Made by a program: the position numbers and the translations under genes
In this document: one piece after another, positions 1-64,000 of the stretch
Layout of the letters: each line of letters opens with the position of its first letter
How positions within the stretch are numbered: position 1 is the first letter of the stretch
The notes under the pieces: model-generated
Database searches by the model: none
Told to the model about the DNA's origin: nothing
What the model saw: the letters and a program-made list of their open reading frames with translations, nothing else
Source: Candidatus Latescibacterota bacterium
GTDB lineage: Bacteria > Latescibacterota > UBA2968 > UBA8231
Length of the DNA: 64,000 nucleotides
Reading direction: 5' to 3'
Assembly (NCBI GenBank): GCA_965223905.1
Contig: CBDCXV010000011.1
Span: forward strand, 2,131,908-2,195,907

Positions 1-1
1 G

Positions 2-1339
2 GACAATCCGTTTCTTGAACGGGCCCTTCAGAACGACACCATATTTGCAGACATCCAGGACCGCGTCAGGGAATTGAGTCTGACCCACTTCGATCCGGAA
101 TATCTTTTCGCGCTGATAGACAGCCTTCAGGCGCTACTGGCCCCGAGTGTCGCACTTGACAGGACGGACGATGTTGCAGACCTGGCACAGTGGAGGAGGC
201 AGATAAATTCCGAGCGCGGCTACATACAGTCGCGCGCTTCCCGCCTCCAGGAGCAATTCGAGAAATGGCCTTCCCCTTTCCAGACCCTGGGACTGCGTTG
301 GATCGAGGAAACTCCCTGGTTGGTCTGGCAAACCTCGGACAAATCCACCACCTACACCCTGAAGTACGGCAAGGAGCGCACGCTCCCCGAGGACGGAACC
401 CGGACAATTGAAGGCTTGACCGACACCGCTTACGCCCTTCAGTCGGACCTACCCTCCGGGAAGTATTTCTGGAATGTAGAAGCCTTCAACAGCTACGGGT
501 CCTTCGAGGCTTTCGACAGCAAAGCCACTTTCGTTTTTACGAAACACCTGAGGGAGAGAACACCCGAAACCGACGATGTCGTAATTATCAACGAATTGAA
601 CTATCGCTCCGCCGATGATTTCGACGCTGGTGACTGGATAGAGTTGTACAACCCTCAGAATCGGACAATCGATGTTTCCGGGTGGTATCTCAAGGATAAC
701 CGGGACGACCATACTTTCTTTATCCCCAATTCCACCTATATCGGCAGAAATACCTATCTCGTTTTGTGCCAAAACAGGGACGATTTTCTGGCTCTATTCC
801 CCAAGATCCGTACCTGCGCTGGAGACTGGGATTTTGGGCTGGATCGCGCCTCCGAATCAGTCAGGGTCTTTGATTCCAACGGGACGTTGGTCGATTTCGT
901 TGCTTACCGAAACGAACTTCCCTGGCCTGTCGAGGCTGACGGGACAGGCTCAACTCTTCAGCTTATCAAGGCTGAATCGGACAATCGGTCGGCAGCAAAC
1001 TGGGGGGCATCCTCCCGGCACGGGTCTCCGGGGGAGGCCAATGATCCAATCCGTCTCCCAGCAGGGGAAGCCATGAGCAGTTACCCGAATCCCTTTAATG
1101 AGGCCACCACCATTTCTTTTTTCCTTTTTGAAGGAGCCCTGTGTTCCTTGACTATTTTCGACATTCGAGGGGCCCAGATCATCAAGTTGTTGGACGAATG
1201 GAGACCCTCGGGTTTTCACCAAGTGATCTGGGATGGGAACAATCAAAAAAACAATCGTGTAGCAAGCGGCGTGTACATTGCTCACCTGAAAGGTCCTGAG
1301 GGAATTGGCGAGGCCCAAAAGATTGTCCTGCTCAGGTAG
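2..1339 (+). CDS. Secreted multidomain protein, 5'-truncated by window: probable CotH-kinase C-terminal part, Ig/FN3-like domain, lamin-tail domain (LTD), C-terminal FlgD-Ig/T9SS-like sorting domain
   Basis: Frame open from position 2. LTD motif VIINELNY...DWIELYN...IDVSGWYLKD. C-terminus SYPNPFN...WDGNN...VASGVY...KIVLLR. Lower GC than the downstream core. Confidence 0.75.
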   Translation, partial: DNPFLERALQNDTIFADIQDRVRELSLTHFDPEYLFALIDSLQALLAPSVALDRTDDVADLAQWRRQINSERGYIQSRASRLQEQFEKWPSPFQTLGLRWIEETPWLVWQTSDKSTTYTLKYGKERTLPEDGTRTIEGLTDTAYALQSDLPSGKYFWNVEAFNSYGSFEAFDSKATFVFTKHLRERTPETDDVVIINELNYRSADDFDAGDWIELYNPQNRTIDVSGWYLKDNRDDHTFFIPNSTYIGRNTYLVLCQNRDDFLALFPKIRTCAGDWDFGLDRASESVRVFDSNGTLVDFVAYRNELPWPVEADGTGSTLQLIKAESDNRSAANWGASSRHGSPGEANDPIRLPAGEAMSSYPNPFNEATTISFFLFEGALCSLTIFDIRGAQIIKLLDEWRPSGFHQVIWDGNNQKNNRVASGVYIAHLKGPEGIGEAQKIVLLR

Positions 1340-1651
1340 TCCGCTGAGCAACATGTAGGGTGCTTGTGTTTCACAGAAAAAAGCCTGGCTTCCTTACCTG
1401 CGAGTTCGCGGGGCTGGGAGAGTTTCGCACCTGTTTCAGTTTGCAGAGTGCAGCTGAAAATGGGAGAACGCCTCCGGCTACCGAGTACCACCGGGACGCG
1501 AAAGGGTTAAACCTCGAACGCTGATACAGCCCTTTCGTGAGGGGCACTTCAGGATGCTGGTGCATCCGTGCCGGCAGGTGCCACGGTTCTCAAAAATGGT
1601 ATGGCTTGAGTTCTGCGTGTATGCACTGCTGGGGGTAGCGGTGCTGATTGA

Positions 1652-1728
1652 TGGTGGGCGATGCCGGGCTCGAACCAGCGACCCCCTGCTTGTAAGGCAG
1701 GTGCTCTGACCAACTGAGCTAATCGCCC
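1652..1728 (-). tRNA. tRNA-Val (anticodon UAC), CCA encoded
   Basis: Reverse complement GGGCGATTAGCTCAGTTGGTCAGAGCACCTGCCTTACAAGCAGGGGGTCGCTGGTTCGAGCCCGGCATCGCCCACCA folds as a cloverleaf with TAC anticodon and TTCGA T-loop. Confidence 0.97.
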
Positions 1729-1829
1729 CCGGCAGAAGAAGGTAGCGGCTCATCCCGAGGGGGGCAAAGGTCCGCCCGCAGAGCTCTCCCTCCTCCGTCC
1801 GCCCCTGGCAACCTCCCGGCGGGTGAAAA

Positions 1830-1859
1830 TTGACCGTCCCCAACCCGCCGGGTTATATT
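1830..1859 (+). promoter_or_regulatory. Putative sigma70 promoter for the tyrS leader
   Basis: TTGACC-N18-TATATT, with an inverted repeat CCCGGCGGGT...ACCCGCCGGG around the -35 box. Confidence 0.55.
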
Positions 1860-1895
1860 CGGCTATCCTGTTAATCAAAATTGGCAACTGATTGC

Positions 1896-1937
1896 ATGAC
1901 ACGACGCGTTCACAGCGAGTATCGCTATACCCCCTGA
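1896..1937 (+). CDS. Putative tyrS leader peptide MTRRVHSEYRYTP (two Tyr codons)
   Basis: ATG ACA CGA CGC GTT CAC AGC GAG TAT CGC TAT ACC CCC TGA. The Tyr codons lie at and within the 5' strand of the first attenuator hairpin. Confidence 0.7.
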   Translation: MTRRVHSEYRYTP

Positions 1938-1971
1938 AGGGGCTAGCGCCGCGTTGCGTCCAGCGTGTTCG

Positions 1972-2005
1972 AGCCCCCGATAACGCTTCGGGGGGCTTTT
2001 TCTTT
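1972..2005 (+). terminator. Rho-independent terminator (attenuator 3:4 hairpin) upstream of tyrS
   Basis: AGCCCCCGA-taacgct-TCGGGGGGCT followed by TTTTCTTT, about 30 nt before the tyrS ATG. Confidence 0.8.
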
Positions 2006-2035
2006 GTACGCCAACCAACGGCATCCAGGCGGCTT

Positions 2036-3283
2036 ATGAACATTCTCGATGATCTTCAGAACCGGGGGCTCGTCTACCAGGTCACCGACGGCCTCGAAGA
2101 GCGGCTGCGGCAGTCCGCGCCGCTGACCGTGTACGCCGGCTTCGATCCGACGGCCGACAGCCTCCAGATCGGCAACCTCGTCACCGCGCTGCTGCTGCGG
2201 CGTTTCCAGCAAGCCGGACACGTGCCGATCGCCCTGGTCGGCGGCGGCACCGGTCTCATAGGGGATCCGGGCGGCAGGTCGGAGGAGCGCGCCCTCAATC
2301 CCGCCGAAACCGTGGCGGCGTGGGCGGAGAAGATCAGGGCCCAGCTCGAGCCCTACCTCGACTTCAATTCGCGCACAAACCCCGCGATCCTCGTCAACAA
2401 CTACGACTGGCTCGGAAAGGTCGGGGCCATCGACCTGATGCGGGACGTCGGCAAGCACTTCCCGGTCCCCTACATGCTCGCCAAGGACTCGGTCGCCTCC
2501 CGTCTCGAGGTGGGGATCTCCTACACCGAGTTCAGCTACATGGTGCTGCAGGCCTTCGACTTCCTCGAGCTGAACGAGCGCTACGGCTGCGAGGCGCAGC
2601 TCGGCGGCAGCGACCAGTGGGGGAACATCACCGCCGGGGTCGACCTGATCCGGCGCTCCGCGGGGCGCCGGGCCTACGGCCTCACCAACCCCCTGGTCAC
2701 CAAGGCGGACGGCAGCAAGTTCGGCAAGACCGAGGGCAATACCGTATGGCTCGACGGCTCCCTCACCTCGCCCTACGAGTTCTACCAGTTCTGGATCAAC
2801 GCCGACGACGCCAGCGCCCTGAACTACCTGAAGGTCTTCACCTTTCTCGGGGGGGACGAGATCGAGGCGCTCGCGCAGGCGACCGCGGAGAACCCGGGCC
2901 GGCGGGAAGCCCAGCGCGTGCTGGCCCGGGAGGTGACGGCGCTGGCGCACGGGCCCGACGCGGCCGCCAAGGCCGGGAAGATCTCCACGGCCCTGTTCTA
3001 CGGGGATCTCGGCGAGCTCGAGGAGGACGAAATCGAGCTGGGGTTTCACGACGTCCCGACCTACCGGATGAGCGAGCCGGAGCTCGGGCTCGTCGATCTC
3101 CTGGTCGCGGCCGGGATCTCGCCGTCGAAACGGCAGGCGCGCCAGGACATCGGCAGCGGCGCCATCTACGTCAACGGCGAGCGCTGCACCGAGCTCGACC
3201 GCCTCATGCGCACCCGCGACGGCCTGCACGGGAAATACCTCGTCCTGCGCCGCGGCAAGAGCAAGTACTTCCTGATCAGATAA
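2036..3283 (+). CDS. tyrS: Tyrosine--tRNA ligase
   Basis: YAGFDPTADSLQIGN (HIGH-like), QLGGSDQWGNI, KFGKT (KMSKS-like), C-terminal S4 domain. Start moved from 1892 to MNILDDL at 2036. Confidence 0.97.
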   Translation: MNILDDLQNRGLVYQVTDGLEERLRQSAPLTVYAGFDPTADSLQIGNLVTALLLRRFQQAGHVPIALVGGGTGLIGDPGGRSEERALNPAETVAAWAEKIRAQLEPYLDFNSRTNPAILVNNYDWLGKVGAIDLMRDVGKHFPVPYMLAKDSVASRLEVGISYTEFSYMVLQAFDFLELNERYGCEAQLGGSDQWGNITAGVDLIRRSAGRRAYGLTNPLVTKADGSKFGKTEGNTVWLDGSLTSPYEFYQFWINADDASALNYLKVFTFLGGDEIEALAQATAENPGRREAQRVLAREVTALAHGPDAAAKAGKISTALFYGDLGELEEDEIELGFHDVPTYRMSEPELGLVDLLVAAGISPSKRQARQDIGSGAIYVNGERCTELDRLMRTRDGLHGKYLVLRRGKSKYFLIR

Positions 3284-3292
3284 GGCAGCGGC

Positions 3293-3322
3293 CGCGGAAA
3301 CGGGAGAAGGACCCGTTCCGCG
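3293..3322. terminator. GC-rich hairpin between convergent tyrS and guaA
   Basis: CGCGGAAACGGG...CCCGTTCCGCG inverted repeat; no canonical U-tract on either strand. Confidence 0.35.
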
Positions 3323-3349
3323 AAAACGACCGCGGCCGGCCGGCCCGCC

Positions 3350-5167
3350 TCATTCCCACTCGACGGTGGCCGGCGGCTTGTGGGTGATGTCGTAGTAGAC
3401 GGCCTCGATCCCGTCGAGGTCGAGCAGCTTTCCGGTTACCTCTGCCAGGAAGGCCTCCGAAAGGCGATCGAAGCGGGCGGTCATGAAGTCGTCGGTGGTG
3501 ACCGGGCGCAGCACGATGCTCTCGCCGCGCCCGTCCGAAGAGAGCGGTACCAGCACCGCCGGCATCTGCGTCACCGCGGCCATCAGCCCGTGGCGCTCCA
3601 GGGCTTCCATGGCGATCGCGTCCGCCTCCCGCAGCAGGTCGAGCCGCTCCCGCGTCAGGTACCCCTCCTTGAGGCGCTGATCCAGTCTTCGTTCCGGTCC
3701 GAGCTGCAGGACGACGCGGTTCACCTGCGGCAGCCTGTTCGTCAGCTCCGTGCTCAGCCGCTCCAGTAGGTCCCAGTCGATGGCCGCCGGGGCCGCCCCG
3801 GGGCCGGAGATCCGCACCGGGTGGGCGTAGCTGCGGCCGTCTCCCTGAACGCCGACGCTGCGCAGCGGCAGCAGGTCCGCGGTGAGGCCGGAGGCCACCG
3901 CTTCGGCCGCGACCTCGCCGGGCACCTGCGCCCCCGCGGCGCCGTCCGCCTCCCCGTCGCTGCACAGCACCCGCACCGCGAGGCCGGGTCCGGGGAACGG
4001 GTGGCGCCAGACCAGGCGGCGCGGCAGCCCGAGCTTCTCTCCCAGCTCCCGCACCTCGTCCTTGTACAGGTCGCCGAGGGGCTCGACGATCTTTCCTTCG
4101 GCGAGCAGCTGCTCGACGACGGGGACGCGGTTGTGGTGGGTCTTGATGGTCTCGGCGTGGTCCGTCCCGCCCGACTCGATGCGGTCGGTGTAGAGGGTCC
4201 CCTGCCCCAGCAGCCACTCCTCGGGATCGAGGGCGAGCTCTTCGAGGGCGCGGTCGCGGGTGCGGATGAACTCGTCGCCGATGCGCAGGCGCTTGACCTC
4301 CGGATCGCTGACCCCGGCGACCGCGGCGAGGAACTCCCGGCCGGCGTCGACGACCTTGAGGTTCTCGAACCCGGATTCCCGCATCAGCTCCGCGACCGTT
4401 GCGGTCTCGTTCTTGCGCATGAAGCCGTTGTCGATGTGCAGGCCGAGCACGCGGTCGCTGCCCAGGGCCCTGTTGAGGAGCAGGAAGCAGACGCTCGAAT
4501 CGACGCCGCCGCTGACGAACAGGAACAGCTTGCGGCCGGCGCAGCGCTCTCGCAGCGAGGCCACCGACTCGCCGATGAAGTTCTCCATCGTCCAGGTGCG
4601 CTCGCACCCGCACAGGTCGAGGAAGTTGTCGAGAATCCGCATCCCCGACTCGGTGTGGGTGACCTCGGGGTGGAACTGCATGCCCCAGATGCGGCGTTCC
4701 CGGTCCCCCATCGCCGCCACCGGACAGTCCTCGGTCTCGCCGAGGCGCTCGAATCCCGGCGGCATTTCCGCGACCGTGTCGCGGTGGCTCATCCAGATGC
4801 TTTCCACCGGCGCCAGGCCGCGCAGCACCCCGGTCGGCGAGTGCACGCGCAGCGACGCCGCGCCGAACTCCATCCTGTCGCCCGGTTCGACCCGCCCTCC
4901 GAGGTGGTGGCAGAGCAGCTGGTGGCCGTAGCAGAGTCCCAGCAGCGGCAGGCCGCAGGAGGCGATCTCCGGATCGAACGGCGGCCGGTCCTCGGCGTAC
5001 ACGCTCGCCGGCCCCCCGGACAGGACGATGCCGCGGGCGCGCCGAAGGCGGTCGGGGGGCGTGTCCGGAGGGAGGGTCTCTGCGTAGACGTTGAGGCGGC
5101 GGATGCGGTTGGCGATCAGGTGGGCGTACTGACCACCGAAGTCGAGGACGGCGATGCCGGGGTTCAC
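3350..5167 (-). CDS. guaA: GMP synthase (glutamine-hydrolysing), long form
   Basis: IAVLDFGGQY, GLCYGHQL, QFHPEV, SGGVDS, IKTHHN, RHPFPGPGL, KPPATVEWE. GTG start with GGGGAG upstream. Confidence 0.95.
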   Translation of the reverse strand: MNPGIAVLDFGGQYAHLIANRIRRLNVYAETLPPDTPPDRLRRARGIVLSGGPASVYAEDRPPFDPEIASCGLPLLGLCYGHQLLCHHLGGRVEPGDRMEFGAASLRVHSPTGVLRGLAPVESIWMSHRDTVAEMPPGFERLGETEDCPVAAMGDRERRIWGMQFHPEVTHTESGMRILDNFLDLCGCERTWTMENFIGESVASLRERCAGRKLFLFVSGGVDSSVCFLLLNRALGSDRVLGLHIDNGFMRKNETATVAELMRESGFENLKVVDAGREFLAAVAGVSDPEVKRLRIGDEFIRTRDRALEELALDPEEWLLGQGTLYTDRIESGGTDHAETIKTHHNRVPVVEQLLAEGKIVEPLGDLYKDEVRELGEKLGLPRRLVWRHPFPGPGLAVRVLCSDGEADGAAGAQVPGEVAAEAVASGLTADLLPLRSVGVQGDGRSYAHPVRISGPGAAPAAIDWDLLERLSTELTNRLPQVNRVVLQLGPERRLDQRLKEGYLTRERLDLLREADAIAMEALERHGLMAAVTQMPAVLVPLSSDGRGESIVLRPVTTDDFMTARFDRLSEAFLAEVTGKLLDLDGIEAVYYDITHKPPATVEWE

Positions 5168-5371
5168 GGCGTGCTCCCCCGGGGAGAGGGTGGCTGTCGA
5201 AACGTGGGGAGAGGCCGGAATATAGCTCCGGCGGACCGCGGTGCAACCGCTCGATACCGCGGGGCGCGTCTGCTGTCGAGTCCGCACGGAAAACACCCGG
5301 GCCAGCCTGGCCCGGTATGGTTGCCGACAGGCGACCCCGTCCGAAAAAGGCTCGACGGTCGCCGCCAGGCC

Positions 5372-8116
5372 TCACCGGACCAGGGTCATCTTCCGCCTCA
5401 GGACCAGCGCCCCGACCCTGAACTGGCAGTAGTACACCCCGGACCCCGCCCGGTACCCGGACTCGTCGGTACCGTCCCAGACCGCATCGTAGATCCCCGG
5501 GGCGGCCCGAGCCCTGGCGAGGCGGCGCACCAGGCCGCCGGTCAGGTTGCGCACCTCCAGGGACATCTCCGACTGGTGCGACAGCGACGCGTGGAGGATG
5601 CCGACGGAATAACGGATCCGGGTCGAAGCGTTGAACGGGTTGGGGAAATTCTGCTTCAGCTCGAAGGCGACCGGCACGCGGGGATCGAAGTTCAGCCAGG
5701 GGCGCCAGGCGACCGGGCCGGAAATACGCTCGGCGATCCAGGTTTCGTCGTCCCTTCCCCACCAGTTGTTGTCGGCCAGCAGCTCCAGCGACGACTCGTT
5801 GTCGATCAGCCGGGTCGCCCCTTCCACGGCGTTGAGCTCGAGACGTTCGGGCAGGCGAAGACCGGAGACCTGGAATACCAGTTCGTTGTCGGCGAAGTAG
5901 TTGTCGACGATGCTGAGCCCGGCGCTTTTTGCGACCACGGCGACGCGGTGGCGCTCGAAGTGGTTCTGCTCGATCAGGACCTCCTCGGAGCCGATGCCGA
6001 GAACCCCCGTGCCCCCGGAAAAGCGATTGCCGCTTACCTGGCCGCGGGTGAGCCGGCCCAGGAGGAGATTGGCCGCATCCGGCGCCTCCGATCCGTTTCC
6101 CTCGAATTCATTGTCCAGGCAGGTGAGCGGGCCTCCGACCCGCACCAAGCCGCTGGCGGCGCTGTCCTCGATGCGGCTGTCCGCGACCACCACGCTTCGG
6201 GCCCATCCCGTGACTACGACGCCGTTGGCGCCGGCGTTGCGAACCAGCAGGCCCTCGAAGCTGATCGGGGCGTTTTCGGAGTTGATCCGCACCCCGTTTG
6301 CGGCCGTGTTGGAAATCGTCACGCTGTCGAGGGCCAGGCGCCTGTGCAAGCTTTCCGACGAGATCGCCTCGGTGGCGAAGTCGATGTCGCATTCCCGCAA
6401 GGTGACGCTTCCGGAAGAAAGGATGTCGAATCCTCTCCAGTCCCCTGGCCCCGGCCGGGGACCGGCCGGAATGATGCGGCTGCGACGGCCCCCGGAGCGA
6501 GAGACGAAATCCCCCAGGACGACGATCTCGCAGTGGTCGGGATCTCTCCCGCCGCGGCGCTGGTCCTCCGTCACCAGCACCGTCGTACCGTTCAGCATTG
6601 TCACCGTCACCTCCGGTCCGACGGTGAGGTCGCCGACCAGCTCCATGGTGTCGGCCCATACGTCCCGCGCAGCGATGATCCCGGCGCGCCTGCGGTCGTT
6701 CAACTGCACGTCGGCGACCATGGCCTCCCCCTCGCGGCGGATGTTCGAGATGCTGATCCCCCTCGGTGCCGCAGGATTGGAGATGACCGAGAAATCGGTA
6801 AAGACCGTGCCGTCGAAGACGTCGGTGGCGTCGCCGAAATTGCCGCCGTAGCGGGTGCTGTACTCTTCGTCGCGGGACCAGAAATCGAGGTTGTCCCGGC
6901 CGACTTCGTACCCCTTCTCCCTGCCGGCGGGATACCCGGCGTCGCGGTAGAGTCCGTCGGCGCAGACGAGGTCCACCTTCTTCCACTCTTCGTCATTGTT
7001 GAGGAACGCGTGCTCGTCTATTTCCCAGATCAGCAGGCCCTCCGCTGGCAGGTTGCGGTCGTAGTAGCTGTTGGCGCGGCCGCGGTGCTCGACGAGGAGG
7101 TAGCGGGACTCGGTCACCGGTATCAGGACGACGTCGCCGCCGGCGTTCACGTCCTCGAAGACCAGGCCCCTGGCATCGGAATCGAGGCGGCGCAGGCGGC
7201 TGTTCGCCACGCCGAGCCAGCCCAGCTTCGCCAGGCTCCAGGCAGACAGCGGGTTCGGCCCGCCGCCCCCCCAGCCCAGGGCCCCGTGGCCCATCAGGCC
7301 CCAGTTGCCGATCCCGGCCGAGTCATCGGCAGGACGGACCTCCTGGCTCGCCCGGATGAGGTCGGTATCGTAGAGATCCGGAAGCCCGAGGGTGTGGACG
7401 AACTCGTGGCACATGCTGCCCGTGGCCGCGGCGAAGTGCACGCCCTGCTGCGTCACCCCGTTCTCTATGCGGATGAACCCCCCGCCCGCGCCGCGGTCGT
7501 CGGTCCAGAAGGAGCGCCCCGCCCACCCTAGGGTGGCGACGCCGGTGGCGTTCCTGATGATGAAGCCCGGCGGCGTCGAGCGGGCGATCACGAACAGGAA
7601 ATCGACGATGCCGTCGTCGTCACCGGAGTCGGGCACCCCGTCGGGGCCGTCGTTGTCGTAGCGGCTGTAGTCGATCTCCTTGTCGGAGGCGGCGAGCAAC
7701 TCGGCGACGTACTCGGCGTAAAGACCCGGCTCCCCTTCGACCGGGCTGAGATAGGCCGAGGCCGGTCCGGCCGCGGAGTACTCAGTGGGCAGGACGGAGC
7801 CGGTGATCTCGTACTGGCCCCGCGACATCTCGATGAAGAAGTGGGTGAGGCTTCCTGGGCGGCCGGGATCGAAGAGATCTTCGGCGAAGGCGGGAGGGGC
7901 GTTGCCGGCGCGGGCTTTCTCGTCGGCGAAGCGGCCGAACAGGGCGACCGCATGGACTCTGCCGGTAACCGGAGCCGCGTCCAGGATCCCCTGCGCCGGT
8001 TTGGCGGCGGCGTGGGCGCACTGGAATCCGGCCTCGACAGCCGGCGCCCCGGTCTGCCCGCCGAGCAACAGGACGGCGAGAATGCCGCCTTCCGCGAGCG
8101 GGAAGCGGCGCATCAT
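5372..8116 (-). CDS. Secreted M6-family (immune inhibitor A-like) metalloprotease with beta-helix and FlgD-Ig C-terminal domain
   Basis: Signal peptide; HEFVHTLGLPDLYD (HExxHxxGxxD); WGLMGHG Met-turn; DNDGPDG..DDDG Ca-type motif; QNFPNPFN...KMTLVR. Confidence 0.85.
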   Translation of the reverse strand: MMRRFPLAEGGILAVLLLGGQTGAPAVEAGFQCAHAAAKPAQGILDAAPVTGRVHAVALFGRFADEKARAGNAPPAFAEDLFDPGRPGSLTHFFIEMSRGQYEITGSVLPTEYSAAGPASAYLSPVEGEPGLYAEYVAELLAASDKEIDYSRYDNDGPDGVPDSGDDDGIVDFLFVIARSTPPGFIIRNATGVATLGWAGRSFWTDDRGAGGGFIRIENGVTQQGVHFAAATGSMCHEFVHTLGLPDLYDTDLIRASQEVRPADDSAGIGNWGLMGHGALGWGGGGPNPLSAWSLAKLGWLGVANSRLRRLDSDARGLVFEDVNAGGDVVLIPVTESRYLLVEHRGRANSYYDRNLPAEGLLIWEIDEHAFLNNDEEWKKVDLVCADGLYRDAGYPAGREKGYEVGRDNLDFWSRDEEYSTRYGGNFGDATDVFDGTVFTDFSVISNPAAPRGISISNIRREGEAMVADVQLNDRRRAGIIAARDVWADTMELVGDLTVGPEVTVTMLNGTTVLVTEDQRRGGRDPDHCEIVVLGDFVSRSGGRRSRIIPAGPRPGPGDWRGFDILSSGSVTLRECDIDFATEAISSESLHRRLALDSVTISNTAANGVRINSENAPISFEGLLVRNAGANGVVVTGWARSVVVADSRIEDSAASGLVRVGGPLTCLDNEFEGNGSEAPDAANLLLGRLTRGQVSGNRFSGGTGVLGIGSEEVLIEQNHFERHRVAVVAKSAGLSIVDNYFADNELVFQVSGLRLPERLELNAVEGATRLIDNESSLELLADNNWWGRDDETWIAERISGPVAWRPWLNFDPRVPVAFELKQNFPNPFNASTRIRYSVGILHASLSHQSEMSLEVRNLTGGLVRRLARARAAPGIYDAVWDGTDESGYRAGSGVYYCQFRVGALVLRRKMTLVR

Positions 8117-8486
8117 CGCACCGCGGGATCGGCGTTGTGCCGTTTGCGCCCTGGTATCATCCAAGTTTCCGGGTAGGGCTGACAGTTCCTGCACGCACCA
8201 TTCCACGTGAATTCGATTCGGGCTGCGGTCCGGCGCGCAGGCATCGGCGCTCGAAAAGCCGGGACAATTGGCGATTTGCGGCCGTCGAGGGCCTCCCGGG
8301 TTCCCGGGTTTGAGGGGCCGCTGCTGGAACCATCCCGCCCGGTCCGGGTCCGTCCGCCGGGCCCCGTCATCTATTCGACGATTCGAGGAAGGTCGGGTTT
8401 CTCAGATCGGCAAAGCCAGGCCGGTGCTGCCGCCCGAAAGTCAGCGAAAAGGTAACTCGGCGTACCGGAGAGCGCCTTCGACCTCG

Positions 8487-10193
8487 TCAGTTCCCTGCCA
8501 AGTCGAGCTGGAAGCTGGCGAGATGGCCGTCCTCGCGCCCGCGGCGGCGCTCGAAGCGGTAGCGGAAGGTCGCCGCCACAGGCGCCTTTCCCAGCTCCAG
8601 GAGCCCGTACGCTCTCCAGCCCACCCCGTTGAGGGCGCGAATGCTCACGGCGCCGGGAAGATCGTACTCGAACTCGTAGATGCGGGCGTCCCAAGAGTCG
8701 ACGCGGAAGCGGCTCAGGTGGCCGCTGCAGCGCAGCGCCCCGAGTCGCAGGCGGGCGGAAACGGAGGCGTTGGAAGCCCGGTTCGACTGCGATCCGGTCC
8801 GCACCTGTCCGCTCTCCAGGCGGAGGCGGAGCATCTGCAGGCGGCCCTCCCCCTTTTGCTGCAGGTCGAAGCGGATCTTGCGCGATTTTGCGGCCGTAGC
8901 TTCCCCCTGCTTCCAGACCGGCTTCAGCCGCTGCCGGAGACTGAGTTTCGGGTTCCACGCCGCCAGCCGCGCGAGAGCCGGCCGCAGTCCCTGAGGGCCG
9001 CGGCCCCGTAGCGACTTCAGCGGCCGGGCGAGGCTCCACTCGGCGCCGAGGAGGGTGTGCTCGCTCGCCATCGGGTAGAAGTAGGTCCTCTGCGGGCGCC
9101 GGTAGCGGTCGACGTAGAAGCGCAGACCTGCCCGCCGGTGCCCGATCATCACCAGGATCCCGCGCTCGTTCTTCATGCCGCCGGCCCCGGGGGCGCCGCC
9201 GAAAAAGGCGTGGTACCCCGGGTCGTACGCCCGGAGCAGCACCCCGGCCTTCAGCCGCCGCCCGGACAGCCGCAGGCCCCCGACCCACCCCAGGTGGCCG
9301 CGGTCCTGAACGGCGAGCTCGCCGAAACCCTGGAGCCTGCGGGCGCGCCAGACCAAGTCTAAGCCCGCTGTCGACTGCCCGCGGCCCTTGAAGGCGTACT
9401 CGACGCGTCCCGGCCGCCGCAGGTCGACGGAGCGGGAGAACCGCACCTTCAGCAGGGTCGTTCCGATAGAGAGCCTGCCGCGCTCGCCGCGCAGCCGCAG
9501 GACCCCGACCTGTCCGCCGAGCCGGTCGGCATTGCGGCGTTCCGCGGGGCTGACGTGGTAGCCGCTCTGCGGCAGCGAGGTGACGCCCCCGCTGTCGTCC
9601 ACGCGGGCATCGAAGCGGATGGCGCCGGCCGATGCCGCGGCCTCGAAGCCGGGCCCCCGCCGGCGCAACGACAGTCCCCGGAGGGAGTGGTTCTCCGCGG
9701 AGGAGCGGTACCCCGTCGCCCGGCTGTCGCGCCGCGGCCGGGGCATGGCCGCCCCCCCGCGCCAGCCGTGGCGGCTGAATACCAGGCCCTGCGCGAAGCC
9801 CGGTCTCAGATCTCCGGCGACCGCTTCGAACCCGGCGAGGTCCGCGGACACGTAGACGCTGGCGAAATCCCTCCACGAGCCCTCCCCCGGATCCTTCTCG
9901 GCCAGCGCGTACAGGGCGGGCCCGCCGGGGGCCTTCCATTCGAGCCGCTGGTAGATCCTGGCCTGGCGGTATCCCGGCTCCCGGCTCTGCAGACGCCAGC
10001 GGGCCGACCAGCCTGAAGCGGCGAGATCCGCCAGGCGGCTGGCCAGCGAGGCCGCGCCGGCGCCCTCCTCGAAGGCGAGGGCGCCGGCATCCTCCTCTTC
10101 CGGGGACGGGTCGGCCGCGGTCGGGACGGCGAGGGAAAGCGGAGCGAGGATTGCCGCGGCGGCGACCGCCGCGGTTCGCGTCTTGGCAAGCAT
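8487..10193 (-). CDS. Probable outer-membrane beta-barrel protein resembling the FCB-group 'helix-hairpin-helix domain-containing' family, HhH not evident
   Basis: Signal peptide; EKDPGE...DFASVY...GDLRPGFAQGLVF motif; YEFEYDLPG; alternating beta-strand C-terminus ASFQLDL. Confidence 0.55.
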   Translation of the reverse strand: MLAKTRTAAVAAAAILAPLSLAVPTAADPSPEEEDAGALAFEEGAGAASLASRLADLAASGWSARWRLQSREPGYRQARIYQRLEWKAPGGPALYALAEKDPGEGSWRDFASVYVSADLAGFEAVAGDLRPGFAQGLVFSRHGWRGGAAMPRPRRDSRATGYRSSAENHSLRGLSLRRRGPGFEAAASAGAIRFDARVDDSGGVTSLPQSGYHVSPAERRNADRLGGQVGVLRLRGERGRLSIGTTLLKVRFSRSVDLRRPGRVEYAFKGRGQSTAGLDLVWRARRLQGFGELAVQDRGHLGWVGGLRLSGRRLKAGVLLRAYDPGYHAFFGGAPGAGGMKNERGILVMIGHRRAGLRFYVDRYRRPQRTYFYPMASEHTLLGAEWSLARPLKSLRGRGPQGLRPALARLAAWNPKLSLRQRLKPVWKQGEATAAKSRKIRFDLQQKGEGRLQMLRLRLESGQVRTGSQSNRASNASVSARLRLGALRCSGHLSRFRVDSWDARIYEFEYDLPGAVSIRALNGVGWRAYGLLELGKAPVAATFRYRFERRRGREDGHLASFQLDLAGN

Positions 10194-10369
10194 GGCAGCC
10201 CCGGAGCGGCAAATCCCGTACCCGCACCCCCCTCTCCGGTGGCGCCTCCTCCGGCCTGTGTGATTTCGCACACATGCCGTTTCCCCTGGCACACGTTTGA
10301 CCGCGGCGGCGCGGCCGCGGCATCTTGGACATCCCCGCCTTGACCCCCTTTGCCAGCGGAGCGCGCCCC

Positions 10370-11188
10370 GTGAAGTTCGGAACCTGCAACGAGTACTTCG
10401 AAGACTGGCCCCTCGAAGAGGTGTTCGACTACGCCGCGGCCATCGGCTACGACGGCGTCGAGATCGCCCCCTTCACCCTGGCCGAATCGGTGGAGGAGAT
10501 CCCCGCCTCCCGCCGCGCCGGGATCCGCCGCGCCGCCGAAGCGGCCGGCGTCGAGATCATCGGCCTGCACTGGCTGCTGATCAGTCCGGAAGGCCTGTAC
10601 ACCAACCACGTCGACGACGGGATCCGCAACCGCACGCGCGACTACTTCCAGTCCCTGATCCGGTTCTGCGGCGATCTGGGCGGCGGCGTGATGATCATCG
10701 GTTCGCCCAAGCAGCGGAACGTCCAGGAAGGGTGGGACTTCGGCGAGACCTGGGACCGCACCCGAGCGGTCTTCGAGGACTGCCTGGCGCTCGCCGAACG
10801 GCACTCCGTCTACCTCTGCATCGAGCCGCTCAGCGCCGACCAGACCAACTTCATCACCACCGCGGCCGAGGCCCGCCGCATGGTGACAGAGATCGGTCAC
10901 CCGAACTTCCGCACCATGATCGACTGTTGCAGCGGCTCCACCGAGGAGCGCAGCCTCGCGCAGCTGCTCGCCGACTCGGGGGAGCACCTCTATCACGTCC
11001 ACGTCAACGACGCCAACAAGCGCGGACCCGGCTTCGGCGACACCGATTTCACCCAGGTGATGAAGAAGCTGCGGGAGATGGGGTACGACCGCTACGTGTC
11101 GGTCGAGGTGTTCGACTTCGCGCCAGATCCGCGCACGATCGCCGCGGGAAGTGTGAAGTACTTGAAGGGGATTGGCGCGGCGCTCTGA
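10370..11188 (+). CDS. Sugar phosphate isomerase/epimerase (xylose-isomerase-like TIM barrel)
   Basis: GYDGVEIAPF, CIEPL, HVHVND...GPGFG, VSVEVF. Confidence 0.85.
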   Translation: MKFGTCNEYFEDWPLEEVFDYAAAIGYDGVEIAPFTLAESVEEIPASRRAGIRRAAEAAGVEIIGLHWLLISPEGLYTNHVDDGIRNRTRDYFQSLIRFCGDLGGGVMIIGSPKQRNVQEGWDFGETWDRTRAVFEDCLALAERHSVYLCIEPLSADQTNFITTAAEARRMVTEIGHPNFRTMIDCCSGSTEERSLAQLLADSGEHLYHVHVNDANKRGPGFGDTDFTQVMKKLREMGYDRYVSVEVFDFAPDPRTIAAGSVKYLKGIGAAL

Positions 11189-11942
11189 GCAGTACTCTTT
11201 TGAATTTCTGAAACGGATCGTTACGGTGGCTGAAATGCGCCCTTTCGTACGGCACCAGGTGGGCGGAGAAACGCCGGATTATCTGGTAATCGCGAGATCA
11301 TCCAGACGAAATTGTCGCAAGGAGTGCAGAGCAGACAGCGAGAATTGGCCAGATCTCAAATTTGAGATCGACGCGGAGAGTCTGCCGGATGTGCCAGGAA
11401 TGATGCTGGTTGTAGTCGAAGCGCTTAAGGATTTGGGCGGATCGGCCACCATCCGGGAGCTCGACGAAAAGGTGATTGAGTTGGAGGGCGTGACCGAAAC
11501 CGAGCAAGCTTTCACTCTGTCACGCGACGAAAACCGGACGCGAGTGAACTTCTACCTCGCCTGGGCTCGCACCTACCTCAAACGCGGCAATGCGCTGGTG
11601 AACTCTTCGCGCGGGGTCTGGGCGCTGACTGAAAGTGGCGCGGCGATCACGGGGCTCCACGAAACCCGTGAGATCTATGAAAAGGTCACGCTGGAAGAGC
11701 GTGAACGGGCACGGGCTAAGCGGCAAGCTGCATTACAGGGGCGAGCAGACAAGGGCCTGTTCATAACCACTGGCCATTTCTCGAATCAAGCGTCAGACGA
11801 AGCCACCCGTGACGGCGCGATTGCGATTGACCTTATAGACGGGAATCGCCTCTGCGATTTGCTTAAGGAAAACCGCCTTGGTGTGAAGACAAAGAGGATC
11901 GAGCGTGTGCGTATCCAGTCGAATTGGTTCGAGAATATTTAG
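11172..11942 (+). pseudogene. mrr: Mrr-family restriction endonuclease with internal in-frame deletion of the catalytic core
   Basis: Mrr_N (LGGSATIREL...LAWARTYLKR...RGVWALTE) is joined directly to the tail LQGRADKGLFITTG...IDLIDG. The DGGID...QCKRY region is missing. Homology starts near 11380. Confidence 0.7.
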
Positions 11943-12301
11943 CTAGCATCGCCACAGGGTTTTTCGATACGTTACTCCGCCGCCGTCCGCGTACGGAGGC
12001 AGGATCGATACGACGCCGGACCCGAGTGTCAGGGTGTATTTTGGTGTATAATCGCCAGCAAACTGAGAGCTGCGGGAAGAGGGTACAGGAACGCTGCAGG
12101 CTGCCGGTTCGCGCCCCGATTACCTTCCGGATTTCTGCCGACAACACGGGCGCTGCAGACTATTGACATACAGAGGCGAATGCCAAGCCTTCGACCCCCG
12201 GAACCAATTCACATTCACTACGTTGCGGCGAGGGCTTTCCGCCTTCAGCCCGAGCCCGCAACACCTCCAACTACAGCACCAAAATGGAGCCAGGAGCAGA
12301 C

Positions 12302-12673
12302 ATGCCGGCCTATTCCCTGAATCACGTGCACCACGAGTCCACCGACGTCCATGCCGCCGCGGACTGGTACGTCCGGATGTTCGACGCCACCGCGGACGAG
12401 CCGTTCGAGCGCGGCGGAGCCACCTGGCTGCGGGTCCACATCGGCGAGGTCACGGTGACGATCACCGACCGCGATTTCTCCGCCATGGAGCTGGGCCGCT
12501 ACCAGGGGTTCGATCACTTCGGGCTCGACACCGACGACTTCGACGCCACCCTGGCACGGATCGAAGCTGCCGGCGTCGACATCTGGGCCGGCCCCCTCGA
12601 GGCCGAGGGGATGCGCATCGTCTTCATCAACGGGCCCGACAACGTCAAGATCGAGCTGATGGAGAAGAAGTGA
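12302..12673 (+). CDS. VOC/glyoxalase family protein
   Basis: LNHVH, GFDHFGL, FINGPDNVKIEL; AGGAG RBS. Confidence 0.85.
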   Translation: MPAYSLNHVHHESTDVHAAADWYVRMFDATADEPFERGGATWLRVHIGEVTVTITDRDFSAMELGRYQGFDHFGLDTDDFDATLARIEAAGVDIWAGPLEAEGMRIVFINGPDNVKIELMEKK

Positions 12674-12702
12674 CCGCTCCTTTTCGCACAAGCGCCTGAT
12701 TC

Positions 12703-14142
<1,440 letters not shown>

Positions 14143-14147
14143 ACCCG

Positions 14148-17100
14148 CTACCTCAGCAGGGAGATCTTCCTCCCCTCGCTGAAGTCCCCGGCCCGCAGCT
14201 CGATGAAATAGACGCCGCTGGCCGCCCTGTTTCCCGAATCGTCGAGCCCGTTCCAGTAGACGGCGTGGCTGCCCGCCTCGAGGTCGGCGGAGACCAGGGC
14301 GCGCACCAGACTTCCGCGCAGGTCGTAGACCCGCAGCTCGGCGCGCGCCCGCCGGGGCAGGTCGAAGCGCAGGTGGGTGCGGCTGTTGAAGGGGTTGGGC
14401 CAGCCCTGGTGGAGGGCGAAGCGCTCGGGAAGCCCGTCAGCGGACGCTTCCACCGCGGTATCATGGCGGGGTTCGCTGGTCAGGAAGAGGCGCCAGTCGA
14501 CCTCCCCTTCGAACAGGGCCGCGATGGCGGTGCTGTCGGCCGTTCCCCAGTAGTTCCCCCGGGCATTCACCGGCAGCCCGGACTCGTTGACGATGGCGGC
14601 GCGGTTGTTGACGAAGGAGTTGCCGGTGATTTCCCCGGGCACCCGGGAGCCGCTGATGGCCACCGCGGTGAGGTTGTTCTCGAACCGGTTGTCGATCAGC
14701 CCCGGCGCCGAATCGACCGACTCCACCCCGAAGGAGCCGTTGCGGAAGATCGAGTTGCGCGCCGTCAGACCCTGGACTCCGGTCAGCGCCATCCCCGAGC
14801 TGCTGGCGAAATCGCTCATGTCGATCAGCCCGGTTGCGCCGCCGCTCAGCACCAGCCCGGTGCCGACGTTGTCTTCGAACAGGGTCGTCCAGACCTCCAT
14901 GCGGGAATCGGCGAAGACGGCGCCGTGGCCGATGTTGCGGGAGACGACCACGTCCTCGAACACCATTCGGGCCAGGCCGCTGGCGAGAATCCCGTTCCTG
15001 CGATTGCCCGTGATCTCGCAGCCGTGCAGCTCGACCTCCCCCTCCCACGGGTCGAGCTGCAACCCGTGCAGGGTGCTGCCGGTGACCGTGCACTTCCACA
15101 GCTCGATCTTCTGCCCCCGCCCCCCGATCGCCAGCAGGCCGGAGCGCGGGTCCTCCTCGTCGAGCTGCCCCGACGACACGATCCTCGTCGAGATCGCCTG
15201 CAGGTTGCTGTTGCCCAGCGAGATCCCCTCCCAGCCGATGTTCTCGATGACGCTGTTGCGCACCCGCACCAGTCCGGTTCCCGAGGCCCGCAGCGCGTTT
15301 CCAGCGACATCCTTCAGGGTCGACCCGTCGATCGTCAGCTCGCCGAGCACGAACAGGTTGATGCCGTGGACGGTTCGCCGAACGGTCAAATTCTCCAAGT
15401 GGGCCCGCCCCTTGCCGGAAACCTCCCCGGTCAGCGCGAAGCCGCTCTGACTGATCTCGAGATGGGAGGCCTCCATTACCCCGTCCGCTTCCAACACAAG
15501 CCCGTACCACAGTGAATCGCTCGACGGCGAGTCGACGGTGAGCTTCACCGGGCCGGCGGGGGTGCCGGCTATCTTCAGGCTGCCTTTGACCACGAGCTCG
15601 GTCAGCCCCGGGTTCTCCCCCCGCCCGGAGAGGTCGCTTGGCGCGAAGCGCACGGTCGCGCCGCTGTCGATCACCAGCTCGGAAGCCGGCGAGACGTGGA
15701 CGTCCCAGGGCAGAATGCGGTCCTGCGACCAGGTGGTCACCCCGGCCGGCAGCCGCTGCCGCACGAGCCCGTAGCGCGAGTTCTCGACCAGCAGCCCGCC
15801 CGCGGCCGCCGCCTCCTCCACCCCCCCGGAGCGGCCCGTCATCAGGAGCAGGCCGAGCCAGTCGCCGGAGCGCGGCCGCTCCTCGGCCGACTCGAAGACC
15901 ACCGGGTCTGCTGAATCGCCGAGCACCTCGAGCTCGCCGTAGACGATCATCTCGCCGAGGCCGCGGTCGAAGCCCGCGGAGCGGCTGTCGCCGCGTTTGA
16001 AGCGCACCCGCGTGCCGGCATCCAGGACCAGGCGCACCCCCGGTTCGACGACGACGTCGCCGTCGACCTCGACCTTCCCGGACCAGGTGGCGTCGGCCGA
16101 CACGTTCCCCTCCACGGGCTGGCGCACGAGGATGTCGAGGCCCATGCGGCCGCCGCCGAGGTCGCGGATGTTCTCGATGGCGATGCCGAGGGGCACGCCG
16201 CGCTCGAAGCGGGCGTGGGCCCGCAGGCCGGGATTGGTGGTCAGGTCGGCGCGCTCGAAGCGGTCGCCGTCGAAGGGATCGGTGGCGTCCCCGCGGTTGC
16301 CGTTGTGGTCGCTGGCGTAGGTCTCGTCACGGGCCCAGAAATCGAGGTTGTCGCGGCCGCCGAAACGGTCCGGTTGCTCGCCGGGGTAGCCGCGGTCGGC
16401 GAACAGTCCGTCGGCGCAGACGAGGTCGACCTGCTTGTGGCGCTCCTCGTCGTTGTCCGCCCCCTCGTCGACGTGCCAGACCAGCAGCCCCCCCGCGGGT
16501 ATGTTGCGGTTGTAGAAGCTGCCGGAGTTCTGGCGGTTCTCGATCAGGAAGTACTCCTCCTCGGAGACCGGGATCCGGTACACGGACCCGCCGCGGTCGA
16601 TCTGCTCCATCTCGAGGCCGCGCAGCGATTCGGTGACTCCGACGAGGTTCCCGTTCTCCTTGCCGAGCCAGCCCAGCTGCCCCAGCGACCAGGCGCTGAA
16701 GGGGTTGGGGCCGTCCTCGACGCCCCAACCGAGGGTGCCCAGCCCCATCAGTCCCCACTTGCCGATCCCGGCGCCGTCGAGCCCCCAGTCGATCTCCCTG
16801 CCGAGAAGCACCGTCGATTGATCGAACAGGTCGGGAAGCCCGAGCACGTGGGCGAACTCGTGGCACATGGTCGCCGAGGTCACGGAGAAGACGTGGCCCC
16901 GCTGGGTGGTGCCCCCGAAGCCGGAGAAACGGCCGCGCACGCGGATGTATCCCCCGCCGGCGGCCGGGTCGTCGCTGATGAAGTCGGTGTCGAACCCGAG
17001 GGTGGCCAGCCCGGTCGCCGTCCGCAACAGGAAGTTCACCGGCACGGTGAGCAGGTTGATGAAGACGACGTCGACGTAGCCGTCGTCGTCCCCGGAATTC

Positions 17101-17735
17101 GGTACCCCGTCGGGGCCGTCGTTGTCGAAGCTGCCCATGTCGACGTCGGCGTCGGCCTGGGTCAGGATCTCGAGGTTGAAGCGCGGGTAGTCGCCGGAGG
17201 CCCCTCCCTCTTCGGGCAGGTAGGACGCGGCCTCGTCCAGGGAGCTGTAACGCTTCGGCAGAACCTCCCCCCGCACCCGCAGCTGGCCGCGCGACATCTC
17301 GTCGTAGAAGTGGGTGAAGCTGCCGGGCACGCCGGCGTCGAAAAGGTCGTCGGCCCAGGAGGGCTTGGCGTCGGCGCCGTCCGCCTCGCCGCGGAACTTG
17401 GCGAAGATCACCAGGGCGTTGAAGGTCCCCGTTACGGTGCCGCGGCTGTCCGGCAGCGTTGCCCGGCTGGCGCTCGAGGCGCCGGCCCGCTTGGCAATGG
17501 CGCGGCGCGGCGTCTGCGCGAGAAGAGGGGGCCCCGCGGAAAACCCGGAGAGAGGTTCCCCGGGCGAATACACTTCCCCGGTGCCGCCGCAGACGACGAC
17601 CCCTTCGGGGATCAGCTCCACTTCGGACGCGCTGCCGGCGTAGCCGTCGCCGGGGCCGAGCCAGGCGAGCAGCGAGACCGCCGCGGCCGCCAGGGCGCGG
17701 CGGCCCGCGGCTACGGGCAAGGCGTCTTGCGGCAT
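14148..17735 (-). CDS. Second secreted M6-family metalloprotease with beta-helix repeats and FlgD-Ig C-terminal domain
   Basis: Start MPQDALPVAAGRRALAAAAVSLLAW (signal peptide) overlaps the pafA stop; HEFAHVLGLPDLFD; GWPNPFN...KISLLR; paralogue of 5372..8116. Confidence 0.82.
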   Translation of the reverse strand: MPQDALPVAAGRRALAAAAVSLLAWLGPGDGYAGSASEVELIPEGVVVCGGTGEVYSPGEPLSGFSAGPPLLAQTPRRAIAKRAGASSASRATLPDSRGTVTGTFNALVIFAKFRGEADGADAKPSWADDLFDAGVPGSFTHFYDEMSRGQLRVRGEVLPKRYSSLDEAASYLPEEGGASGDYPRFNLEILTQADADVDMGSFDNDGPDGVPNSGDDDGYVDVVFINLLTVPVNFLLRTATGLATLGFDTDFISDDPAAGGGYIRVRGRFSGFGGTTQRGHVFSVTSATMCHEFAHVLGLPDLFDQSTVLLGREIDWGLDGAGIGKWGLMGLGTLGWGVEDGPNPFSAWSLGQLGWLGKENGNLVGVTESLRGLEMEQIDRGGSVYRIPVSEEEYFLIENRQNSGSFYNRNIPAGGLLVWHVDEGADNDEERHKQVDLVCADGLFADRGYPGEQPDRFGGRDNLDFWARDETYASDHNGNRGDATDPFDGDRFERADLTTNPGLRAHARFERGVPLGIAIENIRDLGGGRMGLDILVRQPVEGNVSADATWSGKVEVDGDVVVEPGVRLVLDAGTRVRFKRGDSRSAGFDRGLGEMIVYGELEVLGDSADPVVFESAEERPRSGDWLGLLLMTGRSGGVEEAAAAGGLLVENSRYGLVRQRLPAGVTTWSQDRILPWDVHVSPASELVIDSGATVRFAPSDLSGRGENPGLTELVVKGSLKIAGTPAGPVKLTVDSPSSDSLWYGLVLEADGVMEASHLEISQSGFALTGEVSGKGRAHLENLTVRRTVHGINLFVLGELTIDGSTLKDVAGNALRASGTGLVRVRNSVIENIGWEGISLGNSNLQAISTRIVSSGQLDEEDPRSGLLAIGGRGQKIELWKCTVTGSTLHGLQLDPWEGEVELHGCEITGNRRNGILASGLARMVFEDVVVSRNIGHGAVFADSRMEVWTTLFEDNVGTGLVLSGGATGLIDMSDFASSSGMALTGVQGLTARNSIFRNGSFGVESVDSAPGLIDNRFENNLTAVAISGSRVPGEITGNSFVNNRAAIVNESGLPVNARGNYWGTADSTAIAALFEGEVDWRLFLTSEPRHDTAVEASADGLPERFALHQGWPNPFNSRTHLRFDLPRRARAELRVYDLRGSLVRALVSADLEAGSHAVYWNGLDDSGNRAASGVYFIELRAGDFSEGRKISLLR

Positions 17736-19126
17736 TCGGCGATGAACTCGGAAGCCTCGAAATCGTAGGTTCGGAACGGGTCGTCGAGGTTGAGGTACAT
17801 CTCGTCCTCGACGTAGATCGAGTCCCAGTCGATGACGTAGCGGGCCTTGTGATCGGTCAGCTCGCGCATCACCGCGGAGCGCGCCCGCGCCCGGGTGTCC
17901 TGCGGCGGCGTCACGATCGCCCGGTTCACCATTTCGTCGGAGACCACCTTCCTGACGATCCCCTGCTTCCGGAGGTCGAAGTAGAGCCCCCTGCCGGGGT
18001 TGAGGTTGTGGTACTCGAGGTCGAGGCTCTGGACCCAGGTGTCCTGCCAGTCGAGCTGCTCTTCCTCCATGAACGACTCGAGGAGCCATTTCTTCGTCAC
18101 CCAGTCGACGCGGTCGACGAGCGCCATCGGGTCGTGGACGAGGGCGTCGAGCACCAAGCGCCACTCGTCGAGGACCCAGTCCGCCTCGCTGTCGAGGCCG
18201 CGCAGGTAGCGCTCGGCGAGCTCGAGGTACTGGTACTGGATCTCGCTCGCCGTCGTGTACCTGCCGTCCTCGAGCTGGACCTCCCAGCGGTACTCGAGGT
18301 CGCGGGAGATCTCGCGGATCGCCTGCACCGGGTCGAGGAGCTTGACGTCGGGGACGATGCGCTCCTCGAGCAGCTCGAGCATCAGGGCGGTGGTGCCGAC
18401 CTTCAGCGCCGTCGCGTACTCCGACATGTTCGAGTCGCCGACCAGGAGATGCAGGCGGCGGTAGAGGCCCCAGTCCGCCAGCGGCTCGTCGCGGGTGTTG
18501 ATGATCGCGCGGCTGAACTGGATCCACTGGTAGATCTCGGTGACGATGTGGTCGGCGCGCTGGGAGATCTGGTAGGGGACCTCGCGGTCCTCGCCGCCGC
18601 CGCCGTACTCGAAGATGTCGGTGTGGCAGCCGACCCGTCCGGACCCGGCGTAGATCTGGCGGCTGACGAAGAAGGGCAGGATCGCCGGCAGCAGGACCTG
18701 GGCGAAGGGGACATCGCGGCGCACGAGGTAGTTCTCGTGGCAGCCGAAGGTCGCGCCGGTGTAGTGGTCGATGTTGTTCTTGAAGAACGACGCGTCGTCG
18801 GCCAGCCCCAGCTGGTCGAGGGCCCGCTGCACCATCAGCTCGCCGGCGCGGTCCGCGGCGACGAGATCGAACAGGCCGCGGCATTCCGGGGTCGCGTACT
18901 CGACGTGACCCATGTCGATGTACATCCTGCCGCCGTTGAACAGGAAGCCGCCGTTGCCCGGCGGCTCGTCGCGGCCGCGGTAGTGGATGTCGACGATGCC
19001 GAGACCCTCGCGGTAGAAGACGCAGTCCTTGGTCTTCACCGAGATGAAATCCGGACTGAGGAAGGGGTCCGAATCCGGGGGCATGCAACCGAATTCGATT
19101 TCGAGTCCGTATATGCGGTTGCGCAT
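17711..19126 (-). CDS. pafA: Pup/UBact--protein ligase
   Basis: RIYGLEIEFG, NGGRMYIDMGHVEYATPEC, FKNNID, GCHENY, ISQRADH, RAIINTRDEP, RLHLLVGDSNM; no Dop loop. Confidence 0.9.
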   Translation of the reverse strand: MRNRIYGLEIEFGCMPPDSDPFLSPDFISVKTKDCVFYREGLGIVDIHYRGRDEPPGNGGFLFNGGRMYIDMGHVEYATPECRGLFDLVAADRAGELMVQRALDQLGLADDASFFKNNIDHYTGATFGCHENYLVRRDVPFAQVLLPAILPFFVSRQIYAGSGRVGCHTDIFEYGGGGEDREVPYQISQRADHIVTEIYQWIQFSRAIINTRDEPLADWGLYRRLHLLVGDSNMSEYATALKVGTTALMLELLEERIVPDVKLLDPVQAIREISRDLEYRWEVQLEDGRYTTASEIQYQYLELAERYLRGLDSEADWVLDEWRLVLDALVHDPMALVDRVDWVTKKWLLESFMEEEQLDWQDTWVQSLDLEYHNLNPGRGLYFDLRKQGIVRKVVSDEMVNRAIVTPPQDTRARARSAVMRELTDHKARYVIDWDSIYVEDEMYLNLDDPFRTYDFEASEFIAECRKTPCP

Positions 19127-19146
19127 CTGACTTGCCGGGAGCCGGC

Positions 19147-19908
19147 CTACTGCGCGAACCGGCCCAGGGCCTCTTCGAGCTCGGCCGGCGGCAACAGGCG
19201 GAACTTCGATTTCGTCGGCAGGGTGCGGTCGAGCACGGCGACTTCGATCCGCTGGCCGCCGTCGAGGGCCGTGGCGACGCTCTCGGAGATCTCGCCGGCG
19301 GTCGGTTCCCCGGTGCGCCCGGGTTCGCCGTAGAGCCGCCCCACCGCCCAGGTCTCGAGGGCGCGCTCCAGGGCCTCCTGCAGAGCGGGAGCCTCGGGCT
19401 CCGCGGTGGCGTGCCGGGCCATGGCGTCGCGGCTTTCCGCGGTGCCCGCGACCGCGGCCGCGGCCCCGGAGGCGGCGAACGATCCGTCGGCGTCCACGGT
19501 GTAGAAGGCCTCGCGCCCGGCTCCGGCATCGAGCTCGGCGACGAGAACGCGGGCGATGAAGGGAGAGTGGAAGATCTCGTCGAAGGCGGTCTTCATCAAC
19601 GGCCCGATGCCGAAGCTGACCAGCCGCTGCAGGGAGACGTCGCGGGCCGAGAGGTTGAAAGCCTCGACGTGGGCTATGTCGATGACGGCCTTGCGCAGCT
19701 TTTCGATGTCGGCCGGGTGGCCGATGGCGGCGAAGGCGACCTGGTTGTAGACCTCGAACAGCTTGCGCGGACCCGGGGTCGTGGTCAGCAGCAGGACGCC
19801 GTCGGCGAAGAGAGAGCCGACAACCGGGCTGGCGGACTTGAGCTGGTCCTCGAGGTACTCGCGGCGATTGCGGATCGCCTCGACCCAGCGGTAGGGTTCA
19901 TCGAGCAT
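19147..19908 (-). CDS. prcA: 20S proteasome alpha subunit
   Basis: RKLFEVYNQVAFAAIG, IEVAVLDR; sits between prcB and pafA. Confidence 0.88.
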   Translation of the reverse strand: MLDEPYRWVEAIRNRREYLEDQLKSASPVVGSLFADGVLLLTTTPGPRKLFEVYNQVAFAAIGHPADIEKLRKAVIDIAHVEAFNLSARDVSLQRLVSFGIGPLMKTAFDEIFHSPFIARVLVAELDAGAGREAFYTVDADGSFAASGAAAAVAGTAESRDAMARHATAEPEAPALQEALERALETWAVGRLYGEPGRTGEPTAGEISESVATALDGGQRIEVAVLDRTLPTKSKFRLLPPAELEEALGRFAQ

Positions 19909-19911
19909 GGG

Positions 19912-20679
19912 CTAGCGGAGCGTCTCGTACAGCGCCTGCAGTTCCGGTTCGGCGACCGCCTCGACGCCCGCGGCGGTGACGCGCATGACTTGGGGGAAGA
20001 TCCGCGCGACCGGTTTGTAGCCGCCGGTTGCGGTGTCGTACTCGGCCGCGGTTTCGAGCATCCTCAGGATCAGCGAGAGGGATTCTTCCGCTTCCATTTC
20101 GGCCAGCGGCCTTTCCCCCCACCGGTTCAGGTAGTAGAGGGCGCCGCGGATGACCTGGGATCCCGACCCGGTGGTGCAGAAGTCGACGGACTCGAAGGTG
20201 GCCCCGAGAACGTCGTAGAAGAAGATCTTGCCGCCGCCGGGACCGCTGTCGTCGAAAGTCGCGTAGATCGGCACCACGGCGCCGATTCCCTGAAGGGCCA
20301 TGGGCAGGTTCTCGCGCATCAGCCGCGACAGGGTTCTCAGCCTGCCGTCGAGGCTCATCTCCTGCAGCTGCGAGCGCCGGTAGTGCTGGAAGGAGGTCTC
20401 GAGCATGCGCGCGATCTCGTAGGCGTTGGCCGGCGAGCCCGACAGCGCCAGCACCGACCCGTCGTCGACCGGAAGGACCTTTTCGGCGCGGTCGTAGATC
20501 ACGGTGTTGCCCATGGTCGCGCGGCGGTCGCCGGCGACGAGGACGCCGTCGCGGCAGCGCAGCGCGAGAATGGTGGTGCCTTCGGTCGACTCGACCGCGG
20601 CTTCGGCGCCGCCAGCCGGCGGCGCCTCGGGCAGCTGCCCGTTCTGCTTCAGGAGATTGAGGAAATCGGTGTGTTCCAA
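19912..20679 (-). CDS. prcB: 20S proteasome beta subunit with propeptide
   Basis: EG|TTILAL...GDRRATMG (catalytic Thr1), TGSGS, DTATGG. TTG start is uncertain. Confidence 0.9.
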   Translation of the reverse strand: MEHTDFLNLLKQNGQLPEAPPAGGAEAAVESTEGTTILALRCRDGVLVAGDRRATMGNTVIYDRAEKVLPVDDGSVLALSGSPANAYEIARMLETSFQHYRRSQLQEMSLDGRLRTLSRLMRENLPMALQGIGAVVPIYATFDDSGPGGGKIFFYDVLGATFESVDFCTTGSGSQVIRGALYYLNRWGERPLAEMEAEESLSLILRMLETAAEYDTATGGYKPVARIFPQVMRVTAAGVEAVAEPELQALYETLR

Positions 20680-20770
20680 GGCGATGGCCCTGTGCGGCGG
20701 CGTCCGGCCGGCGCTGCCGCCCTGCTGCGGGCCGCGCCCTGGTGGCCTGTCCCGGGAGGGGACGCCGGAC

Positions 20771-20962
20771 TCACTCGCCCGTGCGCTGGCGGTAGCGGCG
20801 GGCCTGGTTCGGGTCGACCTTGCGCATGCGGCGCAGCAGGTCGTCGGTGTCCGGCCGTTCCACCTTGGGGCGGCGGGGTCCTGGATCGTCGCCGTCACCG
20901 CCGCCGCCGTCCATGGGCCTGGTCGGCCGCGGCGCCCGGTCGCGCATTTCAACTGACCGCAT
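20771..20962 (-). CDS. ubact: UBact, prokaryotic ubiquitin-like modifier (Pup analogue)
   Basis: 63 aa, likely disordered; PDTDDLLRRMRKVDPNQARRYRQRTGE matches the UBact R[ST]G[EQ] C-terminus; between dop and prcB; GAGGAG RBS. Confidence 0.9.
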   Translation of the reverse strand: MRSVEMRDRAPRPTRPMDGGGGDGDDPGPRRPKVERPDTDDLLRRMRKVDPNQARRYRQRTGE

Positions 20963-22493
20963 GGTGCATCTCCTCGAGCTGGGTTATCAACTCCGACACG
21001 CTGTCGGCCTCTTCCAAGACCGCAGTAAAGGTAGCCGCCGTCTCCCTCTCGACACAACCCTTCAGGTCGACCGTCTCGACCCTGCCGCCGACGGCGAACT
21101 CGATGCTGTCCCAGTTCAGGGAGCGCACCTCGGCGCCGAATTTCTGCAGGCAGCGGCCGCGAAAAGCGGCGCGCGTCGCCTCGGGGGCGTCGACCATGGC
21201 GCGCGCCACCTCGCCCTCGCTCACCAGCTGCCCGCCGTCGCCCTCCTCGGCGAGCAGCGGGAACAGTCCTTCCTCCGGATCGATGTTGTGGTACTCGAGG
21301 TCCTGGCTCTGCAGCCAGGCGCGGTCGTCCGGGTCGCCCCAGTCGAGATCTTCTGCCTCGGCGAAGGCGTCGAGCATCCATTTCTTCGTCACCCAGTCGC
21401 ACCGGCCCCTGAGCCGCATCGGGTCCTCGGCGAGCGCCTCCAGAGTCTCCTCCCAGGCGCCGAGCACCCAGTCGGTTTCGCCGTCTCTCCCCGCCGCCGC
21501 GGCCGCGGCGGCGTCGAGACAGGCGCGCTGGATCTCGAGCGCGGTGGTGGGCCGGCCGCCTTCGAGCTCGACCTCCCAGGCGCGCCGCTGATCCCGGGAG
21601 ACCGCCTTTACCGCGCCGACCGGGTCGGCGAGGACGAGCGGCGGCAGCTGCCCGCGCTCGAGCAGTTCGAGAACGAGCAGCGCCGTGCCGGTCTTCAGGG
21701 CGGTGGCGAACTCCGACATGTTGGCGTCGCCGTTGATCAGGTGCAGGCGCCGGTAAAGGGCGGCGTCGGCGTGCGGCTCGTCGCGGGTGTTGACCAGGGG
21801 CCGCCGCGTCATCGTGTCGACGCTGGCGATGCACTCGAAGAAATCGGAGCGCTGCGCCAGCTGAAACACCGCCTGGCCGGCGCCGCGGTCCGCTTCGACT
21901 CCGACCTTGCCGGCGCCGGCGAAGATCTGGCGCGTCACCAGGAACGGCAGCAGCCCGTCGATCACCTGCTGGAAGGGGATCTCGCGGCGCACGAGGTAGT
22001 TCTCGTGGCAGCCGTAGCTGTGGCCCTCGAAGTCGGTGTTGTTCTTGTAGAGGCGGACGGTGCCGCCGTCGCCGCGGGTCCCGGTGCGCCGGCGCGCGCA
22101 CTGCAGCAGGATGCGCTCCCCGGCGCGGTCGAAGGCGACCAGGTCGCGCAGCGAGAAGACCTCGGGGGTCGAGTACTCCGGGTGGGTGTGATCGTTGTAG
22201 AGGCGCGCGCCGTTGGTGAGGATCAAGTCGCTCTTCAGCTCCTTCAGCGGGATGCGGCGGTCGCGGTCGCGCTGCAGGTGGTCGGCCTCGTCCTGGTCGT
22301 TGAGCAGCTCCTCGACCTCGAAACCGCGCGCATCGAGGCGCGGGTTCTCCAGCGCGTAATCCCAGCGGGCGACGAAGTCCTCGCGCAGGTAGCAGCGGAT
22401 CAGCTCCATCGACTCGACGACGACGTCGAGCTTCCCCACGCCGTCGACCTGGATCCCGTACTCGGTTTCGAGACCGAACAGCCTGTCGCCCAA
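20949..22493 (-). CDS. dop: Dop-like deamidase/depupylase
   Basis: FGLETEYG, Dop loop RWDYALENPRLDARGF, NGARLYNDHTHPEYSTPE. Confidence 0.9.
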   Translation of the reverse strand: MGDRLFGLETEYGIQVDGVGKLDVVVESMELIRCYLREDFVARWDYALENPRLDARGFEVEELLNDQDEADHLQRDRDRRIPLKELKSDLILTNGARLYNDHTHPEYSTPEVFSLRDLVAFDRAGERILLQCARRRTGTRGDGGTVRLYKNNTDFEGHSYGCHENYLVRREIPFQQVIDGLLPFLVTRQIFAGAGKVGVEADRGAGQAVFQLAQRSDFFECIASVDTMTRRPLVNTRDEPHADAALYRRLHLINGDANMSEFATALKTGTALLVLELLERGQLPPLVLADPVGAVKAVSRDQRRAWEVELEGGRPTTALEIQRACLDAAAAAAAGRDGETDWVLGAWEETLEALAEDPMRLRGRCDWVTKKWMLDAFAEAEDLDWGDPDDRAWLQSQDLEYHNIDPEEGLFPLLAEEGDGGQLVSEGEVARAMVDAPEATRAAFRGRCLQKFGAEVRSLNWDSIEFAVGGRVETVDLKGCVERETAATFTAVLEEADSVSELITQLEEMHHAVS

Positions 22494-22494
22494 A

Positions 22495-24279
22495 TCAGAT
22501 GACCTTGCCCGCGACTTCCGCTTCCCGGTCGCGGGCCTCGGCAGAGCTCACGGGTGCTACGCGGACGACGTTCTCGGGATCGTAGTCGAGCAGCTTGAGC
22601 CAGTCCTCGACGCTGTCGGTGGGGGGGAAGACCTCGTTCTCGCGGTACTCGGAGAGGATGGCGTTGGCGAGGTCCTCGGAGCGGATGCCGGCGTCGGCGT
22701 CACTCTCGGCGATGGCGCGCTTGATCGCCGCTTCCTTGGCGCGCTGGACGATGCTGTCGATCAGCGCCCCGCTGGCGAGATCCCCGTAATGCAGGTTTTC
22801 CAGGCGGCCGCTGCGCAGGCCGACCTCGAGGAACCGGGTCTCCTCGCCGCGTGCGAACAGCCCCTTCACCGCCTCTTCGATCAGGGCCCGGCGGGCTTCC
22901 CCCGCACCGCCGTAGCGCTCGACCTCGCGCGGGTCGATCGGCAGGTCCTCGGTGAGGTAGATCCCGAAAATTTCGCGCGAGGCGTCGAAATCCGGGCGCA
23001 GGACCTTGATCTTGCGGTCGATGCGGCCCGGTCTGAGGATGGCCGGGTCGATGAGGTCGTGCCGGTTGGATGCGAGAATGATGACGACGTCCTGCAGCGA
23101 CTCGATGCCGTCCATCTCGGTGCAGAACATCGGCACCACCGTGTTGGCGATGTGGTGGCTGCGCATCGACCGCCGCGTCCCGAGAATCGACTCCGCCTCG
23201 TCGATGAAGACGAAGGGCAGGAACCCCTCCTTCCGCTTCTGCCGCGCCTGCGCGAAGATCTCCCGAACCATGCGCTCGGTCTCGCCGAGCCACATGTTGA
23301 GGATCTCCGGGCCCTTGACGTGCATGAAGTACTCCCTGACGTCAAGGCCCTCTGCGCTGCGCAGGTGCTGCACGAGGTTGTAGGCCGTCGCCTTGCCGAT
23401 GAGGGTCTTGCCGCAGCCCGGCGGGCCGTAGAGGAGGAACCCCTTCGGGGTCGAGTAGCGGAACTTTTCGAAAAGCTCCGGGTGCTTGGCGGGCAGCTCG
23501 ATGGTGTCGCGGATCCCCCGAATCGCCTCCTCCTGGCCGCCGATCCGGTCCCACGTCATTTCCGGAATCTCCTCGAGGAAGTACTCCCTGCTCTCGCGCG
23601 ATTGCAGCAGCTCGAGGGCGACCCTCATCGAGGCATCGGTGCGGACCTCGTCCCCCGCCTTGAGCTCGAGGCCGGCGAGCTCCTCGGCGCGTTCGAGAAC
23701 GAAGTCGCTGGTGGCGTGCTCGTTGCCGATGCGCAGGCGGCCGTCGGGGAGGACGTCGGTGATTCTCACCACAGGCCCGGCCGGGTTGCGGGGCAGCACG
23801 CCGACGACGGCGTACGCCTCGTTGATCAGAACGCGCCCGCCGACCTGCAACTCTCCGGGGTCGACGCGCGGGTCGACGTTGGCGAAGTACTCGGAGCCGC
23901 CGACGAGGATGGTCGCGATCCCCTCCCTGGGAGCGTCGATGCAGATGCCGACCCGGTTGGAGGGGGAGGTCACCTTCTCCAGGGCGGCCTCGAGCTCGAC
24001 CAGGGCGCGCCGCGCCTCCTGGAAGGTGATCTCGCGTTCCATCAGCTGCCGCCGCAGCTGGTAGAGCAGCGGCCGCGACGGGTCGCGGTCCGGCAGCAGG
24101 ATCAGCACCTGGTCGACGAGGCGGAGCGGCTCTTCGTCGAAGTCGCGCCGCGCCTCTTCCTCTGGATCGCCGCGCAGGTAGGGGGACTCGAACTCCTCGA
24201 ACTCGTCGCCTTTGCGTCCCCCGCCGGCCGGGTCGCCGTCGGGGTCGCCGAAATCGGCGTAGTCGCGATCGCTGTTCAT
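22495..24279 (-). CDS. arc: Proteasomal AAA+ ATPase (ARC/Mpa)
   Basis: Coiled coil and OB domains, GPPGCGKT, KGPEILNMWLGE, FIDEAES, DPAILRPGRIDRKI. Confidence 0.92.
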   Translation of the reverse strand: MNSDRDYADFGDPDGDPAGGGRKGDEFEEFESPYLRGDPEEEARRDFDEEPLRLVDQVLILLPDRDPSRPLLYQLRRQLMEREITFQEARRALVELEAALEKVTSPSNRVGICIDAPREGIATILVGGSEYFANVDPRVDPGELQVGGRVLINEAYAVVGVLPRNPAGPVVRITDVLPDGRLRIGNEHATSDFVLERAEELAGLELKAGDEVRTDASMRVALELLQSRESREYFLEEIPEMTWDRIGGQEEAIRGIRDTIELPAKHPELFEKFRYSTPKGFLLYGPPGCGKTLIGKATAYNLVQHLRSAEGLDVREYFMHVKGPEILNMWLGETERMVREIFAQARQKRKEGFLPFVFIDEAESILGTRRSMRSHHIANTVVPMFCTEMDGIESLQDVVIILASNRHDLIDPAILRPGRIDRKIKVLRPDFDASREIFGIYLTEDLPIDPREVERYGGAGEARRALIEEAVKGLFARGEETRFLEVGLRSGRLENLHYGDLASGALIDSIVQRAKEAAIKRAIAESDADAGIRSEDLANAILSEYRENEVFPPTDSVEDWLKLLDYDPENVVRVAPVSSAEARDREAEVAGKVI

Positions 24280-24340
24280 GTGTCCGTCCTCGCCCGTGGG
24301 CAGGGTAGCACCGGGGGCGCCGGGTCTGCCCTTCGCGGCA

Positions 24341-25084
24341 TCAGTGGATGACGTCCCCGAGCCGGCCGTAGCGGGTGCGCGTCGGAAGCGTCGGGAGGTT
24401 CCAGATGAAGCTGCCGGTGTCCATCACCAGTTGCGGCAGCCCCCGCAGGATGTCGGGACCGCTCTTGAGCTTCGCCGACCAGTAGATGATCATCGCCTTT
24501 CCTTTGATGAGGCCGCGCGGCACCGGACCGAAGACGCGGCTGTCGCTGCTGTTGTCGCGGTTGTCGCCCATCATGAAGAACTGGTCCTCCGGCACCCTGT
24601 AGGGGCCGAAGTTGTCCCGCATGGTATAGGAAGCCGGGTGGACGCCGGGGTCGGTGTGTTTCGACAGCGGCGGATTCGGGAAGATCTCGCCGTCGACGTA
24701 GAGGACCTTGTCGACAACCTGAACCTGCTGGCCGCCGACGGCGACGCAGCGCTTGATCAGGTCGCGCCCGGGCTCGGTCTTGGAGCGGAAGATCACGATG
24801 TCCCCCGGCTGCGGGTCGCGCAGGGCGGGAAGCCTGAACAGGGGCGCGGCCACGAAGGGTATCTCGAGCGGGGCGCCGTACACGAACTTGTTCGCCAGCA
24901 GGTAATCCCCGACGAAGAGGGTGTCCTCCATCGATCCGGAGGGAATGTAGAAGGCCTGGACCACGGTGCTGCGGATGAGCAGGGCGAGGCCTATGGCGAC
25001 GACGATGGACGACAGGTACTCCCGCACACCCGACCCCTGCGGCCGGTCCGACGGGTCTGACTTCTTCTGATTGTCAGGAGGCAT
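24341..25084 (-). CDS. lepB: Signal peptidase I
   Basis: IPSGSMEDTL, IKRC, MMGDNRDNSSDSR. Confidence 0.95.
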   Translation of the reverse strand: MPPDNQKKSDPSDRPQGSGVREYLSSIVVAIGLALLIRSTVVQAFYIPSGSMEDTLFVGDYLLANKFVYGAPLEIPFVAAPLFRLPALRDPQPGDIVIFRSKTEPGRDLIKRCVAVGGQQVQVVDKVLYVDGEIFPNPPLSKHTDPGVHPASYTMRDNFGPYRVPEDQFFMMGDNRDNSSDSRVFGPVPRGLIKGKAMIIYWSAKLKSGPDILRGLPQLVMDTGSFIWNLPTLPTRTRYGRLGDVIH

Positions 25085-25281
25085 TTGTCCGGACCTCGAA
25101 TCCCGTGCAAGTCAGTGAGATGTGGTACAGTATACAGAAGGGCAAATAGCCTGTCACCATTCCCACCCGCGGTCGAATTCGGCTGCGGCCGGCCCGTTGT
25201 GCGCGCTCACGCGGGGCGCTGCGGACCGTATCGGGAACAGGAGAATGGCCCGGGCGGATCGGGCCGCCCGGCAACGACCCT

Positions 25282-26283
25282 CTATCCTCGACCAGCGACC
25301 TCGGCCACCGCTCCCTCCTGCCAGGAGCGGATGGCGGCCTCGATGATTTCCTGGGCGGCGAGGCCGTCGTCTCCCGAGGCCTCGATGCGGTCGGGACCGA
25401 CCCCCTCGCTCAGCTGCTCGATCCAGCGGTTTATGCGGGTGTGGAAGGTGTCGCCGAATCCCGTCATCCCCCCCATGATGCTGTTGCGCACCACCGTCAG
25501 CTCCTCTCCCCGGCGCGGGTATAAGGTCAGCTCCTCGAAGCAGTTGTCGAGCACGAACCGCCCCTCCGTCCCCATCACCTCGCAGCGTTCGAGGTTGTGC
25601 CGCGGCGCCGCGTCGTAGCTGCCCGTGAGGTGGCCGACGACGCCGTTGGCGAACTCCATGTTGATCTGGGCGTTCGACCAGCAGGCGCGGCCGGGGGCGC
25701 GGTTGAGGAAGGCGTGCACCCGCTTCACCTCGCCGCCGAAGTAGCGCATGATGTCGATCGAGTGCGGGTGCAGGGCCCGCAGGTGGAACCACTCGGAGGT
25801 TTCGTTGGGGTTGTCGATCCACATCGTCATGTTCAGCAGCAGCAGGTCGCCGAGCCGGCCCTCGTCGATCCAGGCGCGGGCGCGCTCGGCCGGCGGCACG
25901 AAGCGGTGGTTGAGGTTGATGCCGAAACAGACCCCCTGCTCCCTGGCCTTTGCGACCATCTCCCTGGCGTGCACGATATTGTTGGAGATCGGCTTCTCGC
26001 ACAGCACGTGCCTGCCCGCGGCGAGCGCGGCCATCACCGGTTCGTAGTGGTCGCCGCCGTTCTCGAATCCGCCCGTGGCGACGCTGACGGCGTCGAGATC
26101 TTCGGACTCGAGCAGCTCCTCCACCGAGTAGTGCGGCCGGGCGCCGAAGCGCGCTGCGGCCCCGTCGGCGCGCTCCTTCACCATGTCGCAGACGGCGACG
26201 AGATCGGCCCTGTCCGACTTGGCGTAGACCTCGGCGTGGTTGGTACCTATCCCCCTCATCCCGATCACGGCGACCTTCAGCAT
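25282..26283 (-). CDS. Gfo/Idh/MocA family oxidoreductase
   Basis: KVAVIGMRGIG, HVLCEKP. Confidence 0.88.
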   Translation of the reverse strand: MLKVAVIGMRGIGTNHAEVYAKSDRADLVAVCDMVKERADGAAARFGARPHYSVEELLESEDLDAVSVATGGFENGGDHYEPVMAALAAGRHVLCEKPISNNIVHAREMVAKAREQGVCFGINLNHRFVPPAERARAWIDEGRLGDLLLLNMTMWIDNPNETSEWFHLRALHPHSIDIMRYFGGEVKRVHAFLNRAPGRACWSNAQINMEFANGVVGHLTGSYDAAPRHNLERCEVMGTEGRFVLDNCFEELTLYPRRGEELTVVRNSIMGGMTGFGDTFHTRINRWIEQLSEGVGPDRIEASGDDGLAAQEIIEAAIRSWQEGAVAEVAGRG

Positions 26284-27380
26284 GATTCATCTCCGGACTC
26301 TGGTGTAGTGGGTGCATCCCCCACCGGCTGCGGCAGCGCCACCCCGAGCTCGCCGGCGACCGCGATTATCTGCTCCCAGGCCGACTCGTCCACCGGCATG
26401 CCGGCGCGCAGGCGCTGCTCGCGCACCCGGTGCGACTTCTCCCCCGGCAGCATCACCTCGTCGAATCCCTCGGCGGAGGGCGCCGATTTCACCCGCTCCG
26501 CGAACTCCGCGACCTCTTCGAGGAACTCGCCGACGGGAACGAATGCGGCGACGTTCACCGCCAAGATCAGCAGGGCGTTTCCCGCCTCCGGCGGGTCGAG
26601 GCGGGAGCAGCCGGCCCCCGACAGCGCCCCGGCCAGGATATCGACGGCGACGGCGAGACCGAAGCCCTTGTGGCCGGTGCCGGGAAACCCCAGCGGCAGC
26701 AGGGCCCCGTCCGGAGGGCCGTAGAACTTCTCCACATCGGTTGTCGGAGCGCCCTCGGCGTCGATGATGAACCCCTCGGGTACCGGCTCCCCGCGATTCC
26801 GGTAGAGGCGCATGGCCCCACCCGAGGTCATGCTGGTGGTCATGTCGAGGAGGATGGGCAACTCGCGGCCGCTGGGAACGGCCACGGCCAGGGGATTCGT
26901 CGGCAGGCGTCTCTCGGCGCCCCCGAACGGCGCCGTCGAGTGGTCGCTGCCGTGCCCGTTGCAGAACATCATCCCTACCAGGTCGCCGGAGGCGGCGATC
27001 TGGGCGGCAAAGCGGCCGAGGCGGGCGACGTGGTTGCAGCGCCTGACGGTCACCGCGGCGACCGCCCCGTCCCGCGCTTTCGCAGCCGCCAGCTGCGCCG
27101 CCCGGTGGGCGGTGACCGGACCGAAGTTCCAGTTGCCGCTGACGTGGGCGATGCGGGAGGCCTCCGACAGGATCTCGAAGGGGGCCCCGGGGATCACCTT
27201 GCCGCTGCGCACGCTGTCGACGTATTGCGGATAGCGGAGGACGCCGTGGCTGTCGTGGCCGAGCAGCCCGGACTCGACCATGTGATCGGCCACGAGCTCC
27301 GCCTCCTCGCGAGGCGCGCCCACGGCGGCGAACAGGTCGCTTCCGAGCCGGCGCAGATCGCCGGCGGCGAATACGGGCAT
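26277..27380 (-). CDS. Ldh_2 family (malate/L-lactate/sulfolactate) dehydrogenase
   Basis: GHDSHG, TNPLAVAVP, LDMTTS, HKGFGL, LPGE. Confidence 0.9.
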   Translation of the reverse strand: MPVFAAGDLRRLGSDLFAAVGAPREEAELVADHMVESGLLGHDSHGVLRYPQYVDSVRSGKVIPGAPFEILSEASRIAHVSGNWNFGPVTAHRAAQLAAAKARDGAVAAVTVRRCNHVARLGRFAAQIAASGDLVGMMFCNGHGSDHSTAPFGGAERRLPTNPLAVAVPSGRELPILLDMTTSMTSGGAMRLYRNRGEPVPEGFIIDAEGAPTTDVEKFYGPPDGALLPLGFPGTGHKGFGLAVAVDILAGALSGAGCSRLDPPEAGNALLILAVNVAAFVPVGEFLEEVAEFAERVKSAPSAEGFDEVMLPGEKSHRVREQRLRAGMPVDESAWEQIIAVAGELGVALPQPVGDAPTTPESGDESC

Positions 27381-27382
27381 CG

Positions 27383-28648
27383 CTACAGCGACGACAAGGC
27401 GGAGACGGACTTCATGCCGCCGCCGGCAGCCTCTTCATCCGGCCCCTGCGCCACCACCAGGAGGGCGTTGGCCACCTCGCGCTCGCCGGTCTGATCGGAG
27501 GGCATGTTGACGACCTGGTTGCCGACCACCATCGTCGTCGAGCCGCCGCCGTCGAGGTTGAGGGCGTGGTAGGCGTTTGCGCCCGAGGCGGAAAAACTCT
27601 CGATGTCGTCGGCCATGAAATCGGCGAGCTCAGCCAGGGACATGCCGACGCTGTACCCGGGCTGGCGGCCGTCGATGGTTACCAGAAAGAGGGTGCGGCC
27701 GTCCTGCGAATGGCCGACCGCGGTGCGGGGATGGCGCTCCTCGGTGAAGCCGCGTCCCAGCTTCTCCCGCTCGTATTCGATCGACGGATAGCCGTCGCGG
27801 ACGATGCGGGGACCGCCGCCGATGGCCTCCTCGAGGCGGCTGACCGCCGGGGGCAGCAGGCAGAACAACCCGACGGTGTCTCCCGCGACGATCTCCCCTT
27901 CCGGCAAGTCCATCGAACCGGCGACCAGCCACTGGCCGTCGGCGATCTTCAGGGGCCAACCCCGGCGTCTCACCTGCAGCACCCGAGCCCTGACGGTGTC
28001 GTTGATGACCGAGCGCTCCCCTAGGCTCTGCAGCTCGAACCCGATGTCGGCGCGCACCGAGTCGATCCGGGCCGCGGCGAAGCGGTTCAAGCAGGAGAGA
28101 CCCCCGTTGCCGGGGGAGCGGTTGAAGAGCGATATCGGCAGCTGCTTTCCCGAGGGGGTGATCAGGCCGGTGCGGATATTGAACACCGCCACCATCGGCG
28201 CCCCTTCCGCGGAAATGGCGAACGCCGATTGCCCCCGTGGCACCGCCACCAGCCGGCCGCGACTGATCTGCAGGCCGCTCGGGCTGTCGTCGTAGAAGAA
28301 GCCCCCGTTGATCGCGGCGATGGCGCCGCCGGCCATGCTGCTCGTTCGCGCCAGCCCCGCCTCGTCCGCAACCGGCCGCGCCGTGCGCAGGCGGATGCCC
28401 GCCTTCCACGCCTTTCGCAGATCGAGCTCGATGACATGGATCGACCACGGACCTTCTGTAAGGTGTAGAGTGTGATGGTAGACGCCGGTCGCCAGCTCCC
28501 TGGTCTTTTCGGTGAGGGGCTGAGGCTGGCAGGCGGGAAAAACCAGCAGTCCGGACAACAGCGCCGCGCGCGCCGCCAGGGACGGCCCGGCAGGGCCTGT
28601 GGGGGGCGGCTCCGGTTCCGAATGCTCGGGGGAGGAAAGTGTGGACAC
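27383..28648 (-). CDS. Phosphodiester glycosidase (NAGPA-like) lipoprotein
   Basis: AAINGGFF, HPRTAVG, IDGRQPGYSVGM, NLDGGGST; lipobox-like VFPAC. Start uncertain. Confidence 0.82.
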   Translation of the reverse strand: MSTLSSPEHSEPEPPPTGPAGPSLAARAALLSGLLVFPACQPQPLTEKTRELATGVYHHTLHLTEGPWSIHVIELDLRKAWKAGIRLRTARPVADEAGLARTSSMAGGAIAAINGGFFYDDSPSGLQISRGRLVAVPRGQSAFAISAEGAPMVAVFNIRTGLITPSGKQLPISLFNRSPGNGGLSCLNRFAAARIDSVRADIGFELQSLGERSVINDTVRARVLQVRRRGWPLKIADGQWLVAGSMDLPEGEIVAGDTVGLFCLLPPAVSRLEEAIGGGPRIVRDGYPSIEYEREKLGRGFTEERHPRTAVGHSQDGRTLFLVTIDGRQPGYSVGMSLAELADFMADDIESFSASGANAYHALNLDGGGSTTMVVGNQVVNMPSDQTGEREVANALLVVAQGPDEEAAGGGMKSVSALSSL

Positions 28649-28737
28649 GGTGGCAACTCGAACAGCAGAGTGGGCGATCAAGATAGAGGGACCCCCGGCA
28701 GCGGTCAAGCTACGGACAGCACTTGAGTTAGGGTTCT

Positions 28738-29330
28738 TCAGCGCAGCAGGATCAGCCGCCGTACACGGGTTCCCTGCGCGGTCGCCAGGGCCGCGAAGCA
28801 GACCCCGGGGTGACCGTTTCACCGGCGTCGTTCTCTCCTCTCCAGACGGCGCGGTGGCGCCCGGGCGGCCGCGTGGCCGACACCAGGGAACGCACCTGCT
28901 GGCCGAGGAGATTGTAGATGACGAGCTCGACCCGCTCGGCGCCCGGCAGCTCGTACTCCAGCACGGTCTCCGCGTTGAAGGGATTGGGGCGGGGCGGGTG
29001 CAGACCGAGCTCGTACCCCGCGTAGAAGCCGGCCAGGGCCTTGGCCCACCTTGCAGGTGCGCGGCCAGCGACTCGGCGTCGGCGATGTCGACGGCGCCGT
29101 CTCGGTTTATGTCGAAGGGGGTCGGGGCTTGGTCCGGGGTGCCGCGCAGGTGATCGGCGAGCGCGAAGAAGTCGTCGACGGCGAGACCTGCGGGGACTCC
29201 GAGGGCGCTTTCGAGGGCCGGCAGACCGTCGCCCGCGAATCCGAAATCGCCGTTGCCGGCGACGGTGGTGATTGCTCCGTCGGCGCCGACCGCACGGACG
29301 AGGTTGAAGCGCTCGTCAGCGATGTAGCGG
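28738..29330 (-). pseudogene. Frameshifted remnant of a secreted NHL-repeat / dockerin-like / FlgD-Ig protein
   Basis: Manual translation: YIADERFNLVRAVGADGAITTVAGNGDFGFAGDG (NHL), FDINRDGAVDIAD (dockerin/EF-hand-like), frameshift, PRPNPFNAETVLEY...IYNLLGQQVRSL, frameshift, RRLILLR*. Confidence 0.7.
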
Positions 29331-30561
29331 CCCCCCCGGAAGGCCGCGCGGCGCTGACCACGGCGCCGAAGCCCATGCGCTGCCGGATCTCGGTGATCGC
29401 TCGCCCGAGCCGGCGCTGCCTGCGCTCGGCCTCCTCCTCGAACAGGTCGAGTTGTCCCGAATCCCTGCCCAGCCGGCTCGCCGAGACCCGGATCGACCGG
29501 ATCGCAGCGCGGCGCTGGTGCAGACCGGTGAAGAGCGCCACCGCGGCCGCGGCGACGGTGGCGAAGTCGTCGCTGGCCGCGGGCATGGAGTGCGTGCGCT
29601 GCGCGGTGCGATTGTCGGTGTAGCGCAGCTCCAACGTCATTCGCGAGGCGACGTACCCGGCCCGGCGCAGCTGGTCGACGAGCTTGTCCGCGGTCAGGCG
29701 CACTGCCTGGAGCAGCGTGAACTCGTCGTTGACGTCGCGCTCGAGGGTGGTCTCGGCGACGACGGCGCGGCTGCCGCGCCGCCCCGGCGCGCCGTCGATG
29801 CCGCGCACCAGTCCGTACAGCTGCTCCCCGGCGGCCCCTCCGAAGCGCCTGTGCAGCGCCGGGCGCTCGAGCGCGAGAACCTGCGCGGCATGGTGCAGGC
29901 CGTAGCGGCGGGCGGTCTCGCGCACTCCGGCGGGAAGCGGCAGCTCGTCCAGCTCCAGGTTCGCGAGCAGCTCCGCCTCCTGGTCCGGGGCGCAGACCTC
30001 GACGCCGTCCGGCCTGGCGCGCTCGGCCAGCAGCCCGGCCAGCAGGCGGCTGCGGCTGACCGCGGCGGCGATCTCCTGCAACCCGGTGCGCCGCCGCAGG
30101 TGGCGGGCGAGGCGCTCTCCCAGCCCGGCCCGGTCGAGATCGCCCCGGTCGAGGGCGCGCTGCGCCGGCGTTCCGGAGAGGGCGAGCGTGCCGCGGGCCA
30201 GCTCGTCCAACCGGTAGTCCGGGGTCCAGGCGGCCAGGGCGGCGAGAAGCCGCTCGAGCACGCGCTGCTCCGCTTCCTCGTCCCGCTCGACGACCAGCGC
30301 GCGCCGCCCCAGCCGACGGCGCAGGACGAACACCGGCTCCCCCGGCGCGACCCCGAGCTCGCGGGCCGCCGGAGAGCGGGCGAACACCGAGGCGCGGTGG
30401 CTCTCCTGGTTCTGGCGCACGACGACGAACGCCTTTCCGAGCAGCTCGCGGCGCACCGCGGCGACCGCCTGGGCGGCGAACTGGTCCGCGGCGACCGCCG
30501 CGAACAGCGGCTCGGGCCGGGGCCGGGCGGCCCTAGGCGGCCGCCGTTGCCACGTCCCCAT
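29107..30561 (-). CDS. ImuB-like Y-family polymerase homologue, probably catalytically inactive, with read-through tail
   Basis: SPAARELGVAPG, IMS_C little finger (ETTLERD...LELRYTD), clamp-like QLDLF, IRQRMG; DinB acidic motifs are degenerate; overlaps dnaE2. Confidence 0.8.
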   Translation of the reverse strand: MGTWQRRPPRAARPRPEPLFAAVAADQFAAQAVAAVRRELLGKAFVVVRQNQESHRASVFARSPAARELGVAPGEPVFVLRRRLGRRALVVERDEEAEQRVLERLLAALAAWTPDYRLDELARGTLALSGTPAQRALDRGDLDRAGLGERLARHLRRRTGLQEIAAAVSRSRLLAGLLAERARPDGVEVCAPDQEAELLANLELDELPLPAGVRETARRYGLHHAAQVLALERPALHRRFGGAAGEQLYGLVRGIDGAPGRRGSRAVVAETTLERDVNDEFTLLQAVRLTADKLVDQLRRAGYVASRMTLELRYTDNRTAQRTHSMPAASDDFATVAAAAVALFTGLHQRRAAIRSIRVSASRLGRDSGQLDLFEEEAERRQRRLGRAITEIRQRMGFGAVVSAARPSGGAATSLTSASTSSVRSAPTEQSPPSPATAISDSRATVCRPSKAPSESPQVSPSTTSSRSPITCAAPRTKPRPPST

Positions 30562-33500
30562 ACCTGCGCACCCCTTCCACCGACTCGGCGAGCTTCTGCG
30601 ACGCCAGCTCGAAATCGATCTCGTTCGGCGACCAGTCGACCGCCCTGATCGAGTCCGCCTCGACGGTGAACGTGCCCCAGTCTTCGGTGACCCGGCCCCG
30701 GACCTCGAACGGACCCGGCCCGGCGACGATGTCGGTGCAGCGCTCGAACACGTCGGGCCACAGCACGATGTCGGCGCTCTCCGACTTGTCCTCGATGGTC
30801 AGGAACATCATCGCCTCGCCGCGGCGCTGAACCCGGTGGACGCGGTCGGTGACGCGGCGCCCGAACAGCTTGATCCGCCGGCCGGCGTGGCGCCCGAGAT
30901 CGGCCGCCGGCACCGCCCCGGCGGCCGCCGGGTGCATGTCGAGGATCTCCAGGATCTCCCCCGAGATCATGTAGCCGAGCAGCTCGAGCTCGTTGAGGCA
31001 CTTCTCGGCGAGGCTGTAGTCGCGCAGCCCCTCCGGCACCGGGGGGCGCAGGGCGAGGCCTTCGAAGAGCGGCGCCGCGGCGGACGCAGAGGCCCCCCGC
31101 GCCGCGGCGGCGACGTCGTCGAGCTGCCACAGCAGCTCGGGCTGGGTGAGGCCGAAGCCGTCGAGCGCCCCGACGAGGATCAGGCGCTCGATCTCCTTCT
31201 TGTGCAGGCCGGGGACGCGGTGGGCGAGATCCGGCAGATCGCGGAAGCGGCCGCCGGCCTGCCGCTCCGCGACCGCGGCTTCGAGCGCCTTCTCGCGCAC
31301 CCCGCGCAGGTGCATCATCCCGGGCCGCATCAGGGCGCCGCGGCCCCGGTACCTGACGCCGGACTCGTTGACGTCCATCGGCAGGACGCGGATGCCCCAG
31401 CGCCGCGCTTCGTTGAGGTAGACGTCGCGGCGGTAGAAGCCGTGGCCGTTGCTGATCACCGCGGCGAGGAACTGCGCCGGGAAGTGGGCCTTGAGGTAGG
31501 AGCACTGGAACGACAGCTGCGCGTACGTGGCGCTGTGCGACTTGCAGAAGCTGAACCCCGTGAACGAGCTGACGCGCTTCCAGAGCTCGCGCGCCTGCTC
31601 CCCGGAGAGCCCGGCGTGGTCTCTGCAGCCCTGCAGAAAGGCGCGCTCCGTGGCCCTCCAGGTGTCGTCGTCGGGCGCCCCCTCGTGCTGGCTGTTCATC
31701 ATCTTGCGGATCATGTCCGCCTGCCTGAAGGAGAGGCCGGCGACCTGGTGGCAGATCTTGGTCACGTCCTCCTGGAAGGCGCAGACGTCGTGCGTCTCCC
31801 GCAGGATCGGCTCCAGCGCCGGGTGCACGAACTCCCAGTCCCTGATCCCCATCTTGCGCTTGCGCTCGCGCTCGACGTAGAGCTGCGTGTACGCCGAGCC
31901 GGCCGGGCGCACGAGACTGGAGGTGATCGCGATCTCCTCGAAGGTCTCGGCCTGCGCCTTCTGGTTGAGGCGCCGCTGCGCCGGGCTCTCGATGTAGAAG
32001 ACCCCCTTGGTGCGGCCCTTGCGGATGATCTCCCTGACCCGCGGGTCGGCGTAGCACTTCTCGAGGTCCCAGACCCCGGGGTCGTCGATCCCCTGCTCGT
32101 CGAGCTGGGCCAGCGCGTCGCGCAGCACCGACAGCGAGCCGTTGCCGAGGATGTCGAACTTGATCAGCCCGAGCTCGTCGATGCCGTTGTGCATGTCGAT
32201 CTGGGTGACGACGCGGTTCTTCGCGCCCCCGGAGGGCTCGCAGGCGACGTGGCGGCTGATCGGGCCGTTGGCGATCAGCACCCCGCCGGGATGCTGCCCG
32301 AGGTAGCGCGGCTTCCCCTCGAGACGCCGCGCCAGCTTCCACAGCATTGCGATCTCGCCGTCCTCGATGCGCTGCGTCCGCGTCTTGCGGCTCTCGAGAA
32401 TGGCGGTGACCTGGTCGTCGGTGTAGCCGAACACCTTGGCCGTCTCGCGGAAGGCGGCGCGGGCGCGGAAGTGGATGGTCGTGCCGGTGACGGCGACGCG
32501 CTCCGCTCCCCAGCGGTCGACGATGAAATCGTACACCAGCTCGCGCTCGTCCCAGCCGAAGTCGAGGTCGGCGTCGGGGGGCGAGGCCCGGTCCTCGTTG
32601 AGGAAGCGCTGGAAGTAGAGGTCGTAGCGGATCGGGTCGAGGTCGCTGACCCCGATGTTGTAGAAGGTGATCGAGTTGGCGGCGCTGCCGCGCAGGATGG
32701 TGCAGTCCGCGGGCCGGCGGTAGCCGCCGCGGAAGCGCTCGTTGGCCCAGTCGCGGATCTCCTTGACGATCAGGAAATAGGAGGCGTAGCCGAGCTTGGC
32801 GATCACCTCGAGCTCCATCGCCTGGAGCTGCCGCGCCTTTTCGCGGATCTCAGCGGACTGGCCGCCGTATTTGGCCTCGAGGCCGGCCGCGGCCAGCTCG
32901 GCCAGGCGGCTTTCCGGGGTGTGTCCGGAAGGGACCGCGGCGCGCGGCATGATCCACCGGTTCAGCTCGAGCTCGACGTCGCAGCCGGCGGCGAGCTCCC
33001 GCGTGTTGGCCAAGGCCTCGGGGCAGTCGGCGAACAGCTCCTCCATGCGCGCCGGCGAGGCGAGCACCGCGGCGCGCGAGGCCGCCTCTCCGGGGCGGAG
33101 CCTCGAGAGGGTCGAGTTGAGGCCGATCGCGGTGAGAATGCGGTGGATCTGCCAGTCGCCGGGGTCGAGAAAGAAGCTGTCGTTCGACGCCGTCAGCGGC
33201 AGGCCCAGGGAGCCGGCGGCGGCGGCGAGCTCGGCGCTGCGCGCCCGTGTGAAGGCCGAGTTGCGGACCAGCTCCCCGAAGAGGCGGCCGCGGTTCGGCC
33301 CCGCCGCCAGAAGTTGCAGCAGTCCGGGGTCGGCAGTTAACAGAAATAAATCCGGCCACTCCCGCGCGAAGGTGCGGGCGAAGGTGAAATCCGCGGCGAG
33401 GTGGCGGTCGCTGACGATCCGGCAGAGGTCGCCGTACCCTTCCGCGTTCCGGGCCAGCAGCAGGACCTTGGGCCACTGCGTCTTGCCCGCGGCGCCGCGG

Positions 33501-33781
33501 GCCCGGTGCGGCGGGACCGGAACGCCGGATGCCCCGCTGCGGCCGCGCGCCGACTCCCGCTCTCCGGAGTCCGGCTCGGTCAGCTCGACCCCGAGCAGCG
33601 GCTTGATCCCCGCCTTGCGGCACTCGAGGTAATGCAGGATCAGGCCGCTCATGCGGTCGGTGTCGGTGAGCGCCACGGCCGGCAGCCCCAGGCTCCCGGC
33701 TCTCTCCGCGATTTCCCCGACGCCGGGAACGCCGGCGTGGAAGGAGAACATCGAGTGGCAATGAAGGGGAGCGTAGGTCAC
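30533..33781 (-). CDS. dnaE2: Error-prone DNA polymerase III alpha (DnaE2/ImuC)
   Basis: PHP domain LHCHSMFSF, RGSAANS, PPDADLDF, HPGG, KFDILG, FCKSHS; coupled to the ImuB-like gene. Confidence 0.88.
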   Translation of the reverse strand: MTYAPLHCHSMFSFHAGVPGVGEIAERAGSLGLPAVALTDTDRMSGLILHYLECRKAGIKPLLGVELTEPDSGERESARGRSGASGVPVPPHRARGAAGKTQWPKVLLLARNAEGYGDLCRIVSDRHLAADFTFARTFAREWPDLFLLTADPGLLQLLAAGPNRGRLFGELVRNSAFTRARSAELAAAAGSLGLPLTASNDSFFLDPGDWQIHRILTAIGLNSTLSRLRPGEAASRAAVLASPARMEELFADCPEALANTRELAAGCDVELELNRWIMPRAAVPSGHTPESRLAELAAAGLEAKYGGQSAEIREKARQLQAMELEVIAKLGYASYFLIVKEIRDWANERFRGGYRRPADCTILRGSAANSITFYNIGVSDLDPIRYDLYFQRFLNEDRASPPDADLDFGWDERELVYDFIVDRWGAERVAVTGTTIHFRARAAFRETAKVFGYTDDQVTAILESRKTRTQRIEDGEIAMLWKLARRLEGKPRYLGQHPGGVLIANGPISRHVACEPSGGAKNRVVTQIDMHNGIDELGLIKFDILGNGSLSVLRDALAQLDEQGIDDPGVWDLEKCYADPRVREIIRKGRTKGVFYIESPAQRRLNQKAQAETFEEIAITSSLVRPAGSAYTQLYVERERKRKMGIRDWEFVHPALEPILRETHDVCAFQEDVTKICHQVAGLSFRQADMIRKMMNSQHEGAPDDDTWRATERAFLQGCRDHAGLSGEQARELWKRVSSFTGFSFCKSHSATYAQLSFQCSYLKAHFPAQFLAAVISNGHGFYRRDVYLNEARRWGIRVLPMDVNESGVRYRGRGALMRPGMMHLRGVREKALEAAVAERQAGGRFRDLPDLAHRVPGLHKKEIERLILVGALDGFGLTQPELLWQLDDVAAAARGASASAAAPLFEGLALRPPVPEGLRDYSLAEKCLNELELLGYMISGEILEILDMHPAAAGAVPAADLGRHAGRRIKLFGRRVTDRVHRVQRRGEAMMFLTIEDKSESADIVLWPDVFERCTDIVAGPGPFEVRGRVTEDWGTFTVEADSIRAVDWSPNEIDFELASQKLAESVEGVRRYGDVATAAA

Positions 33782-33827
33782 TTGATTCAGGTGGACGGGA
33801 AGAGGGGAGACGGCCGGTGACGGTCGA

Positions 33828-33878
33828 TTGACACATTAAGTGCACATATGTATAGTTGTCTCAGTGAGGCCGTGTCAA
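33828..33878. promoter_or_regulatory. Overlapping divergent sigma70 promoters with central palindrome
   Basis: Plus strand: TTGACA(33828-33)-N17-TATAGT(33851-56). Minus strand: TTGACA(33878-73)-N18-TATACA(33854-49). Palindrome TGCACATATGTATA at 33841-54. Confidence 0.65.
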
Positions 33879-34059
33879 CGGAAAAAACGGCCGCTTGGTA
33901 GTTTTGACGGAATCCCCCGCGTTGGATTTCCTTACGATGCTTTGAAGGAGTACAGGGACTTTCTCCACACCCTGGGCAACGGAAAGAGCTTGTCGCGATG
34001 GATACCGTTACCGAGGTATTCGACTGCATTGGGCAGCACGGTAGACCATACGGAAGCTG

Positions 34060-35001
34060 ATGAGCGATAAAGAGACGCAACGCATCCGCGATCCGGTCCA
34101 TGGTCTTATCGTGTTCGGTGGCGGGAACGACGCACACCAAAACGAGACGGACCGAATCGCGTGGCGTCTGCTCAATACCCGGGAATTCCAGAGGCTGCGC
34201 CGGATTCGCCAGTTGGGCTTCTCCGACCTGGTATATCCCGGCGCGACACACAGCCGCCTGGCGCACGCCATCGGTGTCTATCACACCGCGCGCCGGCTCA
34301 TCGAGGTGATTCGCCGACGGCAGGACAAAAGGCACGAGGACAAGGAACGGGCGCGGGTCGTACTGTTGGCGGCGCTGCTGCACGATATCGGACACGGGTC
34401 CTTCAGTCACGTCTTCGAGCACGCGGCCTATTCCGTGGGCTTGAAAAAACGACATGAGGATTGGAGTGCGGATATCATCCAAGGCGACACTGAGGTCAAC
34501 CAGGTGTTGCGGAAAGTGAACGAGACGTCTGAATCGCCGACGTTGGGTTCGTATCTCGATCTCGACGATGCCGCGGTTTGGGCAACCTTGGCGGCCCTTG
34601 CCGAGTTATCATCATCACATCCACTGGTTTCGGACTTGGCGCGCCGTCTGCGAGGGCGCCGTCTTTATAAGTGCTTTGATATTGGTATCCGGGACAATCC
34701 AGGTGACAATCTTTACAACCGTTTCCGCCACAAATTGAGTGAAGAATACACTGGGAAGTACGACACTCTTCTATTCGACAATGAGGAAGTCGCGCTCTAC
34801 AAATGGTCCGACTTGATGTCTTCGCCGATAAATAAAGTTCTGGTAAAGACACGCGCCGAGGACCAAGAACCAAGGGACATTGCCGATGTGTCGAGCATCG
34901 TTTCTGCGCTTCGTCGCGCGGAGCGAATTCAGAGGATTTACGCTCCGGATCAAACCCAGATAGAAGAAATCAGGAAAATATGGAGGAGATCAATTAAATG
35001 A
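34060..35001 (+). CDS. HD-domain phosphohydrolase (YwfO/SAMHD1-like), apparently internally deleted
   Basis: RIRDPVHG, FQRLRRIRQLG, YPGATHSRLAH, ALLHDIGHGSFSHVFE; the expected downstream DADRxDY motif is absent. Confidence 0.75.
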   Translation: MSDKETQRIRDPVHGLIVFGGGNDAHQNETDRIAWRLLNTREFQRLRRIRQLGFSDLVYPGATHSRLAHAIGVYHTARRLIEVIRRRQDKRHEDKERARVVLLAALLHDIGHGSFSHVFEHAAYSVGLKKRHEDWSADIIQGDTEVNQVLRKVNETSESPTLGSYLDLDDAAVWATLAALAELSSSHPLVSDLARRLRGRRLYKCFDIGIRDNPGDNLYNRFRHKLSEEYTGKYDTLLFDNEEVALYKWSDLMSSPINKVLVKTRAEDQEPRDIADVSSIVSALRRAERIQRIYAPDQTQIEEIRKIWRRSIK

Positions 35002-35132
35002 AGGCTGAAGACGTCGTAGTCAATTTGATCAAACTGAACGATCGCGAACTGATCGGCCGGACCCGGCTGCAGAAGGAGGCGTATCTTCTGGACCGCTGCG
35101 GAGCAGAGTTCGGGTTGTCGTTTACTTATTAC

Positions 35133-35208
35133 CAGGAGCGGTCAATAGTTGACAATTTTCCGCCTGATACAGAGGGGTGTGATGTCAACTTTAGGGTGCT
35201 CCCCGTGA
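35133..35208. mobile_element. 76-bp MITE-like insertion
   Basis: Flanked by TATTAC (35127-32, 35209-14); imperfect inverted ends CAGGAGCGGTCAATAGTTGACA / rc GGGGAGCACCCTAAAGTTGACA. Confidence 0.65.
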
Positions 35209-35421
35209 TATTACTATTACGGTCCTTACTCCTTCGAGCTTGCCGATGGATGGGAGGACGCGCGGGCAGAAGGTCGGATTGAAATCTCGGAAGAGCCGGG
35301 CCGGTACGGTGTCCCGTATTCGATCTTCAAACTGAAGAGATCCGGCGGCGCCCCGGACAGCTTGGGTAACATGTCGGCTGACGCTGCTCGCGCACGGTTG
35401 AGGAAGATGGCGAGTGTTTCG

Positions 35422-36885
35422 GGGTCTATCCGGGTTTTTCAACGCCGAAACGTAAGTACGGAAAGTACCTGAGCCCTTGCTGTCCATCTGAGTACATGAC
35501 AAGGCCATAGGTCGTTCCCTATGCTTGGTGTATCCCCATCAAGCACTCCCCAAGAAAGGGAAGGGAAGGCGACCTATGACCGCTATGAAGTTCGTCTCCA
35601 AGCTGTTCCAATTCAAGGGATTTCGCGCGGTGGGCGTGTGGTTCGAAGGACACGGGGAAGAAGCGGCCGTCGTGGTCGCGGTGAAGCCCCAAAGGAACGG
35701 GTGCCGGTGTCCCGAGTGTGGGCGCCGCGGCAAGATCGTACAGGTCATGGAGTTCCGCCGCTGGCGCGACGTCCGCGTTTGCGGCCGTACCCTCTGGTTG
35801 CACCACGCCCCTCGGGAGATCCGCTGCCCGACCCACGGCCGTCGCGTCGAGGAGGTGCCCTGGGCGGCGCCCTCGGCCCAGGTCAGCTACCGCTTCGAAT
35901 ACCTGCTGCTGAGGTACTGCCAGTGGATGACGCAGGCCGCCGCCGCGCGCCTGCTGGGTCTGGCCCCGTCGACCCTGTCCGACCAGCTGCACCGGCTCAT
36001 CGAGCGCCGGCGTACGGGGCACCGCATCCGCCGGCTGAAGACCCTCGGCATCGACGAGATCTCCTACGCCAAGGGCCATAAATACGCTACCCTGGTCTAC
36101 GACCTGGAACGCTCCCGTGTCGTCTGGGTCGGCAAGGGCAAGGCACGGAAGACCATCGACGCGTTTTTCCGGGACCATCTCAGCGCCTTCCAGAAGGACC
36201 GCATCCGCTGGGCCTGCTGCGACCTGAGCGAGACCTTCATCGGCGCCATCCGGCAGCATGGTCCCAACGCCGAGTTGGTCCTGGACCGATTCCACGTCGT
36301 CAAGGCCCTCAACGAAGCCGTCGACGAGGTGCGCAAGGAGCAGTGGCGGCAAGCCTGTGGCGAGGACCGCAAGCTGCTCAAGGGCCTGCGCTGGGTGCTG
36401 CTGCATCACTCCGCCCAGCGCTCGCGAAAGGATCGGCGCACGCTCCAAACCCTGGAGAAGGCCAACCGCCGCATCTACCGCGCCTGGCGCCTGAAGGACG
36501 AGTTCGAGCACTTCTGGCGCTACAAGGCGCGCTGGGCCGCCGAACGCTTCCTCAAGAAGTGGACGACGGCGGCCCTGCGCAGCCGCCTGCAGCCCCTGCG
36601 CAAGTTCGTCAACACGGTGCGCAAGCAGGCGGCCGGCATCACCGCCTTCGTCGACACGCACCTGACCAACGCCGCCGCCGAAGGGCTCAATCGCATTATC
36701 CGCATGGTCAAGAATCGAGCCAGTGGATTTAAAACTCTGGATGCCTTTGCCGACCTGATTTACCTGTGCGTCGGAGACCTCGATATCCCTGCGCAGATTC
36801 CGGCCCGATTCCGTACAGTATGAAACCCTAAAAATCTCATTGGGGAAACGCTATAAATACCACGTTGAAAAACCCGTATATAGCC
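35422..36885 (+). mobile_element. ISL3-family insertion sequence, copy 1 (1464 bp)
   Basis: 22-bp imperfect IRs GGGTCTATCCGGGTTTTTCAAC / GGCTATATACGGGTTTTTCAAC; 8-bp TSD GTGTTTCG (35414-21, 36886-93). Confidence 0.95.
35576..36823 (+). CDS. ISL3-family transposase
   Basis: CPECG zinc finger, LGIDEIS, DRFHVVK, TNAAAEGLNRII. Confidence 0.95.
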   Translation: MTAMKFVSKLFQFKGFRAVGVWFEGHGEEAAVVVAVKPQRNGCRCPECGRRGKIVQVMEFRRWRDVRVCGRTLWLHHAPREIRCPTHGRRVEEVPWAAPSAQVSYRFEYLLLRYCQWMTQAAAARLLGLAPSTLSDQLHRLIERRRTGHRIRRLKTLGIDEISYAKGHKYATLVYDLERSRVVWVGKGKARKTIDAFFRDHLSAFQKDRIRWACCDLSETFIGAIRQHGPNAELVLDRFHVVKALNEAVDEVRKEQWRQACGEDRKLLKGLRWVLLHHSAQRSRKDRRTLQTLEKANRRIYRAWRLKDEFEHFWRYKARWAAERFLKKWTTAALRSRLQPLRKFVNTVRKQAAGITAFVDTHLTNAAAEGLNRIIRMVKNRASGFKTLDAFADLIYLCVGDLDIPAQIPARFRTV

Positions 36886-37167
36886 GTGTTTCGGACATTG
36901 TTCTCGAGCTCGCCGCCACCATCGTCTATCTGAAAGAAGAAGGTTACGACGAGCGGACCATCGAAGAATTGAAAATTCGCAAACCTCTCAAGGCGACGGA
37001 CCAGCTGATCAAAAAAGCCACCGATCTGTTGGGCGACCTCGAATTGCCGCCTGTCGGTGCCGAGGATTCTGCAGGCCCGCGCACTCCCTGAGAAGGACTT
37101 TCATCAAGTTTGCAAGCAGGTTACAAGGACGAGACCTGCATCGAGCTGAAAAAGGCCAGAATGTATC

Positions 37168-37401
37168 ATGATAAGGCAAATCAAACCACTGAAAAACGGC
37201 ATCATTACAAGTGTTTCACTTGATGAAGCAGGCTTTGCGACAGTGCACTTGACCCATTCCTCTTGTGACAATAGTTCCTCGTATGCTTTCGCGCCATTGC
37301 AAACAGGAAGTGAGGATTTCGAGTGCAGCCACTGCGGGAAGGTGTTGCTGAGATTATCAGTCGAGGAAAGCGAAGAGGTGCCCGATGCGTCGGAACTGTG
37401 A
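37168..37401 (+). CDS. Small hypothetical protein with CxxC
   Basis: 77-aa ORF with HSSC and FECSHCGK, in line with flanking genes. Confidence 0.45.
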   Translation: MIRQIKPLKNGIITSVSLDEAGFATVHLTHSSCDNSSSYAFAPLQTGSEDFECSHCGKVLLRLSVEESEEVPDASEL

Positions 37402-38100
37402 CGCGAGAAACATCACTATCTGATCGCGCAAATGCAGGTGGTGAGTGCTTTGGTAAAACTATAATGATCCAATTACTCAATGGAGCTTGGCGGAAAGATC
37501 TCTCGGGTATTGCCTCGACTGCTGACCAGTCCGTTCTTATCGCCGCTCCGTACATCAAGTATGAAGAAGCAGTATGGTTCTGCGAGTTGTTGCGCCCAGG
37601 TGTCGAGGTTTATATCGCTCGTGAACATAGACGCGGAGGCCGTCAGTGCATCAGCATTGGATGTGACTGCCCTACGTTGTCTCGCAGAGGCATCTCCCTT
37701 TGCAAAACTCATCGCACTGTCCAACCTTCACGCAAAAGTGTTTGTCGTCGACGAAAAAGCGGCTATCGTAACATCCGGCAACCTGACACGTTCAGCACTC
37801 GACAGCAACCTCGAATACGGCGTGTTGTCCAAGAAACCGACTTGGTTCAGACAATACGCAAGGACATGCTTTCCTTCGCCCGTCTCGGTAGCCAGGTAGA
37901 TACAAATACTATTGTTGAACTTGCTTCCCTGGAAACCGAGCTTCGCTTTGCGCGAGCCAACATCACAAGCAGTACTACACCAGATGCAAAGCGTAGATTC
38001 GCCAAGGTAATGAGACAAGCGCGCCCAGTACTTGCTTCCCTGCAGGTAGGCAAACGAAGTGCGCACGCCGTGTTCGGTGAGGCGATTCAGTCATACTAGC

Positions 38101-39564
38101 GGCTATATACGGGTTTTTCAACGTGGTATTTATAGCGTTTCCCCAATGAGATTTTTAGGGTTTCATACTGTACGGAATCGGGCCGGAATCTGCGCAGGGA
38201 TATCGAGGTCTCCGACGCACAGGTAAATCAGGTCGGCAAAGGCATCCAGAGTTTTAAATCCACTGGCTCGATTCTTGACCATGCGGATAATGCGATTGAG
38301 CCCTTCGGCGGCGGCGTTGGTCAGGTGCGTGTCGACGAAGGCGGTGATGCCGGCCGCCTGCTTGCGCACCGTGTTGACGAACTTGCGCAGGGGCTGCAGG
38401 CGGCTGCGCAGGGCCGCCGTCGTCCACTTCTTGAGGAAGCGTTCGGCGGCCCAGCGCGCCTTGTAGCGCCAGAAGTGCTCGAACTCGTCCTTCAGGCGCC
38501 AGGCGCGGTAGATGCGGCGGTTGGCCTTCTCCAGGGTTTGGAGCGTGCGCCGATCCTTTCGCGAGCGCTGGGCGGAGTGATGCAGCAGCACCCAGCGCAG
38601 GCCCTTGAGCAGCTTGCGGTCCTCGCCACAGGCTTGCCGCCACTGCTCCTTGCGCACCTCGTCGACGGCTTCGTTGAGGGCCTTGACGACGTGGAATCGG
38701 TCCAGGACCAACTCGGCGTTGGGACCATGCTGCCGGATGGCGCCGATGAAGGTCTCGCTCAGGTCGCAGCAGGCCCAGCGGATGCGGTCCTTCTGGAAGG
38801 CGCTGAGATGGTCCCGGAAAAACGCGTCGATGGTCTTCCGTGCCTTGCCCTTGCCGACCCAGACGACACGGGAGCGTTCCAGGTCGTAGACCAGGGTAGC
38901 GTATTTATGGCCCTTGGCGTAGGAGATCTCGTCGATGCCGAGGGTCTTCAGCCGGCGGATGCGGTGCCCCGTACGCCGGCGCTCGATGAGCCGGTGCAGC
39001 TGGTCGGACAGGGTCGACGGGGCCAGACCCAGCAGGCGCGCGGCGGCGGCCTGCGTCATCCACTGGCAGTACCTCAGCAGCAGGTATTCGAAGCGGTAGC
39101 TGACCTGGGCCGAGGGCGCCGCCCAGGGCACCTCCTCGACGCGACGGCCGTGGGTCGGGCAGCGGATCTCCCGAGGGGCGTGGTGCAACCAGAGGGTACG
39201 GCCGCAAACGCGGACGTCGCGCCAGCGGCGGAACTCCATGACCTGTACGATCTTGCCGCGGCGCCCACACTCGGGACACCGGCACCCGTTCCTTTGGGGC
39301 TTCACCGCGACCACGACGGCCGCTTCTTCCCCGTGTCCTTCGAACCACACGCCCACCGCGCGAAATCCCTTGAATTGGAACAGCTTGGAGACGAACTTCA
39401 TAGCGGTCATAGGTCGCCTTCCCTTCCCTTTCTTGGGGAGTGCTTGATGGGGATACACCAAGCATAGGGAACGACCTATGGCCTTGTCATGTACTCAGAT
39501 GGACAGCAAGGGCTCAGGTACTTTCCGTACTTACGTTTCGGCGTTGAAAAACCCGGATAGACCC
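38101..39564 (-). mobile_element. ISL3-family insertion sequence, copy 2 (inverted)
   Basis: Same IRs, same 1464-bp length and identical transposase translation; own 8-bp TSD ATACTAGC (38093-100, 39565-72). Confidence 0.95.
38163..39410 (-). CDS. ISL3-family transposase
   Basis: Protein identical to copy 1. Confidence 0.95.
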   Translation of the reverse strand: MTAMKFVSKLFQFKGFRAVGVWFEGHGEEAAVVVAVKPQRNGCRCPECGRRGKIVQVMEFRRWRDVRVCGRTLWLHHAPREIRCPTHGRRVEEVPWAAPSAQVSYRFEYLLLRYCQWMTQAAAARLLGLAPSTLSDQLHRLIERRRTGHRIRRLKTLGIDEISYAKGHKYATLVYDLERSRVVWVGKGKARKTIDAFFRDHLSAFQKDRIRWACCDLSETFIGAIRQHGPNAELVLDRFHVVKALNEAVDEVRKEQWRQACGEDRKLLKGLRWVLLHHSAQRSRKDRRTLQTLEKANRRIYRAWRLKDEFEHFWRYKARWAAERFLKKWTTAALRSRLQPLRKFVNTVRKQAAGITAFVDTHLTNAAAEGLNRIIRMVKNRASGFKTLDAFADLIYLCVGDLDIPAQIPARFRTV

Positions 39565-39835
39565 ATACTAGCCCGCGGCCCACAGACTACAAAAGCAATC
39601 CAGAGAGAAGTGAGCCAACTCATGCCAACCCTCTGCGACGATCGAGAATACCTCATCATCAAAGGCGAACGTTATGGTAAGGCTTGGAAACGGCGATTCC
39701 GCCATGCACAACTACACCTCAAGCGAAGGGGTGTTGTCACCTACAACGCCAGCTCAAGGACTTGGAGCCTTACCCGTTCATGAATTCATGCAGTACCGCC
39801 CGTAAGGAAGGATTGCCGGCATTTCTCACAACCGG

Positions 39836-41029
39836 ATGATCCTTCCGCCTGCCCTTCTTCTGGCCGCGGCTCTCGCCGCCGCGGTCGCGGGGTGCAGCCA
39901 CACCGCCCCGTACTACCGGGCCGACGTCGCCGGCCGGGCGCTGCCCGGGGAGGACCTCGCTTTCCGCGTGATCCTGATCGGCGACGCCGGCGCCCCGCGT
40001 CCCGGGGAACCGGTGCTGGCGACCCTGAAGGCGTGGGCGCGCAGGGACTCCGACCGGACCCTGGTCGCCTTCCTGGGGGACAACGTCTACGAGGACGGCT
40101 TCTCGGGGGCGGACCGGCGCGACGAGGAGCGCCGCCTCGACCGCCAGCTCGACGCCCTCGAAGGATCGCCCGGGCTGCGGGGGCTGTTCATCCCGGGCAA
40201 CCACGACTGGGCCGGGAGCTCCGCAGCGGGGCTGGAGGCGGTGAAGGCGCAGCAGGCGTACGTCGAGCGCCGCCTGTCGCCGGGGAGCTTCCTGCCCCGG
40301 GACGGCCGCCCGGGGCCGGTGAAGATCGACCTGCCCGATTCCGCCGGCGCCGTGCTGCGGCTCGTCGCCATCGACACCCAGTGGTGGCTGCACGAAGAGC
40401 CGAAGCCGGCCTCCGACCGGGACGGGATCGTCGCCGGGCTCGTGCGCTGCCTGACGACGGAACTGCCGGTGGTCGTGCTCGCCCACCACCCGCTGGAGTC
40501 CGCCGGCAACCACGGCGGGTTCTTCGACTGGCGCGACTACCTGTTTCCGGCGACCCGGGCCACCGATGCCCCGTGGGCATGGCTGATCCCGGCGCCCCTG
40601 ATCTATCCGCTAGGGCGGAGGTTCACGCCGCTGGGGACGGAGCAGGACATCTTCGCGCCGGCCTACCGGGAGATGAAGGAGGATCTCCGGCGCGCCTCGC
40701 GGACGCGGGACGCCGACGGCAGGCTCCTCAAACCGCTCGCTTACGCCGCGGGGCACGACCACAACCTGCAGGTGATGGAGGGAGGGGAGTTCGCCGACTA
40801 CCTCGTCGTCAGCGGCGCCGGATCGGCGGTGAAGGCGCGCCCCGTCGGCGACCGGCCGCAGACCCTGTTCGCCCACGAGCACCCCGGCTTCATCCTCCTC
40901 GACGTGCTGGCCGACGGGTCGGTCTGGCTGCGGGTGGTCGAGCCCGTCTTCGACGAGGAGGGGCGGCAGCTCGACCCGGGGAGCGAGCCGGTGGCGTTCA
41001 CCCTGCGGCTTCGGGCCCGAGACCAGTAG
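39836..41029 (+). CDS. Calcineurin-like metallophosphoesterase lipoprotein
   Basis: Lipobox VAGC; IGDAG, LGDNVY, PGNHDW, AHHP, AGHDH. Confidence 0.88.
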   Translation: MILPPALLLAAALAAAVAGCSHTAPYYRADVAGRALPGEDLAFRVILIGDAGAPRPGEPVLATLKAWARRDSDRTLVAFLGDNVYEDGFSGADRRDEERRLDRQLDALEGSPGLRGLFIPGNHDWAGSSAAGLEAVKAQQAYVERRLSPGSFLPRDGRPGPVKIDLPDSAGAVLRLVAIDTQWWLHEEPKPASDRDGIVAGLVRCLTTELPVVVLAHHPLESAGNHGGFFDWRDYLFPATRATDAPWAWLIPAPLIYPLGRRFTPLGTEQDIFAPAYREMKEDLRRASRTRDADGRLLKPLAYAAGHDHNLQVMEGGEFADYLVVSGAGSAVKARPVGDRPQTLFAHEHPGFILLDVLADGSVWLRVVEPVFDEEGRQLDPGSEPVAFTLRLRARDQ

Positions 41030-41101
41030 CCCTTTCCGAGATGATCCGGCGCGCTGGGGACGGGGGTAGCCGGGGAGCAGAAGCCGGTCGCCCCGGCAGG
41101 C

Positions 41102-42109
41102 TCAGACAGGTTCTTCCGCGGTCTTCATCCAGGCCTTGATGCGCTCGTGCCCGAGCACCCCGGTGTTGAGCAGATGCCGCGGCCGCCTGCCGGCGATGAC
41201 ATCGGTAATCTGCGAGAAGGTCATGGCGTCGAGACGCATCACCGATTCGACGGTGATGCCGCCGTTGTGGTTGGTGCAGATGATGCGCGGGTGATCCTTG
41301 TGGCGCTCGCGCGGGCCGTTCACCGGGTCGTCCACCACGTAGTAGAACAGCTTCTCCTCACTGACGGCGCGGTTCACCGCCTCGTCGTCGACGAGGTTTC
41401 CCCGCGACGGGTTGATGAGGGAGGCGTGGGGCTGCATGGCGCAGAGCAGGTCCCAGGTGACGATGCAGTCGTCGCCGGCGACGTGGAGCGACACGGTGTC
41501 GCATTCCTCGAACAGCCGGCGCGGATCCTCCACGGCCTCGGCGCCGAACTGCGCGGCGAGGTCGGCGATGTCGGGGCGGATGTCGTACACCAGCAGTCTC
41601 CCGGTGTCGCCGAGCAGCGGTTTGGCGCGCAGGGCGACCTGCTGCCCGATGCGGCCGAACCCGTACAACCCGAGGGTCGATCCCTGCGCCTCGAAAGTCC
41701 GAATGATCGAGAAGTCGCCGCGGTGCGACAGGCGGTTCAGGGTGTAGGTGCGCTTGAGGGTCGCCATCCACTGGGCGATCGCGTACTCCGCCACGGTATC
41801 CATGTGGACGGGAGTGACGGCGACGGCGACTCCGAGCTCGGTGGCGACGTCGATCTGCACCTTGTCGAAGCCGACCCCCCAGCGCGCGATCAGGCGCAGG
41901 TCCTCCCCCTGCTCGTAGAACTCCCGGTGCACGAGGGCGGAGTCGGCGATCACGCCGATCACCCCGTTGACCTTGTCGGCGGTGAGGTCGCCGGTGTAGT
42001 CCTCGAGCTCGGCGATTTCGGCAAGCTTCTCCAGTCCCCGGCGGCGGGTATCGGAAGCGAACCCGTCGTTCCTGAAGATCTTGCTCAACAGCACTTTCTT
42101 CCTTGCCAT
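41102..42109 (-). CDS. D-isomer-specific 2-hydroxyacid dehydrogenase
   Basis: ARWGVGFD, GLYGFGRIG, INPSRG, TNHNGG. Confidence 0.85.
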   Translation of the reverse strand: MARKKVLLSKIFRNDGFASDTRRRGLEKLAEIAELEDYTGDLTADKVNGVIGVIADSALVHREFYEQGEDLRLIARWGVGFDKVQIDVATELGVAVAVTPVHMDTVAEYAIAQWMATLKRTYTLNRLSHRGDFSIIRTFEAQGSTLGLYGFGRIGQQVALRAKPLLGDTGRLLVYDIRPDIADLAAQFGAEAVEDPRRLFEECDTVSLHVAGDDCIVTWDLLCAMQPHASLINPSRGNLVDDEAVNRAVSEEKLFYYVVDDPVNGPRERHKDHPRIICTNHNGGITVESVMRLDAMTFSQITDVIAGRRPRHLLNTGVLGHERIKAWMKTAEEPV

Positions 42110-42327
42110 GAGTCTCCCTTTGGTATTGCGCCTTTGGTTGCAGGTTGCATACGCTAAACGGCCGGTGAAATTCGCCTTGCAGGCGAGGCCGGGCAACAGC
42201 ATCCGGTCGCCCGAACCGCCCTTTCGGAGAGGTAGCCAGGGGCCGGACGCCGGCAGGATGGAAGGCCCGACGCCCTGACATGGGCGCAGGATAATCCCGC
42301 CACTCAACCCGAACCGAGGATGACGAC

Positions 42328-43422
42328 ATGACTGCGGAAACTCGCGGCACCGCTTTCGTATACGTGGGCACGTACACCAACGGCGACGACGGCATCTACC
42401 GCTATCGCATGGACCTGGAGACCGGGGCCCTCGAGCCCGCCGGCACCACGCCGGCCTACAACCCGTTCTTCCTCCTGGCGGACCGCAGCGGGAAGCTCCT
42501 CTACGCGACGGTCTCGCGGGATGACGGGGAAGACGAAGCCTACATCGAGGGAGAGGTCGCCGCCTACGCCATCGAGCCGTCCGGCGAGCTGACCCTGCTC
42601 AACACGGAGCGCGCCCACGGCGCCTTCCCCTGTTACCTCGAGCTCGACCGCGCGCAGCGCCACCTGCTCGTCGGCAACTACAACTCCGGCAGCGTTGCCG
42701 TGCTCCCGGTGGCCGAGGACGGGCGTCTGGGCGCGGCCACCGACGTCGTGCAGCACAGCGGCTCCGGCGTCAACGAGGAGCGCCAGGAGGGACCGCACGT
42801 CCACTCCATCGTCCTCGACCCGGCCGAGCGCTTCGCGTACGCCGCCGACCTCGGCATCGACAGGCATATGATCTATGCCTTCGACGCCGGCGCGGGGAAG
42901 CTGACGCCGGCGGCCCAGCCGTGGGCCAAGGCCGCTCCCGGGGCGGGCCCGCGGCACTTCGCCTTTGACCCGGACGGAGCGCGCGCCTACCTGCTCAACG
43001 AGCTCGACGGCACCGTGACCCTCTTCGACTTCGACGCCGACAGCGGCGGCCTGAGCGAACGCCAGACGATTTCCACGCTGCCGGCCGATTTCGCCGACGA
43101 GAACTGCGCCGCGGACCTGAGCATCCCGCCGCCGGGCGACTTCCTCTACTGCACCAACCGCGGCCACGACAGCATCGCCGTGTTCGCCATCGACAGGGAG
43201 ACCGGGCTGCTGACCTTCATCGCCCACGAGCCGGCGCAGGGGAGCTGGCCGTGGAACCTCGAGATCGACCCGGCGGGCCGATTCATGCTGGCGGCCAACT
43301 ACGAGAGCGACAGCGTCGCGGTGTGGCGGATCGATCCCGGGACCGGGAGGCTGATCCCGGCCGGGCAGGGGGCGGAGGCGCCGAAACCTACGGGCGTGGT
43401 CATGGCCCCGGCGGCAGGGTAG
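42328..43422 (+). CDS. Lactonase family (6-phosphogluconolactonase-like) beta-propeller
   Basis: YVGTYT, RQEGPHVH, ADLGID, GAGPRH, NRGHDSI. Confidence 0.9.
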   Translation: MTAETRGTAFVYVGTYTNGDDGIYRYRMDLETGALEPAGTTPAYNPFFLLADRSGKLLYATVSRDDGEDEAYIEGEVAAYAIEPSGELTLLNTERAHGAFPCYLELDRAQRHLLVGNYNSGSVAVLPVAEDGRLGAATDVVQHSGSGVNEERQEGPHVHSIVLDPAERFAYAADLGIDRHMIYAFDAGAGKLTPAAQPWAKAAPGAGPRHFAFDPDGARAYLLNELDGTVTLFDFDADSGGLSERQTISTLPADFADENCAADLSIPPPGDFLYCTNRGHDSIAVFAIDRETGLLTFIAHEPAQGSWPWNLEIDPAGRFMLAANYESDSVAVWRIDPGTGRLIPAGQGAEAPKPTGVVMAPAAG

Positions 43423-43516
43423 GGGGAGAGGGCGGCAGTCGCGAAGGGCTTGGTTTTGCAGGGGCTATTGCGGCAATGATTGAGTTCGTCTGAATTGAGG
43501 GTAGAAAGACTGAATC

Positions 43517-44720
43517 GTGAGCACAGGAGAACGTGGACAATACTCAAGGCCTCGTCTTCACTGGGCTACTTCTACCAGTGCAGGTACGCGCTGCTTGAGG
43601 CGTTGCGCCGTTTGCCGAAGGGCGACCGCATCAGCATCGGAATCGAGACGCTCGATGATGTCGTGTTCGAGACCCACGATTCTGCGGTCCAGGTTCTCCA
43701 GACCAAGCATCACATTAATGCTCACGCTAGTCTTTCCGACGCATCGCCTGACTTGTGGAAAACACTGCGGATCTGGATTGATGGACAATCTGGCGGGAAC
43801 ATTCCGCAGAATGCCCAGTTCTTCCTCATCACCACGGCTGTGTGCAACGACGGTACTGCGGCTTCCTACCTCCGCCCGTGGGGGCGGGACGAAGTGAAAG
43901 CGTTGGAACGTCTGGCCGCGACCGCTTCCACGTCCAAAAGCGAAACCAATTCCCCTGCCTATCGAGCCTTTCTTTCAATGAAGGCGGAGGGGCGCGAGCT
44001 CCTTGTGAACTCCATAGCAGTCCTCGATGGTTCGCCATCAATCGACCAGTTGGACAACCAACTGCAACAGGCAGTGTTCTACGCTGTCGAGCGGAGGTTC
44101 CTGGACTCCTACCTTCAGCGTCTCGAAGGTTGGTGGTTTGGACGAGTCGTGAAGCATCTCCTGGATGACAACGCAGGCCCGATAATCGGTGAGGAACTTG
44201 AGGCCGAAGCAAGCCGCATTCGGGAGCAATTCAAAGAAGACAACTTCCCCGTTGACGATGACATTATGCGGGAGACCGTTGACGCAATTGGTTACTTGGA
44301 GAAGACCTTCGTAGAGCAGCTCAAGCTGATTGACGTTAATCACAACAGAGTGGTCCACGCCATCAGAAACTACTACCGGGCCTTTGAGCAGCGTTCCCGT
44401 TGGATGCGCGAGGACCTCTTGTATGTGAGGGAACTTGAACGCTACGAGGAGCGGCTGATCGAGGAGTGGAACCTCATGTTCGAGCAGATGCGCGACGAAC
44501 TTGGCGAGGCCGCTGCCGAGAAGGCAAAATCCGTGCTGCGCAGAACCTCTATAAGTGGGTGGAAATGGGCACGCACGCTGTTATAAGGCCCGCTGTCACG
44601 GAACCTGCCATCGCCCGAGGAACGTACCAGATGCTGGCGGACGATCTCCGGGTCGGATGGCATCTGGAATTTCGCGAACGGCTCCAGGCTCTGCTAGCAG
44701 GAACGGAGGCCAGCCGATGA
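43517..44720 (+). pseudogene. lmuA: Lamassu LmuA / ABC-3C effector (DUF4297/Cap4-like nuclease plus CTD), frameshifted
   Basis: SLGYFYQ...IETLDDV...LQTKHH...DLWKTL nuclease; CTD FVEQLKLI...YYRAFEQRSRW...RGTYQMLAD...GWH. Frame breaks near 43547 and near 44528 (A-run). Confidence 0.75.
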
Positions 44721-45214
44721 AACCCTGGAAAGAACGAACTCGTGAAGAAGCGCATCTGCTGAATCCTGCGTTCTGCTGTGTAACCATCACCTCAGCGTGT
44801 GCCGGTTACAGCGAATCAAATAGCCAACCGTTGCCGTTTGCCTTGGCCTTCATGGTCCTTCCAATCGTTCTGCACAAGCACACGAGGGAGACCCTACCTC
44901 TCAATACACGCACCTCAATACCCGCCTGGTTGCAGGAGCATGCCGAAGCCAGGCTTGGATTTCACCAACGACTCATTGCACTCGAACCTCATACTAGAGA
45001 GGCCCTGCGCTACGGACTGGCCTTCGACTGGATTGCCATGGGTAACTCAGGGGGCGTCCAATGTGTTGCCACAGATGCGTTTGTTAATCGGACGATCCGG
45101 TCTTTGGACGGAGATGCTCATGACTGTGTGTCACGCGCCCGATTCCTGGGCAGATGGCTCCGCAAAACGGCTTCCACAGAAACAACCATGGCACTTTGGG
45201 GGATCCGGCCTTGA
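44717..45214 (+). CDS. lmuC: ABC-3C middle component / LmuC
   Basis: [10 protein letters not shown]...VLPIVLH...LP...WGIRP; ATGA and TTGA overlaps with neighbours. Confidence 0.82.
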
Positions 45215-47187
45215 GCTTTCAAATCAGAGACATAGTCCTCTATGGACACAACGGCGAGATGCGACGACTGGAGTTTGCTCCCGGCAGGCTCAACATCATC
45301 ACCGGGGCGTCCAAGACGGGCAAGACGGCGCTTATTGCGATTCTCGAATACTGCTTCGGTTCCACCGAGTGCCAAATCCCGGATGGCATCATGCGTCGCG
45401 CTGTCGCCTGGGCAGGTGTGAGGCTGGCGGTTCCGGAGGGAGATGTCTTTATCGCTAGACGCCTTCCCGCTCCAGGGCGTAATTCGTCGTTCGAGGTTCA
45501 CTACACCGTGGGAAACCAAATCGCTTTGCCGGACACGGATCAGCTCATGCAGACGACCAACCCGGATAGTCTCCAAGGATTGCTTGCAGCCCACGCGGGA
45601 ATTAGACAGAACCGCCATGACCCGCCGCATGGACAGACACGCCTTCCCTTGCAGGCTGGAATTGACCATGCGCTGATCTACTGCTTCCAGCATCAGACGG
45701 AGATTGACAGCAATCGTCACCTCTTTCACAGGCAGAGCGAACAATGGCTGCCACAGGCCATAAAGGACACAATGCCCTATTTCCTCGGGGCAGTAACTGA
45801 CGATTATGTTGCTCGCATGGACGAGCTGCGCCGGCTCCGCCGCCAACTCGGAAGAATTCGGCGCGAGCTGGAAGAGTATGAAGCCGTGAGAGGCCAGGGT
45901 GTCACTGTTGCACAAAGGCTTCTTTCGGAAGCGACAGACCTTGGTTTGCGCACCGACCAGCCCTTTCCTGAAACGTGGGAGGCTTGTCTTGAAGCACTCG
46001 GGGCACTGAACCGTACAGGTTCTTTCCCGGAGGAAGAAGAAGAGGTTGCGGCCGAAGGGGATGAGTTCCGTCGACTACAGGTGGAACGAGATGAGATCAC
46101 ACAGGAGTTGCGAATCGTCCGAGATCAGCTTGACGCCGCAAGGACACTGTCATCGGACCGCCACGGGTTCTCCCAAGAAGCAACGGCCCAGAGCAACCGA
46201 CTGAAAAGCATCGCACTGTTTACCACTACCACCCAAGAGGACGAACACAACCGAACGAGTTGCCCGTTGTGTCAGTCCTCGCTGCCAAGTAGTGAAGTAC
46301 CTCCCTCCATACAAGAAATCCAAGTATCGCTTGAAAGGCTCGACGACCAGATTCGTCACATCGAGGAGCGGAATCCGCAAATGGAGGCCTTATTGGCTTC
46401 GCTCGAAGAAAAACAGGCCGATGCCAAATCTCGTATGCGGGACAATCGTGAGAAACTCGAAGCGATCCAACGAGAAAACGAAAGGCTGCAAGATTACAGA
46501 GACCGCAACGCCAGAAGAGCCCATATCCTGGGCAGAATCAGTCTGTACCTCGAGAGTGTCCCTCAGCTTGAAGATGGGAGTGACCTGCAGCGACAGATTG
46601 CCGATCTGCAAGCACGGGCAGACAGATTGGAAGAGGAATTGAGCGACAATTTGGTTCAGGAGCGCGTTCAATCAATACTGTCGATCATCTCCCGTAATAT
46701 GAGCACTTGGGCTTCGGACCTCGATTTGGAACACGCCCAATTCCCGCTACGCCTCGATCTCCGGCGACTAACCGTGGTTGCCGACGGCACGGACGGCCCA
46801 ATTCCGATGGAGCGCATGGGGAGCGGTGAAAACTGGGTTGGTTATCATCTCATCACGCACCTTGCACTACACCGCTGGTTTGTCGAACGAAACCGTCCTG
46901 TCCCTCGTTTCCTCTTTATCGATCAACCATCCCAGGTATACTTCCCGGAAGACGAGGACTGGCAGCAGCAGGAGAATGGAACGGGAGGCATAGGCGAGGA
47001 CAGGGAAAAAGTGAAAGGCATGTACCGATTGGCCCACGAGTTTGTGGAGGACCTTGGGGGACAGTTTCAGGTGATTGTTACGGACCACGCGAATATCAAC
47101 GAACCGTGGTTTCAGGACCGTGTGGTTGAGCGCTGGCGAGAAGGAAGGAAACTGATACCACCTGAATGGGACGCTATCCCTGAATGA
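45211..47187 (+). CDS. lmuB: SMC-like ABC ATPase (DUF3732) / LmuB
   Basis: Walker [11 protein letters not shown], coiled coil with CPLC hook, MGSGENW, Walker [15 protein letters not shown]. Confidence 0.85.
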
Positions 47188-47282
47188 AGATCAGCCCGAC
47201 GGACAAAGTGCCTTCGCTCCTCATGCTGTACAAGGGCTCGGGGCCATAACACAAGAACAGGAACTGTCGAAGGGCCCATGAA

Positions 47283-50200
47283 ATGAATCAGAGCACCTCG
47301 GTCTATAAGGCACTGCAGGACTTCGCCGCCGCGGTGACAGCCAAAATGACGCAGGTCACGGCCGGCGAGCCCGAGGACCAAGTGCGCGGTCCGTTCGAAA
47401 CCTTCATGGCCGCTGCGGCCCGCGTTCACGGCGAGAACGTGGTCTGCACCGGCGAAACTCCCCTGCCCGACCGTCTCGGCCGCCCGGATTACGCCGTTCA
47501 TCGCAACCAGTTGCTCGCCGGATACGTCGAGCTCAAGGCCCCTGGCACCGGCGCGACAGCCACCCGTTTCAAAGACCGAAACCGCGATCAGTTCAACCGC
47601 TTCTCTGCTACGCCCAACATCCTCTACACCGACGGCAACGAGTGGGCGCTCTACCGCAACGGCGAACTGGTCGACAAGGTGGTTCGTCTGGCAGGCGATG
47701 TCGCCGCTGACGGCAGGAAGGCCGCCGCGTTCCAGGACGCCCGGGCGGTCGAGCGTCTCTTGCGCGATTTCCTCTCTTGGGAACCGATCATTCCCAGGGA
47801 CCGAAACGGCAAGATCGACCTCAGGGGATTCGCCGCGCTGCTGGCGCCGCTGTGCCGCATGTTGCGCGACGACGTGACGGACGCACTCAAAGACCCGGCG
47901 TCTCCGCTCGTGCAGCTTGCGGGAGACTGGCGGCAACTGCTCTTCCCGGATGCCTCCGACGAGCAGTTCGCCGACGCCTACGCCCAGACCGTCACCTTCG
48001 CCCTGCTGCTGGGCTGCAGCGAGGGGGCCGATCCCCTCACCCTTGAAAGCGCGAGAGATGCCCTCGCCGCACAGCACAACCTGCTGTCGCGGGCGCTGCA
48101 AGTTCTGACGGACCCCGGCGCCCGCGCCGATATCGCCGCTTCCCTCGACCTGCTGCTGCGCGTGATCGATGTCGTGACGCCTGCCACGCTCACCGGTCCC
48201 GAGGATCCTTGGCTCTATTTCTACGAAGACTTCCTTGCCGTCTACGATCCCAGGCTGCGCAAGGACGCCGGGGCCTACTACACCCCGATCGAGGTCGTCC
48301 GCGCCCAGGTGCGCCTGATCGACGATCTGCTCGTCCGCCGTCTCGGCAAACCGCTCGGTTTCGCCGATCCCGGCGTCGTCACGCTCGATCCCGCCGTGGG
48401 AACCGGAACCTATCTGCTCGGCGTCATCGAACACGCCCTCGGCCGCGTCAAAGAAGAGCAAGGCGCCGGAGCGGTCGCCGGACAAGCCACCGCGCTGGCT
48501 CAAAATCTCTACGGCTTCGAGCTACTGGTCGGCCCTTACGCGGTTAGCGAGCTGCGTGTCAGCCGTGCCCTGCGCGATGACGGCGCGGCACTGCCCGCCG
48601 ACGGTACGCACATCTACCTGACCGACACCCTCGAAAGCCCCGACGCCAAACCTCCGCAGATGCCGTTCATTCTGCTGCCCATCGCCGAGCAACACAGAAA
48701 GGCGCTCGCAATCAAGAGCGCGGTCCCGGTCATCGTCTGCCTGGGCAATCCCCCCTACGACCGGCACGATGCGATGGATACGGAAAGCGAGGCCAATCTT
48801 TCCCAGTATGGCGGATGGGTTCGATTCGGTGACCCTTTGCCTGACAACGTGGTCAAGGATAGAAGGGGCAGAGACAGGGGGCTCAGGACCGCCGAGGCCA
48901 GGCTGGAAAGAAGACAGCAACTCGCCATTCTGAAGGATTTCCTCGACCCTGCCACCGCCGCTGGCCACGGCGTCCACGTCAAGAACCTCTACAACCTCTA
49001 CGTCTATTTCTGGCGCTGGGCGCTGTGGAAGGTCTTCGAGCACGAGACCGCCACCGGCCCCGGAATCGTCAGCTTCATCAGCGCCTCGAGCTACCTCGAC
49101 GGCGACGCATTCTCTGGGATGCGCGAACATATACGTCGGCAGTGCGACGAAATCTGGATCCTCGATCTCGGAGGGGAGGGACGCGGCACGCGCCAGGATG
49201 GCAATGTCTTTACGATCCAGACTCCCGTCGCCATTTCGGTGGCTTTCCGTGCGAAGGAGGCGGAAACAGATAAACCCGCGAAAGTTCACCATGCCCGCAT
49301 CGAGGGGACGCGCGCTGAGAAACTCGCCGTGCTTGACGCTGTCGAGGGCTTTGCGAATGCGAAAGTGGAATGGCAGGATTGCCCGGACGCTTGGCAGGCT
49401 CCGTTTCGCCCGGCGGGCAAGGGGCATTACTTCGATTGGCCGCTGCTGACCGACCTGATGCCGTGGCAGCATTCGGGAGCACAGATCAAACGGACCTGGC
49501 CGATTGCACCGGACGCGGAAACGCTCGAACGACGTTGGCGGGCTTTGCTCGCGTCTCCAGGCTCGACGGACTTGGCGAAGTCATTCAAGGAGACACGCGA
49601 TCGAAAAATCAACTCCCTGTGTTCTCCCCTATTTGAGGGCGATGGAGCGGAAGTGCCCATCGTCGAACTTCCTCAGGATGCTCCAATCCCGCACGTAGTG
49701 CGCTACTCCTATCGCTCATTCGACCGCCAATGGTTCATCGCCGATACGCGCTTGGGCGATTTTCTACGCCCCGACCTGTGGCGCGCCCACGGCGAACGGC
49801 AGGTGTATTTGACGAGCCTGCTGACCAAATTCCTTGGAGCAGGACCGGCACTTACGGCCTGCGCAACAATCCCCGACTTGGACCATTTCTCAGGACGCGG
49901 CGCAAAGGACACGATTCCCCTCTACCGCGCCGCCGACGCCTCTCAGGGGAACATTACCCCTGGCCTGCTCGAAATCCTCGGTGCGGCATACCGGCGCGAC
50001 GTCACACCCGAAGATTTCGTCGCCTACCTCTACGGCACGCTAGCACAACCAGCCTTCACCGTGCGGTTCGAGACGGAGTTGGAAACACGCCAACTGCGCC
50101 TGCCCATCACCAAGGACGCGGCGCTGTTCGAGCAGATCCGCGACGCCGGAGCACAGCTGCTGTGGCTGCACACTTACGGTGAGCGTTTCGTCCCCGTGAA

Positions 50201-50681
50201 ACAGACTCGGGGCCGCGTTCCGCCCAGCGCGGCAAAGTGCGTTAAGGCCGTTCCCGGCAACGCTGACGCTTACCCCGAAACTTTCGATTACAACGACGAG
50301 ACACGGACCCTCCGCGTCGGAGAAGGGGAGTTCGCACCAGTCGCACCGGAGGTGTACGAGTTCGAGGTCTCCGGCCTCAAGGTCGTCCAGTCCTGGCTCA
50401 AGTACCGGATGAAGAATGGGGCCGGAAGGAAATCGTCTCCCCTTGACGACGTCCGTCCCGAACGCTGGACAAGCCAGTTCACCTCCGAATTGCTGGGTTT
50501 GCTCTGGGTGTTGGAGGCGACAGTGAAGAGCTATCCCCAACAGGAGCGCCTGCTCGAAGCCATCGTCTCGGGGGATTGCTTCCGAGCCGACGAACTACCG
50601 CGGGTTCCGGAGGTAATGCGCAAGCCGCCCAAGACACAGACCATCAATAGCAGCTTGTTTGACACGGAGTACGGTCTTTAA
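47283..50681 (+). CDS. Fused restriction-modification enzyme (type IIG; N6-MTase plus type ISP-like C-terminal specificity domain)
   Basis: PD..ELK nuclease (GRPDY...YVELK), GAYYTP, LDPAVGTGTY, GNPPY, YSYRSFDRQW; no helicase motifs seen. Confidence 0.85.
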   Translation: MNQSTSVYKALQDFAAAVTAKMTQVTAGEPEDQVRGPFETFMAAAARVHGENVVCTGETPLPDRLGRPDYAVHRNQLLAGYVELKAPGTGATATRFKDRNRDQFNRFSATPNILYTDGNEWALYRNGELVDKVVRLAGDVAADGRKAAAFQDARAVERLLRDFLSWEPIIPRDRNGKIDLRGFAALLAPLCRMLRDDVTDALKDPASPLVQLAGDWRQLLFPDASDEQFADAYAQTVTFALLLGCSEGADPLTLESARDALAAQHNLLSRALQVLTDPGARADIAASLDLLLRVIDVVTPATLTGPEDPWLYFYEDFLAVYDPRLRKDAGAYYTPIEVVRAQVRLIDDLLVRRLGKPLGFADPGVVTLDPAVGTGTYLLGVIEHALGRVKEEQGAGAVAGQATALAQNLYGFELLVGPYAVSELRVSRALRDDGAALPADGTHIYLTDTLESPDAKPPQMPFILLPIAEQHRKALAIKSAVPVIVCLGNPPYDRHDAMDTESEANLSQYGGWVRFGDPLPDNVVKDRRGRDRGLRTAEARLERRQQLAILKDFLDPATAAGHGVHVKNLYNLYVYFWRWALWKVFEHETATGPGIVSFISASSYLDGDAFSGMREHIRRQCDEIWILDLGGEGRGTRQDGNVFTIQTPVAISVAFRAKEAETDKPAKVHHARIEGTRAEKLAVLDAVEGFANAKVEWQDCPDAWQAPFRPAGKGHYFDWPLLTDLMPWQHSGAQIKRTWPIAPDAETLERRWRALLASPGSTDLAKSFKETRDRKINSLCSPLFEGDGAEVPIVELPQDAPIPHVVRYSYRSFDRQWFIADTRLGDFLRPDLWRAHGERQVYLTSLLTKFLGAGPALTACATIPDLDHFSGRGAKDTIPLYRAADASQGNITPGLLEILGAAYRRDVTPEDFVAYLYGTLAQPAFTVRFETELETRQLRLPITKDAALFEQIRDAGAQLLWLHTYGERFVPVKQTRGRVPPSAAKCVKAVPGNADAYPETFDYNDETRTLRVGEGEFAPVAPEVYEFEVSGLKVVQSWLKYRMKNGAGRKSSPLDDVRPERWTSQFTSELLGLLWVLEATVKSYPQQERLLEAIVSGDCFRADELPRVPEVMRKPPKTQTINSSLFDTEYGL

Positions 50682-50687
50682 GGGAAT

Positions 50688-51695
50688 ATGAACAATTCGA
50701 TCGAGCAAGCCTTGGAGACCATTCTGAAGACTGCTAGAGCTTCGGATCAGTTTCAGATACGCACGAGAGAGCTTCACCACATCACAAAGGCCCAGGTGGC
50801 GAAGGCCTTGGAGCGCGATTTGTCCAACGTCGAAGCTGAAGCGCGACTTTGGCTCAACACCGTTGATTTGGGGGAGGCTGCCGGACAACTCGACCCACCG
50901 TATCGTTTCTTCCTAAGGTCAAATGCGGTGGAAGGTGTTCACATGCGACGCTGGGGAGACGGATTGTATGACTCCGCGCTTGGGGAAATCAGCGCATGCA
51001 TTGACGCCATACGCGAACGAGAAGGGCTCAATGAGGACGAGGATTGGCGCATTGGACAAGGACCGGAGGATAGGGAGGAGTTAAGTAAACGATACTCGCA
51101 GGTTCTCGACGCAAAATTCGAAGAGACACTGCGGGAATACGGCCTCGTTGACATGGCCGATCTCTGCAGCCAAGACCGTAAAGCGTACGACGAACTTAGA
51201 GAGGAAGGCCGTCGCCTCGTCTTTGAGTATACCTCCGAGTTGGAACAAGTGAGGGCTGTCCAGAAACAATTCGAAGATGAGGCCGAAATCTGTGCCGAAA
51301 GTGGGGCCTATCATGCGGCAACCGTAATGATTGGCTCCGCCATTGAGTCCGCCTTTCTGTTCACCTGCTTGAAACACCGAGACGAAGCTTTGAACGCACG
51401 GGACTGCTTACCAAAACGCAAACGACCGAGAAGTGAAGATCCGAAAAGTTGGGGGTTTTCGGATTTCGTGCTAGTGGTAGACAAGGCGGGATGGTTATCA
51501 GACTTTCATTTCGAGGACGGAACTCTGATCACTCGCGGGTTAGGGGACATGGCACGCAACCTGCGGAACTTGGTGCATCCTTCCCGACACCTAACCAAAC
51601 AGAACCTCGATATAGCGCTTATGTATGGTAACGCACGAGCCGCCTACATTCTGCTCAAGCAGCGTTTGCCGGGACACTCTACGGAAGACGAGTAG
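50688..51695 (+). CDS. Hypothetical protein with probable C-terminal HEPN/DUF4145-like domain
   Basis: AATVMIGSAIES...ARNLRNLVHP (R-x3-H core, HEPN-like); starts 6 nt after the RM gene. Confidence 0.55.
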   Translation: MNNSIEQALETILKTARASDQFQIRTRELHHITKAQVAKALERDLSNVEAEARLWLNTVDLGEAAGQLDPPYRFFLRSNAVEGVHMRRWGDGLYDSALGEISACIDAIREREGLNEDEDWRIGQGPEDREELSKRYSQVLDAKFEETLREYGLVDMADLCSQDRKAYDELREEGRRLVFEYTSELEQVRAVQKQFEDEAEICAESGAYHAATVMIGSAIESAFLFTCLKHRDEALNARDCLPKRKRPRSEDPKSWGFSDFVLVVDKAGWLSDFHFEDGTLITRGLGDMARNLRNLVHPSRHLTKQNLDIALMYGNARAAYILLKQRLPGHSTEDE

Positions 51696-51700
51696 TCTTC

Positions 51701-52963
51701 TTATTTTTTTGCCGCTCTATTCCCGATAATTTTCCGCTTCGAGGCGGCCTTCTTTTTCTTCGGCGTCGCTTTCCTGGAGGCGGCTTTCTTTCCGGCGGCT
51801 TTTTTCGACGCAGCCTTCGTTACAGCGACCTTTCTCTTCAACGCCGCTTTCTTCCCGGCAACCTTCTTCTTCGACGCCGTTTTCTTTGCAGCGACTTTCT
51901 TCTTTAGTGCTGCTTTCTTTCCGGCGGTTTTCTTCTTCAATGCGGCCTTCTTCAATGCCGCTTTTTTCCCGACAGCCTTCTTCTTCGACGCCGCCTTCTT
52001 TACGGTGGCCTTCTTCTTCAGTGGTGCCTTCGTCAGGGCGGCTCTCTTTTTCGACCCCGCTTTCTTTCCGGCAACCTTCTTCTTCGCTACGGCTTTCTTT
52101 CCAGCCGCCTGCTTTTTCAATACCGCCTTTTTCCCGGCGACCTTCTTCCTCGACGCCGCTTTCTTCCCGCCGGCCTTTTCCTTCGATGCCTTTCTTCCCG
52201 CAGCCTTCCTCTTCGTCAACTCTCCTGCAGCCGGGTCGGGGTCTTCCGCGGCCGTGTCGATCTCGATCCCGAAGACCGACGACAGATCATCCGACGCCAG
52301 CACCCGGCCCCTGGGGGCGCCGGCCCCGGGCGGCTGCCGGACAGCGGCTTCCACCATCTCCACCGGATCGACCCCTCTCAGGGTGAACAGCTTCTCGGGC
52401 TCGTGATCGAGGCGCGCGCCGACCCCGTAGAGGGCGGCCGCCACGTGCTTGCACATCACTGCCCAGTCCGGGCAGGAGCAGCTCAGCGCAATCTCCCCGG
52501 GCGACGGGAACAGCCCCTCTCCCGGGCGGGTCACGACCTCCATCACCCCCTTGGAGAGGGAGCCGCGCAACAGCTCCACCAGGGAGTCGATCTCCCCCGC
52601 GCTGCGCCCCTTCACCTCGGTCCATCGCCGCTCGGGCAGGGGCTCGATCCCGATGTCGACGCGGTACAGATCCGTGCCCATGACGAGGGCCTGCACGCGC
52701 CCGGTTTCGACGCTCAGGTGAACGACCGATCCGTTGCGCACATAGGTGCGGCCGCGCGGCAGGCGATTTGCGAAGTCGCTGTACGCCTCCAGGTTGTCGC
52801 ACCACGCCTGTCCCCAGAAGGTGGCGGCGATCCTGCGCCCCTCGATCTCCACCGGCTCGACCTCCTGTCCGACCTTCATGACCGCGGCGATCGTCTTCGC
52901 AGTCTTGCGGCGGCGCTTTGCCACCGGCACGTAGGGCCGCCATCCATGGCGGTACCGGCTCAT
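51701..52963 (-). CDS. SWIM zinc-finger protein with Lys/Ala-rich histone-H1-like tail
   Basis: WGQAW...NRLPRGRTYVRNG, CSCPDWAVMCKHVAAALY; tail of about 170 aa of KKAA repeats. Confidence 0.88.
   Translation of the reverse strand: MSRYRHGWRPYVPVAKRRRKTAKTIAAVMKVGQEVEPVEIEGRRIAATFWGQAWCDNLEAYSDFANRLPRGRTYVRNGSVVHLSVETGRVQALVMGTDLYRVDIGIEPLPERRWTEVKGRSAGEIDSLVELLRGSLSKGVMEVVTRPGEGLFPSPGEIALSCSCPDWAVMCKHVAAALYGVGARLDHEPEKLFTLRGVDPVEMVEAAVRQPPGAGAPRGRVLASDDLSSVFGIEIDTAAEDPDPAAGELTKRKAAGRKASKEKAGGKKAASRKKVAGKKAVLKKQAAGKKAVAKKKVAGKKAGSKKRAALTKAPLKKKATVKKAASKKKAVGKKAALKKAALKKKTAGKKAALKKKVAAKKTASKKKVAGKKAALKRKVAVTKAASKKAAGKKAASRKATPKKKKAASKRKIIGNRAAKK
51704..52215 (-). repeat. Degenerate coding tandem repeat (KKAASKKKVAGKKAAL type)
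   Basis: Recurrent TTCTTCTT/GCCGC units on the + strand; protein repeats KKAAS/KKVAG. Confidence 0.85.
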
Positions 52964-53222
52964 CGATTCCTCCTCCAGGTTTCAGTCTTCACGGCACGTC
53001 CCGGCGCTTCCGGAACGTGCAAGCGGGGTCCGCCCTTCGCAGCCGCGGAAATCCCCGTTACAGCGGATTACCCGCACCGGTCCGCCAGCGGCCTCCTTCG
53101 CAGGGAGGATCCCCCCCCTGTCCACGGCGGGGCCCTTGCCCCACTGCTTCACGGCAGATGCGAAAACCCACACGAACTGCGGTGCACCTGGTAAGCCGCT
53201 GCACGCCGTCGCCGCTGCAGGC

Positions 53223-55964
53223 TCACGAGCCCGTTCCCTGCGCGGCGCTGTCCAGGTCGAGCGACACCATCGCGAGCAGCTCCTCGTCGCTCATCTCGGT
53301 CAGGGAGGACTCCGCTCCCTGCGACAGGATCTCGTCGGAGAGCCCCTGCTTGGCGGCGATCAGCTGGTCGATGCGCTCCTCCACCGTGCCGCGGCAGACG
53401 AACTTGTGGACGAGGACGTTCTTCTTCTGGCCGATGCGGAAGGCGCGGTCGGTGGCCTGGTTCTCCACGGCCGGGTTCCACCAGCGGTCGAAGTGGATGA
53501 CGTGCGAGGCCGCGGTGAGATTAAGCCCGGTGCCGCCGGCCTTGAGCGAAAGCACCATGAACGGCACCCGGTCGTCCTCCTGGAAGCTCTTGACCAGCTG
53601 CTGGCGCCTGCGCACCGGGGTGCCGCCGTGCAGCACCAGGCCGTCCCGCCCGAAGACCTCGGCGAGGAAGCCGGCAAGCGGCGCCGTCATCTCGCGGAAC
53701 TGGGTGAACACCAGCAGCTTGTCCTGGCGCGCCGCGATCGATTCGCACAGCTCCTCGAGGCGTTCGAACTTGCCGCTGCCGTCCGGCTCGAAGCTGCCGT
53801 CGCCGAGCCAGTGGGACGGGTGGTTGCAGATCTGCTTGAAGCGTATCAGGAAGGCGAGGACCATGCCGCGGCGTTCGATGCCGTCCAGCACCTCGATCGC
53901 TTCCTCCATCTCGTCGACCGCCTGCTGGTAGAGGGCGGCCTGTTGCCGGCTTAAAAGGCACCAGGCGTTGACCTCGGTCTTGTCGGGGAGGTCGGCGATG
54001 ACGCTCCTGTCGGTCTTGAGCCGGCGCAGGATGTAGGGCCGCATGAGCTTTCGCAGCGGCGCGTACCCCCCACCCTGGCCCGAAGCCATCGACTTGCACA
54101 GCCGCCCGAACGCCTTCGCCGAGCCGAGGAGCCCGGGATTGAGGAAATCGAAGATCGACCACAGGTCGCCGAGCCGATTCTCGACCGGGGTCCCGGTCAG
54201 GGCCAGTCGCCACCTGGAGGGCAGGGCCTTGACCGCCCGGGTCTGCTGGGCGGCCGGGTTCTTGATGGCCTGGGCCTCGTCCAGCACCACTGTGCGCCAC
54301 GGATGCCTCTTCATCCAGTCCAACCGCAGGACGGTGCCGTAGGTGGATATCACCGCGTCGTGCGCGGCCACCTTCCGGCGCGAGAGCTTCTTCAGCTCCG
54401 CCGAGGGGAGGTGGGACGGATGGGCGACCAGGATCTTCAGAAAGGGGGCGAAACGTTCGATCTCCTGGCGCCAGTTGTCGATGAGGGAGGCCGGGACCAC
54501 CAGCAGATCGGTCCCCTTGCCTCCCTGTTTCAGGCCGAGGGAGAGCACCGCCAGCACCTGGATGGTCTTGCCCAGGCCCATGTCGTCGGCAAGGCAGCCC
54601 CCGAGCTCCAGTCCGCGCAGGGTCCACAGCCACTGCACCCCGAGCTTCTGGTAGGGGCGCAGCTCGGCCTTCAGGCCGGCCCCGGCGTCGATCTCAGCCC
54701 GCAGGCTCGAGGCGCGCAGGGCCTCGAGCTTTCCCGAGAGCCACTTGCCGGCGACGACCTGCGACCATTCCGGCAGCTCGCCACCCTCCCCGTCATCGTG
54801 GCCATCGAGGGTTACGCCGGCCAGCATGCGCATCGCCTCGCCGAAGCCGACGCCTTCGGCGCGGGCCTCGGTTTGCACCTCCCGCCACTGCGCGAGCACG
54901 GCCTCGAGCTTCTCCCGGTCCACCTCGACCCACTTCCCCCTGATCAGCGCCAGACCCTCGGTGGAGGCCAGCAACGCCTCGATCTCCTTCCGCGACAGCT
55001 CCTCGCCGTCGAGGCTCAGCGCGACGTCGAAGTCGAGCAGTCCCTCCATGCCGAGCACCGAGGGGGGCTTGCCGCCCACGGTCACCGAGACCTTGGGGCG
55101 GGGCCGGCTGGCGGCGCTCCACCAGTCCGGGGTGCGCACGACGAGCCCGGCCTGCTCGTAGAGGGCGGTCTCGGTCAGGAAGCGGTGCGCCTGCGCTGAG
55201 GTCCAGGGCAGGGGGTGGTAGACATCGCCGGAGTCGACGAGGTCGCGGAGGAAGTCGCTCTCCTGCGCGGCGCGGGACAGGGGCGCGAGCAGGGCAAGCA
55301 GCTTCTGCCGGTTCCTCGCCCCGGCGTACTCCTCGAGGGCGCGTCCGAGCGGCAGGTGCGAGGGCGCCGCCCGCCGGGAGACCTTGTGGACGTAGGTCGC
55401 GATGAAGGCGAAGGGATACTCCGGATCGCGCCTGTTCTCGGCCAGGTGCAGGCAGACCCGGCCGACGACGTTCCAGATCGGGCTCTGCGCCTTCAGGTAG
55501 CCCTGGACGCCCCCTTTGAACTTCGCCGCCCGGACCGCCAGGGCCTTCCCGGTGTCGGACCAAACCGAGCGCAGCAGCGCGGGGGTGATCAGCTCGGCCC
55601 CCGGCATCGGCGGCGCCGCCTGGACGCAGGCTGCGATCTCTTCGGGGTCCGGGTCGGGAACTACCAGGGAATCGGGGTCGGACGGGTCGAGCGCGCCGCA
55701 CACCCGGGCCACGAAGGAGCGGCCGAAGTCGCGCCAGTACGCCAGCGAAGGGTGGAAAGCGGCCCCGGGGGCGCTGGCGCCAAGGTAGAGCACGCCGTGC
55801 CCGCGCCCGGCCTCGAACGCATCGAGGATGCGCCGGGCCTCCGCCGGCGCCATGCGCGGGCCCTCCTCCGGGGCAGCGGGCTTCACGTCGATGCGCCCGC
55901 CGGGGGTCAACCCGCAAACGAGGGTGTCCGGCGCGCCGGCGACGGCATCGGAGGTACGGGGCAT
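53223..55964 (-). CDS. SNF2-family helicase/translocase
   Basis: LADDMGLGKT, DEAQ, LTGTPVEN, KQICNHP, GTGLNLT, QATDRAFRIGQ. Confidence 0.93.
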   Translation of the reverse strand: MPRTSDAVAGAPDTLVCGLTPGGRIDVKPAAPEEGPRMAPAEARRILDAFEAGRGHGVLYLGASAPGAAFHPSLAYWRDFGRSFVARVCGALDPSDPDSLVVPDPDPEEIAACVQAAPPMPGAELITPALLRSVWSDTGKALAVRAAKFKGGVQGYLKAQSPIWNVVGRVCLHLAENRRDPEYPFAFIATYVHKVSRRAAPSHLPLGRALEEYAGARNRQKLLALLAPLSRAAQESDFLRDLVDSGDVYHPLPWTSAQAHRFLTETALYEQAGLVVRTPDWWSAASRPRPKVSVTVGGKPPSVLGMEGLLDFDVALSLDGEELSRKEIEALLASTEGLALIRGKWVEVDREKLEAVLAQWREVQTEARAEGVGFGEAMRMLAGVTLDGHDDGEGGELPEWSQVVAGKWLSGKLEALRASSLRAEIDAGAGLKAELRPYQKLGVQWLWTLRGLELGGCLADDMGLGKTIQVLAVLSLGLKQGGKGTDLLVVPASLIDNWRQEIERFAPFLKILVAHPSHLPSAELKKLSRRKVAAHDAVISTYGTVLRLDWMKRHPWRTVVLDEAQAIKNPAAQQTRAVKALPSRWRLALTGTPVENRLGDLWSIFDFLNPGLLGSAKAFGRLCKSMASGQGGGYAPLRKLMRPYILRRLKTDRSVIADLPDKTEVNAWCLLSRQQAALYQQAVDEMEEAIEVLDGIERRGMVLAFLIRFKQICNHPSHWLGDGSFEPDGSGKFERLEELCESIAARQDKLLVFTQFREMTAPLAGFLAEVFGRDGLVLHGGTPVRRRQQLVKSFQEDDRVPFMVLSLKAGGTGLNLTAASHVIHFDRWWNPAVENQATDRAFRIGQKKNVLVHKFVCRGTVEERIDQLIAAKQGLSDEILSQGAESSLTEMSDEELLAMVSLDLDSAAQGTGS

Positions 55965-56242
55965 CGGGGGTTATCTCGGGGCAGGGAGGGTGAAATGGGA
56001 GGGGAGCCAAGGGAAGATGACCTATCCGGCGATTCCCGCAAGCAGGATGGGGGAAGGGGTGGGCGTCAGGTCGGGGGGAGCGCTGGGACCGTGGTGTCGC
56101 TCGAGCCTTTCGTTTTCCAGTTTCCCGGGTACATTTCCTGTAGGTTTTTTCAACAAGCTATTCAACAAGCTATCCGTTTCCGCCCCCAGTCTATGCAGTG
56201 CCTTGGTGCTGGCTGGTGGGGAGAAAAGGAGACCACAGGATC

Positions 56243-57330
56243 ATGAAGATGACGAACTATAACAACGAACGAGAACACGACATGTGCATGATTTCCCTGG
56301 TCAGGGCGCTGGACGGAGCAGGTAGGCTCGACATATTCCGAGACGCCTTTCGCATCGAAGAGGATCTTGGACCCCTTGAGGTGGTCGGGGCGAAGAAGAG
56401 CCTTCGATGTGGAATTGGAATTCGCCAATCTATCTGTTGCGATTGAAACGAAAGTCCACTCGGATGAGGGCGGAAGATGGTCCGAGCAGTGGCAGACGGA
56501 ACGCATCGCCGAGCAAAGAAGAGGAGTGGAGGGACTGTGCTTCTTCATTACCTACGGTGCTTCCGAATTCTATACGAAGCCTTACGAGATGGACCCGCGT
56601 CGTGTGAGTTTCAGCACGTTTCACTGGAAAGAATGATCCACTGGGTCGAGTCGTCTCTGGCGGCTGTTCCGCAGATAGGACAGACCACCGATTCAGTCGA
56701 GTGGCTGCGGCTCATGGGCTCGAAAAGGAGAAACGGGAGAACGCTCAGGAACTCCTGCATTCGTTCTCAGAGTTTCGAACGCGCTATCTCAAGATTTACG
56801 GAGACAACGACTTCCCGAGGGGCCGGGTTGCGTTTTCCGCCCCAGAATTGGCTTTTCCATTCTTCTCGAAATTGGCGAAGCATTGGGACGAGTCGGAGTA
56901 TGTCTCCAGATTCGGACGGCTCTCCGTATATCCTGTCGCCCGGGGATTTTCTCCGGTTGTTGACTCCATCCTCAATTTCTGGGAAATGTGGCAGTGCGGA
57001 AAGGGACCGGTACTGGCACCGGACATCGTTGGAACTGAACGACATCATCTGTGTCTCCAAGTCAACGAGGATTTCAATCTAAATCTAAATCCAAATGGTC
57101 CCCCCTGGCTGAACGAGGAACAGAAAGGAAAAATCTGGAAACGCCTCCAAGTCGCGGAATGGCCGCCGGGTGTGAATGCGTGTCCGCGTGATTACCATCA
57201 GCCAACCTGGGTGCTGTATGAAGTGGACTTCGGGTTTCTGGCGAACTCAGACTGCCTGTCCAGGGTGGTGGGCAATCTCGGCCGCACACTTGAAGTCATC
57301 GTTGGCGCGTTGAACAGCGACCGTGAATAA
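56243..57330 (+). pseudogene. PD-(D/E)XK nuclease family protein, about three frameshifts
   Basis: AAGGAG RBS. Consecutive ORF pieces (56198, 56367, 56477, 56701) join into one protein with FDVEL...AIETKVHSDE...QTERI. Confidence 0.6.
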
Positions 57331-57339
57331 CCGGCCGCG

Positions 57340-57699
57340 GTGATCCACGCCATCAAGAATAGAATTCCCGACGATGCCTGGGTCGTTCGTGGGGGGCAGA
57401 ACCGACCAGAAGACATCCAACAGGGAAGTGGAACTCATCCGATTGGGATCGAGGAAGTACCCGTAGAATGCGGCGAAGGTGTATGGGTTCCAGCGCTGGG
57501 GAAGACGATTCCTCATGGGCAAGTTGGCGTGACAACCGCTGGTAAAATCCGAAAGGCTGGTGGCGATGTTGTGCGGACTCCCGGCAGAAGCCCTTACCAT
57601 GCGACGGTGACTGACCTTACTCCCGAGCAAGCAAGTGATCTGCTCACGCCAACCATTCCGAATCCAGCAAGGGAGAGAGACGATGAACAAACTGAATAG
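57340..57699 (+). CDS. Putative stand-alone polymorphic-toxin domain
   Basis: VVRGG...IPHGQVGVTTAGKIRKAGGDV...PYHATV...PTIPNP resembles RHS C-terminal toxin tips (recognition from memory). Confidence 0.5.
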   Translation: MIHAIKNRIPDDAWVVRGGQNRPEDIQQGSGTHPIGIEEVPVECGEGVWVPALGKTIPHGQVGVTTAGKIRKAGGDVVRTPGRSPYHATVTDLTPEQASDLLTPTIPNPARERDDEQTE

Positions 57700-57940
57700 A
57701 CCAAGGATTTTCGCCGACTTTCACAACGCCGATCCCCAAGGCCGATTGCGCCTGAACTGCAATGGCACCAAGGAAGATCTGGCGGCTCAGAAGCTTTCTC
57801 TGCACCAAGGACAGTCATTAGTTCTCTACAGCGAAGAGCTGGAAGTCGATGGAATGGTTCAATTCTCGGAGAAAGAAAAGCTGTGGGTTGCAGCGATCAA
57901 TTGGGCGGCGATAAAGAATCGGTCACTGCGGGAACTATAG
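57683..57940 (+). CDS. Putative cognate immunity/antitoxin protein
   Basis: 85 aa PRIFADFHNADPQGRLRLNCNGT...LWVAAINW; overlaps the upstream gene; purine-rich RBS. Confidence 0.55.
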   Translation: MNKLNRPRIFADFHNADPQGRLRLNCNGTKEDLAAQKLSLHQGQSLVLYSEELEVDGMVQFSEKEKLWVAAINWAAIKNRSLREL

Positions 57941-58546
57941 GAACTTCACAATATTTGTGAATCCTTCTTCTCCGAATTTGTCGGATCTGCTCACTTCCAA
58001 TGTAGGGACATTCCCCACAAAAACCCTGATGCCGAGGAATATTTCCGCAGTGGGGTCAAGGCTCAAAACCAGGGACAATACTCGCAGGCAATCGTCGATT
58101 TTGCCAAAGCGATTGAACTGGAACCCGGGTTTGCCGACGCGTATTTCGGTCGGGCTTTAACTTACCTTGTCCAACCAAGGTATGATCGCGCCATCGAAGA
58201 TTGTACTATGGCGATAAACCTGAAGCCTTCGGCTAACGCATATTTTACTCGCGCTCAGATTTATCTTAAAACAGACGAATACAAATGTGCCGTTAAAGAT
58301 TATTCCGAAACCATTAAACTGGAGCCGCGTTACCTCGACAAAGCCTATTTTCTGCGAGGCCTTGCAAACCTGTACTTGGAAAAATGGCAAGATGCCAAAT
58401 CAGACTTGGCCGAAGCACGAAATCAGGGACTGGACATCGTCACTTCCTTTCAAAGCGGAAATCCCACCATAGCAGACTTCGAGGAGAGAACCGGCATCAG
58501 GTTGCCTGAAGAGATTGCGGCCATGCTGACCGGTAGTGGAAAGTGA
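57941..58546 (+). pseudogene. 5'-truncated TPR-repeat protein
   Basis: Frame open from 57941 without a start codon: AEEYFRSG...AIVDFAKAIELEPGFADAYFGRA...AYFTRA...AYFLRG; tail ADFEERTGIRLPEEIAAML. Confidence 0.7.
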
Positions 58547-58726
58547 AGCTCAACAAGACCATAACGCTTCCTCTGGCACCCGACCTCCACCGACTTCACA
58601 GGCCCGTCCGGGCCCCGAACCGCCCTTCCGGTAGTTCACCGGGGTCCTGCCAACTGCTTCCTGCACCATTCAGGCCCTTCGCAGAGGCTTGCCGATGACC
58701 CGATATTGTTACGGAAACACTTGGCA

Positions 58727-58981
58727 ATGAACGCAAACGACCCTATCCATGCGGCACTGCAGGACTTCGCCGCCGGGGTGACAGCCAAAATGACCCAGGT
58801 CACCGCCGGCGAGCCCGAGGACCAGGTGCGCGGTCCGTTCGAGACGTTCATGGAGGCTGCGGCCCGCGCTTTCGGCTGGGAAGTGGTCTGCACCGGCGAA
58901 ACTCCCCTTCCCGACCGTCTCGGCCGCCCGGATTACTGGGAACCCACCATTCCCATCAGCCGCAACGGCAAGATCGACCTC
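58727..58981 (+). pseudogene. Diverged, internally deleted copy of the RM enzyme 5' end
   Basis: ALQDFAAGVTAKMTQVTAGEPEDQVRGPFETFM...GRPDY|WEPTIP..RNGKIDL matches 47283-47822 minus 47493-47777. Confidence 0.85.
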
Positions 58982-59360
58982 CTCCCGGGCTCCGGGCCGT
59001 TGCCGAACGGGAGACTCGGGAGGAGATCTGCCTCGAACCCCGGCCCGGAGGAGTACCCTGGGGCGCCTTTGACGATCTCGCCACGGTGACCACCTCGATG
59101 CGGGTCGCCGCCTTCGTGTACGGAATCGCCGGACCGAGGTCGCTGCGGAGCGGCGCCGACGTGGAAGAGGCGTTCTGGTATCCGCTCGGCGACCTGCTCG
59201 ACCCGCACGGCAGGCGCTGCGGGAGTTCGAGCACCGCGGCGCCCGGGACTGCTGGCCGAGCATCGACCTGCGGCCGCCCGGCAGTCCCTTCCTGTGGGGG
59301 TGACCTACCGCTTCGTCGCCCACTTGGCTGAGCTGTAGGGCATCCCCTTCCCGGGGCTAG
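58982..59360 (+). pseudogene. Degenerate copy of the 3' part of the Nudix gene
   Basis: Co-linear with about 61152-61529 (e.g. GACGATCTCGCCACGGTGACCACCTC, GAGGCGTTCTGGTATCCG) with indels. Confidence 0.85.
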
Positions 59361-59364
59361 TGCC

Positions 59365-59482
59365 TGTCCAGCACCTCGATCGCCTCCTCCATCTCGTCGA
59401 GCGCCTGCTGCTACACGGCGGCCTGTTGCCGGCTCAACAGCACGAGGCGTTGACCCAGGTCTTGTCTGGGAGGTCTGCGGTG
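59365..59482 (-). pseudogene. Degenerate internal fragment of the SNF2 gene
   Basis: GTCCAGCACCTCGATCGC...GGCGGCCTGTTGCCGGCT...GGGAGGTC matches 53883-54000. Confidence 0.8.
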
Positions 59483-59537
59483 GCTGCCCACCTCGTATCC
59501 TTGTTTTTTTAAAGTGTCATTTTAAATTTGCAAGGAA

Positions 59538-60734
59538 ATGATTCCACGCCGGACCCACAGAATCGTCGCCAACGCCTTGGGCCGACAAGCCGCGGTCGCC
59601 TTGATCGGGCCGCGTCAGGTTGGCAAGACGACACTCGCCTACGAGATCGCGGAACGCAGGGACGCGCTGTACCTCGACCTCGAATCGAGCGCCGACCGGG
59701 CGAAACTCGCCGATGCCAGGCTGTTTCTCGCCGAGTACGAGGATCGGTTGGTCGTTCTCGACGAGATCCATCGCGCCCCAGGGCTGTTCCCGGAGCTCCG
59801 CGGCATGATCGACCAGGGCCGGAGACGGGGAAAGCGGACGGGGCGTTTCCTGATCCTCGGATCGGCGTCCGTAGATCTGCTCAGACAGTCGGGGGAGAGT
59901 CTGGCGGGACGGATCGATTACGTGCCGCTCAACCCGTTCGACGTGCTGGACGTGCCGTCGGAGATCGCGTCCGCGACCGAGCTGTGGGTGCGCGGCGGGT
60001 TCCCCGACAGTCTTCTGGCGGCGAGCGGCGGCGACAGCATGATCTTCCGCCGCAACCTGGTTCGCACCTACCTGGAACGGGATGTTTCCGAGTTTACCGA
60101 CCGGCGCATACCGGCCGAGACGCTGGAGCGGTTGTGGACCATGCTCGCCCACGACCAAGGTGCCCTGCTGAACTCATCGAAGCTTGCCGCCAGCCTGATG
60201 GTCAGCAGCCCGACGGTGACCGGCTACATCGATCTGCTGGTCGATCTGTTGCTGGTGCGCCGCCTGCGCCCGTTCCACTCCAACACTGGAAAGCGCTTCG
60301 TCAAGTCCCCCAAGGTTTACATCCGGGACAGCGGCCTGGTCCACGCGCTGCTCGGCCTCGACAGCCACAATGCGCTCGCCGGCCATCCCGTCGCCGGTGC
60401 CAGTTGGGAAGGGTTTGTCATCGAGAACCTGTTGGCTGCGGCCCCGCCCGGAACTGCCGCGCACTTCTACCGCACCCAGGCCGGGGCCGAGATCGACCTG
60501 GTGCTGGAGTTGCCGGGCGAAAGGGCAGCCTGGGCCATCGAGGTCAAGCTGGGGCTGACGCCCGGCATTGGCCGCGGGTTCTACAACGCACTTGAGGATA
60601 TCGCGCCGCAACGATCCTTCATCGTTTACTCGGGCGACGACCGCTACCCGCTGTCATCTGACGTCGAAGCGATCGGCCTGCGGGCCATGGCCGAGCTGCT
60701 CGGCGAGCGGGCGCCCCATGGATACATCAACTGA
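59538..60734 (+). CDS. AAA_14 ATPase with DUF4143 domain
   Basis: GPRQVGKT, LDEIH, LGSAS, ESLAGR, RGGFP, KSPKVYIRDSG, EIDLV...IEVK. Confidence 0.9.
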   Translation: MIPRRTHRIVANALGRQAAVALIGPRQVGKTTLAYEIAERRDALYLDLESSADRAKLADARLFLAEYEDRLVVLDEIHRAPGLFPELRGMIDQGRRRGKRTGRFLILGSASVDLLRQSGESLAGRIDYVPLNPFDVLDVPSEIASATELWVRGGFPDSLLAASGGDSMIFRRNLVRTYLERDVSEFTDRRIPAETLERLWTMLAHDQGALLNSSKLAASLMVSSPTVTGYIDLLVDLLLVRRLRPFHSNTGKRFVKSPKVYIRDSGLVHALLGLDSHNALAGHPVAGASWEGFVIENLLAAAPPGTAAHFYRTQAGAEIDLVLELPGERAAWAIEVKLGLTPGIGRGFYNALEDIAPQRSFIVYSGDDRYPLSSDVEAIGLRAMAELLGERAPHGYIN

Positions 60735-60920
60735 TGCGGGTAGTGACTATTGTTGATGATGCCTCCGTAGAGATTTGACCGGAGGCGGGGTCGATGGGCC
60801 TGAAGCCTGGGTCATGGAATCGGTCTCCTCCGGTCCGAAACCGGGCCAGCCCCTCGATCCGGGCAAAACCCAGGACCGGGTTGTCACCGAAGAGAAGCGG
60901 ACCCCGACGGCAACCGAACA

Positions 60921-61529
60921 GTGATCCACGATCCCGAGACGCCACTCCCGCCCCCCTGCTTCGACGACGTCCGCGCCGCCCTCCGCAGCCGCCGGCCGAA
61001 GGCGTTCCCCGACTGCCGCGCAGCGGTGGCCCTCATCTGCTGCGAGCAGGCCGGCTCCCTGCACCTGCTGTTCATCGAGAGAGCGCAGAGAGCGGGGGAT
61101 CCCTGGTCCGGACACCTCGCCTTTCCGGGGGGCCGCATCGATGCCGGCGACGCCGGGCCTCGGGCCGCTGCCGAGCGGGAGACGCGGGAGGAGGTCGGCC
61201 TCGACCTCGGCCCGGATGAGTACCTCGGGCGCCTCGACGATCTCGCCACGGTGACCACCTCCATGCCGGTCGCCGCCTTCGTGTACGGACTCGCCGAACC
61301 GCGGCCGCTGCGGATCGGGGAGGAGGTGGAGGAGGCGTTCTGGTATCCGTTCGGCGAGCTGCTCGACCCGGAGCGGCAGGGGCTGCGGGAGTTCGAGCAC
61401 CGCGGCGAGAGGGGCTCCTGGCCGAGCATCGACCTGCGGCGGCCGGGCAGTCCCCATCTCTGGGGGGTGACCTACCGTTTCGTCGCCCACCTGGCGGAGC
61501 TGCTGGGGCGCCCCCTGCCCGCGGCCTGA
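60921..61529 (+). CDS. Nudix hydrolase (CoA pyrophosphatase)
   Basis: WSGHLAFPGG...AAAERETREEVG, LWGVT. Confidence 0.9.
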   Translation: MIHDPETPLPPPCFDDVRAALRSRRPKAFPDCRAAVALICCEQAGSLHLLFIERAQRAGDPWSGHLAFPGGRIDAGDAGPRAAAERETREEVGLDLGPDEYLGRLDDLATVTTSMPVAAFVYGLAEPRPLRIGEEVEEAFWYPFGELLDPERQGLREFEHRGERGSWPSIDLRRPGSPHLWGVTYRFVAHLAELLGRPLPAA

Positions 61530-61530
61530 C

Positions 61531-62175
61531 CTACTCGACGGCCAGCTCCTGAACCAGCAGGTACTGGCCCGGCAGCAGGCGCGCCGTGACCTCTACCGGC
61601 TTGAAGTGGGAGCCGGCCCCGAGAAAGGCATCCTTGCCGGAGCCGAACTGCAGGTAGTTGTAGATGCGGCCGTCCTCCGCTTCGAGGTGATGCAGGTGGC
61701 CGAGCTCGCAGGAGTGCGGCAGGTCGGCGACGCTGAGGCCGCACTGGCACTTGTTCACCCCGGCGAGGGTGACCTGCTGCCCGGGGTCGTTGCGGAAGGC
61801 GGCGAAGTCGATCAGCGGCACGGTGGTCACCGTCTTCAGGGAATCGACGTGCACCAGGGCTCCCCGCTCCAGGAGCCTGCCCGACACCTGCACTACCGAC
61901 CCGGGCTCCGTCGCTTCCAGGGCGCCGGCGTTTCCCGGGGTTTCGAGGAAGGCGTACACCCCCTCCTCGGTCACCAGGGCGCGGCCGGCGACCTCGTGCT
62001 CCGCCTGCAGCTCCGCGGGCCCGCTGCCCTCCGCGGCCGCGGTGAAGAAGCTGTGGATGTCGACGATTACCCCGTGCCCCTGGAAGGGGGCGCTCTGCTC
62101 TCCCTGCTGCTTCTGCTGGCCAGCCCACGCGGTGGTGGCCGCGGCGATCAGCAGCATCTGCGTTGCCGTTCTCAT
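61531..62175 (-). CDS. Secreted hypothetical protein with Cys/His cluster
   Basis: Signal peptide; two similar beta-rich halves; KCQC...HSCELGHLHH. Confidence 0.65.
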   Translation of the reverse strand: MRTATQMLLIAAATTAWAGQQKQQGEQSAPFQGHGVIVDIHSFFTAAAEGSGPAELQAEHEVAGRALVTEEGVYAFLETPGNAGALEATEPGSVVQVSGRLLERGALVHVDSLKTVTTVPLIDFAAFRNDPGQQVTLAGVNKCQCGLSVADLPHSCELGHLHHLEAEDGRIYNYLQFGSGKDAFLGAGSHFKPVEVTARLLPGQYLLVQELAVE

Positions 62176-62608
62176 CGCTGTCTCCCGGATGAAGTGTGAC
62201 GGTGTGACGATATCACGGCCCTCCCGGCTGCGCTGCCGGAGTCGGCCGCTCCAATCTCAAAGGTGAATACTCTCTTTGCCGGGCCCCGGCGCAAGTGGCG
62301 GCCCTGTCCCGGCGCCGATTGCCCGCCGCTTCAACTCGGCGACAACCGGGGCATGGTCCCTGCTTTCCGGCCGCCCTGGAAAGCCGCGGTGTTCACCGCA
62401 AAGATGGCCGGGCTGTGAATTCGATCGCTCTCCCGAGCCTCTCCCGTCGCAGCACCGATCCCCGAACACCACCATGAGGCCCGTTGGAACAGATTCCCAG
62501 TCTTGCCGGACCGCGGTGCAAGGACGCCCCGTCCAGGCCGCGAGGGCCGGTCGCTTCAACCTCGCGCCTCCACTGAACCCCCGCTCGAACCCGGGGCCCA
62601 AGCCGGCC

Positions 62609-63409
62609 TCAATCGTAGTTGCTCCGCTTGTGGTCCCCCATGAGGCGCAGCTGCCTCGGCGTCGCCTGCGCGAGGATGTCCGGATCGAACCGGAAGCGGT
62701 TGAGGTAAGGCGGGTACTTCTGGGTGATCATGCGCTGCGCGTAGTGCACCTGCAGCAGGTAGCGCACCTGGCCGCTGGTGTTGGCGGTGCCCTGGTGCCA
62801 GACCTCGCTGCGGAAGATGACGACGTCCCCCGCCTTGCAGAAAATCCCCTTCGGCGGAAACCCCTTGTACCCGGTGTCCCCGTCCGGCGGACGGCCGGCG
62901 CGGTGGCTGCCGGGCACGAACGCGGTCGGGCCGAGCTCCTCGTAGAGGTCGTCGAGGTAGAAATGGGCGGTGGTGATGTACACCGGGATGCGCAGGCGCG
63001 GATCGTCCATCAGGTCTTCGGGAACCGTCAGCGGCTGCCAGTCGGCGTGCAGGTTCTGCGCGGGCCGCCCCGGGCCGGTCAGCCAGGCCGTCATGCCGAT
63101 GCAGTGGCAGTCGGGCCCGTGCAGGGCCTCGGCCAGCTCGATGACCCGCGGGCGGTCGAGGTAGCCGGTGAACAGGGGATCGCGGTTGAAGACGTTGTTG
63201 ATGGACTTGGAGAAAAAGCCATTCTCCCCGGAGGTCCCGGTGCGGTCGAAGCTCTCCGGTATCGCTTCCAGGGCGTCCATCGCCGCGCGCAGCCGCGTGA
63301 TCTCGCCGGCGCCGACGACCCCGGGCAGATAGGCGTAGCCGTCGCGGTGCACGGCTTCGACCTGCTCCTCCAGCTCGGGGTAGGCTACCAGCGGAATCGG
63401 CTCGATCAT
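62609..63409 (-). CDS. Phytanoyl-CoA dioxygenase (PhyH) family protein
   Basis: RDGYAYLP, LHAD, FVPGSH, AGDVVIF...WHQG. Confidence 0.9.
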   Translation of the reverse strand: MIEPIPLVAYPELEEQVEAVHRDGYAYLPGVVGAGEITRLRAAMDALEAIPESFDRTGTSGENGFFSKSINNVFNRDPLFTGYLDRPRVIELAEALHGPDCHCIGMTAWLTGPGRPAQNLHADWQPLTVPEDLMDDPRLRIPVYITTAHFYLDDLYEELGPTAFVPGSHRAGRPPDGDTGYKGFPPKGIFCKAGDVVIFRSEVWHQGTANTSGQVRYLLQVHYAQRMITQKYPPYLNRFRFDPDILAQATPRQLRLMGDHKRSNYD

Positions 63410-63413
63410 GGCC

Positions 63414-63998
63414 TCATCTCCTTTTCCCGTCGAGGATCCGCTCGGCCTGCCACGGCCGTCTCTCCCCGTAGTACTCGTGCTGCGGGCGCCGCGGTTCCGC
63501 CTTTGCGAGCTGCCTGCCGTACACGGCGACGCCGGTGAGGCCGTTGGAAGTCCGCAGGCGCCGCGGCAGCACTGCCTCGCGCTCGAACCCCGCCTGCTCC
63601 AGGGCCTGCCCGGCGTCCCCGTCCCCTTCCGCGGCGTAAACCTGCAATACAGAGATGCCGATCCGGTGGGCGCGGGCGGCCGCGGCTTCGATCAGCTCCC
63701 AGGTCTGGTCCCCGTACTCCGGGGCGACGCGGAAGCTGAGCTGGGCGACGTGCTGCTGGTGGAAGGTGGGCAGGCGCTCGGCGATGGCGCAGCCGACCAC
63801 CCTCCGGCGCGGATTCTCCAGCACCATGATGAGGCCGCGGTCCTCCTCGACGCGGCGCATCAGGCGCACGAAGTGACCCTCGAAACGGGTGTCGCGGAAG
63901 CAGTGGCTGAGGTACTCCTTGATCTCCCAGGCCGGCTGCGGGTGGCAGAACAGCACCGAGGCGCCCGGCAGGTCTCCCCAGTGCGCCTCCCGGACAGC
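63414..63998 (-). CDS. GNAT-like acetyltransferase, 5'-truncated by window
   Basis: Open to the window edge; VVGCA...ALEQAGFEREAVL. Confidence 0.6.
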   Translation of the reverse strand, partial: AVREAHWGDLPGASVLFCHPQPAWEIKEYLSHCFRDTRFEGHFVRLMRRVEEDRGLIMVLENPRRRVVGCAIAERLPTFHQQHVAQLSFRVAPEYGDQTWELIEAAAARAHRIGISVLQVYAAEGDGDAGQALEQAGFEREAVLPRRLRTSNGLTGVAVYGRQLAKAEPRRPQHEYYGERRPWQAERILDGKRR

Positions 63999-64000
63999 CG

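Follow-up and report, generated by a model that had tools for sequence, protein, structure and literature searches.

The leader analysed here lies upstream of tyrS in a MAG of Candidatus Latescibacterota, within a stretch of 64,000 nucleotides that we call the window and from whose first base all positions are counted. The genome holds a single tyrS match, the gene listed in Table 1 together with the parts of its leader. The upstream neighbour of the leader is a tRNA-Val gene on the opposite strand, and therefore the terminator that precedes tyrS does not belong to an upstream gene. Further upstream, an ORF on the forward strand (2-1339) encodes a Lamin Tail Domain and a Por_Secre_tail domain of the kind used for type IX secretion sorting. 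Downstream, a GMP synthase-type gene on the reverse strand (3350-5296) converges on tyrS, with 66 nt between their stop codons; a pattern scan detected no terminator-like site in that gap. Parts of tyrS (2086-3060) are matched at 95-100% by contigs from four metatranscriptomic libraries labelled sponge metagenome, at a depth of about 3-4. These contigs lie in the coding region of tyrS, cover none of the leader and, being contigs, cannot show transcript ends; as a habitat clue, they hint that the organism or a near relative occurs there.

Table 1. Parts of the tyrS leader and adjoining genes, in window positions
Feature	Position	Strand	Basis or remark
tRNA-Val (anticodon TAC)	1652-1728	-	Divergent; about 100 nt from the promoter-like site of the tyrS leader
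Promoter-like site TTGACC-18 nt-TATATT	1830-1859	+	Sole such match in 1300-3600; 10/12 hexamer positions
Predicted leader ORF, 13 codons plus TGA, MTRRVHSEYRYTP	1896-1937	+	Sequence read; relatives have homologous Tyr-rich ORFs
Segment 1: CGCTA and C-run just past the Tyr codons	1923-1934	+	Free-RNA folds pair it with segment 2
Segment 2: G-run GGGGCTAGCG	1939-1948	+	Complementary to segment 1 and to segment 3
Small internal hairpin inside the 2:3 helix	1950-1967	+	Predicted; fold with ribosome on the first TAT
Segment 3: terminator 5' arm AGCCCCCG	1972-1979	+	Also antiterminator partner of segment 2
Segment 4: terminator 3' arm CGGGGGGCT and T-run TTTTTCTTT	1989-2005	+	Sequence, pattern scan, 3:4 covariation on alignment A1
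tyrS, tyrosine--tRNA ligase	2036-3283	+	TIGR00234 tyrS, 397 bits against a cut-off of 113.8

The leader transcript would begin near 1866 if it starts from the promoter-like site, and a pattern scan of 1998-2035 found no promoter-like site that would belong to tyrS itself. Pairs resembling TTGAC and TATATT are also visible by eye in the upstream sequences of relatives. The first-pass annotation had described a short ORF with two TAT codons in this leader, and we confirm it. It opens with ATG (1896-1898), continues with ACA CGA CGC GTT CAC AGC GAG TAT CGC TAT ACC CCC, and closes with TGA at 1935-1937; it has no clear Shine-Dalgarno sequence, and its CGA is a minor Arg codon in this genome. The Tyr codons presumed to be regulatory are the TAT triplets at 1920-1922 and 1926-1928. 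Because TAT makes up only 18% of Tyr codons genome-wide, where Tyr accounts for 2.4% of all codons, both are the rarer synonym. The tyrS gene itself uses 17 TAC codons and no TAT, in agreement with what had been seen in the first reading.

Three mutually exclusive pairings had been proposed for the RNA that follows the Tyr codons, and all of the complementarities are present. In the 1:2 pairing, CCCC at 1931-34, part of a C-run spanning 1930-34, is complementary to GGGG at 1939-42 with the stop codon in the loop, and the hairpin is extended by CGCTA (1923-27) against TAGCG (1944-48). The 2:3 pairing joins GGGGCT (1939-44) to AGCCCC (1972-77) in a helix of 6 bp. The 3:4 pairing is a terminator with arms at 1972-79 and 1989-97, and our pattern scan scores 1974-1994 with its T-run as the sole terminator-like site in 1300-3600.

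T-box RNAs and other known RNA families were considered and set aside after Rfam searches that covered the window and the loci of 15 relatives. The T-box family had no match up to E = 10 in the window (1400-2300) or up to E = 1 in the relatives' loci, which bears out the earlier statement that no T-box motif is present, and no other family reached its threshold in either set. The best leader scores in relatives were 26.1 bits for Thr_leader and 26 bits for Phe_leader (in one relative), against a threshold of 55; the window gave none.

Conservation of the leader among relatives

To follow the leader through the phylum, we examined the region upstream of tyrS in 52 genomes from f1, the family to which the window belongs, taken in three batches (25 + 7 + 20) from 68 genomes plus the window's own with a TyrS match. 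The comparison set consisted of 25 genomes from four other families of the same phylum (11 from f2, six from f4, two from f3 and six from f10). Our automatic rule searched up to 330 nt before tyrS for a terminator-like hairpin and for an ORF, 8-40 codons long, whose end falls no more than 60 nt from that hairpin. A terminator-like hairpin precedes tyrS in 46/52 genomes of the family and in 1/25 of the others. Since the rule keeps the most Tyr-rich candidate ORF, the counts for a Tyr-containing leader are inflated in favor of the hypothesis: a terminator together with a short ORF holding at least two Tyr codons occurs in 39/52 genomes of the family, covering 14 of its 18 genera, and one with at least one Tyr codon in 45/52, against 0/25 in the other families for both. 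Loss of the leader ORF or of its Tyr codons in relatives had been named as the outcome that would speak against an attenuator; instead, they are kept across most of the family. The alignment of upstream regions that the first-pass annotation had suggested thus bore out the Tyr codons and, as described below, covariation of the terminator, but yielded none for the 2:3 pairing.

The window's ORF is a modest member of this group. Much more Tyr-rich peptides are typical in the family, such as MTRTIAYRYYYYASGG, MTFATTYRYYYSTSGG, MTTHRLRAYYRYYRSPGAFD, MPVITPAFAYYRYRYYRDTYRGALL and MQTLRADRHYYYTSLHREG; ORF length ranges from 13 to 28 codons in relatives, and the number of Tyr codons from 1 to 6. The element is missing from three genera of the family (g3, with two genomes, g12 and g17). 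In g10, one genome has a single Tyr codon and another has no scored terminator, and in g18 six of the nine genomes have one Tyr codon, in the context DRRYRR. The terminators of g18 also stand out. The hairpin is much longer in the subgroup with one Tyr codon (L019, L044, L123, L127-L129), with 14-bp arms, and a second subgroup (L036, L122, L125, L126) has 15-bp arms and a loop of about 21 nt. Among the comparison families, f2 and f4 (L027-L031, L132-L143) carry tyrS without a leader, a few tens of bases after a PRAI (trpF-type) gene (PF00697, 140.6 bits for L029:913-1473). Judged from this profile assignment, gene order in these families ties tyrS to a tryptophan-pathway gene.

Tyr triplets in these leaders are locked to one reading frame. 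In 15 genus representatives, 49 of 301 in-frame codons (16%) are TAY, against a genome background of 2.4%, and the other two frames of the same leaders hold 3 and 7. The binomial probability of the in-frame count against that background is about 8e-26, a figure to be read with the fact that the ORFs had been picked for Tyr. Seven close leaders of g14 show the same constraint on a finer scale: their three Tyr codons differ only by TAT-TAC exchange, and variable sites fall 4/1/6 over the three codon positions. Arg and Tyr codons also alternate in many leaders (RY, YRY, RRYRR), for example in L006, L007, L010, L014, L019, L023, L025 and at 1917-1928 of the window, and the nucleotide motif CGATAY is repeated in leaders across genera.

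With its promoter-like site, ORF and terminator, the leader could in principle be an independent micro-protein gene, unconnected to the control of tyrS. The peptide, however, varies freely in sequence and in length (13-28 residues) outside the Tyr codons and the G-run, the ORF always lies directly before tyrS, and tyrS would be left without a promoter, since 1998-2035 holds no promoter-like site. We consider this reading barely credible.

The frame of the Tyr triplets also bears on whether the leader might instead be an RNA switch that binds a protein or a tRNA, either T-box-like or with TyrRS acting on its own leader as in thrS, so that the UAY triplets would be RNA contacts. Such a switch would fit with the T-box control of tyrS in Firmicutes (stated in the accessible text of PMC1262725), with the repeated CGAUAY motif of many leaders, and with G002, a close relative that keeps the RNA without a start codon. 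Against this, T-box models found nothing in the window or at 15 loci of relatives even when the E-value cut-off was relaxed, and the leader is only about 110 nt long. Its Tyr triplets are frame-locked (49 versus 3 and 7) within ORFs that open with an ATG and stop next to the G-run, they number from 1 to 6, unlike a single specifier, and the sister leaders before aroFGH-type genes, described below, use Phe, Tyr and Trp codons instead. An RNA switch of this kind is very unlikely.

The RNA elements that follow the ORF are conserved as well. On alignment A1 (28 leaders), 93.7% of cells are paired in the 3:4 terminator, and 4/9 pairs show double-sided change (22 cells), a level of covariation reached in 0/500 shuffles; slid registers collapse. 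GGGG occurs within 55 nt before the terminator in 38/45 leaders of the family, compared with 20/130 background windows, and CCCC is present in the terminator 5' arm in 44/45. Because the G-run falls in differing reading frames (GGG GGC, AGG GGC, GAG GGG, CGG GGG), it is conserved at the level of the RNA. The composite motif of GGGG, a spacer of 25-55 nt, a CCCCYG hairpin and a T-run occurs once per genome, at tyrS, in 4/5 complete genomes of the family, and its reversed control had 0 matches.

Spacing between the ORF and these elements is similarly constrained. In 22/24 rows, the G-run comes 9-27 nt after the last Tyr codon of the cluster; in the remaining two, a further Tyr codon lies 3 nt ahead of the G-run. 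In the window the last TAT lies 13 nt before the G-run, the same geometry as in richer leaders. In every row but one, the start of the G-run precedes the stop by 4-15 nt; the exception is the window, whose G-run begins 4 nt past the stop's first base. These distances fit a ribosome footprint that extends about 12 nt beyond the A-site codon, and a ribosome at the stop would cover the G-run in either arrangement.

Alternative pairings and a proposed mechanism

We then considered the two pairings that compete with the terminator. For RNA ending at segment 3, the G-run pairs with the zone of the stalled ribosome in 9/13 genus representatives, as expected for 1:2, and a contiguous 2:3 helix of 6-10 bp can be drawn in 14/14. 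In transcripts cut before segment 4, a footprint stalled at Tyr gives the 2:3 helix in the minimum-energy fold for most leaders shown, and a footprint at the stop removes it in most leaders shown. Folding the leader with a ribosome in place had also been suggested for the window's own sequence, and there the outcome was mixed: in the cut transcript, the 2:3 helix is in the best fold with the ribosome on the first TAT but is absent with the ribosome on the second.

Covariation gave no support to the 2:3 helix. With the register fixed on A1, paired cells amount to 61.7%, and none of the pairs shows double-sided change. Own and foreign partners differ significantly neither in duplex energy (-13.96 versus -13.74 kcal/mol; 7084/20000 permutations) nor in helix length (7.36 versus 7.19 bp; 6580/20000 permutations), and RNAalifold on the cut alignment leaves 3 pairs of 2:3 at -0.5 kcal/mol. 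The lack of a covariation signal in these four tests follows from the near-invariance of both partners. Such near-invariance would be expected of a segment that has two partners, and the antiterminator is predicted from complementarity.

Equilibrium folds of the full leader, with the footprint moved codon by codon, favor the terminator everywhere in most leaders and so do not discriminate between ribosome positions; the folds of cut transcripts were more informative. Because the terminator wins at equilibrium whatever the ribosome position, the switch would have to be kinetic.

We propose that translation of the leader reports the supply of charged tRNA-Tyr. When Tyr-tRNA is plentiful, the ribosome would reach the stop at 1935-37 and cover the G-run at 1939-44, and with the G-run covered, segment 3 would pair with segment 4 and transcription would end before tyrS. 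When Tyr-tRNA is scarce, the ribosome would stall with TAT in its A site and cover segment 1 up to about 1938. The freed G-run would then pair with 1972-77, blocking the terminator, and RNA polymerase would read into tyrS. More TyrRS would restore charging, a homeostatic feedback as in pheM-pheST. Without translation, 1:2 would form and the terminator would be favored. The ORF, its codon bias, the terminator, the complementary segments and their conservation are observed directly; translation of the ORF, stalling at its Tyr codons, formation of the 2:3 antiterminator in vivo and a response to tyrosine are what we infer from them. The class to which the element would belong is that of ribosome-mediated attenuators of the pheM-pheST type, with sensing of charged tRNA-Tyr predicted. 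We conclude that the element before tyrS is real and conserved family-wide, and that it is likely a tyrosine-sensing leader-peptide transcription attenuator.

The copy in the window, taken by itself, is not beyond chance, and the case therefore rests on conservation in relatives. Its fold energy is at the level of shuffled sequences (z = -0.19 for 1866-2037 and z = -0.48 in a second test). A crude scan of the same genome for a short ORF plus a terminator returned 129 candidates, of which 7 also have at least two Tyr codons, and none of the 129 besides tyrS was a further convincing leader-peptide attenuator. The window's genus is the weak end of the family, with two Tyr codons where most genera have 3-6.

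These properties raise the question of whether the attenuator, although real across the family, has in this genus decayed into a constitutive leader terminator that damps tyrS by a fixed amount and has lost its response to tyrosine. The low number of Tyr codons, the early stop, the lack of a clear Shine-Dalgarno sequence, the shuffle-like fold energy and the presence of other Tyr-containing candidates in the genome all point that way. So does G002, the closest relative (same genus; TyrS 95% identical), whose leader (L003:1356-1469) retains Tyr codons, G-run and terminator yet lacks an in-frame start: no ATG, GTG or TTG lies between the upstream TAA and the Tyr codons. The missing start may mean that translation was lost, that an unusual start is used or that the assembly is wrong here. 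On the other hand, the two Tyr codons are present in all three species of the genus (g1), as are C-run, G-run and terminator, and in G001 one TAT has become the synonymous TAC. Spacing matches that in richer leaders exactly, and a fixed strong terminator ahead of the sole tyrS would be costly. Decay of this copy is thus an unlikely explanation. We regard the window's leader as a minimal form of the attenuator that probably works as a switch.

A sister element before DAHP synthase

A covariance model (R1) was built from the leaders and run over 76 genomes of the family. It has a full-length match adjoining tyrS in 56 genomes, 28 of which were in the training alignment. Nine further full-length matches lie elsewhere: three are plain terminators at gene ends, and six stand before an aroFGH-type DAHP synthase gene (L152 at 201-331, L153, L154, L155, L156 and L160, from genomes G125, G157, G020, G014, G004 and G123). 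Four of these loci (L153, L154, L155 and L156) have full DAHP synthase genes, with TIGR00034 scores of 476-489 bits, and the gene in L152 is cut by the contig end. In L160 (1681-2043; G123), an intact-looking aromatic leader is followed only by a C-terminal remnant of DAHP synthase that covers profile positions 247-348 of 355.

Phe and Tyr codons, in some cases with Trp, abound in the six sister leaders (MTTSTRYFYYYWFYASGQGG, VKTSAAYRYFYFYFYYAFAERGER, MNHRIDRYFPFYFFAWKFSGG and similar), which share with the tyrS leaders the G-run at the stop and a CCCCTGA terminator. Because Tyr codons precede tyrS and a mixed aromatic set precedes aroFGH, the composition of the leader tracks the gene that it controls. 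In G020 and G004 the sister element is present even though their tyrS lacks a leader. The DAHP synthase gene of the window's own genome, which is 52% identical to that of a relative, has no such leader.

These loci raise the prospect that the family runs an aromatic-amino-acid regulon in which two related attenuators of a shared design, with a G-run at the stop and a CCCCYG terminator, respond to different signals: Tyr for tyrS, and Phe, Tyr and Trp for DAHP synthase. We see the chances of this as evenly balanced. If true, a single attenuator scaffold would have been re-programmed in nature to answer another amino-acid signal through leader codons alone, and the tyrS element would stand as the first ribosome-mediated attenuator of an aminoacyl-tRNA synthetase to be specific for tyrosine. 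Together, the tyrS and aroFGH leaders make a compact natural system in which to study how codon content sets and re-sets attenuator specificity, and a recurrent unannotated mini-gene gains an annotation rule.

Comparison with known systems

Control of tyrS is a textbook example of T-box regulation. The T-box leader of Bacillus subtilis tyrS, reportedly described by Henkin and colleagues in 1992, acts on the same gene as the leader proposed here, and in both low charging leads to read-through of a terminator, with a choice between terminator and antiterminator as the output. The two differ in their sensor. Uncharged tRNA binds the RNA directly in the T-box, whereas the sensor predicted here is a translating ribosome. 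The problem of controlling tyrS has apparently been solved a second way, by the other classical device, a translated leader.

To our knowledge, the Latescibacterota have no cultured members. Relative to the literature that we found, the novelty lies in tyrosine as the amino acid and in a phylum without cultured members; conceptually the finding is moderately surprising, since its mechanism is a classical one. The first-pass annotation knew of no described Tyr leader attenuator for tyrS. We likewise found none, for tyrS or as a dedicated attenuator of any aminoacyl-tRNA synthetase, in the literature searched, whose coverage of subscription journals is incomplete, so that absence from print is unproven. 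The same searches found no riboswitch, attenuator or leader-peptide report on Latescibacteria that describes a Tyr leader before tyrS.

The closest mechanistic parallel is pheST of E. coli, which is controlled by attenuation at the pheM leader (Springer et al. 1985, as cited in the accessible text of PMC11802643 and PMC1262725). In both cases a leader rich in the cognate codons attenuates the gene for an aminoacyl-tRNA synthetase and provides feedback through tRNA charging. The differences are that pheM-pheST is a Phe system of gamma-proteobacteria, whereas ours concerns Tyr and tyrS in Latescibacterota, and that the two share no sequence relation. Attenuators have also been predicted for trpS2 and leuS of Streptomyces (Seliverstov et al. 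2005, accessible text of PMC1262725), where the tyrosine genes of Actinobacteria are given as having no RNA element. Like the element described here, these are classical attenuators of single aminoacyl-tRNA synthetase genes outside the Proteobacteria that came from comparative genomics, but they involve other amino acids and another phylum.

For the sister element found at six loci, the nearest known analogue by leader composition and by gene is aroR-aroF of Corynebacterium glutamicum. There, the aroR leader, with its Phe-Tyr-Phe sequence, attenuates the DAHP synthase gene aroF, and Tyr availability is without effect (Neshat et al. 2014, via the accessible text of PMC11802643). Unlike aroR, the tyrS leaders of this family carry Tyr as their only aromatic signal.

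A final parallel is found in bacilli, where hisS paralogues have His leader peptides instead of a T-box (Naville and Gautheret 2010, accessible text of PMC2965389). In the accessible text of that study, leader peptides are given as known in 2010 only from Proteobacteria, Actinobacteria and some Firmicutes, and neither "tyrS" nor "tyrosyl" occurs. As in the hisS leaders, a leader peptide here replaces the T-box before a gene of the aminoacyl-tRNA synthetase type; unlike them, with their His codons and Firmicute hosts, the leader proposed here would read Tyr and belongs to the Latescibacterota.
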